Source of the DNA: Lachnospiraceae bacterium
GTDB taxonomy: Bacteria; Bacillota; Clostridia; Lachnospirales; Lachnospiraceae
Assembly: GCA_017613225.1 (NCBI GenBank)
Contig: JAGAEH010000204.1
Location: 1-30,448 of the forward strand
Length of the DNA: 30,448 nucleotides
Direction: 5' to 3'
Shown here: positions 1 through 30,448 of the stretch, piece by piece
How the letters are laid out: the number at the start of each line of letters is the position of its first letter
How positions within the stretch are numbered: position 1 is the stretch's first letter
Notes under the pieces: generated by a model
What the model was told of the DNA's origin: nothing
Database searches by the model: none
The model's input: only the letters and a program-made list of their open reading frames with translations
Made by a program: the position numbers and the translations under genes

Positions 1-1
1 G

Positions 2-2290
2 GACCCCGAAAAGCTGTTCATCAGCGTCTATCAGGACGACGACGAGGCATATGATATCTGGACCAAGGAGATCGGAGTGGCCGAGAGCCACATGGTGCGT
101 CTGGGCAAGGAAGATAACTTCTGGGAGCACGGCGCCGGTCCCTGCGGCCCCTGTTCCGAGATCTACTACGACCGCGGCGAAAAGTACGGCTGCGGCAAGC
201 CCACCTGCACCGTAGGCTGCGACTGCGACCGCTACATGGAAGTGTGGAACAACGTGTTCACCCAGTTCGACGGCGACGGCAAGGGCAATTACGTGGAGCT
301 GGCCAATAAGAACATCGACACCGGCATGGGCCTGGAGCGCCTGGCCGTGGCGGTGCAGGACGTGGACTCCATCTTTGACATCGACACCATCAGCGCTCTT
401 CTGAACGCCGTGGCGGAAAAGGCCGGCGTGGCCTACCACACGGACGAGAAGAAGGACATCTCTCTGCGCCTGATCACGGACCATATCCGCAGCGTGACCT
501 TCATGGTCTCCGACGGCATCCAGTTCAACAACAACGGCCGGGGCTACGTGCTGCGCAGGCTGCTGCGCCGAGCCGCCCGCCACGGCAGGATGCTGGGGAT
601 CCAGGGGATCTTCCTGGCGGACCTGTCCCGCAAGGTGATCGAGACCTCCAGAGAGGGCTATCCCGAATTGGAGGAAAACGCGGACTTCATCTACAAGCAG
701 ATCGCCGAAGAGGAGATGCGTTTCAACAAGACCATCGACCAGGGCCTGGGGATCCTGGGAGAGATGATGGACGAAATGAAGGCGGCCGGCAGCAGCGTGC
801 TCTCCGGCGAAAATGCCTTTAAACTGTATGATACCTACGGTTTCCCGCTGGATCTGACAAGGGAGATCCTGGAGGAGAAGGGTGACACCGTGGACGAGGC
901 CGGTTTCGCGGCCTGCATGGAAGAGCAGCGCAAGCGCGCCCGTGATGCCCGCAAGGGCACCAACTACATGGGCGCGGACGAGACGGTCCTCCAGTCCATC
1001 GATACCTCCATCCATTCCGCCTTTGTGGGCTATGACAGGACGGAGGCCGAATCCCGGATCCTGGTTCTGGCCACGGAAGACGAGCTGGTGCAGGCCCTGA
1101 CCGACGGCGAGGAAGGGACCATCATCACTGCCGAGACTCCTTTTTATGCCACCAGCGGCGGCCAGCACGCCGACACCGGCTTCATCACCCTGGGAGAGGG
1201 CAACGTGTTCGAGGTGAAGGACACCGTCAAGATCCCCGGCGACAAGATCGGCCACATCGGCGTGGTAAAAGAGGGCCTGTTCAAAGTTGGCGACGTGGTG
1301 AAGCTTTCCATCGACACCGAAAAACGCGCCGCGGCGGCTAAGAACCACTCCGCCACCCATCTGCTGCAGAAGGCTCTGCGGGAAGTGCTGGGCAGCCATG
1401 TGGAGCAGGCCGGTTCCGAAGTGGACCAGGGCAGGCTGCGCTTTGACTTCACCCATTTCTCCGCCATGACGCCCGAGGAGCTGAAGAAGGTGGAGGATCT
1501 GGTGAACGAGAAGATCCGGGAAGGACTGGCGGTCAGCACGGCCGTGATGAGCCTGGAAGATGCCAAGAAGACCGGCGCCATGGCCCTGTTCGGCGAAAAG
1601 TACGGCGACGAGGTCCGGGTGGTGAAGATGGGCGATTTCTCCACCGAGCTCTGCGGCGGCACCCACGTGGGCAACACGGAGCAGATCCAGTGCTTCAAGA
1701 TCCTGTCCGAGGCCAGCGTATCCGCCGGTGTGCGCCGCATTGAGGCCCTGACGGCCGGCGGCCTGATGGACTACTACGCCGGCGTGGAGACGGAATTAAA
1801 GAGTGCCGCGGCGGCTGCCAAAACCACCCCCGACGCCCTGGAGAACCGCATCCTGCAGATGCAGGCGGAGATCAAGGCCCTGTCCCAGGAGAACGAGAAG
1901 CTTAAAAGCGAGGCGGCCCGCTCCAAGATGGGCGACGCCGGCAGCGAAGCCGTGGAAGTGGCGGGCATCAAGGTCCTGACCAAGGCCGTGCCCGGCGTGG
2001 ACATGAATGAGCTACGCGGTCTGGGGGACCAGCTGAAGGACAAGCTGGGCGACTGTGTGGTAGTGCTGGCCTCCGACAAAGACGGCCGCGTGAACCTGAT
2101 CGCCATGGCCACCGACGCTGCCCAGAAGGCCGGCGCCCACTCCGGAAACATCATCAAGGGCATCGCCGGCCTGGTAGGCGGCGGCGGGGGCGGAAAGCCC
2201 GGCATGGCTCAGGCCGGCGGCAAGAACCCGGCGGGCATTCAGGACGCCCTGAACAAGGCCCTGGAGCTGATCAAAGCGCAGCTGCAGTAA
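2..2290 (+). CDS. alaS: Alanine--tRNA ligase, 5'-truncated by the window edge
   Basis: Frame is open from base 2 (DPEKLFISVYQDDDEAYDIW...). Motifs DNFWEHGAGPCGPCSEI, IDTGMGLERL, GRGYVLRRLLRRA, editing-domain HSATHLL and ELCGGTH, C-terminal GGGGGKP..AQAGG. Confidence 0.99.
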   Translation, partial: DPEKLFISVYQDDDEAYDIWTKEIGVAESHMVRLGKEDNFWEHGAGPCGPCSEIYYDRGEKYGCGKPTCTVGCDCDRYMEVWNNVFTQFDGDGKGNYVELANKNIDTGMGLERLAVAVQDVDSIFDIDTISALLNAVAEKAGVAYHTDEKKDISLRLITDHIRSVTFMVSDGIQFNNNGRGYVLRRLLRRAARHGRMLGIQGIFLADLSRKVIETSREGYPELEENADFIYKQIAEEEMRFNKTIDQGLGILGEMMDEMKAAGSSVLSGENAFKLYDTYGFPLDLTREILEEKGDTVDEAGFAACMEEQRKRARDARKGTNYMGADETVLQSIDTSIHSAFVGYDRTEAESRILVLATEDELVQALTDGEEGTIITAETPFYATSGGQHADTGFITLGEGNVFEVKDTVKIPGDKIGHIGVVKEGLFKVGDVVKLSIDTEKRAAAAKNHSATHLLQKALREVLGSHVEQAGSEVDQGRLRFDFTHFSAMTPEELKKVEDLVNEKIREGLAVSTAVMSLEDAKKTGAMALFGEKYGDEVRVVKMGDFSTELCGGTHVGNTEQIQCFKILSEASVSAGVRRIEALTAGGLMDYYAGVETELKSAAAAAKTTPDALENRILQMQAEIKALSQENEKLKSEAARSKMGDAGSEAVEVAGIKVLTKAVPGVDMNELRGLGDQLKDKLGDCVVVLASDKDGRVNLIAMATDAAQKAGAHSGNIIKGIAGLVGGGGGGKPGMAQAGGKNPAGIQDALNKALELIKAQLQ

Positions 2291-2306
2291 AAAGTGAAAA
2301 AAGCGG

Positions 2307-2335
2307 TTGACAAGGCCCTCGCGCGGTGCTAATAT
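2307..2335 (+). promoter_or_regulatory. sigma-A promoter of infC-rpmI-rplT
   Basis: TTGACA (2307-2312), 17 nt spacer, TAATAT (2330-2335) with extended TGn. Confidence 0.8.
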
Positions 2336-2341
2336 CATTCC

Positions 2342-2445
2342 GCTAACAATTGACCAAAAGCAGAGTATCCTCTCACCTCAGCGCAATCGGGCGACTCGGG
2401 TTATCGAAGAATGTTTCGGGTGGATGCTGTGCGTCCACCCTTTTT
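2342..2445 (+). ncRNA. Ribosomal protein L20 leader (attenuator) of the infC operon
   Basis: Lies upstream of infC-rpmI-rplT. Contains AAAAGCAGAG...TCTCACCT and a terminator GGGTGGATGC-TGT-GCGTCCACCC-TTTTT (2418-2445). AGTATCC (2364-2370) can pair with GGATGCT (2422-2428) as an antiterminator. Matches the known Firmicutes L20 autoregulatory leader layout. Confidence 0.7.
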
Positions 2446-2468
2446 AAGTACTACAGGAGGATAAAGCC

Positions 2469-2975
2469 ATTAGCGAAGTATTGATCAACGAAGAAATCGA
2501 CGAGATGGAGATCCGTCTGATCGGCAGCCACGGGGAGCAGGTAGGCATCATGAAGACCTCCGCCGCGCTGCAGATCGCCGAGAAGGAAGAGATGGATCTG
2601 GTGCTCATCGCGCCTCAGGCCAGGCCGCCCGTCTGCAAGATCATCGACTATAACAAGTACCGTTATGAGATGGCGCGCAAGGCGAAGGAGGCTAAAAAGA
2701 AGCAGAAGGTGATCGAGACCAAGGAGATCCGCTTCTCCCCGAACATCGACGTGAACGACATGAACACCAAGGCGACTGCCGCCAGAAAGTTCATCGAGCA
2801 CGGCGATAAGGTCAAGGTCTCCATGCGTTTCCGCGGCCGTGAGATCAGCCACATGAACGAGCGCCGCCACGTGCTGGACGAGTTCGCCGAAAAGCTGGCA
2901 GACATCGCTGTTATGGACAAGCCTCCCAAGGTAGAGGGCAGGAGTCTGGTAATGTTCCTTAGTCAGAAGAGATAG
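2469..2975 (+). CDS. infC: Translation initiation factor IF-3 (ATT start codon)
   Basis: [47 protein letters not shown]. In-frame ATT at 2469 is 8 nt after GGAGG; an AUU start is the established infC autoregulatory feature. Confidence 0.97.
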
Positions 2976-2994
2976 AAACAAAGGAGGGAATACA

Positions 2995-3189
2995 ATGGTA
3001 AAGTATAAGACCAAGAGAGCCGCTGCGAAGCGCTTTCACAAGACAGGAACCGGACAGTTAAAGAGGATGAAAGCTTACAAGAGCCATATCCTGACCAAGA
3101 AATCCCAGAAGAGAAAGAGAAATCTTCGTAAGGCAACCATTACGGATCCGACCAACGCAAAGGTCATGAAGAAACTCATGCCTTATTAA
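2995..3189 (+). CDS. rpmI: 50S ribosomal protein L35
   Basis: [38 protein letters not shown], between infC and rplT. Confidence 0.98.
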
Positions 3190-3210
3190 TCAGTAGAGGA
3201 GGATGAAAAG

Positions 3211-3567
3211 ATGGCAAGGATCAAAGGCGGCGTAGGCGCCAGAAAAAGACATAACAGAGTATTGAAGCTGGCCAAGGGCTATCGCGGAGCTCGTTCCAAA
3301 CAGTACCGCACCGCGAAGCAGACCGTAATGAAGGCCCTCACCAATTCCTATGCGGGCCGCAAGCAGAAGAAGCGCCAGTTCCGCGCGCTGTGGATCGCCC
3401 GTATCAACGCGGCGGCCAGGATGAACGGCCTTTCCTACAGCCGTTTCATGTTCGGCTTGAAGCAGGCCGGCGTCGAGATGAACAGAAAGGTCCTGGCGGA
3501 TCTGGCTGTCAACGACGCAGCAGGTTTTGCGAAACTTGCCGAAGTTGCGAAGGCAAAACTCGCATAA
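3211..3567 (+). CDS. rplT: 50S ribosomal protein L20
   Basis: [51 protein letters not shown]. Confidence 0.99.
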
Positions 3568-3579
3568 TATACTTTTACC

Positions 3580-3608
3580 TTGACAAAGATATAATCATTT
3601 GTTAAAGT
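3580..3608 (+). promoter_or_regulatory. sigma-A promoter for the tRNA-Pro/tRNA-Arg pair
   Basis: TTGACA (3580-3585), 17 nt, TAAAGT (3603-3608) with TGn. Confidence 0.7.
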
Positions 3609-3633
3609 GTATGAGGGCGTGATGCCCTCACTT

Positions 3634-3707
3634 CGGAGCGTGGCTCAGTTTGGTAGAGCGTCCGGTTAGGGACCGGGAGGTCGCAGGTTCGAATCCTGTC
3701 GCCCCGA
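3634..3707 (+). tRNA. tRNA-Pro (anticodon AGG)
   Basis: Cloverleaf CGGAGCG/CGCCCCG (A4-C69 mismatch), D arm GCTC/GAGC, anticodon arm TCCGG-TT-AGG-GA-CCGGG, T arm GCAGG-TTCGAAT-CCTGT, discriminator A, C1-G72 as in tRNA-Pro. CCA not encoded. Confidence 0.93.
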
Positions 3708-3757
3708 TTTTTTTATTCGTATCAGCAGGAAGCACTATCTTCGATGCTACGAGTTTT

Positions 3758-3831
<74 letters not shown>

Positions 3832-3841
3832 CTGTAACGGG

Positions 3842-3872
3842 GCTGTGATCATGGGGAATCACAGCTTATTTT
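3842..3872 (+). terminator. Intrinsic terminator after tRNA-Arg
   Basis: GCTGTGAT/ATCACAGC 8 bp stem followed by TTATTTT. Confidence 0.6.
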
Positions 3873-3929
3873 ATAGAGTGATCTTTCTACTGTCTAAAGG
3901 GTCTGACCTAAAAAAACAAGGAGGAAAAC

Positions 3930-5099
3930 ATGCCGTCGTACATTGGTGCCAGTGGGACCTTTTCACTGATGAAGAATCTCAACCTCGAGAAAGTATTCCG
4001 CACGATCGTTCTGGAAGCGCCGGTCTCCAGAGCGGAGATCTCCAGACTGACCGGTTTAAACAAAGTTACCGTTTCCAACTGCGTCAAAGATCTTTTGGCT
4101 ACCGGCCTGGTGGACGAAGAGGGCGTGGTCTCCGCCGACAACGGCAGGCCTCCGACGATGCTGATGCTCTCCAAGAGCTTCGGCGTGATCATCGGCATGG
4201 AGATCTCCGCCATGGCCACCATGGTGGTCATCACCGACCTGCGGGGGCAGATCGTTGAAAAGCCGGTGACGGATCCCCGGGTATACAGTCCCAAGGAATG
4301 CCTGGACTATCTGGACGAGATGGTCCGCTACTGCAGGGAGAAATACGCCGACACCACCGCGGGCGTGGTGGGCATCGGCCTGGCAATGCCCATGAACTAC
4401 AACCAGCTGCAGATGCCGGACGACCGTCCCGCCCTGCCTGACTGGAAGAACGTGGACGCCTACGAGATGCTGAACGAACATTTCGAGGACATTCCGGTGG
4501 AAGTGCTGTCCACCTGCGCTGCCGGCGCCATCGGCGAGGTCCATTTCGGCGACGCGGACATCAACGCCTCCCTGGCCTATCTGCACAGTTCCATGAAGCT
4601 GAAGATGGACATTTACCAGGGCGAGGAGACTTTCTCCAGCTACGGCAGCTTCATGGGCCGGCTCGGTCATGTGATGATGAATACCGGAGACGGCAAATAC
4701 GAACAGCTGGACAACTTCGCTTCCATGAAGTATATCGTGGATTCCCTGTACGACGATAAGACCTCCCCTTACGACGCGGCCCTGGACATCATCCGCCGCG
4801 CCAAGTACAACGACCCGGAGGTGGAAGCCGCGGTGGACCGCATGCTGGAGTATCTGGCTGTGGCCATCTACAACGTGGTGGAACTGTTCAATCCCGCCAC
4901 CATCTGCCTGGCAGGCTTTTTGGGCCAGATCATCGACCGGGGCTTTCTGGATAAGCTCTGCAGCAAGGTGGAGAAGCTGGCTGCGCCCGGGTATCCGGTG
5001 AGAGAACGGCTGATCTGCTCTAAACTGGGGCTCTTCGGCGTGGCCTTCGGCTGCATCTCCTGGATCCGGGACAACATGATCTCGTACCAGTTCGAGTAA
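3930..5099 (+). CDS. ROK family (XylR/NagC-like) transcriptional regulator, divergent
   Basis: N-terminal wHTH (PVSRAEISRLTGLNKVTVSNCVKDL..TGLV), GRPPTML linker, GVIIGMEI, GIGLAMP, terminal SKLG..GVAFG. Confidence 0.88.
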   Translation: MPSYIGASGTFSLMKNLNLEKVFRTIVLEAPVSRAEISRLTGLNKVTVSNCVKDLLATGLVDEEGVVSADNGRPPTMLMLSKSFGVIIGMEISAMATMVVITDLRGQIVEKPVTDPRVYSPKECLDYLDEMVRYCREKYADTTAGVVGIGLAMPMNYNQLQMPDDRPALPDWKNVDAYEMLNEHFEDIPVEVLSTCAAGAIGEVHFGDADINASLAYLHSSMKLKMDIYQGEETFSSYGSFMGRLGHVMMNTGDGKYEQLDNFASMKYIVDSLYDDKTSPYDAALDIIRRAKYNDPEVEAAVDRMLEYLAVAIYNVVELFNPATICLAGFLGQIIDRGFLDKLCSKVEKLAAPGYPVRERLICSKLGLFGVAFGCISWIRDNMISYQFE

Positions 5100-5131
5100 G
5101 GAGAGTTATTCTAAAGCACGCAAAAGAATCG

Positions 5132-5168
5132 AGGGGGCTGCAGACTTCAGATAGTCTGGCAGTCCCCT
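5132..5168. terminator. Intergenic stem-loop (terminator or REP-like) after the ROK gene
   Basis: AGGGGGCTGCAGACT-TCAGAT-AGTCTGGCAGTCCCCT, an imperfect inverted repeat without a clean U tract. Confidence 0.45.
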
Positions 5169-5198
5169 GTGTTTTGAAACAGGACTTGGAGGGGTACT

Positions 5199-8100
5199 GT
5201 GTTTCCAAAGTTCAGTGTTAAAAGACCCTATACCGTGATCGTCGGCGTGATCATGGTGCTGATCCTGGGGTACGTGTCGGTGACCGACATGACCGCGGAC
5301 CTGCTGCCCAGCATCGAATTGCCGTATTCCATCGTCACGACCGTATTCGCAGGCGCCAGCCCGGAGGAGGTGGAGACCTCCGTCACCAGGCCGGTGGAGA
5401 GCGCCATGGCAACGGTCAGCAACATCAAGAGCATCAATTCTGTTTCTTCCGAGAATCTTTCCATGGTCATCCTGGAGTTTGAGGAGTCCGCCAACATGGA
5501 CTCCGTCAACCTGGAGATGCGCGTAAAACTGGATCAGACCGCAGCCGGCTGGGAGGATAAGATCGGCAGCCCCATGATCATCAACATCAATCCCGACATG
5601 CTTCCGGTGATGGTGGCCGCCGTCAGCCGGGAGGGCTATTCCGGCGCGCGGCTGAACGACTACGTGAAGGACAACATCCTGGCGGAGCTGGAGAGCGTGG
5701 AGGGCGTGGCCAGCGTCTCCGCCTCCGGCGGCGTCACAGAGACCATCCAGGTGACCATCTCCAAGGAGAAACTGTCGGAGGTCAACGGCAATGTCCGGAA
5801 GGTGGTCAGCGACAAGTTCGCGGACGCCAGAAAAGAGCTGGAGGATGGCCGCAGGGAGATCGAAGACGGCCTGAAAAAGGTGGACGACGGCGAAAAGGAA
5901 GTGGACGAGGCCCTGACGAAGCTTTCGGAGGGAAATGAAGAGCTGGCAAAGCAGATGGCCAAGGCCCGCACCGAGGTGGATTCCAAAAAGTCGGAGCTGG
6001 AAGGCGCCAAACTCCAGCTGACGGTGAAGCTTTCGGAACTGCAGGCTAAAAAGGCGGAACTACAGCAGACCAGGACCATGCTGGTACAGCTGAGATCCGC
6101 CAGGGACACGCTGACGAAGCAGATCAAGGACACCAAAAAGGCTCTGAAGGACCTGGAGGAGATGATCAAGGCCTACAACAAGGCCAAAAAGAAGATGGAG
6201 GGCTTTGAAAAGTCCATCGCCGAGATCGAGGCCAGCACGAAGCTGACGGATAAGGAAAAAGAGAAGGCCATCAAGGCCATTAAGAAAGATAAGGACTACG
6301 TCAAAACGGAGCAGAGCCTGAAGACCCTGGAAAAAGCCTTCAAGGCACAGGGGCTGACGCCGGAACTGCTGGAGACCCAGCACGCGCAGCTGGAGACCGC
6401 CCTGGAGACGCTGAACGGGGCGCTGAAGGAACTGGACAAGACCCTGAAGCCCTATGTGAAGGACGCGGGGAATCTGAACAAGACGCTGAAACAGCTGGAT
6501 GACGGCTTAAAACAGATCGAAAAGGGCGAAAAGACCATCAACAAGACCCTGAAGCAGCTGGAGGAAGGCAGCGCGGGGATCCGGGAGGCGGAGGCGGCCA
6601 TAGGCGAGAACGAGTCCTCGGCCTATTACGAGATCTACTCGGCCATGACCCAGGCCATGGTGGGCAGGCAGACGCTGGAGGCCACCAAAGCCCAGCTGGA
6701 GGCCGCGCTGGAACAGCTGGACGCCGCAGCGGAGCAGATCGACACCCAGGAAGAGGACGCCATGGACAAGGCCGACCTGCTGGGCGTGATCACCCGGGAC
6801 ATGGTGGGCAAGATCCTTACGGCCCAGAATTTTGCCATGCCCGCGGGCTACATCGGGGAGGAAGACAACCAGATCCTGGTGCGCGTGGGGGACAAGTTCA
6901 TTACGAAAGAGGACCTGGCCGATCTGGTGATCGTGGATCTGGACATGGAAGGCCTGGAGCCGGTCAAGCTGTCCGACGTGGCGGACGTGGTCCTGGTCAA
7001 CGACGCGGATTCCGTCTACGCGGCCATCGACGGGGAACCGGGCATCCTTCTGACCATGCAGAAGCAGACCGGCTATTCCACCGGCGACGTGGCGGACAGC
7101 ATCAAGGCGCGCTTCGAGGCCCTGGAGGGCGAGGTGGACGGCCTTTCCTTCAGCGTGCTGATGGACCAGGGCATCTACATCGACTTTGTGGTGAGTTCCG
7201 TCTTTAAGAACCTGCTGATAGGCGCGCTGCTGGCCATTCTGATCCTGATCCTGTTCTTGCGGGACATCCGTCCCACTTTCGTCATCGCCCTGGCCATCCC
7301 CATCAGCCTGACGGCGGCGGTGGCGCTGATGTACTTCAGCCATATCAGCCTGAACGTGATCTCCCTGTCCGGACTGGCCCTGGGGGTGGGCATGCTGGTG
7401 GACAACTCCATCGTGGTGACGGAGAACATCTACCGCATGCGCAGCGAAGGCGTTCCGCCGGCCAGAGCGGCGGTGGAAGGCGCCAGGGAAGTGTCCGGCG
7501 CCATTCTGGCCTCTACCCTGACCACCTGCTGCGTGTTCCTGCCCATCGTCTTTACCGAGGGCCTGACCAAGCAGCTGTTCACCGACCTGGGCCTGACCAT
7601 CACCTATTCGCTGATGGCCAGCCTGCTGGTGGCCCTGACACTGGTGCCCGTCATGGGCAAGGGCTTCCTGACCAGGATCAGCGAAAAGAAAAACAGAAGC
7701 TACAGTCTCGCGGCCAAAGGCTATTCCGCCGCGGTGAAGTGGGCTCTGGGCCACCGGGCCATCGTGCTGGTGCTGGCCCTGGCCATGCTGGCAGGCTCCG
7801 GATGGCTGGCTTACAGAAACGGCACCTCCCTGTTCCCCGACATGGAGACCACCCAGGTGACCGTCACCCTGACGCCGCCGGAGGGCAGCACCATTCCCGA
7901 GGCGGCAGCCCTTTCGGACCAGGTGATCGAGCGCATCATGACCATCGACGACGTGGAGACCGTGGGCGGCATGATCGGAAACGGCAGCGCCCTGATGGGG
8001 CTGAATCTGGGCGGGGGCGGCAGTTCCCGTTCCGTGACCATCTACATCATCCTGAAAGAGGATCAGAAACTGAGCAATAAAGAGGTGAAGGAGGAGATCC

Positions 8101-9326
8101 TCCGCCTAACTGAAGACATCGACTGCACCCTTTCCGTCAATACCAGCACCTTTGACATGTCCATGCTGGGCGCTTCCGGCGTCTCCGTGCTGGTCTCCGG
8201 CAGGGACATGGACAGACTGCAGGAACTGGCGGGTGATTTCGCGCAAAAACTGGGGCAGATCGAGGGGATCACCGACGTATCGGACGGCATGGCCCGCACC
8301 ACGCCGGAACTGCGCATCATAGTGGACAAAGCGGCGGCCATTAAGTACAATCTGACTGTGGCCCAGGTGTTCGCGGCGATCTACGCCAAGCTGTCCACCT
8401 CCACCACTTCCACCACCCTGGCGGGGGAGAGCAAGGACTTCCCCGTGCTGGTGCTGGACGGCGAAGCGGATACCTTCGACACCATTGACGTCTACTCCAT
8501 GACCATCACCGCCACAAATCAGGACGGCACGAGGTCGGAGATCAAACTTTCGGACGTGGCGAGATTTGAGCGGGCCCAGGGGCTGTCCTCCATCCGGCGG
8601 GTGGACCAGCGCAGGACCATCACCGTCTCCGCGAAGGTGGACGAGAACCACAACATCGGCCTGGTCGGAGGCGACATCCAGAAGCTGGTGGACAGCTACG
8701 ACCTGCCGGACGGCTACGAGATCACCATCTCCGGCGAGAATAAACAGATCAGCGATACCATGGGACAGCTGGTGAAGATGATGATCCTGGCGGTCATTTT
8801 CGTCTACCTGGTGATGGTGGCCCAGTTCCAGTCCCTGCTGATGCCTTTCATCATTATGTTCACGCTGCCGCTGGCCTTTACCGGAGGCTTCCTGGCCCTG
8901 GTCATCACGGGCTTCGACCTGAGTGTGGTGGCCATGATCGGCCTGATCATGCTGACCGGCATCATCGTCAACAACGGCATCGTGCTGGTGGACTATATCA
9001 ACATCCTGCGCAGGCAGGGCATGGAAAAGCGGGAGGCCATCGTCAAGGCGGCCGGGCTGCGGCTGCGGCCCATTCTGATGACGTCCCTGACCACGATCCT
9101 GGGCCTGACCGCCATGGCCTTCGGCATGGGCATGGGCGCCGACCTGGTGCAGCCCATGGCGGTGGTGACCATCGGCGGCCTTACCTACGGCACACTGACC
9201 ACCCTGGTGGTGATGCCCTGCATGTATGACCTTTTGAGCAGAAGAAAAGACATGACCGAAGAAGAACCGGAGGCGCCGGCAAAGAGCGGCGATCCGCAGA
9301 TCAAGGTCATCACAGTGGAGGAATAA
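5199..9326 (+). CDS. RND (AcrB/SwrC-like) efflux transporter permease with long coiled-coil insertion
   Basis: GTG start after GGAGG. FSVKRP.TV, LLPSIELP, GASPEEVE..VTRPVE, GMLVDNSIVV.ENI, GIIVNNGIVLVDY, RLRPILMT..TTILG, two TM bundles, and ~330 aa of Lys/Glu/Leu heptad sequence in the first extracellular loop. Confidence 0.95.
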   Translation: MFPKFSVKRPYTVIVGVIMVLILGYVSVTDMTADLLPSIELPYSIVTTVFAGASPEEVETSVTRPVESAMATVSNIKSINSVSSENLSMVILEFEESANMDSVNLEMRVKLDQTAAGWEDKIGSPMIININPDMLPVMVAAVSREGYSGARLNDYVKDNILAELESVEGVASVSASGGVTETIQVTISKEKLSEVNGNVRKVVSDKFADARKELEDGRREIEDGLKKVDDGEKEVDEALTKLSEGNEELAKQMAKARTEVDSKKSELEGAKLQLTVKLSELQAKKAELQQTRTMLVQLRSARDTLTKQIKDTKKALKDLEEMIKAYNKAKKKMEGFEKSIAEIEASTKLTDKEKEKAIKAIKKDKDYVKTEQSLKTLEKAFKAQGLTPELLETQHAQLETALETLNGALKELDKTLKPYVKDAGNLNKTLKQLDDGLKQIEKGEKTINKTLKQLEEGSAGIREAEAAIGENESSAYYEIYSAMTQAMVGRQTLEATKAQLEAALEQLDAAAEQIDTQEEDAMDKADLLGVITRDMVGKILTAQNFAMPAGYIGEEDNQILVRVGDKFITKEDLADLVIVDLDMEGLEPVKLSDVADVVLVNDADSVYAAIDGEPGILLTMQKQTGYSTGDVADSIKARFEALEGEVDGLSFSVLMDQGIYIDFVVSSVFKNLLIGALLAILILILFLRDIRPTFVIALAIPISLTAAVALMYFSHISLNVISLSGLALGVGMLVDNSIVVTENIYRMRSEGVPPARAAVEGAREVSGAILASTLTTCCVFLPIVFTEGLTKQLFTDLGLTITYSLMASLLVALTLVPVMGKGFLTRISEKKNRSYSLAAKGYSAAVKWALGHRAIVLVLALAMLAGSGWLAYRNGTSLFPDMETTQVTVTLTPPEGSTIPEAAALSDQVIERIMTIDDVETVGGMIGNGSALMGLNLGGGGSSRSVTIYIILKEDQKLSNKEVKEEILRLTEDIDCTLSVNTSTFDMSMLGASGVSVLVSGRDMDRLQELAGDFAQKLGQIEGITDVSDGMARTTPELRIIVDKAAAIKYNLTVAQVFAAIYAKLSTSTTSTTLAGESKDFPVLVLDGEADTFDTIDVYSMTITATNQDGTRSEIKLSDVARFERAQGLSSIRRVDQRRTITVSAKVDENHNIGLVGGDIQKLVDSYDLPDGYEITISGENKQISDTMGQLVKMMILAVIFVYLVMVAQFQSLLMPFIIMFTLPLAFTGGFLALVITGFDLSVVAMIGLIMLTGIIVNNGIVLVDYINILRRQGMEKREAIVKAAGLRLRPILMTSLTTILGLTAMAFGMGMGADLVQPMAVVTIGGLTYGTLTTLVVMPCMYDLLSRRKDMTEEEPEAPAKSGDPQIKVITVEE

Positions 9327-10369
9327 TGGCAGCAGTCAGACCTTCGAAGTACGCGGCGGACAGGGCCCGGGACGAAAGCGCGGCCATCCGTCAGAAACTG
9401 AACGGCGACATCAAGAACGGCACGCCGGAGCAGATCTACCTGCTTTACGGCGAAGAGGCTTTTCTGCGCCGCAGCTACAGGAACCGCCTGAAGGAACTGA
9501 TCACCGGCGGCGACGAGATGAACTACGCCTATTTTGAGGGGGCGGGGATCGACGTTTCCGCGGTGATCGATCTGGCGCAGACCATGCCCTTTTTCGCGGA
9601 ACGCAGGCTGATCGTGGTGGAGAATTCCGGCTGGTTTTCCGGAAAAGACGCCTCGGCCCTGGTCAAGACCCTGGAAGAGCTGCCGGAGACCACCTACCTG
9701 ATCTTCAGTGAGGAGAGCATCGACAAACGGATGGTCTTCACAAAGAAGGTCCTGGAACGGGGCTTCGGGGCGCGGCTGGACTATCAGAGCTATGACGACC
9801 TGTGCCGCTGGGCAGTGAGAAAGGCGAAAGCCGCCGGCAAGGACATGCAGCCCGCGGCGGCCAGGCTGCTGGTGGAGCGCGTGGGAAATGACATGAACGC
9901 TCTGTCCAACGAGATCGACAAGCTCATTGCCTACCGGGCGGAAGAGAGCGTGCTGACCGCGGCGGACGTGGAAGCCATCGGCTCGGTGCGTTTAAACGAC
10001 CGACTCTTCGACATGGTGGACGCGGCGGTGGAAGGCAGGACCCGGGCGGCGCTGGACATCTACGCGGACCTGCTGGCGCTGAAAGAGGCGCCGCTGAAGA
10101 TGATGATCATCTGCGGCAGGCATCTGGCCGCGCTGATGACGGTGAAAGAGATGGTGCAGACCGGGGCTTCGGACAGGGACATTGCCCAGGCCGCGGGGCT
10201 GCGGGATTTCCAGGTGAAAAAATACCGCAGGCAGGAGAGGCAGATGTCCATGCAGAAGCTGACGGCAATGCTGGACCGCATCACGGAGCTGGACGCCTCC
10301 ATCAAGACCGGAACCGTATCCGACCAGCTGGCGGTGGAACTGTTCATTACGGAGCTGGGGAGGAGATAA
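9326..10369 (+). CDS. holA: DNA polymerase III delta subunit
   Basis: IYLLYGEE.FL, MNYAYFEG, AQTMPFFAERRLIVV, GNDM..LSNEIDKL, D..IKTG. Convergent with rpsT, as is usual in Firmicutes. Start overlaps the RND stop (TAATG). Confidence 0.95.
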   Translation: MAAVRPSKYAADRARDESAAIRQKLNGDIKNGTPEQIYLLYGEEAFLRRSYRNRLKELITGGDEMNYAYFEGAGIDVSAVIDLAQTMPFFAERRLIVVENSGWFSGKDASALVKTLEELPETTYLIFSEESIDKRMVFTKKVLERGFGARLDYQSYDDLCRWAVRKAKAAGKDMQPAAARLLVERVGNDMNALSNEIDKLIAYRAEESVLTAADVEAIGSVRLNDRLFDMVDAAVEGRTRAALDIYADLLALKEAPLKMMIICGRHLAALMTVKEMVQTGASDRDIAQAAGLRDFQVKKYRRQERQMSMQKLTAMLDRITELDASIKTGTVSDQLAVELFITELGRR

Positions 10370-10477
10370 AAGCCAGTCATCCTGAGCGGAGCGCAGCGGA
10401 AAAGCCTGTCATCCTGAGCGGAGCGCAGCGGAAAAGCCTGTCATCCTGAGCGGAGCGCAGCGGAGTCGAAGGATCCC
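10368..10477 (+). repeat. Tandem REP-like repeat: three 32 bp units
   Basis: AAAAGCC(A/T)GTCATCCTGAGCGGAGCGCAGCGG at 10368, 10400 and 10432; only the last continues into AGTCGAAGGATCCC. Confidence 0.9.
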
Positions 10478-10496
10478 TTCGGAGTTTCTCCAACAG

Positions 10497-10530
10497 AAAA
10501 GATCCCCGACACACCATTGCGGGGATCTTT
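10497..10530. terminator. Bidirectional terminator between holA and rpsT
   Basis: AAAGATCCCCG/CGGGGATCTTT 11 bp inverted repeat with A tract on the left and T tract on the right. Confidence 0.75.
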
Positions 10531-10564
10531 GCTTGTTTACTTCCACAGGATCTTATAATGACGG

Positions 10565-10828
10565 TTACGAGATCTTGTTGACAGCTTGGGTTAATCTGGA
10601 AATCTTACGAGAAGCGGTGTTTTTGTGGTAAACGCCTTTCTGAGCGGCCTTGGCGATCACGACGACGGCATCCTTTAAGGCGGCCTGTGCGACAGCAGCA
10701 TCACCGGACTGAACAGCGGCTTCCACTTTCTTCACATATGTCTTCACTTTGGAGCGGATCGCTTTGTTGCGGTCGGCGTTCCTCTGTGCGACAAGGATTC
10801 TCTTCTTAGCCGATTTGATATTAGCCAA
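10565..10828 (-). CDS. rpsT: 30S ribosomal protein S20
   Basis: TTG start after GGAGG; ANIKSAKKRI..RN..RNKAIRSKVKT, KGVYHKNTASRKISRL. Confidence 0.98.
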   Translation of the reverse strand: MANIKSAKKRILVAQRNADRNKAIRSKVKTYVKKVEAAVQSGDAAVAQAALKDAVVVIAKAAQKGVYHKNTASRKISRLTQAVNKIS

Positions 10829-10900
10829 TTTCTGCACCTCCAACTTAGTGGTAAGTTTACCAAATAACCGGACACGGACGATTCTGTAAACTGCCGAATT

Positions 10901-10929
10901 ATTCTAATCAATTTTGCAGGCGGTGTCAA
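10901..10929 (-). promoter_or_regulatory. sigma-A promoter of rpsT
   Basis: Minus strand TTGACA (10929-10924), 17 nt, TAGAAT (10906-10901). Confidence 0.8.
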
Positions 10930-11051
10930 TATGAAAAAAAGGTGTAAATGGCAATTTAGCACGGTTTTTTAAGGAAGAGACGGACGAACGCCTAAAACAG
11001 TTAGGAAAAGAGCGGTCCCTGCGGGAAAGAGCAGAGCGGAGAGGGGTAAGG

Positions 11052-11080
11052 AGAGTGTATATTTGGTAAGGATGAGGTCA
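11052..11080 (+). repeat. Degenerate tRNA-Thr fragment (direct repeat of 13106-13134)
   Basis: TTGGTAAGGATGAGGTCA (11063-11080) is identical to 13117-13134; 25/29 identity when extended to 11052. Confidence 0.7.
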
Positions 11081-11082
11081 TC

Positions 11083-11583
11083 ATGCAGACCATAGAACAG
11101 GCGCTGGAAAAACTGTCACGCTCCAGGTTCAGGGCCGGATTTCATCTGAATGACGGAGACATGGAGTATCTGGAGAAAAAAGGCGGGGACGTGATCCGCA
11201 GCCACGCCCGGGATTTCGTGCGGCAAAAGCTGGCGCCGGCGGAGCCCGCAAATGACGGGAAGCAGACCCCCATGCGGGGACATCCCGTCTTCAAGGCCAT
11301 GCACGGGACGGCCTGCTGCTGCCGGGGCTGCCTGAACAAGTGGTACCGGGTCCCCCTGCACAGGGAACTGACCGAGACAGAACAGGAGAAGATCGTCAAT
11401 CTGCTGATGGCCTGGATCGGCCGGGAGGCGGAGCAAAGGCGGGAAAGGCAGCAGAAGGACAGCCCGGAAGCGGAACTGAGACAGACAAGACCGGGGGACA
11501 CCGGTTCAAAAGCGCGGCGGCGGCAGACAAAACCGGCTGCCTGCACACAGGAGACTGAAAAGACGGATAATACAAAGAAATAG
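11083..11583 (+). CDS. DUF4186 family protein with low-complexity C-terminal extension
   Basis: LSRSRFRAGFHL, IRSHARDFV..KLAPA.P.NDGKQTPMRGHPVF.A.H.TACCCRGCL.KW, which I recognise as the DUF4186 signature. Confidence 0.85.
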   Translation: MQTIEQALEKLSRSRFRAGFHLNDGDMEYLEKKGGDVIRSHARDFVRQKLAPAEPANDGKQTPMRGHPVFKAMHGTACCCRGCLNKWYRVPLHRELTETEQEKIVNLLMAWIGREAEQRRERQQKDSPEAELRQTRPGDTGSKARRRQTKPAACTQETEKTDNTKK

Positions 11584-11682
11584 CAAGACAACACTATGAT
11601 TTGCTCCGCAATTGTGCTATGCTGACCCTGGCGGCCGAGAGCACGGACGGCCGCGGCAATCCACTTCCATAAGGAGCAGCAG

Positions 11683-12930
11683 ATGAACAGAGAATTCCAC
11701 ATGGGCAACCGGGAAAAGCTGATCGCTACCCTGCCGCAGCACTCCCTGACCGTCATATTCGCGGGCCATGCGCCGATGAAGACCGGCGATGAACCCTATC
11801 CCTTCTATGCCAACCGCAATTTCGTCTATCTCACAGGCATCACCCAGGAAGACAGCATTCTGCTGATCGACAAGACTCCGGAGCAGACCAGGCAGATCCT
11901 CTTTGCCCTGCCGCCGGACGAGCACGCGGAGCGCTGGACGGGCCGCCGCGTGAAAGCCTACGAGGCGGAAAGGATCGCGGGCATCACCGAGTTCATGTAT
12001 CTGGATCAGTTCGACAGCTACGTTCACCGCTGCATGAAGAGCGATCACTACAACGACGTCTGTCTGGACCTGTACCAGAACAGCGTGAACGACGCGGACA
12101 GCGAGGCCATCAAATACGCGGCGAAGGTGCGGCAGCAGTACGCCTGGGTAAAGATCCACAACATCTCCCTGCAGCTGAAGCGCCAGCGCGTGATCAAGCA
12201 GCCCTGCGAGATCGAGGCCATGCGGAAGGCGGCGGTGATCACCCGGGCCGGCATCGTGGCCATGATGAAGGCGTCGAAGCCCGGCATGTGGGAATATGAA
12301 TACAAGGCTGAATTCGACTACGCCCTGACCAAAGCCGGCTGTTTAAGCCCCGGCTTCCCCAGCATCATCTCCGCCGGAGACAACAACTTCTGCATCCACT
12401 ATTACGCCTACACCGGCCAGGCCAAGGACGGCGACATGATCTTAAACGATGTGGCAGCCCAGTACGACGGCCTGACCAACGACGTATCCCGGGGCTGGCC
12501 CTGTAACGGCAAGTTCACAGAAAAACAGCGGGCGCTGTACCAGTGCGCCTATAATACATCCCAGCACATGTTCAGCATCATCAGGCCCGGCATGAAAATG
12601 CGGGACGTGGACCGTCTGGCCAGGGAATACAACTTTGAGCAGCTGAAGGCCATCGGTCTGCTGGACGACTACAAGGATATCGGGAAATACATGTGGCACG
12701 GCGGCGCCCATCACGTGGGCTACGACGTCCACGACATCGTGGACGTGGATATCATCGAACCCGGCATGGTGTTCTGCGTGGACATCGGCATCTACGTGCT
12801 GGAGTGGGGCATCGGCTTCCGCCTGGAGGACAACTGCCTGGTCACCGAGGACGGCTGCGAGAACCTGACCGCGAACATCCCCCGCACCATCGAGGACATC
12901 GAAGCCGTGATGGCCGGGGAGATGGAGTAG
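11683..12930 (+). CDS. pepP: Xaa-Pro aminopeptidase (aminopeptidase P, M24B)
   Basis: N-terminal YPFYANRNFVYLTGI; M24 metal ligands in HY...DV..YDG..ND.SR, H..HHVGYDVHD and GFRLEDN.LVT. Confidence 0.9.
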   Translation: MNREFHMGNREKLIATLPQHSLTVIFAGHAPMKTGDEPYPFYANRNFVYLTGITQEDSILLIDKTPEQTRQILFALPPDEHAERWTGRRVKAYEAERIAGITEFMYLDQFDSYVHRCMKSDHYNDVCLDLYQNSVNDADSEAIKYAAKVRQQYAWVKIHNISLQLKRQRVIKQPCEIEAMRKAAVITRAGIVAMMKASKPGMWEYEYKAEFDYALTKAGCLSPGFPSIISAGDNNFCIHYYAYTGQAKDGDMILNDVAAQYDGLTNDVSRGWPCNGKFTEKQRALYQCAYNTSQHMFSIIRPGMKMRDVDRLAREYNFEQLKAIGLLDDYKDIGKYMWHGGAHHVGYDVHDIVDVDIIEPGMVFCVDIGIYVLEWGIGFRLEDNCLVTEDGCENLTANIPRTIEDIEAVMAGEME

Positions 12931-12932
12931 GA

Positions 12933-13019
12933 GCCTGCCATCCTGAGCGCAGCACGCGGAGCGTCTGAAAGGAGCGCAGTCGAAGGATCCCCCGGGACAA
13001 TGTCCAAGGGGGATCTTTT
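12933..13019 (+). repeat. Second REP-like element fused to a terminator after pepP
   Basis: GCCTGCCATCCTGAGCGCAGC...GCAGTCGAAGGATCCCCC shares both ends with the 10376-10477 unit; GATCCCCC/GGGGGATC-TTTT forms a terminator stem. Confidence 0.75.
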
Positions 13020-13043
13020 CCTTCAAAAAAAGTGAAAAAACAT

Positions 13044-13072
13044 TTGACAATTCGATTTCATCATAGTAATAT
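13044..13072 (+). promoter_or_regulatory. sigma-A promoter of tRNA-Thr
   Basis: TTGACA (13044-13049), 17 nt, TAATAT (13067-13072). Confidence 0.8.
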
Positions 13073-13085
13073 AACGCTTGCACGT

Positions 13086-13158
<73 letters not shown>

Positions 13159-13170
13159 TTTTTATTGTGA

Positions 13171-13196
13171 AAAGGCACCCTGACGGGTGCTTTTTT
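13171..13196 (+). terminator. Intrinsic terminator after tRNA-Thr
   Basis: GCACCC-TGAC-GGGTGC-TTTTTT. Confidence 0.8.
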
Positions 13197-13212
13197 AATA
13201 GCTGAAGGGCTC

Positions 13213-13515
13213 TGTCGGCTTTTTTAGGGGGTTTTCTTTCTGATAGCCGACACTTCCCCTCGTTTTCTTTATAGACCAGGAAAACCAGCGCATGGATGTC
13301 GGCTAAAATCTCGGTTTTGAGCAGATCAAGCCGACATTTCTTTAGGAATCTTTTTATTCATAAAGTGCTTGTAGGGAGTTTTAAGGATATCTGTCGGCCA
13401 CCTGTGGAAAATCTCGTGAAAATAGCCGACACCAGCCACTCGGCACCCTGTCATTACAGTTCCGGATCGTACGTTGGTCGGCTATTTAGGACGTATTTGC
13501 GTTTGGCAGCCAACA
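13213..13515. repeat. Array 1: four units of TGTCGGCT-N24-AGCCGACA
   Basis: Units start at 13213, 13297, 13392 and 13476 (periods 84, 95, 84). The interior is exactly 24 nt in all four but differs in sequence. Units 3 and 4 carry 1-2 substitutions. Confidence 0.9.
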
Positions 13516-13536
13516 GAGAAAAACAAGAGCCCCTGC

Positions 13537-13746
13537 ATCCTACTCCAATACGGTGTAGGGAGACCTTCACTGGACCTCCGAATATCCCACTTATTGGGAC
13601 TAGCCACCAACACGTTTTGTCCGCTAACCCGTATCATGATTGCTCGCACAAAGCAAGAGAATACCGGTACTGAACCTCCGCCCATCAGGCCGAAATCCAA
13701 TACCGGTATCTCGGCTCCTAGATCCTACTTCAATACGAGGCAGGGA
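13537..13746. repeat. Interarray repeats: 25 bp direct repeat pair and paired TACCGGTA palindromes
   Basis: ATCCTACTCCAATACGGTGTAGGGA (13537-13561) vs ATCCTACTTCAATACGAGGCAGGGA (13722-13746), 21/25 identical; AATACCGGTA at 13660 and 13699. Confidence 0.7.
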
Positions 13747-13837
13747 AGGAGCTTTTCTTAGTATACTCCATGCGGTTTAAATCGGCAAGCAGGACTTTGC
13801 CGCATTTGAGGCTCAGTTTTCGGTCTGCACGGGCACG

Positions 13838-14133
13838 AAAGCAGATACTTTGGACAGTAACCGGTTAAAGTATCTGCTTTTGTGTTGAACAGGAATCGTT
13901 CCCGGACCCGGATCCGGGTGATGAAGCAGATACTTCCCCATGTTTTGACCATTTGTATCTGCTGAAAAATGGACTTTGGCATGTGGGAACGTCTGTCATG
14001 ATAAAAATCCAGCAGATACTTTGCCGCAAAAACAGGGCGGGTATCTGCTTTCTATGATCCAGCAAGGTAATCAGACTGCGAAAATGAAGGGAAACAGCAG
14101 ATACTTTACCGAAAAAACCGAAAAGTATCTGCT
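13838..14133. repeat. Array 2: four units of AGCAGATAC-N21(20)-GTATCTGCT
   Basis: Units start at 13840, 13925, 14011 and 14096 (periods 85, 86, 85). AGCAGATACTT is invariant on the left; unit 1 is a perfect 14 bp inverted repeat (AAAGCAGATACTTT/AAAGTATCTGCTTT). Confidence 0.92.
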
Positions 14134-14134
14134 T

Positions 14135-15025
14135 TTACGGCTGATCCTCCTCGGCATAATCCGCCAGCAGTTCTTCGGTCTCGGCATTCAGTGCCAGCGC
14201 TTCGCGGGCCGCGCGCTCTTCCTCCAGCGCGCGGTTTAAGGACGCGCCTAAAAGCAGGATCGTCATCAGGGTGCGCAGCCACATGATCACTAAAAAGATG
14301 GAAGCCAGCGGGCCGTAGTAGGAGGCGGACTTCCAGAATCGCGGAATGAAGAAGGCAAAGCCGCGGGAGAAGCCTTCGCCGATCAGCATGGTAAAGATGG
14401 CGCCGGGCAGCTGGCTCTTCAGGCTCTTGGTGCGGCCGGACAGGAAGGTGTAGGTCAGCACCACCAGGAAGACGGTGACGCCCAGGGTGACCAGCCGGCT
14501 GACGCGCATGATCAGGCCGATCAACACGCCGGAATCCGGGATCAGTTCGATCAGGGCATCCCGGATGGTATCACCCAGCAGGTGGAAGACCAGCAGGGCC
14601 GGCACCAGGATCAGGAGCAGCAGCGTATAGAGGATCACCGTGATGAGGCTGCGCAGCGGGTTTTTGATGTCGTAGACCCGGGCCATGGCCTTCTGCAGAG
14701 CGGCTACGCCCCGGGAAGCGGACCACAGGGACAGGATGGCGGAAACGGAGAGCATCAAGCCCCGGGACTGGCCGCTGATGTTGCGGATCAGGTTCAGGAT
14801 CATGTCCCGGATCTGGTCCAGGTCCGGCAGGATCTTCAGCAGAAAGTGGGAAAGATCGTCCGTATTGAAAAAGGGCAGCAGGTTCACGATGGAGGTGATC
14901 AGCATCAGCAGCGGCACGAAGGACATGACGATGTACAGCGTGGTATGGCCGGCGTACACCGTCATCTCTTTTTGGGAGAAGATCTTCCAGGTGTTCGTGA
15001 TGATGCGTTTCAGCTTTTCTTTCAT
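14135..15025 (-). CDS. YihY/virulence factor BrkB family membrane protein
   Basis: MKEKLK..., AG..TLYIVMSFVPLLML, LSLWSAS.GV.AL.KAM.RVY, KSQLPGAIF, YYGPLASIFLVIMWL, ILLLGASLN; multiple TM helices. Confidence 0.9.
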   Translation of the reverse strand: MKEKLKRIITNTWKIFSQKEMTVYAGHTTLYIVMSFVPLLMLITSIVNLLPFFNTDDLSHFLLKILPDLDQIRDMILNLIRNISGQSRGLMLSVSAILSLWSASRGVAALQKAMARVYDIKNPLRSLITVILYTLLLLILVPALLVFHLLGDTIRDALIELIPDSGVLIGLIMRVSRLVTLGVTVFLVVLTYTFLSGRTKSLKSQLPGAIFTMLIGEGFSRGFAFFIPRFWKSASYYGPLASIFLVIMWLRTLMTILLLGASLNRALEEERAAREALALNAETEELLADYAEEDQP

Positions 15026-15031
15026 GTTTGA

Positions 15032-15060
15032 ATCATAGCGCAAAAAGCCCCCGATTACAA
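15032..15060 (-). promoter_or_regulatory. sigma-A promoter of yihY, probably giving a leaderless mRNA
   Basis: Minus strand TTGTAA (15060-15055), 17 nt, TATGAT (15037-15032), then 6 nt to the ATG at 15025; no SD. Confidence 0.6.
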
Positions 15061-15071
15061 ATTGATTATTG

Positions 15072-15100
15072 TTGACCAAAAATGCAAAGAGAAGTATTAT
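15072..15100 (+). promoter_or_regulatory. sigma-A promoter of pta
   Basis: TTGACC (15072-15077), 17 nt, TATTAT (15095-15100). Confidence 0.65.
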
Positions 15101-15143
15101 CAAGGTAGTATTCCAAATTCAAATCCGAAAGGAGTCTACCGTC

Positions 15144-16136
15144 ATGGCATTTATTGACGACATCAAAGCAAAAGCAAAAACCGACATTAAGACCATCGTT
15201 CTGCCCGAGTCCATGGACAAGCGCACCTACGAGGCCGCAGAGAAGATCATGAAGCAGGGACTGGCCAAGATCGTTCTGATCGGCACCCCCGAAGAGATCG
15301 AAAAGAACGGCGCGGGCTTCGACCTGACCGGTATCACGGTGGTGGATCCCTACAACGATCCCAACAAGCAGAAATACATCGATAAGTTCGTGGAGCTGCG
15401 CGCCAAGAAGGGCGTCACCCCCGAGATCGCCCAGAAGCAGATGGAAGACGACTACATGTACTATGCCTGCCTGATGTGCAAGTGCGGCGATGCCGACGGT
15501 GTCGTCTCCGGCGCCTGCCATTCCACGGGCAATACCATCCGCCCGGCCCTGCAGCTCTTAAAGACCAAGCCCGGCATCAGCAGCGTTTCCGGCTTCTTCC
15601 TGATGGAAGTGCCCAACTGCGAGTACGGCGAGCACGGCCTGTTCGTGTTCGCGGACTGCGCCGTCATGCCGGAAGTGAACGCGGAGCAGATGGCGGAAGT
15701 CGCCTCCCTGGCGGCGGAGTCCTTCGAGAGCCTGGTTGGCGCGCCTGCCAAGGTGGCCATGCTTTCCTTCTCCACCAAGGGCAGCGCCAAGGCTGACTGC
15801 GTGACCAAGGTCCAGGAGGCCGTGGCCATCGCGAAGGAGAAATATCCGAATCTGGACGTGGACGGCGAACTGCAGCTGGATGCCGCGCTGGATCCCACTG
15901 TTGCCGCCCTGAAGGCCCCCGGCAGCACCGTGGCCGGCCATGCCAACACCCTGGTGTTCCCGGGCCTGGAAGCCGGCAACATCGGCTACAAGCTGGTGCA
16001 GCGCCTGGCCAAGGCCGAGGCCTACGGCCCCGTTCTGCAGGGCCTGGCCATGCCGGTCAACGACCTGTCCCGCGGCTGCTCGGCCGATGACATCGTCGGC
16101 GTTGTAGCCATCACCGCCGCCCAGGCACAGGGCTGA
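15144..16136 (+). CDS. pta: Phosphate acetyltransferase
   Basis: ATG after AAAGGAG; IVLPES.D.R, DADGVVSGA.HSTG.T.RPALQ, FADCAV, AMLSFSTKGSA, DGELQLDAAL, AGNIGYKLVQR, NDLSRGCS. Confidence 0.97.
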   Translation: MAFIDDIKAKAKTDIKTIVLPESMDKRTYEAAEKIMKQGLAKIVLIGTPEEIEKNGAGFDLTGITVVDPYNDPNKQKYIDKFVELRAKKGVTPEIAQKQMEDDYMYYACLMCKCGDADGVVSGACHSTGNTIRPALQLLKTKPGISSVSGFFLMEVPNCEYGEHGLFVFADCAVMPEVNAEQMAEVASLAAESFESLVGAPAKVAMLSFSTKGSAKADCVTKVQEAVAIAKEKYPNLDVDGELQLDAALDPTVAALKAPGSTVAGHANTLVFPGLEAGNIGYKLVQRLAKAEAYGPVLQGLAMPVNDLSRGCSADDIVGVVAITAAQAQG

Positions 16137-16147
16137 TAAGAGACCAA

Positions 16148-16177
16148 GGCGCAGATCTTCACGGTCTGCGCCATTTT
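16148..16177 (+). terminator. Terminator after pta
   Basis: GGCGCAGA/TCTGCGCC stem followed by ATTTT. Confidence 0.65.
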
Positions 16178-16181
16178 CATG

Positions 16182-16203
16182 CTTATTTACAGCTGTAAAG
16201 AAG
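16182..16203. promoter_or_regulatory. Palindromic operator-like site upstream of the amidohydrolase
   Basis: Perfect 14 bp palindrome TTTACAGCTGTAAA (16186-16199), extending to CTT..AAG with one mismatch. Confidence 0.4.
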
Positions 16204-16278
16204 TATCAAAGGAAGGATGAACGGGAAACGGGGCAGGCGAAGCCTCCCGTGGGAGTCATTCTGGAAGGAGCAAGATCT

Positions 16279-17718
16279 ATGGAAAAATGGGAACTGATCA
16301 ACAGCGCGATCGATGAAAAGGCAGAGGCGCTCTATGCTCTGTCCGACGCGATCTGGGATGTGCCGGAGCTGGCCTTCACCGAGGAGAACGCCGCGAAGCT
16401 TTTGAGCGCGAAGCTGGAAGAGGAAGGCTTTGAAGTGGCCCGCAATGTGGCTGGGATCGAAACGGCGTTCACCGGGACTTTCGGCAGCGGCAGGCCTGTG
16501 ATCGGCATTCTGGGCGAGTTCGACGCCCTGTCTGGCCTGAGCCAGGCGGCAAACAGCCCCGTGAAGGAAGCGCTAATCCCCGGCGCCAACGGCCACGGCT
16601 GCGGCCATAACCTGCTGGGCGTAGGTTCCCTGGCAGCGGCCATCGCGGTGAAGAAGTACCTGGAGGAGACCAAGGTCCCGGGAACGGTCATCTACTACGG
16701 CTGCCCCGGTGAAGAGGGCGGCGCCGGCAAGGCCTTCATGGCAAGGGAAGGCGTCTTCGAGGGCCTGGACTGCGCCTTGACCTGGCATCCTTCCCACATC
16801 AATTCCTCCGCGCCCCACAGCTCGCTGGCCAACATGCAGATGAAGTTCACCTTTGACGGCATCGCCTCCCACGCGGCGGGCGCGCCGGAAAACGGCCGCA
16901 GCGCCCTGGACGCCGTGACGCTGATGAACACCGGCGTACAGTTCCTGCGGGAGCATACCAACATGAAGGACCGGATCCACTACGCGGTGACGGACACCGG
17001 CGGCGTCTCTCCCAACGTGGTGCAGGCCCATGCCGAAGTGATCTACCTGGTGCGCACGCCCCATCTGAACACCCTGTTCCCGCTGGTGGAGCGGGTAAAG
17101 AACATCGCCCGGGGCGCGGCCCTGATGACGGACACCACCATGAGCTTCGAGGTCCACAAGATCACGGCGGATACGGTACCCAACGCCACGCTGCAGAAGG
17201 TGCTGCGCCGGAACATGGAGCAGGCGGGCCTGCCGAAGTTCACGGAAGAGGACTACGCCTACGCGAAGGCCATGAGCCAGTCCATCCAGCTGCGGCAGAA
17301 GGTCCTGCCCACGGTGGTGATCCTGGACGAGAACCTGGCGGAGGTGGTGGCGGCCCATCAGGACGATTACCTGTACGATTTCCTGATCCCGGAATTCCCC
17401 TATGTGGTGGAAGGCTCCGGTTCCACGGACGTGGGCGACGTGAGCTGGAACACCCCCACGGCGGAGATCAACACCGCCACGGAGTGCGCCGGCACCTCCA
17501 TGCACACCTGGCAGGCCACGGCCCAGGGCAAGGGCCCCATTGCCCATAAGTCAATGCTGTTCGCGGGCAAGGCCCTCGCAGGCGGCGCCATCGACCTGAT
17601 CAACGATCCCTCGCTGATCGAGGCCGCCACAAAGGAGTGGAAACGCCGCCTGAACGGCGCCGTCTATCAGAAACTGCCGCCGGAGCTGAAGCCCCGCAAG
17701 GCAGGAAAAAAGCAGTAA
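16279..17718 (+). CDS. M20 family amidohydrolase, AbgB-like (p-aminobenzoyl-glutamate hydrolase subunit B-like)
   Basis: ATG after GGAG; PELAFTE, GILGEFDALSGLSQ, GHGCGHNLLG, GCPGEEGG.GK.FM.R.G.F, HAAGAPE.GRSALDAV, GSTDVGDVSW. Confidence 0.9.
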   Translation: MEKWELINSAIDEKAEALYALSDAIWDVPELAFTEENAAKLLSAKLEEEGFEVARNVAGIETAFTGTFGSGRPVIGILGEFDALSGLSQAANSPVKEALIPGANGHGCGHNLLGVGSLAAAIAVKKYLEETKVPGTVIYYGCPGEEGGAGKAFMAREGVFEGLDCALTWHPSHINSSAPHSSLANMQMKFTFDGIASHAAGAPENGRSALDAVTLMNTGVQFLREHTNMKDRIHYAVTDTGGVSPNVVQAHAEVIYLVRTPHLNTLFPLVERVKNIARGAALMTDTTMSFEVHKITADTVPNATLQKVLRRNMEQAGLPKFTEEDYAYAKAMSQSIQLRQKVLPTVVILDENLAEVVAAHQDDYLYDFLIPEFPYVVEGSGSTDVGDVSWNTPTAEINTATECAGTSMHTWQATAQGKGPIAHKSMLFAGKALAGGAIDLINDPSLIEAATKEWKRRLNGAVYQKLPPELKPRKAGKKQ

Positions 17719-17747
17719 AAGCACGGAGAATGTAACCCACTCGTTAC

Positions 17748-17776
17748 TTGTCCGCCGCCATAAACTGTGCTACACT
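17748..17776 (+). promoter_or_regulatory. Putative sigma-A promoter of the pilus cluster
   Basis: TTGTCC (17748-17753), 17 nt, TACACT (17771-17776) with TGn. Confidence 0.5.
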
Positions 17777-17778
17777 TG

Positions 17779-17810
17779 AGTCCGGTCGTTCTGACCGGAC
17801 TTTTTCTTTT
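17779..17810 (+). terminator. Intrinsic terminator after the amidohydrolase
   Basis: AGTCCGGTC-GTTCT-GACCGGACT-TTTTCTTTT. Confidence 0.8.
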
Positions 17811-17970
17811 CCGTCTCGGAAAATACTCAAACTGATCTGATCCTGTATTACAGACGGCACTGCCGTTTGATCTGCCGCGTGCATGGGGCCTTCCCTCTGC
17901 TCGCGCGCGTCTGCCATGCGGAAGGAGCTTTCCGGCTGCGTGGTCCGCCCATTCGGGCAGGGAGTAAGCG

Positions 17971-18180
17971 ATGAAACATAAATGGATGCTGCTGGTCCTG
18001 GCCATCCTGCTGCTGTTCGGGCCGAGAGGCCCGCTGATGGCGGAAGGCCGGACGCTCAACATAGATGCCTCCGCGGCTGCGGATAGCAGGATGAACGACC
18101 GTATCCTGCTGGCCGCTCTGCCGGGGACGGTCCTGGCCGCCGGGCTTGCCTGCGGCAGAAGGAGGGGCGATGAAACGTGA
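17971..18180 (+). CDS. Small hypothetical protein: signal-peptide-like N-terminus, C-terminal hydrophobic segment and RRR tail
   Basis: GGGAG SD, 69 aa, overlaps the start of the signal-peptidase-like gene. Confidence 0.55.
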   Translation: MKHKWMLLVLAILLLFGPRGPLMAEGRTLNIDASAAADSRMNDRILLAALPGTVLAAGLACGRRRGDET

Positions 18181-18658
18181 GTGGATCCGCCTGGGGATCA
18201 AACTGGGGCTGACGGCTACGGCCCTGGTCTTTGTCCTGAACCTCTGCTTTGGGCTGCGCATCAACTACGGCAATTTTGCCTGGCCTTCCGTCCGGGACGG
18301 GGACCTGGTGATCTACCGGATCTGGGGAAGACGTTCCCCGGAGCCGGGGCAGCTGGCGGTCTACCGGGACGGGGAGGAGATCCGCGTCGCCCGGGTGATC
18401 GCCGCCCAGGCAGGCCAGAGCGTGGACATCACGGCCCAGGGCGTGCTGGTGGACGGCAGCATTTTGGCGGAGGAGGCGGTCTTTCCCACTGATCCGGACA
18501 GTGTTTCGACGGATCTGCCTCTGACGCTTCAGGAGGGAGAGGTCTTTCTGCTGCATGACTATCGCAGCGATGACCGGGACAGCCGGACACTGGGCCCGGT
18601 CCCGGCGGAGGATCTGCTGGGGACCGTGGTGCTGGTGATCCGCTGGAGGGGCTTTTAG
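18170..18658 (+). CDS. Signal peptidase I-like protein lacking the catalytic Ser/Lys (SipA/LepA-like pilus chaperone)
   Basis: N-terminal TM; boxes G.FAWP.VRDGDLV, VARVIA..GQSVDI, L.EGEVFLL.DYR.DDRDSR.LGPV...DLLG; adjacent to pilin and SrtB genes. Confidence 0.85.
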   Translation: MKREWIRLGIKLGLTATALVFVLNLCFGLRINYGNFAWPSVRDGDLVIYRIWGRRSPEPGQLAVYRDGEEIRVARVIAAQAGQSVDITAQGVLVDGSILAEEAVFPTDPDSVSTDLPLTLQEGEVFLLHDYRSDDRDSRTLGPVPAEDLLGTVVLVIRWRGF

Positions 18659-18682
18659 ATCATTCATGAAGGAGCTTGAACC

Positions 18683-19963
18683 ATGAAAAAGAACCATTTT
18701 TCGAAGTTTTTGGCGCTGACGGCAGCCGTGATGCTGGCCGCCGGCCAGACCATCCCTGCCTTTGGGGCAGCGGCTTACACCCCCGTGGAGGGGACGGAGA
18801 CTACTTTTAAGAAATACCTGATCCTGGAGGCCGGGGCACAGGTGCCTAACGTGACCTTTTCCTACACCGCGGCCCCCGGCGAGGCCCGTTCGGCGGACAC
18901 GGCCGACAACACGGTGATGGAGGTGCTGCCCGGCATCGGCAGTCCCGTGATCACGGATACGGTCTTCACCGCGGAGGATACGACGGTGAACGCGGTGCAG
19001 GAGGGCGACATCGACGTGGCTCGCGCCGCCTCCTCCCGGGCCGAGGGACTGACGGCCGAAAACGGCGTGGAATTTGAGACGGCAAAGGGAGAAAAATACG
19101 CGGTTAAGACAGCCGTCGTGGATCTTTCCGGCATCAGCTTTGACGAACCGGGCATCTACCGCTACATCGTGACCGAGACGGCCTCCGCCGAGGACGAGGC
19201 GAGGGGCATCATGCACGACAACGACACGGACAGGGTGCTGGACGTCTACGTGACGGATGACGGAAACGGCACGCTGCAGATATCCTCTTACGTGCTGCAC
19301 ACCGAGGACGCGGACGTGGTGATCGGCACGGACATGGGGTCCTACGACGTGCAGGAACAGGCCGCAGCCCTGGAGGACAAGACCGACGGCTTTACCAATG
19401 AATACAGTACCAGCGACTTGACGTTCCGGAAGGACGTGGCGGGCAACCAGGCCTCCCGGGACAAGTGGTTCGCCCTGACGCTGAAGCTGGAAGGCCTGAC
19501 TGCGGGGGATAAGTATACGGTCTCCCTGGCGGACGACGGCGACGAAAACACCGCCGACGGCAATGCGGACGCGGTGTCCGGCAATACGGCATCCACCATC
19601 GATGAAAACCGGGGAAAGGCCAACGTGACGGAACTGACCGCGGGGGAGGACGGGACCGTCCTGCAGACCTTCTACCTGCAGCACGGCCAGTCCGTGGCGG
19701 TGCTGGGCCTGCCCCTGAACGCCTCCTATGAAGTGACGGAAAACGCGGAGGACTACAAGTCCGAAGCCGGCGCCGTGGAGGGCTTTGAAGACGCCGCAAA
19801 CGGCACCATGGCTCAGGATGTGAAGACGTCCTTCCTAAACACCCGCGACGGCATCATTCCCACCGGCGTCGCGATGGCGATGCTTCCCGGGCTGGCCGCG
19901 GCGGCGGCCGGCGGCGCAGGTCTTGCCGTCCTGGTGATCCGCCGCAGACGCAGAAACGGATGA
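18683..19963 (+). CDS. Backbone (major) pilin, FctA/Spy0128-like CnaB folds, IPTG sorting signal
   Basis: Signal peptide; TFKKYL, FDEPGIYRYIVTE, FTNEY, LTFRKDVAGN, YEVTE, FLNTR (Lys/Glu/Asn isopeptide pattern); IIPTG + TM + RRRRR. Confidence 0.85.
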   Translation: MKKNHFSKFLALTAAVMLAAGQTIPAFGAAAYTPVEGTETTFKKYLILEAGAQVPNVTFSYTAAPGEARSADTADNTVMEVLPGIGSPVITDTVFTAEDTTVNAVQEGDIDVARAASSRAEGLTAENGVEFETAKGEKYAVKTAVVDLSGISFDEPGIYRYIVTETASAEDEARGIMHDNDTDRVLDVYVTDDGNGTLQISSYVLHTEDADVVIGTDMGSYDVQEQAAALEDKTDGFTNEYSTSDLTFRKDVAGNQASRDKWFALTLKLEGLTAGDKYTVSLADDGDENTADGNADAVSGNTASTIDENRGKANVTELTAGEDGTVLQTFYLQHGQSVAVLGLPLNASYEVTENAEDYKSEAGAVEGFEDAANGTMAQDVKTSFLNTRDGIIPTGVAMAMLPGLAAAAAGGAGLAVLVIRRRRRNG

Positions 19964-19977
19964 TCTGACAGGATCCA

Positions 19978-20697
19978 ATGGATCAGAAGAAGCTGATCGG
20001 CATGCTGAACAAGGCGCTGGATCTGTGCCTGATGACCGGCTTTCTGGCCGTTTTCCTGCTGGGGCTCTACTTCACCTGCGACCTGGTGCACGTCCATGCC
20101 GGCGTGAGGACGGAGAAGGTGATGAAGTACCGGCCGGCAGACGGTCAGACCGCCGGCCTGAAGGAACTTTCGGAGGACTGCGTGGGCTGGCTGACCATCG
20201 ACGGCACGGGCATCGACTACCCGGTGATGCAGGGGAGGGACAACGTCGAGTATCTGAACAAGGATCCCTACGGGGAGTACTCCCTGGCGGGCTCCGTCTT
20301 TCTGGACTCCCGCAACGCACCGGACTTTTCGGATCCCTACCTGTTGATCTACGGCCATCACATGGAGGCAGGCGCCATGTTCGGCGCCCTGGACGCCTTT
20401 TCGGATCCGCGGTATTTCGCGTCCCACAGGAGCGGCAGGCTGACGACGGCAGACGGAGTCTTCCGGATCCGGCTCTTTGCCTTTCTGGAGACGGACGTGA
20501 AGGACCGGGCGGTGTTCTCCCCCACGGAGGGGGAGGGCCCGCGCGGCTCCATTTCGGAACGGGCGGCCATCGACTATGGGGCACCGCGGGACGCGGTGAT
20601 CCTGGGGCTGTCCACCTGCACGAAACCGCTGTCATCGAAGCGGATCTGCCTGTTCGGCGTGCTGGAAAAAGAAGATAGAACGGAGGAAATGTCATGA
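19978..20697 (+). CDS. srtB: Class B sortase
   Basis: N-terminal TM; VGWLTIDGT.IDYPVMQG.DN..YL, GSVFLDSRN..DFSD...IYGHHM..G.MFG.L, LSTC, downstream Arg (KRI). Confidence 0.93.
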   Translation: MDQKKLIGMLNKALDLCLMTGFLAVFLLGLYFTCDLVHVHAGVRTEKVMKYRPADGQTAGLKELSEDCVGWLTIDGTGIDYPVMQGRDNVEYLNKDPYGEYSLAGSVFLDSRNAPDFSDPYLLIYGHHMEAGAMFGALDAFSDPRYFASHRSGRLTTADGVFRIRLFAFLETDVKDRAVFSPTEGEGPRGSISERAAIDYGAPRDAVILGLSTCTKPLSSKRICLFGVLEKEDRTEEMS

Positions 20698-21266
20698 AGA
20701 TCAGATGGATCGCGGCACTGACCGCGGCGGCAGCGGTGATGATCATCCCGGCGCTGTCCGGCCATGCCGCGTTTCGGGAACAGCCCATAGAGATCCCCTT
20801 TCATGTGGCGGTGAAAGCCGACGGGAGCGGCGAGTCCTGCAGGATCGTCATCGAGTGCGCGGACGACCCGGAGCAGGACCGGATCCTGACGGTGAAGGAG
20901 GGGAGCCAGATGGCCCTGTCCTTCAGAATGGAAGAACCGGGGAGCCGCACTTACCGGATCTACCAGCTGGAAGGGACGAGAAGCGGCATGGAATACGATA
21001 AAAGCGTGTATACGGCGGTGGTCTTCGCGTGGAATGACGGCGGCGGGCTGCAGGGCACCGTGATCCTGAACCGGGACGCGGAGGCGGAAAAACCTGCGGA
21101 AGCAGTATTCTGCAACAGGCTGAATACAACGCCCGAACAGCCGCCGGAGCCGCAGGTAAAGACCGGGGACGAGACCCGCACCGTGCTTTGGAGCGGGGCC
21201 GGCCTGGCAGCCGCAGCCGCGGCAGGAGTACTGTTCCTGCTGTTTAGAAGGGGGAAGAGACTATGA
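20694..21266 (+). CDS. Minor/anchor pilin, Spy0128-like single domain, VKTGD sorting signal
   Basis: Signal peptide; EPGSRTYRIYQ..G...YDKSVY, VFCN, Pro-rich linker (TTPEQPPEP), VKTGD + TM + RRGKR. Confidence 0.75.
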   Translation: MKIRWIAALTAAAAVMIIPALSGHAAFREQPIEIPFHVAVKADGSGESCRIVIECADDPEQDRILTVKEGSQMALSFRMEEPGSRTYRIYQLEGTRSGMEYDKSVYTAVVFAWNDGGGLQGTVILNRDAEAEKPAEAVFCNRLNTTPEQPPEPQVKTGDETRTVLWSGAGLAAAAAAGVLFLLFRRGKRL

Positions 21267-24200
21267 GGAAGATCACAGTTTTGATCACAGCGCTGGCGCT
21301 GTTTACGTCCTCTGTATTCCTGCGGCCCCTGGGGGCCGAGACCCTGCGGTACGGCAGAGAAGAGGCCCGGGAAACGTCCCTTCAGGGGACTTTCGCGGGG
21401 GAGGAGGCGGAGCATGACGGTGAAGACCGCGGCGGGCTCTCTGAAGATCCGCGCAAAGAAGGAGCGGAGGAACTGCAGGATGCGCCGGAGGAGCGGGCAG
21501 AGGAGCCTGAAGATAAAGACGGGTCGAACGACCTTGAAACTGCGGCGAAGCCGGAGGATTCTGAAGATAAAGATGGGCAGGATGGATCTGGAACTGCGTC
21601 AGAGCTGGAAGATAATGAAGCTGGAACGAAGCCGGAAGATGCTGAAACTGCGGTGGGATTGGAAGGCACTGAAGCAGAAACGAAGCCGGAAGGTAGTGAA
21701 ACTGCGACGGAACCAGAGGGTAGTGAAACTGCGGCGGAGCAGGGTGACTCCGGCACTGCGGCAGCGGACGCGGATCAAACGAAGGAGGACGCCGGTGATG
21801 CGGAGCAGAAGAGCGAAGAAGACGACGGTGAAAACGGTCTGGGCGGAACGGAAGAAGAGCCGGGTGACCTGGAAGAGCCAGGGGCAGACGCAGATGAAGA
21901 ATCATCGCTCCCTGGATTCGGGACGGACGGTTCAGAAACTGTAGCAGTGACGGAAGAGCCCGCGGAGGAGAGCACGGAGCCCAAAGAGGCAGAGGAGTCC
22001 GAAGCTCCAAAAAAGGCGGCGGGAGACACCCGCGCGGCGGTGTACCGGGTCACGGTGCGGATCCGCGCCAACGGCGGCAGCATCGACACGCCGGCGGAGG
22101 ACGCGAACACCGTCTACCCCATCTACCGGGTCCTGGCCAGTACGGACAGGGTGCAGATCAAGCGATCCAAGACGGCGGGCTGGGCCAACTACTCGGAGGT
22201 GGTCACCACGGATGAGACCTATCACAACCTGATCAACGTGGGGGAGATGGGGCTGTACCGGACGGGATACCACGTCATTTCGGGCCGCGCCTACAACACA
22301 AAGGCAGACGCTTCCGGCCTGCGGATCAGCCAGGTCAACAGCGCCAGCAGCTCCACGAATCCCGCCACGGCGGTCCGCATAAACGGCGGGGAGCCGGTGA
22401 CAGAGGACAAGACCGTGGACATCTATGTGGAGTGGATCGAGGACAGCTGCACCATCGTGCTGCACAGCAACGGCGGCAGCTGGTACCGTCCTGCTCAGGG
22501 AGAACCCGCCGGCGCGCTGGGAACGCCCTCGGGCAGCGGCACGGACCGCACTTTTACGAAGACGCTGAAATACCAGGATACGGCGGTGCTCCACAATACA
22601 TTCGAGGAACTGCTGACGGACTACTATATCATCAACGACTATGCGGAGGACGACTTTGTGATCCCGGAGGGTACGGAAAGCCGCTGGATCACGTGGTTCC
22701 GGCGGGACGGCTACGTGTTTCAGGGATGGAATACGCAGCCCGACATAAACGGAGCGGCCACCTCCCGCTACCCGGGCAGAAACGTGCTGGACGGCGGGAA
22801 GATGCTGGACACCCAGGGGACTCTGATATCTTCCGCCGTCAACAACTTCGGGGAATCCTGCAAACTGAACATGAGCAAGCTGGGGGCGGCCAACGGGGAC
22901 ACGGTCCATCTGTACGCCCAGTGGAGGAAACAGGTCACGGCTGGGGCAGGGGAGCTGTCCTCCGGCGTGAGGCTTTCCGCGGAAGGGTTTTCCAGCAGTT
23001 CCCCGTTGTACGACGGCCTGGAACTGATGATCCCCAACCTTGCGAACGATACCGCGGAAAAGCTGCAGGCGGGAGGCTCGGAGGACTTCGTCTGGCAGGT
23101 GAAGAACGGAATAGGACACTTCTGGCTCCAGAGCCCGCTGACCAAAAACGTGCCCTATGATTCCGGCAGCACGCTGTGGGTCCTCTTTCCCGACCGCGCC
23201 TATGACATCCACGGGGTGACCTATGACGTCAAGGTGACGCTGACTGATATCCGGCTGCTGGCGTCCAGGGACGTGGATGCGGGATCGCCCAACATCTTCC
23301 GGGTGGACATGGCCAACGGCGAGGTGCAGTGCTCGGCCTACCCTTCCCAGACCGGGGCGTCCTATACCGTCACCATTCAGATCTTCGAATCCGGGACGGA
23401 CCGGGAGGTCACGGGGATGCGGAGCATGGTGCTGCTGCGGGACATGGACATTCCGGACAGGATCGGCGGGGCGGCCAGGTACCAGTACCGCTGGAACGAC
23501 GGGGCCTCCCCCGCCGGGACGTACACGACGGCAAACGGACGGGTGCCCGCGATCTACCCCTACGCGGAGGCGGTAAAGATCCCTGCTTCTTCCATCGCGG
23601 CGCCTTACACCCGTGCCGCGGGAAAGGTGCTCTACATGCAGCAGGACAACTCGCTGGTGTTCGCGGAGACCGCTGACGGCATCCATGTGACCGGCAGTGA
23701 GTATACCGGATCTCAGAGCAGCGAGCTGGGGCAGGTCCTGCAGCGGGATTCCTATAAGACCGGCGTGGCCTTTCCCACTGTCACCGGCAGTACGGAATTC
23801 GTCTGGACCGGAAATTCCTGCGGCACTACGCTGTTTGAGGACGGCGAGCTGAACCGGATCACCTCCGAAGTCGTGGAAGAGGACGGTGTCACCCCGGTCA
23901 ATGGAGGCACCGGAGATCCGGAAGAAGGCGGGACCATCACCTTCGGCGGCCTGGGACCCCGTGCCTATCCTTTTAACAGCAGCACCGTCTACAGCGTGAC
24001 GCCCGCAGAAAACTACAAGGTCACCCGCGTCTGGCTGGACATGGGGACGGACCACATGACGGAGCTCATCGTGGACGGAGAAGAGCACACCGTGAGCGGC
24101 GGGGGTACCTACCGGATCTCGGAGGAAGGCGGCAGCTTTACTTTCGTAGGGATCGTGGCGGACCATGACATCCGCGTCTCCTTCGTCCGCAGCTGGCCCC

Positions 24201-24694
24201 GCGCCGGATCTCTCTCGGTGGAAAAGATCGTAGCGGGGAGCATGGGCAGCCGGGACAAGGCATTTCACTTTACGGTCAGGCTGGCCCACGAGCTGGGTTA
24301 TGAGAATTATCCGGAGGAGGGGATCACCGTCCGGCTGAACGACGGGGAGGAACAGGTGATGACGCCTGCTTTTGATCTGGAAGAGCCCGGCTGCGCGGTG
24401 CTTCAGCTTACGCTGACTCACGGTGACGTCGTGACGCTGAGCGGCCTGTGGGAGGATACGGTCTATACCGTCACCGAGGAGGAAGCGGACCGGAACGGCT
24501 ATGCCACGGCCTATGAGAACGGCAGCGGCGTGATCGCGGCGGATCAGACCGCTGCCGTGAGAGTGACCAACGCCAGGGATCTGGCTGTGCCCACCGGGGC
24601 GTCCATGCCCATGGGGCTGCCGATCCTTGCCGCGGGGCTGGCCGGCGTCACTGGCGTCCTCGCGGGCAGAAAAGGCAGGAAAAGCGGAACTTGA
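21263..24694 (+). CDS. Large sortase-anchored surface protein / tip adhesin with acidic stalk, InlB B-repeat-like domains and VPTG signal
   Basis: Signal peptide; ~220 aa Glu/Asp-rich region; NGG...GYVFQGWNT.P...LYAQW (B-repeat-like); C-terminal LSVEKIVAGSMGSRDKAFHFTV...YTVTEE...VTN; VPTG + TM + RKGRK. Confidence 0.8.
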   Translation: MRKITVLITALALFTSSVFLRPLGAETLRYGREEARETSLQGTFAGEEAEHDGEDRGGLSEDPRKEGAEELQDAPEERAEEPEDKDGSNDLETAAKPEDSEDKDGQDGSGTASELEDNEAGTKPEDAETAVGLEGTEAETKPEGSETATEPEGSETAAEQGDSGTAAADADQTKEDAGDAEQKSEEDDGENGLGGTEEEPGDLEEPGADADEESSLPGFGTDGSETVAVTEEPAEESTEPKEAEESEAPKKAAGDTRAAVYRVTVRIRANGGSIDTPAEDANTVYPIYRVLASTDRVQIKRSKTAGWANYSEVVTTDETYHNLINVGEMGLYRTGYHVISGRAYNTKADASGLRISQVNSASSSTNPATAVRINGGEPVTEDKTVDIYVEWIEDSCTIVLHSNGGSWYRPAQGEPAGALGTPSGSGTDRTFTKTLKYQDTAVLHNTFEELLTDYYIINDYAEDDFVIPEGTESRWITWFRRDGYVFQGWNTQPDINGAATSRYPGRNVLDGGKMLDTQGTLISSAVNNFGESCKLNMSKLGAANGDTVHLYAQWRKQVTAGAGELSSGVRLSAEGFSSSSPLYDGLELMIPNLANDTAEKLQAGGSEDFVWQVKNGIGHFWLQSPLTKNVPYDSGSTLWVLFPDRAYDIHGVTYDVKVTLTDIRLLASRDVDAGSPNIFRVDMANGEVQCSAYPSQTGASYTVTIQIFESGTDREVTGMRSMVLLRDMDIPDRIGGAARYQYRWNDGASPAGTYTTANGRVPAIYPYAEAVKIPASSIAAPYTRAAGKVLYMQQDNSLVFAETADGIHVTGSEYTGSQSSELGQVLQRDSYKTGVAFPTVTGSTEFVWTGNSCGTTLFEDGELNRITSEVVEEDGVTPVNGGTGDPEEGGTITFGGLGPRAYPFNSSTVYSVTPAENYKVTRVWLDMGTDHMTELIVDGEEHTVSGGGTYRISEEGGSFTFVGIVADHDIRVSFVRSWPRAGSLSVEKIVAGSMGSRDKAFHFTVRLAHELGYENYPEEGITVRLNDGEEQVMTPAFDLEEPGCAVLQLTLTHGDVVTLSGLWEDTVYTVTEEEADRNGYATAYENGSGVIAADQTAAVRVTNARDLAVPTGASMPMGLPILAAGLAGVTGVLAGRKGRKSGT

Positions 24695-24718
24695 AAAGGT
24701 GACTGTTGTCAGTATAAT
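24691..24718 (+). promoter_or_regulatory. Promoter of hicB-hicA, overlapping the adhesin stop codon
   Basis: TTGAAA (24691-24696), 16 nt, TATAAT (24713-24718). Confidence 0.6.
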
Positions 24719-24751
24719 GAAAGGAGAATCTATAAGATGGAGAGTATCATC

Positions 24752-24955
24752 ATGACAAGATCCGTCTATGTTGTAAAAGAGGAGGAATGGTTCGTGGCGC
24801 AGGACATCGTGTCAGGGATCGCGTCACAGGGGAAGAGTGTGCCTGAGGCGCTGGCAAACCTGCGCGAAGCCCTGGTCCTGTACTATCAGGATGTCTCTCC
24901 CGAAGAGCCTGCGGAGCATGAAGTGTATTTTACCACGATCGAGGTGCCGGTCTAG
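24752..24955 (+). CDS. hicB: HicB-like antitoxin, short form (alternative start 24737)
   Basis: VYVVKEEEWFVA.D..SGIASQGKSV.EALANLREAL.LY, a HicB_like fold motif; no C-terminal DNA-binding domain. Confidence 0.8.
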   Translation: MTRSVYVVKEEEWFVAQDIVSGIASQGKSVPEALANLREALVLYYQDVSPEEPAEHEVYFTTIEVPV

Positions 24956-25173
24956 TGCCGTCAAAGATCCCCATCCTGAGACCTGCGCAGGTGATACGTG
25001 CACTGGAAAAAGCCGGGTTCAGGTTTGTCTCTCAGATCGGGAGCCATAGAAAGTACAGCGATGGGAAGCATACCGTGATCATACCCATGCACCGTGAACT
25101 GGCAGGGGGAACTCTGCGGAGCGTTCTTCTCCAGGCAGACATGACAATAGAAGAACTGAGTTTATATCTGTAA
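24955..25173 (+). CDS. hicA: HicA family mRNA interferase toxin
   Basis: GTG start overlapping the hicB stop (TAGTG); VIRALEKAGF..VSQ.GSH.KY, V.IPMH.EL..GTLRSVL.QA with the catalytic GSH motif. Confidence 0.88.
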   Translation: MPSKIPILRPAQVIRALEKAGFRFVSQIGSHRKYSDGKHTVIIPMHRELAGGTLRSVLLQADMTIEELSLYL

Positions 25174-25179
25174 ACAGTC

Positions 25180-25207
25180 AAAAAAGAGGGAGCCCGCGGG
25201 CTCCCTC
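25180..25207 (-). terminator. Terminator between the convergent hicA and DUF4914 genes
   Basis: GAGGGAGCC-CGCG-GGCTCCCTC; the A tract on the left gives a U tract on the minus strand. Confidence 0.75.
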
Positions 25208-25231
25208 GTCTCATGTCGATGCTTCTGTGGC

Positions 25232-27133
25232 TTACCGCACGATGTCCATGGGCGTCAGCAGCAGGTACTCCTCCAGCGGAGCGTCGTTCATCACCAGCTG
25301 GATGATCTGATGGCCCAACGGGGAGAGCTCTTCCACGTCGAACTCCTGCAGCTGCTCCTTGAAGTAGTCGGTCAGGATCTTGGCGCCTTCGTCGTAGCCC
25401 TTCTCACCCAGACGGCTCTGCAGCTCGGGGCGCAGGAAGGTCTGACGGATGTACTGGCCGTCGATCTTCATTTCTTCCAAAGAATAGCCGAACAGCGGGC
25501 AGCGGGCCGGGATCAGGTGGCGCTTGCGCACCTGGCCGACACGGCGGGAGAGGAACTCGCGGGAGAGCCACTCGCCCACGAAGCCCACGTGGTAGGCGCC
25601 GATGTGCTGGTTCGGGATCAGGATGTTCAGGGTGTTGGGAGTGCGGACGAACTGCTCCAGCAGCAGGTTGGCCTGGGTCACTTTCTTGCCGGTGCAGAAG
25701 GGCCAGTAGGAGCCCACGCCCTCGGACTTCAGCGCGTTGAGGCCGCTGTTGTCGTTGATGGAGGGGTTCTTGAAGCCGCGGGGGGAGATCAGGCGCCAGA
25801 CCCATGCCAGGGACGGCGGAATGATCTGCAGCATGCCCATCACGCCGTAGGTGGGTTCCTTGGAGGTGGACGGAGGCATGCGCACGCCGAAGGAGCGGAT
25901 GTTGACTTCCTGAGGCCTGTTGCCCGGCACGATGGAGTGGACCATCTCACGGGGAATGATCACGCGGGGGTTGGCGCAGGGCACGCCGTTGGAATCCGGA
26001 TAGTGCTCCCAGGGCAGGCAGGTGGCGCCGGGAACGCCGTCCAGGTTCAGGAACTCCAGGGGCCTGGAAGGATGGATGCTGATCTTTTCGTAATCAGGGT
26101 TGCTGCCGTAGGCAGTGTCGCCGTCCATGCGGAGGAACCAGCCCTCCTCGGCGTCGGCGATGGTCAGGTAGCCGGAGGCGTCCTGGAAGCGGTAGTGGGC
26201 CATGACCATGTCGTCCGCGATGGGATGCAGGCTGCAGGTCTCACCCACGTTGATGTAATATTTCTCACGGGTCTGGGTATGGGTGCCGATCAGCACGCGG
26301 CCGTCGTCCTCCTTGGGGATCTCCTCCAGCATCTCGCTCTTGCCGCCGCCGGAAGCGCCTTCGTGCATGAACACGATCTCGTTTTCATAAGGGGTCTCAA
26401 CCAGTACAGCGGAGGCGTGGTTGGTGACCCAGCCTTCGTGTTCGCCGATGTCCAGCAGGATGGAGAACACGCCCTTCTTGGCAGAGGGGCCGGGATACAG
26501 GTTGTAGGCAAAGACTTCGTGCAGCTTCGCGGAGCGGTTGTGGACCACTACCTGTTTGCCGTTGAAGTGGGTGTGCCGGAAGGGCGGCGCCACGTACAGG
26601 ATGGAACGGGGCGTGAAGTCGTCCGGAAGGTCGTCGATGGTGATGAAGCCCTGCATGCCGGCCAGCGCGAAGGCGAAGAAGGCCGCGTTCTGAGGGCAGA
26701 CCATCAGGCTGGGATAGCCGTAGTAGCGGCCGCCGGCGTAGAAGGGCAGCAGAATGAGCTGCTGCTTGGCCAGCCAGTCCAGCGTCTCCTTGCGCAGATT
26801 GCTGAAGGGATAGCCGTAGACGTCCGCGAAACGGGGCTTGTCGGTGGGCAGATCGTCGCCGATGCGCATGCAGTCGGGATCGCGCTTGCGCATGTAGTCC
26901 TCCATGAAGTTGACCACGGGGCCGTTCTTGGCGCGGACCACGTCCGCCTCCTTGATCAGGCCGGTGCCTGCGATCATGTAGGTGACATCGTATTTATCGG
27001 AATGGGAGGGCCCATAACAGAGCTCGTGCAGTTCCTCTCTGCTTTCGGGGAAGCAGACGCTGCGTGCCTTTTTGATGGTTTCCATCAGATCCTTCGGCAG
27101 ATGGAATTTCTCGAAATAGGAATTGGTGATCAT
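25232..27133 (-). CDS. DUF4914 family protein (PEP carboxykinase-like P-loop protein)
   Basis: ATG after AAAGGAG, 633 aa. NYxEDYMRKRDPDCM.IGD.LPTDK, KKGVFSILL.IGE.EGWVT.HAS, MHEGASGGGKSEM, IADD, SEGVGSYWPF.TG; family name from recall of these motifs. Confidence 0.8.
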   Translation of the reverse strand: MITNSYFEKFHLPKDLMETIKKARSVCFPESREELHELCYGPSHSDKYDVTYMIAGTGLIKEADVVRAKNGPVVNFMEDYMRKRDPDCMRIGDDLPTDKPRFADVYGYPFSNLRKETLDWLAKQQLILLPFYAGGRYYGYPSLMVCPQNAAFFAFALAGMQGFITIDDLPDDFTPRSILYVAPPFRHTHFNGKQVVVHNRSAKLHEVFAYNLYPGPSAKKGVFSILLDIGEHEGWVTNHASAVLVETPYENEIVFMHEGASGGGKSEMLEEIPKEDDGRVLIGTHTQTREKYYINVGETCSLHPIADDMVMAHYRFQDASGYLTIADAEEGWFLRMDGDTAYGSNPDYEKISIHPSRPLEFLNLDGVPGATCLPWEHYPDSNGVPCANPRVIIPREMVHSIVPGNRPQEVNIRSFGVRMPPSTSKEPTYGVMGMLQIIPPSLAWVWRLISPRGFKNPSINDNSGLNALKSEGVGSYWPFCTGKKVTQANLLLEQFVRTPNTLNILIPNQHIGAYHVGFVGEWLSREFLSRRVGQVRKRHLIPARCPLFGYSLEEMKIDGQYIRQTFLRPELQSRLGEKGYDEGAKILTDYFKEQLQEFDVEELSPLGHQIIQLVMNDAPLEEYLLLTPMDIVR

Positions 27134-27191
27134 GATAGCTCCTTTACTGAAGTATGATTCACGGCTGGCTGAAAGCAGCCTAATCAAAATC

Positions 27192-27220
27192 ATTATAATA
27201 GATATTAATTTAACATACAA
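27192..27220 (-). promoter_or_regulatory. sigma-A promoter of the DUF4914 gene
   Basis: Minus strand TTGTAT (27220-27215), 17 nt, TATAAT (27197-27192). Confidence 0.65.
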
Positions 27221-27266
27221 GCACTAATTGGGGCGGGAGGATTCGAAATAAAATGAGATTTTCTCC

Positions 27267-27295
27267 TTGACATTGCCCAAACCTGTCGCTATAAT
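27267..27295 (+). promoter_or_regulatory. Consensus sigma-A promoter of tRNA-Pro/tRNA-Glu
   Basis: TTGACA, 17 nt, TATAAT. Confidence 0.88.
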
Positions 27296-27306
27296 ACCCT
27301 TTGCAT

Positions 27307-27380
27307 CGAGGCGTGGCTCAGTTTGGTAGAGCGCTGCGTTCGGGACGCAGAGGTCGCAGGTTCAAATCCTGTCGCCTCGA
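27307..27380 (+). tRNA. tRNA-Pro (anticodon CGG)
   Basis: CGAGGCG/CGCCTCG acceptor stem, CTGCG-TT-CGG-GA-CGCAG anticodon arm, GCAGG-TTCAAAT-CCTGT T arm. Confidence 0.97.
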
Positions 27381-27405
27381 CTAAGGAGTCAGCTTTGATC
27401 GATGA

Positions 27406-27477
27406 GGCCGATTGGTCAAGCGGTCAAGACGCCGCCCTCTCACGGCGGAAACAGGGGTTCGATTCCCCTATCGGCTA
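27406..27477 (+). tRNA. tRNA-Glu (anticodon CTC)
   Basis: GGCCGAT/ATCGGCT acceptor stem, CCGCC-CT-CTC-AC-GGCGG anticodon arm, AGGGG-TTCGATT-CCCCT T arm. Confidence 0.96.
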
Positions 27478-27479
27478 CT

Positions 27480-27507
27480 GCCGGAGCGTGAAAGCTCCGG
27501 CTTTTTT
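27480..27507 (+). terminator. Intrinsic terminator after tRNA-Glu
   Basis: GCCGGAGC-GTGAAA-GCTCCGGC-TTTTTT. Confidence 0.88.
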
Positions 27508-27562
27508 GTTGCATTCTTATCGTTTTTTCGCGTAAAACCGTCACTTTTCGCGGAAAAAGTGC

Positions 27563-27591
27563 TTGCAATCCGCAGAAACACGTGCTATAAG
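27563..27591 (+). promoter_or_regulatory. sigma-A promoter of the rimP-nusA-infB operon
   Basis: TTGCAA (27563-27568), 17 nt, TATAAG (27586-27591) with TGn. Confidence 0.7.
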
Positions 27592-27617
27592 AGTATTGTT
27601 GCATATTTGGATGATAG

Positions 27618-27641
27618 TGGAGTGGACGCGAGTCCGCTCCA
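27618..27641 (+). ncRNA. rimP leader hairpin
   Basis: TGGAGTGGAC-GCGA-GTCCGCTCCA, a GNRA-capped hairpin in the rimP 5' UTR, where Firmicutes carry a conserved rimP leader. Confidence 0.55.
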
Positions 27642-27664
27642 TCGACTTTATAGAGGGAATTATC

Positions 27665-28132
27665 GTGACCGGAGCAAAGCTTTATGAGGCCAGAACAGAG
27701 GAGATCCTGGCTCCCTTCCTGGCGGAACGCAAACTGGATCTGTTCGATGTGGAATTCGTCAAGGAGGGCAGCGAGAGGTACCTGCGGGCCTACATCGACA
27801 AGGACGGCGGCGTGACCATCGACGACTGCGAAACGGTGAGCCGTTTTCTCAGCGATGAACTGGACAAAGAGGACTTCATCCCCGAAGCCTATATTCTGGA
27901 GGTGAGCTCCCCCGGGCTGGGCAGGCAGTTAAAGAAGGACCGCCACCTGGAAAAGAGCCTGGGAAAGGACGTGGACGTAAAGCTCTTCGCGGCCGTGAAC
28001 GGGGAAAAGGAGTTTTCCGGAACACTGGAACGTTTTGACAAAGATGTGCTGGTCCTGGGAATGGAAGACGGGACAGACATGAACATAGATCGGAAAAATA
28101 TCGTGCTGATCAAGTTAGCTTTTGATTTTTAA
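27665..28132 (+). CDS. rimP: Ribosome maturation factor RimP
   Basis: GTG start after AGAGGG; DVEFVKEG..RYLRAYIDK.GGVTIDDCE.VSR, Y.LEVSSPGL.R.LK. Confidence 0.96.
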   Translation: MTGAKLYEARTEEILAPFLAERKLDLFDVEFVKEGSERYLRAYIDKDGGVTIDDCETVSRFLSDELDKEDFIPEAYILEVSSPGLGRQLKKDRHLEKSLGKDVDVKLFAAVNGEKEFSGTLERFDKDVLVLGMEDGTDMNIDRKNIVLIKLAFDF

Positions 28133-28147
28133 ACGGAGGATCAAATC

Positions 28148-29347
28148 ATGAACACAGAGTTGATTGAGGCAGTCAAGCTTTTGGAGAAGGAAAAAGGCAT
28201 CAGCAGGGACGTATTGCTGGAGGCGATCGAGAGTTCGCTGATCACGGCCTGCAAGAACCACTTCGGCAAAGCTGACAATGTAAAGGCCCATGTGGATAGA
28301 GAGACCGGCGAGACCGAGCTGTACCTGGAGAAGACCGTCGTGGAAGAAGTGGAAGACCCGGTCATGGAGATCAGCCTGGCGGACGCCATGAAGGTGAACA
28401 AGGCCTACCAGCTCGGCGACATCGTGCGGGTGAACATCCAGTCGAAGGACTTCGGCCGCATCTCCACCCAGAACGCCAAGAACGTGATCCTTCAGAAGAT
28501 CCGGGAAGAGGAGCGCAAGTCCGTGTTCGACCAGTTCTCCTCCAAGGAGCACACCGTGGTGACCGGCACGATCCAGCGCCGCTACGGCAAGAGCATCAAC
28601 ATCAACCTGGGCAAGGCCGACGCCACGCTGCCGGAGACCGAGCAGGTCAAGACGGAGAGCTACAATCAGGGCGAGCGCATCAAGGTCTATGTGCAGGAGG
28701 TGAAGAATACCACCAGAGGGCCCAAGATCCTGGTGTCCCGTACCCACCCGGAACTGGTGAAGAAGCTGTTCGAGGCGGAAGTGGCCGAGATCCAGAAGGG
28801 CATCGTGGAGATCAAGGCCATTGCCAGAGAGGCCGGTTCCAGGACCAAGATGGCCGTGTGGTCCAACTCCGTGGACGTGGACGCCATCGGCGCCTGCGTG
28901 GGCGTGAACGGCAGCCGCGTGAACGCTGTTGTGGATGAGCTGAACGGCGAAAAGATCGACATCATCAACTGGAGCGATTCCTCCGCGGAGCTGATCGAGA
29001 ACGCCATCAGCCCTGCCAAGATCATCGCCGTCCTGGCCGATGACGATGAAAAGACCGCCCTGGTGGTGGTGCCGGACTACCAGCTGTCCCTGGCCATCGG
29101 CAAAGTCGGTCAGAACGCCAGACTGGCTGCCAAGCTGACCGGATACAAGATCGACATCAAGAGCGAGTCCCAGGCCCGCGAGATCGTCCTGTTCGACGAG
29201 ATCGGCTACATCGATGATTACTACGACGAAAACGGCAACCTGATCGAGGACTTCGAAGACGTCCAGTATGAGGACGAAGAAGGCGAGTACGAGTACGAGA
29301 CTGCCGAAGAAGGGGAATACGAGGAGACTGTTGTTGACGAGGAATAA
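28148..29347 (+). CDS. nusA: Transcription termination factor NusA with acidic C-terminal tail
   Basis: FGRISTQNAKNVILQKIRE, SRTHPELVKKLFE.EV.EI, AREAG.RTK.AV, GACVG..G.RV..V..EL.GEKIDII, LSLAIGK.GQNARLAAKLTG.KIDIKSE. Confidence 0.99.
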   Translation: MNTELIEAVKLLEKEKGISRDVLLEAIESSLITACKNHFGKADNVKAHVDRETGETELYLEKTVVEEVEDPVMEISLADAMKVNKAYQLGDIVRVNIQSKDFGRISTQNAKNVILQKIREEERKSVFDQFSSKEHTVVTGTIQRRYGKSININLGKADATLPETEQVKTESYNQGERIKVYVQEVKNTTRGPKILVSRTHPELVKKLFEAEVAEIQKGIVEIKAIAREAGSRTKMAVWSNSVDVDAIGACVGVNGSRVNAVVDELNGEKIDIINWSDSSAELIENAISPAKIIAVLADDDEKTALVVVPDYQLSLAIGKVGQNARLAAKLTGYKIDIKSESQAREIVLFDEIGYIDDYYDENGNLIEDFEDVQYEDEEGEYEYETAEEGEYEETVVDEE

Positions 29348-29669
29348 AGTATACGGAATGCTGAGCATTGCCGCGAAGGCTGGCCGCGTAAAGAGCGGCG
29401 AGCTGGCCGCAGAAGAACAGATCCGCGCGGGCAAGGCAAAGCTGGTGATCATAGCGGAGGACGCGTCCGGCAACACGAAGGACAGATTCGCGTCCATGTG
29501 CCGGGGCCGGAGGACTGAGGCCTACGGATACGGAACAAAGGAAGAACTGGGACGCAGCATCGGAAAGGCGGAACGATCGGTGCTGGCAGTCACGGATGAA
29601 GGCCTTGCGGGGGCCATTTTAAAAAATCTGAAAGAGGCGGAGGCAAAAGCTTATGGCAATGGAAAATGA
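29334..29669 (+). CDS. ylxQ: L7Ae/L30e family RNA-binding protein (YlxQ/RplGA)
   Basis: TTG start 7 nt after GAGGAG (start inferred); MLSIAAKAG.V.SGE, AKLVIIAEDAS.NTK, GTKEELG..IGK..RSV.AV.D.G.A. Confidence 0.9.
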   Translation: MTRNKVYGMLSIAAKAGRVKSGELAAEEQIRAGKAKLVIIAEDASGNTKDRFASMCRGRRTEAYGYGTKEELGRSIGKAERSVLAVTDEGLAGAILKNLKEAEAKAYGNGK

Positions 29670-30448
29670 AGAAAAGGTGGTTCGGAAAGTGAAAAGCAAG
29701 ATCGAGGCAGGAGCGGCAGAAGGGGTGAAAAAGCCTGCTGCGGCTGCTGCGCAGACAGTCAGAAAAGTCGTGAAGAAAGCGGAGTCTGCAGCCTCCGACG
29801 GGAGAACTGCGCCCGAAGCAAAGCAGCCGACCGCCAGAAAGCCTGAAGCCACAACGAATCCCGCTGCCAGGACAGCCCCGAAGGCTGCCGAGCCTCAGCC
29901 TGCCGATGACGCCCCCAAGAAGAAAAAGATGACAGTGGTGTTCCGCACACAGAACAGCGCACAGAACAGCCTGAAAGTCCGTCCGGCTGGCGCCGTGCCG
30001 AAGAAGAGACCCGCGCAGCCCGCGGCGCCCGTAAAGCGCGTGCCGAAGAACGTGGAGCTCTCCGGCGACGAGCCGGCAGTCAAGCCCGCGGCGCCGGCTG
30101 AAAAGCCTGCGGAGAAGACAGCGCCCGCGGCCCCCGCGGAAGTAAAGAAACCGGAACCGGCAGTTGTCAAGCCTGTCGAGGCTCCGGAACAGAAGCCTGC
30201 GGAAAAGAAGCCGGAACCCGCTGCCCCGAAGGCAGAGGAAAAGCCCGCGGAAAAGAAACCCGCGGCTGAGCAGCCCGCGGCGCCCGCAAAGCCCGCTGAG
30301 AAAAAGCCCGCGGCGCCCGCGAAGCCTGCTGCTCCTGCGAAACCTGCTGCACCTGCGGCTCCGGAGCGTCCGGCTCCCAGATTCGTGGACATGGCGAAAG
30401 TCCGCGAGGCGGACAAACCCATCCGCAGGACCACCGGCACCTACAGCC
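29653..30448 (+). CDS. infB: Translation initiation factor IF-2, N-terminal region, 3'-truncated by the window edge
   Basis: Open frame from ATG 29653 (GGAGG 9 nt upstream) to the window end. Position after nusA-ylxQ, a KKKKMTVVFRTQNS motif like clostridial IF2 N-termini, and a Pro/Ala/Lys/Glu-rich linker. The GTPase domain is outside the window. Confidence 0.85.
   Translation, partial: MAMENEEKVVRKVKSKIEAGAAEGVKKPAAAAAQTVRKVVKKAESAASDGRTAPEAKQPTARKPEATTNPAARTAPKAAEPQPADDAPKKKKMTVVFRTQNSAQNSLKVRPAGAVPKKRPAQPAAPVKRVPKNVELSGDEPAVKPAAPAEKPAEKTAPAAPAEVKKPEPAVVKPVEAPEQKPAEKKPEPAAPKAEEKPAEKKPAAEQPAAPAKPAEKKPAAPAKPAAPAKPAAPAAPERPAPRFVDMAKVREADKPIRRTTGTYS

What the first reader, a model, noticed from the sequence alone, without database searches (positions are those of the whole stretch)
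13213..14133. Candidate novel system: ~930 bp non-coding module of two different, helically phased inverted-repeat arrays after tRNA-Thr
Seen: between the tRNA-Thr terminator and the yihY stop there is no credible gene. Two four-unit arrays with unrelated core sequences share the same geometry: ~39-40 bp units, fixed-length variable interiors often with A/T tracts, and a period of 84-86 bp with one of 95 bp. A third set of repeats lies between them. At 10.5 bp/turn, 84 bp is 8 turns and 95 bp is 9 turns. Inference: shared geometry with different sequence argues for selection on spacing, i.e. a DNA scaffold wrapped or bridged by two sequence-specific proteins (centromere-, origin- or recombination-enhancer-like). 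The alternative is a processed multi-hairpin RNA with two repeats and two variable segments per unit. No cognate protein gene is in this window.
Basis: partly seen in the sequence, partly recalled or inferred. Interest (0 to 1): 0.8.

Follow-up and report, generated by a model that had tools for sequence, protein, structure and literature searches.

The report
Phased palindrome arrays, nuclease-partnered repeat family
The two "arrays" are real, but they are two separate gene-less copies of a repeat scattered through this gut bacterium's genome. The repeat is a row of four evenly spaced DNA palindromes. One copy sits directly in front of an uncharacterised nuclease-like gene that carries its own such array in many other gut bacteria, so this looks like an undescribed repeat-plus-enzyme partnership.

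Summary
Observation confirmed. Window 13214-13514 (arms GTCGGCT/AGCCGAC; periods 84/95/84) and 13841-14132 (arms AGCAGATACTTT; 85/86/85) are four-unit palindrome arrays.

They are not one 930-bp module. They are two adjacent copies of one dispersed ~292-302-bp element. The MAG (1.87 Mb, 74% complete) holds at least 18 intergenic copies in four arm "dialects".

In seven B copies, 54 of 56 arms are exact. Spacers are 46/47/46 bp in every copy, yet non-arm sequence is only 34-38% identical (chance 27%).

One B copy lies 95 bp upstream of a 283-aa gene with no Pfam family. The protein has an N-terminal helical hairpin and a C-terminal PD-(D/E)XK (TnsA / I-Bth0305I-like) nuclease fold, and it is predicted to form a homodimer. 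Of 33 homologue loci, 16 carry their own palindrome array by a strict rule (about 25 including looser calls); background is 1.4-1.8% of 1-kb windows. Arms are lineage-specific.

Best reading: double-stranded DNA docking sites for a cognate nuclease-like dimer, analogous to REPIN/RAYT and NTS/Ssn. Binding and function are untested.

This scan has found the same class before on other DNA. I found no published description.

The parts
13086..13158 (+). tRNA-Thr(GGT), left neighbour (context only)
   Evidence: ARAGORN; Rfam tRNA 75.4 bits
13213..13515 (+). Array A: gene-less, somewhat decayed copy of the dispersed four-unit element, dialect A. Arms are T-GTCGGCT-a and the reverse complement. Units are 13214-13251, 13298-13335, 13393-13430 and 13477-13514.
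   Evidence: The same four-unit geometry occurs at C60, C127, C130 and C187. It aligns with B arrays end to end. The accessory motifs are degenerate here and the last arm has one mismatch.
13516..13839 (.). Inter-array DNA with its own diverged local duplication: 33-nt pair at 13529 and 13714, ATACCGGTAT palindromes at 13661 and 13700. Not a member of the array family; nature unknown.
   Evidence: D2, D12, D15, I4. No other copy in the genome. No Rfam family. No remnant of the nuclease gene (hmmsearch of six frames).
13840..14133 (+). Array B: gene-less copy, dialect B. Arms are A-GCAGATAC-TTT and the reverse complement. Units are 13841-13877, 13926-13962, 14012-14048 and 14097-14132.
   Evidence: Arm offsets are identical to those of six other B copies (0/85/171/256 and 29/114/200/284, total 292 bp).
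13892..13902 (.). Accessory palindrome GGAATCGTTCC (family consensus GGAAC-N-GTTCC), lying after unit 1 of array B
   Evidence: Conserved at this position in A and B copies. Six of the 11 sites in the genome lie in known arrays, and a seventh lies in the decayed C-type array at C57.
14082..14094 (+). Accessory motif AAATGAAGGGAAA immediately 5' of unit 4 of array B (family consensus AAATGAGGG)
   Evidence: Conserved in A, B and C dialects of this genome, in L150, and before every unit in L151
14135..15103 (-). YihY/BrkB-family membrane protein gene, right neighbour (context only)
   Evidence: PF03631, E 1.4e-44

Best explanation
The stretch holds two adjacent, independent, gene-less copies (dialects A and B) of a dispersed non-coding element of about 292-302 bp. 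Each element is a row of four dyad-symmetric units. A unit has an 8-12-bp arm, about 6 free bases, an A/T-rich centre, about 6 free bases and the inverted arm. Units are spaced about 8 helical turns apart, or 9 in one gap of most A copies. Two extra motifs, GGAAC-N-GTTCC and AAATGAGGG, sit in fixed spacers. I propose that each unit is a double-stranded DNA docking site for a dimer of a cognate nuclease-like protein. For dialect B that protein would be the 283-aa gene at contig C111, which lies directly downstream of its own B array. The protein has an N-terminal helical hairpin that is predicted to dimerise and a C-terminal PD-(D/E)XK domain. The four dimers would sit on roughly one face of the helix as a phased nucleoprotein array. 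The gene-linked array would be the vertically kept 'master' locus. The scattered gene-less arrays, including the two in this window, would be its non-autonomous partners, gained and lost between related species, much as REPINs relate to their RAYT or NTS repeats to Ssn. Shown here: the geometry, the dispersal, the length constraint, the gene-array linkage across genomes and the nuclease fold. Inferred only: binding, cleavage, how copies spread, and any benefit to the host. The partner for dialect A was not found in this 74%-complete MAG.
For: (1) Dispersal with rigid geometry. There are 8 B, 5 A, 3 C and 2 D arrays, all intergenic and beside unrelated housekeeping genes.
(2) Constraint on arms and length only. 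In seven B copies 54 of 56 arms are exact, spacers are 46/47/46 bp in all seven, and interiors are 14-15/15/15/14 bp. Ungapped identity is 0.34 for interiors and 0.38 for spacers, against 0.27-0.28 after shuffling. All pairs are equally distant, at 0.33-0.42.
(3) One-turn quantum. The second gap in A copies is 94-96 bp in four and 85 bp in one. Across the family, periods cluster at 51-54, 61-65, 73-77, 83-86 and 95 bp. Scanning candidate repeats from 8 to 13 bp, the Rayleigh resultant peaks at exactly 10.5 bp (R = 0.71, n = 31).
(4) Gene linkage. The B array at C111:2546-2837 ends 95 bp upstream of a 283-aa ORF. The only paralogue in the genome (C234) is also flanked by arrays. Of 33 homologue loci, 16 pass a strict rule (a 7-mer present at least 3 times in each orientation in a flank), and about 25 do with TRF or by eye. 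Background is 1.4% of 1-kb windows in this genome and 1.8% in unrelated loci.
(5) Shared arms between gene-linked and gene-less arrays within other genomes: G347 has GACTATAT at 3 loci and G419 has GCAATGA at 3 loci.
(6) Lineage-specific arms. B arms occur 30 times here and 0-1 times in 40 relatives. A arms occur 16 times here and at most once in each of 400 genomes of the order. The syntenic array in a sister organism (L150; protein 63% identical) keeps the geometry and both accessory motifs, while GCAGATAC has become GCGGATAC in its left arms and in one right arm.
(7) Fold. The AlphaFold model has pLDDT 89.9. Residues 166-283 match the I-Bth0305I catalytic domain (Z 8.6, rmsd 2.8, 90 residues), TnsA (Z 8.1, 115 residues) and Bax1 (Z 8.0). 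The top Foldseek rows are all nuclease folds, but weak (E >= 0.011). E180, D211 and E226 are invariant in 32 homologues.
(8) A dyad-symmetric homodimer is predicted. Score 0.66 against a best control of 0.00. In the tool's calibration the mark was reached by 20 of 30 proteins solved as pairs of one chain and 1 of 23 solved as single chains. Runs agree in at least 97% of contacts; partner pLDDT is 86. This supports binding but does not show it.
(9) Arrays lie upstream of the gene in some loci and downstream in others, which argues against a 5'-leader RNA.
Against: No binding, cleavage or expression data exist. No cognate gene was found for dialects A and C, so the A array in the window has no identified partner. 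Collapsing periods to nine distinct classes makes the helical-phase test non-significant (R = 0.35, p about 0.3), and the classes 45, 48, 77 and 81 bp do not fit. Loci are related, so the n = 31 test overstates the case. The correlation between arm similarity and protein identity is weak (r = 0.27 on crude 7-mers). In L150, three of four units pair G with T across the arms on the gene strand, which a hairpin in RNA or single-stranded DNA would tolerate. T-tracts outnumber A-tracts in unit centres when the arrays are co-oriented (my reading), so a strand-specific role is not excluded. All B copies are equally and almost maximally diverged. Yet the hisS-linked copy is absent from a relative whose flanking genes are 83-88% identical in DNA. 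How copies arise is therefore unexplained.
Confidence: 0.6

Rival explanations
1. Structured RNA: the arrays are transcribed as four-hairpin RNAs (small RNAs, processed units, or stabiliser/terminator hairpins). The arms would be stems and the interiors free loops.
For: The inverted arms give strongly negative folding z-scores (-6.05 for B, -4.15 for A). Three arm dialects all keep complementarity. G-T pairing on one strand in L150 and the T-tract bias in unit centres could be strand-specific. Unit 4 of array B abuts the yihY stop codon.
Against: Loop and spacer lengths are fixed to the base, and the only length variant is +10-11 bp; RNA hairpins do not require this. Arrays have no consistent orientation to neighbouring genes and lie on either side of the partner gene. 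There is no Rfam family. Promoter- and terminator-like sites are at background level. The minimum-energy folds pair arms of different units promiscuously. The imperfect arms show no consistent wobble pattern.
Confidence: 0.1
2. Ordinary decaying MITE or REP/BIME clusters moved by an unrelated transposase, for example the RAYT in this genome. They would have no link to the nuclease-like gene and no function of their own.
For: The copies are intergenic, dispersed and often between convergent genes. The element ends are inverted copies of the arm, like terminal inverted repeats. The MAG encodes a Y1/RAYT-like transposase. Arrays are present or absent between related organisms.
Against: The RAYT gene is flanked by a different palindrome (CACAAAAGGACCGTCCCTGTGTG). 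No target-site duplication is visible at the element ends. No transposase-bearing copy with these arms exists, and arms occur only inside arrays. Neutral decay would erode arms and introduce indels, yet 54 of 56 arms are exact and only one 1-bp length difference is seen among the non-arm parts of seven B copies, which are otherwise near saturation. Linkage to the nuclease-like family recurs across genomes.
Confidence: 0.1
3. Host chromosome-architecture sites (centromere-, origin- or nucleoid-organising arrays) bound by host proteins unrelated to the neighbouring nuclease-like gene.
For: Phased dyad sites with A/T-rich centres and extra conserved motifs resemble sopC/parC-type centromeres and nucleoprotein scaffolds (from my own knowledge). 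Arms and spacing are under selection.
Against: Arms are species-specific, and several dialects coexist in one genome. The copies are not conserved at orthologous sites in close relatives. No par, rep or recombinase gene is adjacent. The genome's real parS sites are elsewhere.
Confidence: 0.08
4. CRISPR-like or integron-like recording array whose fixed-length variable segments are acquired from elsewhere.
For: Conserved repeats alternate with variable segments of exact length. All copies are equally dissimilar in those segments.
Against: The repeat alternates in orientation. The 'spacers' carry position-specific conserved motifs. All copies have the same four units. No cas or integrase gene is nearby. 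The sequence is identical across four metagenome samples, so no turnover is seen. In other genomes (G419) interiors are uniform between units and between arrays, as expected for copied DNA rather than acquired DNA.
Confidence: 0.02

Closest known systems
REPIN/REP-BIME elements with their RAYT (REP-associated tyrosine transposase); PMC3116915, PMC3337134, PMC2817692
   Same: Short intergenic palindromes are dispersed in tens of copies, often in regularly spaced clusters. A low-copy cognate enzyme gene is flanked by the same repeat. The repeat dialect is lineage-specific and coexists with other dialects. The gene locus is inherited vertically while repeat copies come and go.
   Different: The enzyme here has a PD-(D/E)XK fold, not the HUH/Y1 fold. 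This genome's own RAYT has a different REP. The conserved unit is only the two arms with a free interior of exact length. The elements are fixed four-unit arrays with whole-turn spacing and two extra motifs. No GTAG-type guide tetranucleotide is evident.
Ssn GIY-YIG single-strand nucleases and their NTS/SRM repeats (PMC11893778)
   Same: A small nuclease gene is associated with, and surrounded by, a genome-wide repeat that it recognises. Specificity differs between homologues.
   Different: The nuclease superfamily differs (GIY-YIG versus PD-(D/E)XK). Ssn acts on single-stranded DNA. The whole-turn phasing here points to duplex DNA. The array architecture is absent from NTS.
PD-(D/E)XK homing endonuclease I-Bth0305I and Tn7 TnsA (fold relatives; PDB 3r3p, 1t0f)
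   Same: They are the best structural matches to residues about 150-283 (Z 8.6 and 8.1). Both are sequence- or structure-directed DNA cutters of mobile elements.
   Different: There is no detectable sequence similarity. No intron, intein or Tn7 partner genes are present. The N-terminal helical-hairpin domain is unrelated. Z values around 8 are only moderate evidence.
Plasmid partition centromeres made of phased repeats (F sopC/SopB, R1 parC/ParR; recalled from the literature)
   Same: Tandem, evenly spaced, dyad-symmetric protein sites lie next to the gene of the protein that binds them.
   Different: The arrays here are chromosomal, in many copies per genome, with no ParA-type partner. The associated protein has a nuclease fold. 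Unit interiors are not conserved.
PADLOC candidate defence proteins PDC-S68 and PDC-S69
   Same: The C-terminal nuclease domain of the 283-aa protein matches the C-terminus of PDC-S68 (E 8.7e-17; E 8.5e-27 for homologue P0037) and PDC-S69 (E 2.3e-5).
   Different: This is a domain-level match only: PDC-S68 is about 1,200 aa. These are uncharacterised candidates, so they give no function.

Membership tests
REPIN/REP with RAYT | The cognate Y1 (HUH) transposase gene is flanked by the same repeat | tested here: not met
   The only PF01797 gene (C160) is flanked by a different palindrome, CACAAAAGGACCGTCCCTGTGTG, not by A or B arms
REPIN/REP with RAYT | Many dispersed intergenic palindromic copies, often clustered with regular spacing | tested here: met
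   At least 18 intergenic arrays
MITE (non-autonomous DNA transposon) | Terminal inverted repeats with target-site duplications | tested here: inconclusive
   The ends are inverted arms, but no duplication is seen at the 13 aligned junctions. The copies are old, so duplications could have decayed.
MITE (non-autonomous DNA transposon) | An autonomous partner with the same ends encoding a transposase | tested here: not met
   Arms occur only inside arrays. The neighbours are housekeeping genes. The MAG is only 74% complete.
CRISPR array | Direct repeats in one orientation separated by unique spacers, with a leader and cas genes | tested here: not met
   The arm alternates in orientation. The spacers carry conserved motifs at fixed positions. 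No cas genes are adjacent.
Integron attC cassette array | R''/R' core sites (GTTRRRY) and an intI integrase | tested here: not met
   The arms GTCGGCT and GTATCTGC do not fit GTTRRRY. The 85-bp period leaves no room for cassettes. No integrase is nearby.
Ssn/NTS system | A GIY-YIG Ssn gene framed by the repeat | tested here: not met
   The GIY-YIG matches are at C57:9710-9925 (89 aa), C219 (a 628-aa frame I read as UvrC) and a partial match at the edge of C129. No A, B or C arm pair flanks the small gene.
GxxExxY (PF13366) nuclease with framing repeats (earlier scan notes) | A PF13366 gene between inverted repeat arrays | tested here: not met
   No PF13366 match in this genome (MAG 74% complete)
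Phased palindrome arrays with partner PD-(D/E)XK-like protein (undescribed class seen earlier in this scan) | Evenly spaced dyad units with conserved arms and free interiors of fixed length | tested here: met
Phased palindrome arrays with partner PD-(D/E)XK-like protein (undescribed class seen earlier in this scan) | An array of the same dialect lies directly beside a gene of the nuclease-like family in the same genome | tested here: met
   Met for dialect B: C111 array plus the 283-aa gene. Dialect D lies beside the C234 paralogue. Not found for dialects A and C.
Phased palindrome arrays with partner PD-(D/E)XK-like protein (undescribed class seen earlier in this scan) | Homologues in other genomes carry their own arrays, with arms that differ by lineage | tested here: met
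   16 of 33 loci by the strict rule against a 1.4-1.8% background, with 17 different arm words. Gene-less arrays with the same arms occur in G347 and G419.
Phased palindrome arrays with partner PD-(D/E)XK-like protein (undescribed class seen earlier in this scan) | The protein binds or cuts its own arms | not testable with these tools
   Needs biochemistry. Only a homodimer prediction is available.
Partition centromere (sopC/parC type) | Adjacent ParA/ParB- or ParR-type genes; one or few copies per replicon | tested here: not met
   No par genes beside any array. There are at least 18 copies. The true parS cluster is on C50.

The most novel reading that the evidence does not exclude
A widespread, unnamed family of PD-(D/E)XK nuclease-like proteins in gut Bacillota forms dimers that dock on private, helically phased palindrome arrays. 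The family fills about 100 clusters in the ESM Atlas, all labelled 'hypothetical protein'. Each protein would keep a population of gene-less arrays in its genome, with spacing (not sequence) as the selected trait. This would be a new enzyme class playing the RAYT/Ssn role, and possibly a new way of marking or structuring chromosomal DNA.
Probability: 0.35. Interest if true: 0.8.

Novelty: new variant of a known kind. Interest (0 to 1): 0.62.

Why it matters
If the pairing is real, it gives a first testable role to a large orphan protein family of gut and rumen Clostridia. It would add a third, structurally unrelated enzyme class (after HUH/RAYT and GIY-YIG/Ssn) to the repeat-plus-cognate-nuclease partnerships of bacterial genomes. 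The base-exact conservation of spacer length over near-random sequence is an unusually clean natural case of selection on DNA geometry. The lineage-specific arm 'dialects' could supply a set of orthogonal DNA-recognition modules. For annotation, it explains long gene-free gaps that assemblers and gene callers otherwise leave blank.

Tried and rejected
- Rfam at E <= 1 over 12900-14300 found only the tRNA.
- The RAYT as partner was rejected because its flanks carry another palindrome.
- PF13366 is absent. The GIY-YIG genes are not framed by the arms. DUF6788 (PF20586), flagged on two distant homologues, does not match this genome.
- Pfam and NCBIfam give nothing for the 283-aa protein. A PDB sequence-profile search gave nothing meaningful.
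- Small ORFs starting at the ATG of AAATGAGGG have no conserved length or stop (read), so this idea was rejected.
- An ECF-type promoter reading of GGAAC was rejected because the spacing does not fit.
- A six-frame HMM search of 13101-14200 found no remnant of the nuclease gene.
- The genome-contig scan for the B unit returned only single, chance-like matches in unrelated taxa.
- Sequencing runs: no RNA holder is listed. Contigs from four samples of one study are identical to the window apart from a single base difference (13489 G>A) in one run, so they give no information on turnover.
- The syntenic sites of the window's arrays and of the hisS-linked array in relatives hold unrelated DNA. No empty-site junction could be defined.
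- The protein-identity versus arm-similarity test was crude and weak.
- The helical-phase test is strong by locus but not by distinct period class.
Full report
**1. What is in the window**

The gap between tRNA-Thr(GGT) (13086-13158) and the stop of a YihY/BrkB-family gene (14135-15103 minus strand; PF03631) holds no credible gene.

- Array A has four 38-bp units, GTCGGCT-N24-AGCCGAC, starting at 13214, 13298, 13393 and 13477 (periods 84/95/84). The last right arm has one mismatch.
- Array B has four 36-37-bp units, GCAGATAC-N20/21-GTATCTGC, starting at 13841, 13926, 14012 and 14097 (periods 85/86/85).
- Neither pattern is expected by chance: 0.00 (B) and 0.15 (A) matches in shuffles of the window.

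**2. The arrays are copies of a dispersed element, not a local module**

The window is contig C194 of a MAG (1.87 Mb, 269 contigs, 74% complete).

- The B unit occurs 30 times, always in arrays: C8, C10, C111, C138, C145, C194, C196 and C264.
- The A unit occurs in four-unit arrays on C60, C127, C130, C187 and C194, plus one solitary unit on C250.
- A sequence-agnostic detector found further dialects. Dialect C has arms CCGGCCGCA (C209, C26 and a decayed copy on C57). Dialect D has arms TGGTCAG (C184, C234).
- Arms occur essentially only inside arrays.

When oriented alike, A and B arrays align over their whole length and stop aligning exactly at the outer arms. Both carry a palindrome GGAAC-N-GTTCC after unit 1 and AAATGAGGG just before unit 4. 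A and B are therefore two dialects of one ~292-302-bp architecture.

In the window they lie in the same orientation, 325 bp apart. The DNA between them has its own diverged duplication but recurs nowhere else. It matches no Rfam family and holds no trace of the partner gene.

All arrays are intergenic, next to unrelated housekeeping genes such as hisS, clpC, tsaB, gap, pgk and lpdA (identities read from the translations, not confirmed by family search). They show no consistent orientation to those genes.

**3. Constraint is on arms and on length**

Half-site logos give A-GCAGATAC-TTT (B) and T-GTCGGCT-a (A). About six uninformative positions follow, then an A/T-rich dyad centre.

In seven B copies:
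- arm offsets are 0/84-85/170-171/255-256 and 28-29/113-114/199-200/283-284;
- 54 of 56 arms are exact;
- the three spacers are 46, 47 and 46 bp in every copy;
- ungapped identity at the same ordinal position is only 0.34 (interiors) and 0.38 (spacers), against 0.27-0.28 after shuffling. Most of the excess comes from the two accessory motifs;
- every pair of copies is about equally distant, 0.33-0.42.

The only length polymorphism in A copies is one helical turn: the second gap is 94-96 bp in four copies and 85 bp in C127.

**4. A partner gene**

Notes from earlier windows of this scan (entry e1-5202279) suggested that such arrays sit beside an uncharacterised nuclease-fold gene. I tested this here.

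- The B array at C111:2546-2837 ends 95 bp upstream of a 283-aa ORF (C111:1600-2451, same direction). The ORF has no Pfam or NCBIfam family.
- Its homologues share invariant R176, S177, E180, Y196, E197, D211, E226 and G229, in an R-S-x-x-E ... P-D-F ... E-H pattern typical of PD-(D/E)XK nucleases.
- The AlphaFold model (pLDDT 89.9) has a long N-terminal helical hairpin with beta-hairpins and a C-terminal alpha/beta domain.
- The C-terminal domain's best matches are the catalytic domain of homing endonuclease I-Bth0305I (Z 8.6, rmsd 2.8, 90 residues), TnsA (Z 8.1, 115 residues) and Bax1 (Z 8.0). Foldseek rows are weak (E >= 0.011), but the top ones are all nuclease folds.
- The domain also matches the C-terminus of the PADLOC candidates PDC-S68 and PDC-S69.
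- A symmetric homodimer is predicted: score 0.66 against a best control of 0.00. In the tool's calibration the mark was reached by 20 of 30 proteins solved as pairs of one chain and 1 of 23 solved as single chains. Runs agree in at least 97% of contacts; pLDDT is 86. This supports dimerisation but does not show it. A dyad dimer fits a dyad site.

**5. The linkage is general**

- The family occurs in 60 of 401 sampled genomes of the order, often in six or more copies. In the ESM Atlas it fills about 100 clusters, all named 'hypothetical protein'.
- Of 33 homologue loci, 16 have a 7-mer present at least three times in each orientation in a flank. TRF or inspection adds about nine more. The same rule is met by 1.4% of 1-kb windows in this genome and 1.8% in unrelated loci.
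- Arms differ from locus to locus, with 17 different arm words.
- In G347 and G419 the arms of the gene-linked array recur at two further, gene-less loci each. In G347 the interiors vary at fixed length, as here. In G419 interiors are uniform, as expected for young copies.
- The only paralogue in this MAG (C234, 26% identity) is also flanked by arrays, including D-type arms.
- A and B arms are essentially confined to this genome among 40 and 400 relatives searched.

**6. Evolution**

- In a sister organism (L150), the neighbouring M20 peptidase is 96% identical in protein and 88.5% in DNA. The partner protein is only 63% identical.
- The syntenic array there keeps four units, periods of 84-85 bp, and both accessory motifs. 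GCAGATAC has become GCGGATAC in the left arms and in one right arm, and the spacers are scrambled.
- The gene-linked array is therefore inherited and constrained.
- Gene-less copies are not conserved in position. The window's site holds a TIR-Sel1 gene in a relative whose YihY is 78% identical. The hisS site holds unrelated DNA in a relative whose flanking genes are 83-88% identical in DNA.
- Four metagenome samples of one study carry the window's sequence unchanged, apart from a single base difference in one run.

**7. DNA or RNA?**

For duplex DNA:
- base-exact spacer lengths;
- the one-turn length variant;
- family periods clustering at 51-54, 61-65, 73-77, 83-86 and 95 bp, with the Rayleigh resultant peaking at 10.5 bp when 8-13 bp is scanned (R = 0.71, n = 31);
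- arrays lying on either side of the gene;
- no fixed orientation to neighbouring genes.

Caveats:
- loci are not independent, and the test on nine distinct period classes is not significant;
- periods of 45, 48, 77 and 81 bp do not fit;
- L150 shows G-T pairing on one strand;
- the centres are biased toward T-tracts.

The RNA fold z-scores are what any inverted repeat gives. I keep the RNA reading at about 10%.

**8. Verdict**

The two arrays are gene-less members of a dispersed family of phased palindrome arrays. They are most likely the docking sites of a cognate PD-(D/E)XK-like dimer, and they behave like REPINs with their RAYT (PMC3116915, PMC3337134) or NTS repeats with Ssn (PMC11893778). 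They differ in using another enzyme fold and a rigid, helically phased architecture.

My literature searches found no description. The same class was reported several times earlier in this scan on other DNA.

What is not known: whether the protein binds or cuts, how copies spread, what partners dialect A, and whether the host benefits.

Noticed in passing
G000 contig C50:11071-11392 (outside the window): Seven parS-like sites (TGTTTCACGTGAAACA, 0-2 mismatches) are spaced 42, 42, 42, 66, 72 and 42 bp. All spacings are multiples of 3. They lie inside a low-scoring ORF after an rsmG-like sequence and are the only parS matches in the MAG. This may be an in-frame parS cluster.
   Followed up: partly
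G000 contig C160:2159-2893 (L130:1465-2199): A 244-aa Y1/RAYT-like transposase is flanked by its own palindrome (CACAAAAGGACCGTCCCTGTGTG; one copy upstream, three downstream). Copies of that REP also lie beside the B array on C196. The genome therefore hosts a classical REP/RAYT system alongside the array family.
   Followed up: partly
L131:698-2404 (metagenome contig syntenic to window 13160-14134): In a relative whose YihY is 78% identical, the tRNA-Thr/yihY gap holds a 568-aa TIR plus Sel1-repeat protein (ThsB-like TIR in PADLOC) instead of arrays. The gap is a variable, island-like site.
   Followed up: partly
G000 C8:1408-1780 and C209:931-1306: There are recent tandem amplifications of the 'AAATGAGG + unit' module: 85-bp repeats, nearly identical, with 4 extra units in C8 and 5 units in C209. 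Arrays can therefore grow by unit duplication.
   Followed up: partly
G000 C234:4480-6140: The paralogue of the partner gene (297 aa, 26% identity) has a 48-bp-period hairpin array upstream and D-type TGGTCAG/CTGACCA palindromes downstream. A further tandem repeat follows at 6300-6500.
   Followed up: no
window 13516-13839: The DNA between the two arrays holds a diverged local duplication (33-nt pair at 13529 and 13714; ACTGRACCTCCG at 13569 and 13669), two ATACCGGTAT palindromes and a 22-nt inverted repeat (13661-13709). It is unique in the genome and matches no Rfam family.
   Followed up: partly
L150:2119-2411: In the sister organism's syntenic array, the left arms carry G (GCGGATAC, degenerate in unit 1) while three of four right arms keep the A-type complement. 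This gives G-T oppositions on the gene strand only. It may be an intermediate in arm turnover or a hint of strand-specific function.
   Followed up: no
P0001 residues 166-283: The nuclease domain of the partner protein matches the C-terminal domain of the roughly 1,200-aa PADLOC candidate defence protein PDC-S68 (E 8.7e-17; E 8.5e-27 for homologue P0037).
   Followed up: no

Follow-up and report, generated by a model that had tools for sequence, protein, structure and literature searches.

In REP/BIME systems with RAYT (TnpA-REP), also called 'REPtrons', palindromic units of 20–50 nt, dispersed in many and often tandem copies, are preceded on their 5′ side by a conserved tetranucleotide, usually GTAG, and the tnpA-REP gene is itself flanked by the same repeats (PMC8266576). 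A second described group, reported in Bacillus and other Firmicutes (Subirana and Messeguer, 2021; PMC8161180), consists of tandem repeats of constant size and variable sequence, with sizes of 20–21 and 52 nt. These repeats are non-coding and near whole helical turns in length; a binding protein is suspected and their function is unexplained.

Here we examined an array of inverted-arm units, array A, on a 30,448-nt contig of a Lachnospiraceae bacterium (C194; this whole stretch of DNA is hereafter the window). The host MAG is rumen-type, measures 1.87 Mb in 269 contigs and is 74% complete. We found that array A is a single member of a dispersed family of polar modules, each of four units, in which several arm specificities occur; this is the main point that a preliminary description of the locus had missed. 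The family is undescribed and species-restricted; we found no published description of it, and a full-text literature search for the 8-mer arm returned primer sequences only. Like REP/BIME elements, the modules have units of 20–50 bp with palindromic ends, are intergenic and often at gene 3′ ends, occur in tandem clusters, are species-specific in sequence with several families per genome, and bear a conserved motif beside the palindrome. Unlike REP/BIME elements, their units are palindromic in the outer 7–11 bp only, around an interior of fixed length and free sequence, and the modules have exactly four units, are polar and keep invariant gap lengths. In addition, the units of the four families described below (A to D) do not surround the one Y1 transposase gene of the genome (74% assembled), and GTAG was found next to the arms in none of 20 family-A units. 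The constant-size repeats resemble the modules in being non-coding, in keeping size over sequence, in having sizes near whole helical turns and in forming several equal-length families within one species, but the module periods are 83–86 nt and, across one gap, 94–96 nt, rather than 20–21 or 52 nt, and each module has a fixed number of four units, with accessory motifs as well as conserved inverted arms. Multi-site nucleoprotein sites, namely plasmid centromeres and iterons (parC, sopC) and res/att recombination sites, are similar in having several dimer sites in fixed register over 100–300 bp, polarity, accessory-factor motifs and bendable AT-rich spacers; however, those sites lie beside their cognate gene, once per replicon, whereas the modules are present in at least 17 scattered copies.

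The geometry of array A agreed with the preliminary description, with four units of 24-nt interior, gaps of 44/55/44 nt, periods of 84/95/84 nt and half-site starts 32 bp apart (Table 1). The arms had been described as one pattern repeated four times; this is exact for units 1 and 2, and array A counts as fourfold only if one arm mismatch in unit 3 and two in unit 4 are tolerated. The outer G of unit 4, which follows GTTG, is kept at the same terminal unit in 5/5 family-A arrays, and since this G at the first arm position is common to all five, it is inherited and not a sign of decay. The exact array-A pattern occurred twice in the window and not once in 100 shuffles, and single 8-mers with one mismatch elsewhere in the window were no commoner than chance. 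The signal of array A is the paired arrangement of the arms, not the single 8-mers, and a chance origin of the pattern is excluded.

Table 1. Coordinates of arrays A and B and of the features around them, in positions of the window.
Feature	Position	Strand	Description
tRNA-Thr(GGT)	13086..13158	+	own terminator hairpin at ~13170-13197, just left of array A
Array A, unit 1	13213..13252	-	TGTCGGCT-N24-AGCCGACA, exact; last unit in module polarity, after conserved motif
Array A, accessory motif	13253..13267	-	+ strand CTTCCCCTCGTTTTC = - strand GAAAACGAGGGGAAG; family consensus GAAAATGAGGGGAA, immediately before terminal unit
Array A, unit 2	13297..13336	-	arms exact, interior 24 nt
Array A, middle gap	13337..13391	.	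55 nt here; C127 has 45 nt, the remaining three copies have 54-56 nt
Array A, unit 3	13392..13431	-	left arm TGTCGGCC (1 mismatch), interior 24 nt
Array A, gap-palindrome remnant	13453..13463	.	ATTACAGTTCC, from conserved GGAACAGTTCC / GGAACTGTTCC
Array A, unit 4	13476..13515	-	arms GGTCGGCT / AGCCAACA; first unit in module polarity
Unique stretch between arrays A and B	13516..13839	.	324 bp; no Rfam match, no copy elsewhere in the genome
Array B (Array 2)	13840..14133	+	four units AGCAGATAC-N20/21-GTATCTGCT, periods 85/86/85
Array B, motif	14082..14094		AAAATGAAGGGAA
BrkB-family (YihY) membrane-protein gene	14135..15103	-	converges on the arrays

We then searched the genome for arm pairs with at most one mismatch in all, and obtained 19 pairs at spacing 24 vs 1 at any other spacing from 0 to 60. 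The spacing-24 pairs listed were 20 units, which apart from a lone unit on C250 fall into five four-unit arrays; the first unit of the C187 array (position 2761) was added by eye. These five arrays make up family A, in which the interior is N24 in 20/20 units and the periods are 84/95/84 in the window, 84/95/83 on C60, 84/96/83 on C130, 84/85/84 on C127 and 84/94/84 on C187. A generic scan for inverted 7-mers ~40 bp apart recurring at 70–115 bp identified family B, with eight four-unit arrays including array B of the window. The same scan yielded a third family with arms CCGGCCGC (family D), to which a covariance model added two more arrays (C26 and C57), and a decayed array on C159 has arms AGCAGACGAAA. 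Besides A and B there are thus two arm families, C and D. Over the four families there are ~70 intergenic units of 37–40 bp, and the modules number at least 17, spread among housekeeping genes. All four families are non-coding and have a period of ~85 bp in common, whereas their arms differ. Separately, homogeneous tandem arrays of at least five family-D 85-bp units are present at C209 931–1320 and C26 2944–3240, each unit preceded by AAAA(T/C)GAGG. Both lie directly upstream of gene starts, one of the genes being of dihydrolipoyl-dehydrogenase type, and they look like recent tandem expansions of a single unit.

The five family-A arrays could be aligned in one relative orientation only. Besides the arms, they have in common CTTCCCCTCATTTT directly after one terminal unit, the GGAACAGTTCC palindrome in the opposite outer gap and GTTGG before the other terminal unit. 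The layout of family B matches that of family A, with TTTTGGAACTGTTCC in the first gap and GAAAATGARGGGAA 2–4 nt before the last unit, and family D follows the same scaffold, the gap motifs being common to A, B and D. The scaffold is polar: GGAACTGTTCC occupies one of the outer gaps, and AAAATGAGGGGAA, a 13-nt motif, precedes the last unit and no other. The arms of all families also have a common outer pentamer pattern (TGTCG, AGCAG and AGCCG, with TGCAG in a relative). Within the window, arrays A and B are built on the same scaffold in opposite orientation, their motif-bearing ends pointing outward to the tRNA and to the BrkB-family gene, and the last arm of array B abuts the stop codon of that gene. 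Two repeats lie in the stretch between the arrays: a direct repeat of 33 nt (13529–13561 and 13714–13746), whose copies are 185 bp apart with 79% identity, and an inverted repeat of 22 nt (13661/13688; 13661–13709).

Segment lengths, measured between the 8-nt arm cores, were nearly constant in both large families. In family B, 8/8 arrays had segments of 20/21-48-21-49-21-48-20/21 nt; in family A, they were 24, 44, 24, (45 / 54 / 55 / 55 / 56), 24, 43/44 and 24 nt, so that gap lengths either stay within ±1 nt of one another or change by roughly a helical turn, and the middle gap is the sole large length polymorphism within the family. The one-turn indel proposed in the preliminary description is thus borne out by the homologous arrays of the same genome, as is the constant interior, and the change between 45 and 54–56 nt appears to be a single event common to four arrays. 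By contrast, the sequence between the arms has drifted far, with a non-arm identity among family-B copies of 32–45% (mean 40%; random expectation 26%), and the copies are star-like, all pairs being about equally distant. This comparison contained zero indels over five equal-length segments (187 nt per copy). At such divergence tens of indels are expected from bacterial non-coding indel-to-substitution ratios, as a rough and not a computed figure; at ~40% non-arm identity we saw almost none. Between strains, the 291-bp array on C196 had 0 SNPs vs 0.8–1.3% in the flanking genes (strain 98.9% identical over 3.3 kb), which argues that the fillers are not hypervariable, and in a second assembly of the same species the tRNA-to-gene spacer was identical.

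To the extent that the units pair, they do so through their arms. The complementarity between interior halves was 3.55 of 12 in family A and 4.12 of 10 in family B, vs 3.9 and 4.28, respectively, for halves mixed between units. RNAalifold paired the arms in several alternative ways and gave no covariation beyond them. Since there is no unit-specific pairing past the 8-bp arms, long RNA stems are unsupported, in line with the preliminary description. Arm variants in true arrays were one-sided in ~16 cases and compensatory in 1 (C8:1745); the loosened arm search behind these counts (up to three mismatches) gave mostly chance matches for the GC-rich D arms and was used for true arrays only. A single-sequence fold of array A scored z = -3.7 against shuffles, a value expected from eight complementary 8-mers. 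Among Rfam 15 covariance models, tRNAs alone reached the gathering threshold, and nothing credible was found at E ≤ 1 in 13100–14200. A terminator scan of 12900–14300 scored no array-A unit as an intrinsic terminator, and the loops would be 13–24 nt.

The interiors had been described as unrelated; their sequence is indeed mostly free, but AT-rich patches are common to both edges and to the exact centre. The folded AT profile of family A starts at 0.82 at the edge, falls to 0.40 and rises to 0.97 at the centre, and family-B interiors have the same three AT patches, ~10 bp apart. Across whole arrays, AAA/TTT autocorrelation gave weak peaks, and GATC was not enriched in the arrays. Together, the constant interior and gap lengths, the confinement of pairing to the arms, the mostly one-sided arm variants and the AT patches favour spacing-constrained sites on double-stranded DNA.

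All arrays are intergenic and their neighbours are housekeeping genes (holA, rpsT, pepP, pta, ClpB-like, hisS, EamA and others, as well as genes for lipoate ligase, a dihydrolipoyl-dehydrogenase-type oxidoreductase, PPIase, M42 peptidase, PadR, a membrane protein and a lipoprotein), with no gene family recurring beside them. The motif-bearing end faces a gene 3′ end in ~10/16 arrays and the remainder lie between co-directional genes, so orientation to neighbours (~10 vs 6) is biased and not fixed. We found no candidate binding protein in the assembled 74% of the genome, and since the genome is 74% complete, the partner gene could simply be missing from it. The same 74% held no gene for Cas1, for a serine recombinase/resolvase or for a NERD-domain protein, and there was no partition or recombinase gene near the arrays and no nuclease-like neighbour. 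The single Y1_Tnp match was a 244-aa IS200/RAYT-like gene (C160 2159–2893; L011 1465–2199), which is flanked by CACAAAAGGACCGTCCCTGTGTG-type palindromes and not by A–D units. The palindrome of this transposase, CACACAGGGACGGTCCTTTTGTG, has dispersed copies, one of them (L140 3395–3460) just upstream of the C196 family-B array, and gene and palindrome together resemble a canonical REPtron-like system, here of a Firmicute, that is distinct from the modules. Elsewhere in the genome, an unusually dense cluster of six parS-like sites (TGTTTCACGTGAAACA; spacings ~42–84 bp) lies within coding sequence, inside an rsmG-like ORF (C50 11070–11350; L015 ~3071–3351).

The strongest alternative to sites on duplex DNA is a hairpin-based, REP/BIME-like element, in which the arms would pair in single-stranded DNA or RNA and the hairpin with its 5′ motif AAAATGAGGGGAA would be read by an HUH/RAYT or nuclease-like partner, or would stabilise or terminate mRNAs from within their 3′ UTRs. 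The arms are perfect inverted repeats that can form hairpins of 8–11 bp, which speaks against a duplex-only reading, and the families keep complementarity with different sequences. A conserved motif stands before the terminal hairpin as GTAG does before REP; the terminal unit comes right after a gene 3′ end in ~10/16 arrays, in the order hairpin then CTTCCCCTCATTTT; and the one compensatory arm change and the fold z-score of -3.7 are in keeping with pairing. However, the loops would be 13–24 nt and of an invariant length that a hairpin does not require, the gap lengths are invariant as well, and pairing is confined to the arms. The palindrome around the sole Y1 transposase gene is not that of the modules, neither a NERD-domain gene (in the assembled 74%) nor a nuclease-like neighbour was found, zero array-A units scored as intrinsic terminators, and the orientation to neighbouring genes is mixed. 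We consider a hairpin-based element possible but rather doubtful. The preference of the preliminary description for phased protein sites over RNA stems therefore stands in part: N24 in 20/20 units and pairing only in the 8-bp arms agree with it, while no binding protein was found, a short RNA or ssDNA hairpin of 8–11 bp is still compatible with the data, and the helical-turn indel counts as a single evolutionary event.

We next compared the locus with that of a sister species; the BrkB-family proteins of the two species share 76% identity. In the sister species, the stop codon of the BrkB-family gene is ~35 bp from the same tRNA-Thr, with a single terminator hairpin between them, and here the distance is ~975 bp, so that a ~950-bp block with both arrays was gained here or lost there. 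At a second locus, that of an aminotransferase, synteny in the sister species is broken just past the gene and therefore gave no clean empty site, and the members of the GTDB genus proved too divergent for synteny to be traced (BrkB-family (YihY) ~60% identity, pepP mostly not found). Exact arms of families A and B were absent as arrays in 40 relatives. The two-unit pattern, searched in 185,579 species genomes and in JGI metagenomes, returned just unrelated repeats or chance matches and no N24 arrays of this kind. Among these, JGI metagenome sequences L079 (1740–2031) and L072 (2625–2805) have tandem 42-bp palindromic units matching TGTCGGCT-N24-AGCCGACA, at ~40% GC and beside carotenoid genes. 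These units differ from those of the window in that they directly adjoin one another and in that their interior is conserved around a central AAGCTT; the repeat is probably unrelated and picked by the search pattern, and it may have a binding specificity in common with the window units.

A covariance model of motif plus hairpin recovered new copies in the modules' own genome and, among 140 relatives, a single credible unit (G001:C80), the other matches being coding sequence or ordinary terminators. This unit, from the nearest genus member, keeps GAAAATGAGGGGAAAT, has arms GCAGGCCGCATTT and lies just past a gene end, near a contig end. The same model found no units in ~20 kb of sister-species contigs, and the 12-mer AAATGARGGGAA, counted across 200 family genomes, proved too common a word to be informative. 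Two further features of the window were observed along the way. A dispersed repeat with the hairpin GGATCCCCC/GGGGGATC, of the form CATCCTGAGCG...GCGCAG(C/T)CGAAGGATC, is present at 12935–13020, between pepP and the tRNA-Thr promoter, and again at C26 2774–2860; and ARAGORN predicted a tRNA-Pro at 3633–3708 whose AGG anticodon is unusual in a bacterium.

The modules could also be MITE-like non-autonomous relics, with arms that served a transposase both as binding sites and as terminal inverted repeats; after spreading in a burst, the copies would have no host function today. This would account for dispersed copies in which each module starts and ends with an inverted arm, for the star-like copy phylogeny, for the several arm families (as with several transposase lineages) and for the block that is present here and absent in the sister species, for which gain and loss are both possible directions. 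MITEs, too, have terminal inverted repeats and insertion polymorphism between related genomes. The modules differ in having no target-site duplications: the longest flank matches had a mean of 4.07 nt vs 4.03 nt in a random control. Neutral decay does not fit ~60% divergence outside arms that are themselves intact, as are the lengths, and neither an autonomous copy with these ends nor a serine recombinase was found in the assembled 74%. We therefore regard such relics as improbable.

If the variable interiors or gaps were spacers, the modules would be an array of CRISPR-like or other guide RNAs, with which they share the regular alternation of short conserved and unrelated constant-length segments. 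We rejected this highly improbable reading because what is conserved is 8-bp inverted arms and not a full-length direct repeat, the number of units is four throughout with gap motifs in common, the interiors have low complexity and an AT pattern, strains do not differ in their arrays, and no cas1 was found in the assembled 74% of the genome.

Returning to sites on duplex DNA, array A is a copy of a species-restricted ~300-bp intergenic module, and we tentatively favour the reading, which may well prove wrong, that this is a phased protein-binding module with a REP/BIME-like lifestyle. Invariant arms and lengths, unpaired interiors, AT patches in helical phase and the mixed orientation to genes all suit such sites. 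The module is polar and consists of four units of ~85 bp, each containing a 37–40-bp site whose two ends are inverted copies of a family-specific 7–11-bp motif. The spacer between the ends is fixed in length and free in sequence, with AT patches about one helical turn apart, and the accessory motifs GGAACTGTTCC and AAAATGAGGGGAA mark the two outer gaps and set the polarity. In the proposed mechanism, the ends would serve as half-sites for a sequence-specific dimeric DNA-binding protein spanning the bendable spacer. Four such dimers, ~8, 9 and 8 helical turns apart and roughly on one helix face, may then assemble into a higher-order complex, and families A to D would be read by diverged specificities. 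The modules would have been acquired beside gene 3′ ends, with selection then keeping arms, accessory motifs and geometry. Two measurements go against phasing: the half-site spacing is 32 bp in family A and 28–29 bp in B and D, which are not all whole helical turns, and family B, at periods of 85–86 bp, does not stay in a 10.5-bp register.

Purifying selection on the sites of one protein does not readily account for families that differ at all eight half-sites of a module and yet keep the gap motifs constant. A possible, if speculative and at present doubtful, extension of protein binding is that the modules are the cis-half of an undescribed repeat–protein partnership on duplex DNA. They would form a genome-wide set of helically registered docking lattices for four dimers each, with several co-evolving arm specificities. 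A host function, for example in local chromosome organisation or in transcription insulation, would account for their retention at gene ends, and the partner protein itself would homogenise their arms.

The modules are an unusually clean case of size conserved over sequence, in which eight copies with only ~40% of bases in common agree in all seven segment lengths, the one indel that is tolerated measures about a helical turn, and one scaffold carries four arm 'alleles'. The joint change of all eight half-sites within a module is an evolutionary puzzle. Given the defined arms and lengths, the hypothesis of a phased DNA-binding lattice is directly testable, and if a partner protein is found, the modules would be a duplex-DNA counterpart to REP/RAYT in uncultured rumen Firmicutes.

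What the first reader, a model, noticed from the sequence alone, without database searches (positions are those of the whole stretch)
13838..14133. Array 2: AGCAGATAC-N21-GTATCTGCT x4 with periods 85/86/85
Seen: 8 copies of a 9 bp half-site with no mismatch, interiors of 21, 21, 21 and 20 nt, and unique 46-47 nt gaps. The left arm extends to an invariant AGCAGATACTT while the right arm extension varies, so units are directional. It resembles CRISPR or dual-repeat guide arrays in regularity, but repeats are split and no cas or Nop-domain gene is present. It lacks the GTTRRRY cores of integron attC sites.
Basis: partly seen in the sequence, partly recalled or inferred. Interest (0 to 1): 0.75.

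Follow-up and report, generated by a model that had tools for sequence, protein, structure and literature searches.

The report
Four-hairpin repeat family with partner nuclease
The array is real, but it is one of about twenty scattered copies of a small non-coding element made of four hairpin-forming inverted repeats. Arrays of this build lie next to a very large unnamed family of nuclease-like genes in gut Clostridia and share their repeat sequence with the array beside the gene, much as REP repeats pair with their RAYT enzyme.

Summary
In detail: eight exact AGCAGATAC half-sites, interiors of 21/21/21/20 nt and periods of 85/86/85.

It is not a unique locus and not a guide array.
- The same genome (a 74%-complete animal-gut MAG) holds at least 9 arrays with these arms. 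Eight have exactly four hairpins, and all eight share the same hairpin and spacer lengths.
- Sister families have the same layout but other arms: TGTCGGCT (this is Array 1 in the window), CCGGCCGC and TGGTCAG.
- The families with 85-bp layout share two spacer motifs, GGAACnGTTCC and AAATGAGGGGAA. Loops and the rest of the spacers have drifted almost to random.

One family-A array lies 94 nt upstream of an unannotated 283-aa gene.
- The protein's C-terminal half has a PD-(D/E)XK nuclease fold, and it is predicted to form a symmetric dimer.
- Its paralog in this genome is followed by the TGGTCAG arrays.
- In other genomes, 28 of 41 homolog loci carry their own phased inverted-repeat arrays, against 0 of 15 control loci.
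- In two other genomes the arms beside the gene recur at other loci.

I read this as a REP–RAYT-like or NTS–SsnA-like pairing of a repeat with an enzyme of a different class. I found no paper describing it. Earlier notes of this scan report similar array-plus-nuclease-like-gene pairs in other gut bacteria. Binding and cleavage are inferred, not shown.

The parts
13838..13881 (+). Hairpin unit 1 (HP1). Arms are AGCAGATAC (13840-13848) and GTATCTGCT (13870-13878), extending to a 14-bp stem.
   Evidence: ssDNA fold -12.3 kcal/mol, z -6.4
13892..13902 (+). Spacer-1 palindrome GGAATCGTTCC, the local form of the shared motif GGAACnGTTCC.
   Evidence: The position is conserved in families A and B. 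Of 11 genomic copies, 7 lie inside arrays that cover 0.275% of the assembly.
13925..13963 (+). Hairpin unit 2 (HP2), with a 9-bp stem and a 21-nt interior.
13964..14010 (+). Spacer 2 (47 nt). It is A-rich at both ends and has no motif shared across copies.
14011..14049 (+). Hairpin unit 3 (HP3); the interior carries an AAAAAC run.
14082..14093 (+). Spacer-3 motif AAATGAAGGGAA, ending 2 nt before HP4.
   Evidence: The motif is shared by families A and B and by a related species. All 8 genomic copies of AAATGARGGGAA lie inside arrays.
14096..14133 (+). Hairpin unit 4 (HP4). It ends 1 nt before the stop codon of the convergent BrkB/YihY-like gene (14135-15103, minus strand).
13213..13515 (-). Array 1, a sister element of family B (arms TGTCGGCT/AGCCGACA). 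It has the same four-hairpin layout and the same spacer motifs and lies in the opposite orientation.

Best explanation
Array 2 is one copy of a lineage-specific, dispersed, non-coding element of about 295 bp. It is built from four inverted-repeat (hairpin-forming) units at a fixed 85-bp pitch. The arms are most likely the recognition sites of a cognate protein: an uncharacterised 283-aa protein with an N-terminal helical dimerisation hairpin and a C-terminal PD-(D/E)XK (Vsr/DUF559/TnsA-like) nuclease domain. Its gene (own genome, contig C111:1600-2451, minus strand) has a family-A array in its 5' leader. Each paralog of this gene family has its own arm sequence, which would explain why several arm families share one layout. 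I propose that the protein reads each unit as a symmetric dimer, one subunit per arm, and nicks or cuts near it. Recognition by the protein would keep the arms invariant while loops and spacers drift, and its action would seed or maintain arrays at new intergenic sites, as RAYT does for REPs and SsnA does for NTS. Shown here: the dispersal, the fixed layout, the invariance of the arms, the gene-array association, the match of arms between gene-adjacent and dispersed arrays, and the nuclease fold. Inferred: binding, cutting, the substrate form (hairpin, cruciform or duplex) and how copies spread.
For: Dispersal and layout. There are 16 exact units on 7 contigs, with 0 in the reversed-pattern control. 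Nine arrays carry these arms, and eight of them have exactly four units with identical offsets. Hairpin and spacer lengths are the same in all eight.

Arms against the rest. Of 352 arm pair positions, 20 deviate; only 3 of these are in the 8-bp core. Loops and spacers are 32% and 39% identical between copies, against 26% expected from composition.

Sister families. Families B, C and D have other arms at a similar pitch (81-85 bp). Families A, B and C also share the spacer motifs.

Partner gene. The C111 array lies 94 nt upstream of the gene in the same orientation, downstream of a sigma-70-like promoter. The one paralog found in this genome (27% identity) is followed by a family-D array, and family-D arms recur on C184 and C216.

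Other genomes.
- A 63%-identical homolog in a related species, with the same peptidase M20 neighbour, has an upstream array whose arms differ by one base (GCGGATAC) and which carries the same spacer motifs.
- In the closest relative, G001, a homolog is bracketed on both sides by TTCCGTAC arrays of period 85. A four-unit array with the same arms lies on another contig.
- In another genus, G092, the gene is bracketed by TAGTGAA-N19-TTCACTA arrays. The same arms occur at 7 or more further loci with divergent loops.
- By one strict criterion, 28 of 41 homolog loci carry recurrent inverted-repeat arms, against 0 of 15 control loci.

Protein.
- The AlphaFold2 model has pLDDT 89.
- Residues 166-283 match PD-(D/E)XK nucleases: I-Bth0305I with Z 8.6, rmsd 3.0 A over 90 residues; TnsA with Z 8.5; Bax1 with Z 8.2.
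- AlphaFold DB clusters give C-terminal nuclease domains of UvrD-like helicases and DUF559 proteins, with E from 1e-5 to 1e-9.
- Residues E180, D211 and E226 are invariant.
- A symmetric homodimer is predicted with ipSAE 0.67, best of 3 controls 0.00. That mark was reached by 20 of 30 proteins solved as pairs of one chain and by 1 of 23 solved as single chains; these counts hold only roughly because my own alignment was used. The runs agree in at least 97% of contacts and the partner's pLDDT is at least 86.
- The family has 10,808 representative clusters at E <= 0.001 and no name.
Against: - There is no experimental evidence or expression data of any kind.
- No paralog that could serve families B and C was found in the 74%-complete assembly.
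- 13 of 41 homolog loci fail the strict recurrent-arm test. In four of these that I read by eye, repeats or looser inverted-repeat arrays are visible.
- The usual lysine of the (D/E)xK motif is replaced, giving WEH.G, so catalytic activity is uncertain.
- No compensatory arm changes occur within a family (0 of 20 deviations). This fits sequence reading of duplex half-sites as well as it fits hairpin recognition.
- The array in this window is linked to the gene only by identity of the arms, not by adjacency.
- No insertion polymorphism or target-site duplication was seen, so mobility is not shown.
- Similar ideas in earlier notes of this scan are not independent evidence.
Confidence: 0.55

Rival explanations
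1. The partner is the same, but the protein does not cut. On this reading the arrays are helically phased duplex docking sites for a dimeric DNA-binding protein with a regulatory or architectural role. That protein also represses its own gene through the array in its leader.
For: - The pitch of 85 bp is about 8 helical turns.
- Family B tolerates a spacer 2 of 47 nt or of 56-58 nt, a difference of about one turn.
- Arm deviations are never compensated.
- A symmetric dimer is predicted: ipSAE 0.67, best of 3 controls 0.00; the mark was reached by 20 of 30 proteins solved as pairs of one chain and 1 of 23 solved as single chains, counts that hold only roughly with my own alignment; the runs agree in at least 97% of contacts and the partner's pLDDT is at least 86.
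- Arrays abut the promoter or start codon of the partner gene in several genera.
- The canonical catalytic lysine is missing.
Against: - Acidic residues at nuclease positions are invariant across 33 sequences that are only 26-63% identical to the C111 protein.
- The loops carry an oriented A-run/AAAAC motif, and the forward strand is A-rich (83 A-runs against 46 T-runs). This points to a strand-specific substrate.
- Arm sequences and proteins turn over very fast: the best homologs are 43% identical between species whose housekeeping proteins are 85-88% identical. That is more typical of selfish or defence elements than of regulators.
Confidence: 0.22
2. The arrays are independent of that protein. 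They would then be either a MITE-like element moved in trans by an ordinary transposase, or transcribed RNA elements such as multi-hairpin terminators, mRNA stabilisers or a small RNA.
For: - The copies are intergenic among housekeeping genes.
- HP4 often abuts the 3' end of a convergent gene; in this window it lies 1 nt from a stop codon.
- Both strands fold far better than shuffles, with z of -6 and -8.
- The forward strand is purine-rich.
Against: - Orientation relative to flanking genes is not consistent, and there is no conserved promoter.
- Four identical stems give ambiguous nested folds.
- No Rfam family matches.
- Flanks are not conserved and no target duplication is seen.
- The only Y1 transposase gene has different palindromes beside it.
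- This reading leaves the association of 28/41 against 0/15 unexplained.
Confidence: 0.12
3. The array is a CRISPR-like or TIGR-like guide array, in which the 21-nt and 46-nt parts are acquired spacers.
For: The spacing is regular and the sequence between short conserved repeats is variable.
Against: - The number of units is fixed at four in eight of the nine copies.
- The 'spacers' contain conserved motifs.
- The repeats are 9-11-bp inverted arms, not direct repeats.
- Nothing matches phages or plasmids.
- No Cas1 or Nop-domain gene is present in the assembly, and the neighbours are housekeeping genes.
Confidence: 0.02
4. The array is an invertible DNA switch or shufflon, in which a site-specific recombinase flips segments between the inverted arms.
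For: Arms alternate in orientation, the same arms occur at many loci, and elements lie in either orientation relative to flanking genes.
Against: - No serine recombinase and only one tyrosine recombinase were found.
- The spacer motifs keep one relative order and orientation in all 13 full-length family-A and family-B copies, so no internal shuffling has occurred.
- Contigs from three samples show a single form.
Confidence: 0.03

Closest known systems
REP/BIME elements with their RAYT (TnpA-REP, Y1 HUH) gene, 'REPtrons'/REPINs (PMC3479197, PMC3733652)
   Same: - Short palindromic units are dispersed in intergenic DNA.
- Units often cluster with alternating orientation and fixed linkers.
- Each genome has its own repeat sequence.
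- A gene present in one or a few copies is flanked by the same repeats that are scattered through the genome.
   Different: - The enzyme has a PD-(D/E)XK-like fold, not a Y1 HUH fold.
- The arms carry no GTAG or CGTC tag.
- The unit is a split inverted repeat with a 15-21-nt loop, set in a fixed four-unit element of 85-bp pitch with extra spacer motifs.
- The gene sits inside a direct tandem array rather than between inverted REPs.
- The genome's own Y1 gene has different palindromes beside it.
NTS/SRM hairpin repeats with SsnA, a GIY-YIG single-strand nuclease (PMC11893778)
   Same: A hairpin repeat family surrounds the gene of a small site-specific nuclease, and its specificity diverges between homologs. 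The gene was found in the same way, by looking for a gene flanked by the repeats.
   Different: The nuclease superfamily is different. The two GIY-YIG genes of this genome are not flanked by these arms. The repeats here are arrayed in phase, and there are far fewer copies (tens rather than hundreds).
Neisserial intergenic mosaic elements (dRS3 repeats alternating with RS segments; recalled from the literature and PMC11893778)
   Same: Short inverted-repeat boxes with a variable centre alternate with longer variable segments in intergenic arrays.
   Different: NIME arrays vary in length and composition. Here the number of units, the lengths and the spacer motifs are fixed.
CRISPR arrays and TIGR-Tas dual-spacer arrays
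   Same: Short conserved repeats are regularly interspersed with variable sequence.
   Different: There are no direct repeats, no growth in the number of units, no cas or Nop-domain genes, and no spacer matches. The variable parts contain conserved motifs.
Plasmid centromere and iteron arrays next to their binding-protein genes (sopC/SopB, parC/ParR; recalled from the literature)
   Same: Phased arrays of short inverted repeats lie next to the gene of the protein that reads them.
   Different: Here the arrays are chromosomal and dispersed at about 20 loci. The protein has a nuclease fold, and no ParA-type partner was seen beside the arrays examined.

Membership tests
REP/BIME-RAYT | Short palindromic units in many intergenic copies, often clustered in alternating orientation | tested here: met
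   About 20 arrays and some 70 units lie in intergenic DNA of a 1.87-Mb partial genome.
REP/BIME-RAYT | A GTAG or CGTC tetranucleotide tag at one end of the palindrome (title of PMC3733652; the tag's position at one end is recalled from that literature) | tested here: not met
   The arms read AAAGCAGATACTTT, TGTCGGCTA, CCGGCCGCAA and TGGTCAG. None ends in GTAG or CGTC.
REP/BIME-RAYT | A cognate Y1 HUH transposase gene flanked by the same repeats | tested here: not met
   The single Y1_Tnp gene (C160) is followed by unrelated palindromes of the form CAGCACA...TGTGCTG.
SRM/NTS-Ssn | A GIY-YIG (Ssn) gene flanked by the repeat | tested here: not met
   There are two GIY-YIG genes: a UvrC-sized one of 628 aa and one of 85 aa. 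No array arms lie beside the 85-aa gene, and no family A-D cluster lies on the contig of the 628-aa gene.
CRISPR | Identical direct repeats of 23-50 bp, with unique spacers and a variable number of units | tested here: not met
   The repeats are inverted 9-11-bp arms. Eight of the nine copies have four units, and the spacers hold conserved motifs.
CRISPR | cas genes (Cas1) in the genome or beside the array | tested here: not met
   PF01867 was not found in the 74%-complete assembly. The window's neighbours are housekeeping genes.
TIGR-Tas | A Nop-domain Tas gene with the array | tested here: not met
   PF01798 was not found in the assembly.
Integron attC | R''/R' core sites RYYYAAC and GTTRRRY, and cassette ORFs between the sites | tested here: not met
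   The arms do not fit these cores, and the 46-47-nt gaps cannot hold cassettes. The only tyrosine recombinase found is on another contig.
PD-(D/E)XK nuclease superfamily (partner protein) | Restriction-endonuclease-like core fold | tested here: met
   Residues 166-283 match 3r3p_B (Z 8.6), 1t0f_A (Z 8.5) and 8gy8_B (Z 8.2). Foldseek on PDB gives only nuclease folds among its top hits. AlphaFold DB nuclease domains match at rmsd 1.4-3.5 A.
PD-(D/E)XK nuclease superfamily (partner protein) | Catalytic D...(D/E)xK residues | tested here: inconclusive
   E180, D211 and E226 are invariant, but the motif reads WEH.G without the usual lysine. It resembles the DF...E.DG pattern of Vsr/DUF559 proteins, which I recall from memory and did not test.

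The most novel reading that the evidence does not exclude
A previously undescribed and very large class of repeat-enzyme partnerships in gut Clostridia. A dimeric PD-(D/E)XK nuclease (more than 10,000 sequence clusters, 1-6 paralogs per genome) would each recognise its own phased hairpin array and create, maintain or police copies of it across the chromosome. This would be a third independent invention of the REP-RAYT and NTS-SsnA principle. It would also supply a large natural library of nucleases specific for a sequence and a DNA structure.
Probability: 0.4. Interest if true: 0.8.

Novelty: new variant of a known kind. Interest (0 to 1): 0.68.

Why it matters
If the pairing holds, it gives a function and a substrate to a huge family of hypothetical proteins: 10,808 clusters at 50% identity, found in about a third of the genera sampled in this bacterial family. 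It would also explain a class of intergenic repeats that break metagenome assemblies; most homologs sit on contigs of 1-4 kb. It would add a third enzyme class to the short list of repeat families that have a dedicated nuclease. The discovery of SsnA showed that such enzymes can be site-specific single-strand nucleases with practical uses. Here each paralog appears to have its own 8-11-nt specificity, and that specificity can be read directly from the array next to the gene.

Tried and rejected
- Scans for the family-A arms found no true relative. They covered 40 relatives, all species representatives and metagenome contigs (the single hit was an unrelated 22-bp tandem repeat).
- A scan for the two shared spacer motifs across all species gave 12 hits, about the number expected by chance, and none had arrays.
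- Family-B arms occurred in none of 200 other genera, apart from one chance hit.
- Laying contigs of four runs on the locus showed identical sequence and no inversion. The one 'goes back 55' joint most likely comes from another family-A copy. Contigs cannot show rare forms.
- No RNA holder was listed among the sequencing runs, so expression could not be examined.
- I gave up on a covariance model spanning families A and B. MAFFT put the arms of the two families one column out of register, and alignments cannot be edited.
- Orthologous loci in relatives (upstream of hisS, downstream of clpC, downstream of brkB) could not show insertion polymorphism. Synteny breaks there, or the contigs end.
- RAYT, GIY-YIG, serine recombinase and tyrosine recombinase genes were each checked as partners and rejected.
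- One pattern for the second G001 arm family was mis-specified and returned nothing. It says nothing either way.
- Pfam, NCBIfam and a PDB sequence search gave no significant hit for the partner protein. Precomputed PF20586 (DUF6788) hits on two homologs were not reproduced by my own scan.
- Looking up the partner protein among earlier findings of this scan found nothing.

Full report
**1.

AGCAGATAC occurs eight times in the 30-kb window, all within 13840-14133. Four copies are on each strand and the expectation is 0.12. Left arms start at 13840, 13925, 14011 and 14096. Interiors are 21/21/21/20 nt and gaps are 46/47/46 nt. Each unit folds as a single-stranded DNA hairpin, with dG from -6.4 to -12.3 kcal/mol and z from -4.1 to -8.3.

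The region lies in a 1.2-kb non-coding gap. On one side is tRNA-Thr (13086-13158). On the other is the 3' end of a BrkB/YihY-like gene (14135-15103, minus strand), whose stop codon is 1 nt from the last arm.

**2. It is a dispersed element with a fixed build.**

The window's genome is a MAG of 1.87 Mb in 269 contigs, 74% complete. Its DNA is held by animal-gut runs.
- It contains 16 exact AGCAGATAC-N18-24-GTATCTGCT units on 7 contigs, with none for the reversed control.
- Allowing one mismatch gives 9 arrays. Eight have exactly four hairpins with identical offsets (0, 29-30, 84-85, 114-115, 170-171, 200-201, 255-256, 284-285). The ninth, on C8, has seven units through tandem duplication of the last unit.
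- Isolated 9-mers occur at the rate of the reversed control.

After orienting all copies, hairpins measure 36-37 nt between the 8-mer cores and spacers measure 48/49/48 nt in every copy. The flanks are unrelated and show no target duplication.

Three features besides the arms are conserved:
- GGAACnGTTCC, about 14 nt after hairpin 1.
- AAATGAGGGGAA, ending 2-3 nt before hairpin 4.
- An A-run/AAAAC in the loops, on one strand.

All 8 genomic copies of AAATGARGGGAA and 7 of the 11 copies of GGAACnGTTCC lie inside arrays that cover 0.275% of the assembly. Everything else has drifted. Loops are 32% and spacers 39% identical between copies, against 26% expected. Only 20 of 352 arm pair positions deviate, and just 3 of those are in the 8-bp core. 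The forward strand is A-rich, with 83 A-runs against 46 T-runs.

**3. Sister families have the same layout and other arms.**

An unbiased search for recurrent inverted repeats found more families:
- Family B has arms TGTCGGCT/AGCCGACA and five arrays. One of them is 'Array 1' of this window at 13213-13515, in the opposite orientation.
- Family C has arms CCGGCCGC and three arrays.
- Family D has arms TGGTCAG, three arrays and a period of 81.

Families A, B and C share the two spacer motifs at the same positions. In family B, spacer 2 is either 47 nt or 56-58 nt long, a difference of about one helical turn.

So the arms differ completely between families yet always remain an inverted pair. Within a family they are invariant and deviations are never compensated (0 of 20). 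This pattern is expected if each family is read by its own sequence-specific factor.

**4. The genomic context is uninformative.**

The neighbours are housekeeping genes: clpC, hisS, tsaB, M20 and M42 peptidases, cyclophilin, an aminotransferase, lpdA and others. Orientation relative to them is not consistent.

The arms are absent from 40 relatives, including 7 species of the same genus, and from the species-representative collection. The single metagenome hit was an unrelated tandem repeat. Contigs from three samples are identical over the locus.

**5. A partner gene.**

The known precedents (REP-RAYT; NTS-SsnA, PMC11893778) and earlier notes of this scan led me to look for a gene that sits next to an array. 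The genome's Y1 transposase has different palindromes beside it, and its GIY-YIG genes have none of these arms.

The family-A array on contig C111, however, lies 94 nt upstream of an unannotated 283-aa ORF. It has the same orientation as the ORF and lies downstream of a TTGACA-18-AACAAT promoter-like site. The protein has no significant Pfam, NCBIfam or PDB sequence match.

Its homologs are nameless proteins of Bacillota, mostly on contigs of 1-4 kb. The family comprises 10,808 representative clusters at E <= 0.001.

The AlphaFold2 model has pLDDT 89.
- The N-terminus is a long helical hairpin.
- Residues 166-283 have a PD-(D/E)XK fold. Matches are I-Bth0305I (Z 8.6, rmsd 3.0 A over 90 residues), TnsA (Z 8.5) and Bax1 (Z 8.2), plus AlphaFold DB nuclease domains of UvrD-like helicases and DUF559 proteins.
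- Invariant residues include E180, D211 and E226, in the motifs VRSKSE, PDF and WEH.GMM.

A symmetric homodimer through the helical hairpin is predicted.
- ipSAE is 0.67, and the best of 3 controls is 0.00.
- That mark was reached by 20 of 30 proteins solved as pairs of one chain and by 1 of 23 solved as single chains. These counts hold only roughly, because my own alignment was used.
- The runs agree in at least 97% of contacts, and the partner's pLDDT is at least 86.

**6. The association is general.**

- The only paralog found in this genome (C234, 27% identity) is followed directly by a family-D array, and family-D arms recur on C184 and C216.
- A 63%-identical homolog from a related species, with the same peptidase M20 neighbour, has an upstream array whose arms differ by one base (GCGGATAC). 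It has the same two spacer motifs.
- The genus holds 1-6 copies of the gene in six of the seven other genomes searched.
- In the closest relative, G001, one copy is bracketed on both sides by TTCCGTAC-N24-GTACGGAA units of period 85, and a four-unit array with the same arms lies on another contig. A second copy there follows GCGGACGC units of period 85 that carry an AAAACGAGGGAAA motif.
- The gene is present in 20 of 60 other genera of the same family.
- In G092 the gene is bracketed by TAGTGAA-N19-TTCACTA arrays of period 74. The same arms occur at 7 or more other loci with divergent loops, which is exactly the pattern seen here.

One strict criterion was applied throughout: the same exact 7-mer arm forms two or more hairpins within about 1.5 kb of the gene. 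The loop window was slightly wider (6-34 nt rather than 14-30) for the 24 loci from other genera. By this test 28 of 41 homolog loci are positive, against 0 of 15 control loci (the neighbourhoods of hisS, clpC and brkB in the same genomes). In four of the 'negative' loci that I read by eye, repeats or looser inverted-repeat arrays are visible.

The proteins turn over fast. The best G000-G001 pair is 43% identical, while hisS and clpC are 85-88% identical.

**7. Interpretation.**

The best reading is a repeat-enzyme pair of the REP-RAYT or NTS-SsnA kind, with a different enzyme class and a distinctive phased four-hairpin element.

Shown: the dispersal, the layout, arm invariance against drift elsewhere, the association, the arm match, the nuclease fold and the predicted dimer.

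Inferred: that the protein binds the arms, whether it cuts, whether its substrate is a hairpin, a cruciform or duplex DNA, and how copies arise.

The main rival keeps the partner but makes it a non-cutting DNA-binding protein that reads helically phased sites. The phasing, the uncompensated arm changes and the missing catalytic lysine favour that rival. The invariant acidic residues, the strand-oriented loop motif and the fast turnover favour a nuclease.

Guide-array, attC, invertible-switch and pure RNA readings are poorly supported.

Gaps remain. No partner was found for families B and C in the incomplete assembly. There is no expression or strain data, and no evidence of mobility.

**8. Novelty.**

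I found no paper describing this gene family or its pairing with arrays.

Earlier notes of this scan report similar 'phased array plus unnamed nuclease-like gene' pairs in other gut bacteria. I could not check whether they concern the same gene family; look-ups with two members of this family (P0001 and P0037) found nothing.

Noticed in passing
window 13213-13515 (minus orientation): Array 1 is a family-B copy of the same four-hairpin element, with arms TGTCGGCT/AGCCGACA. It lies tail to tail with Array 2. Four more family-B arrays sit on C60, C127, C130 and C187, and a solitary unit on C250.
   Followed up: yes
window 13529-13561 and 13714-13746: A third repeat lies between the two arrays, 33 nt long and containing CCTACTCCAATACG. 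Copies with up to 2 mismatches occur at 9 places on 8 contigs of the genome. Its nature is unknown.
   Followed up: partly
G000:C160, L027:1465-2199 and 2196-2307: The genome's only Y1_Tnp (IS200/RAYT-like) gene is followed by three REP-like palindromes (CAGCACAAAAGGACCGTCCC..TGTGCTG). This is a separate, classical REP-type family.
   Followed up: partly
G000:C234:4490-4760: A different tandem repeat lies upstream of the paralogous nuclease-like gene. Its units contain TTTGTCTGG...CTGAAGCAGG and it is found only at that locus.
   Followed up: no
window 14133-14137: The stop codon of the BrkB/YihY-like gene (minus strand) lies 1 nt from hairpin 4. On that gene's transcript the hairpin is followed by a U/C-rich tract, so it may double as the gene's terminator.
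   Followed up: no
Homolog list: Most homologs of the partner protein sit on contigs of only 1-4 kb, and several relatives' contigs end right at the gene. The flanking arrays probably break short-read assemblies, so the system is likely under-represented in MAGs.
   Followed up: no
G017:C93:9286-9528: Another genus carries a five-unit array with the same 7-mer arms as G092 (TAGTGAA/TTCACTA) but a period of 53 and other loops. This could be coincidence or a related specificity.
   Followed up: no
L065:1-1464 (G000:C57): A long ORF is built from ten or more 123-nt (41-aa) coding repeats, next to a small 85-aa GIY-YIG gene.
   Followed up: no
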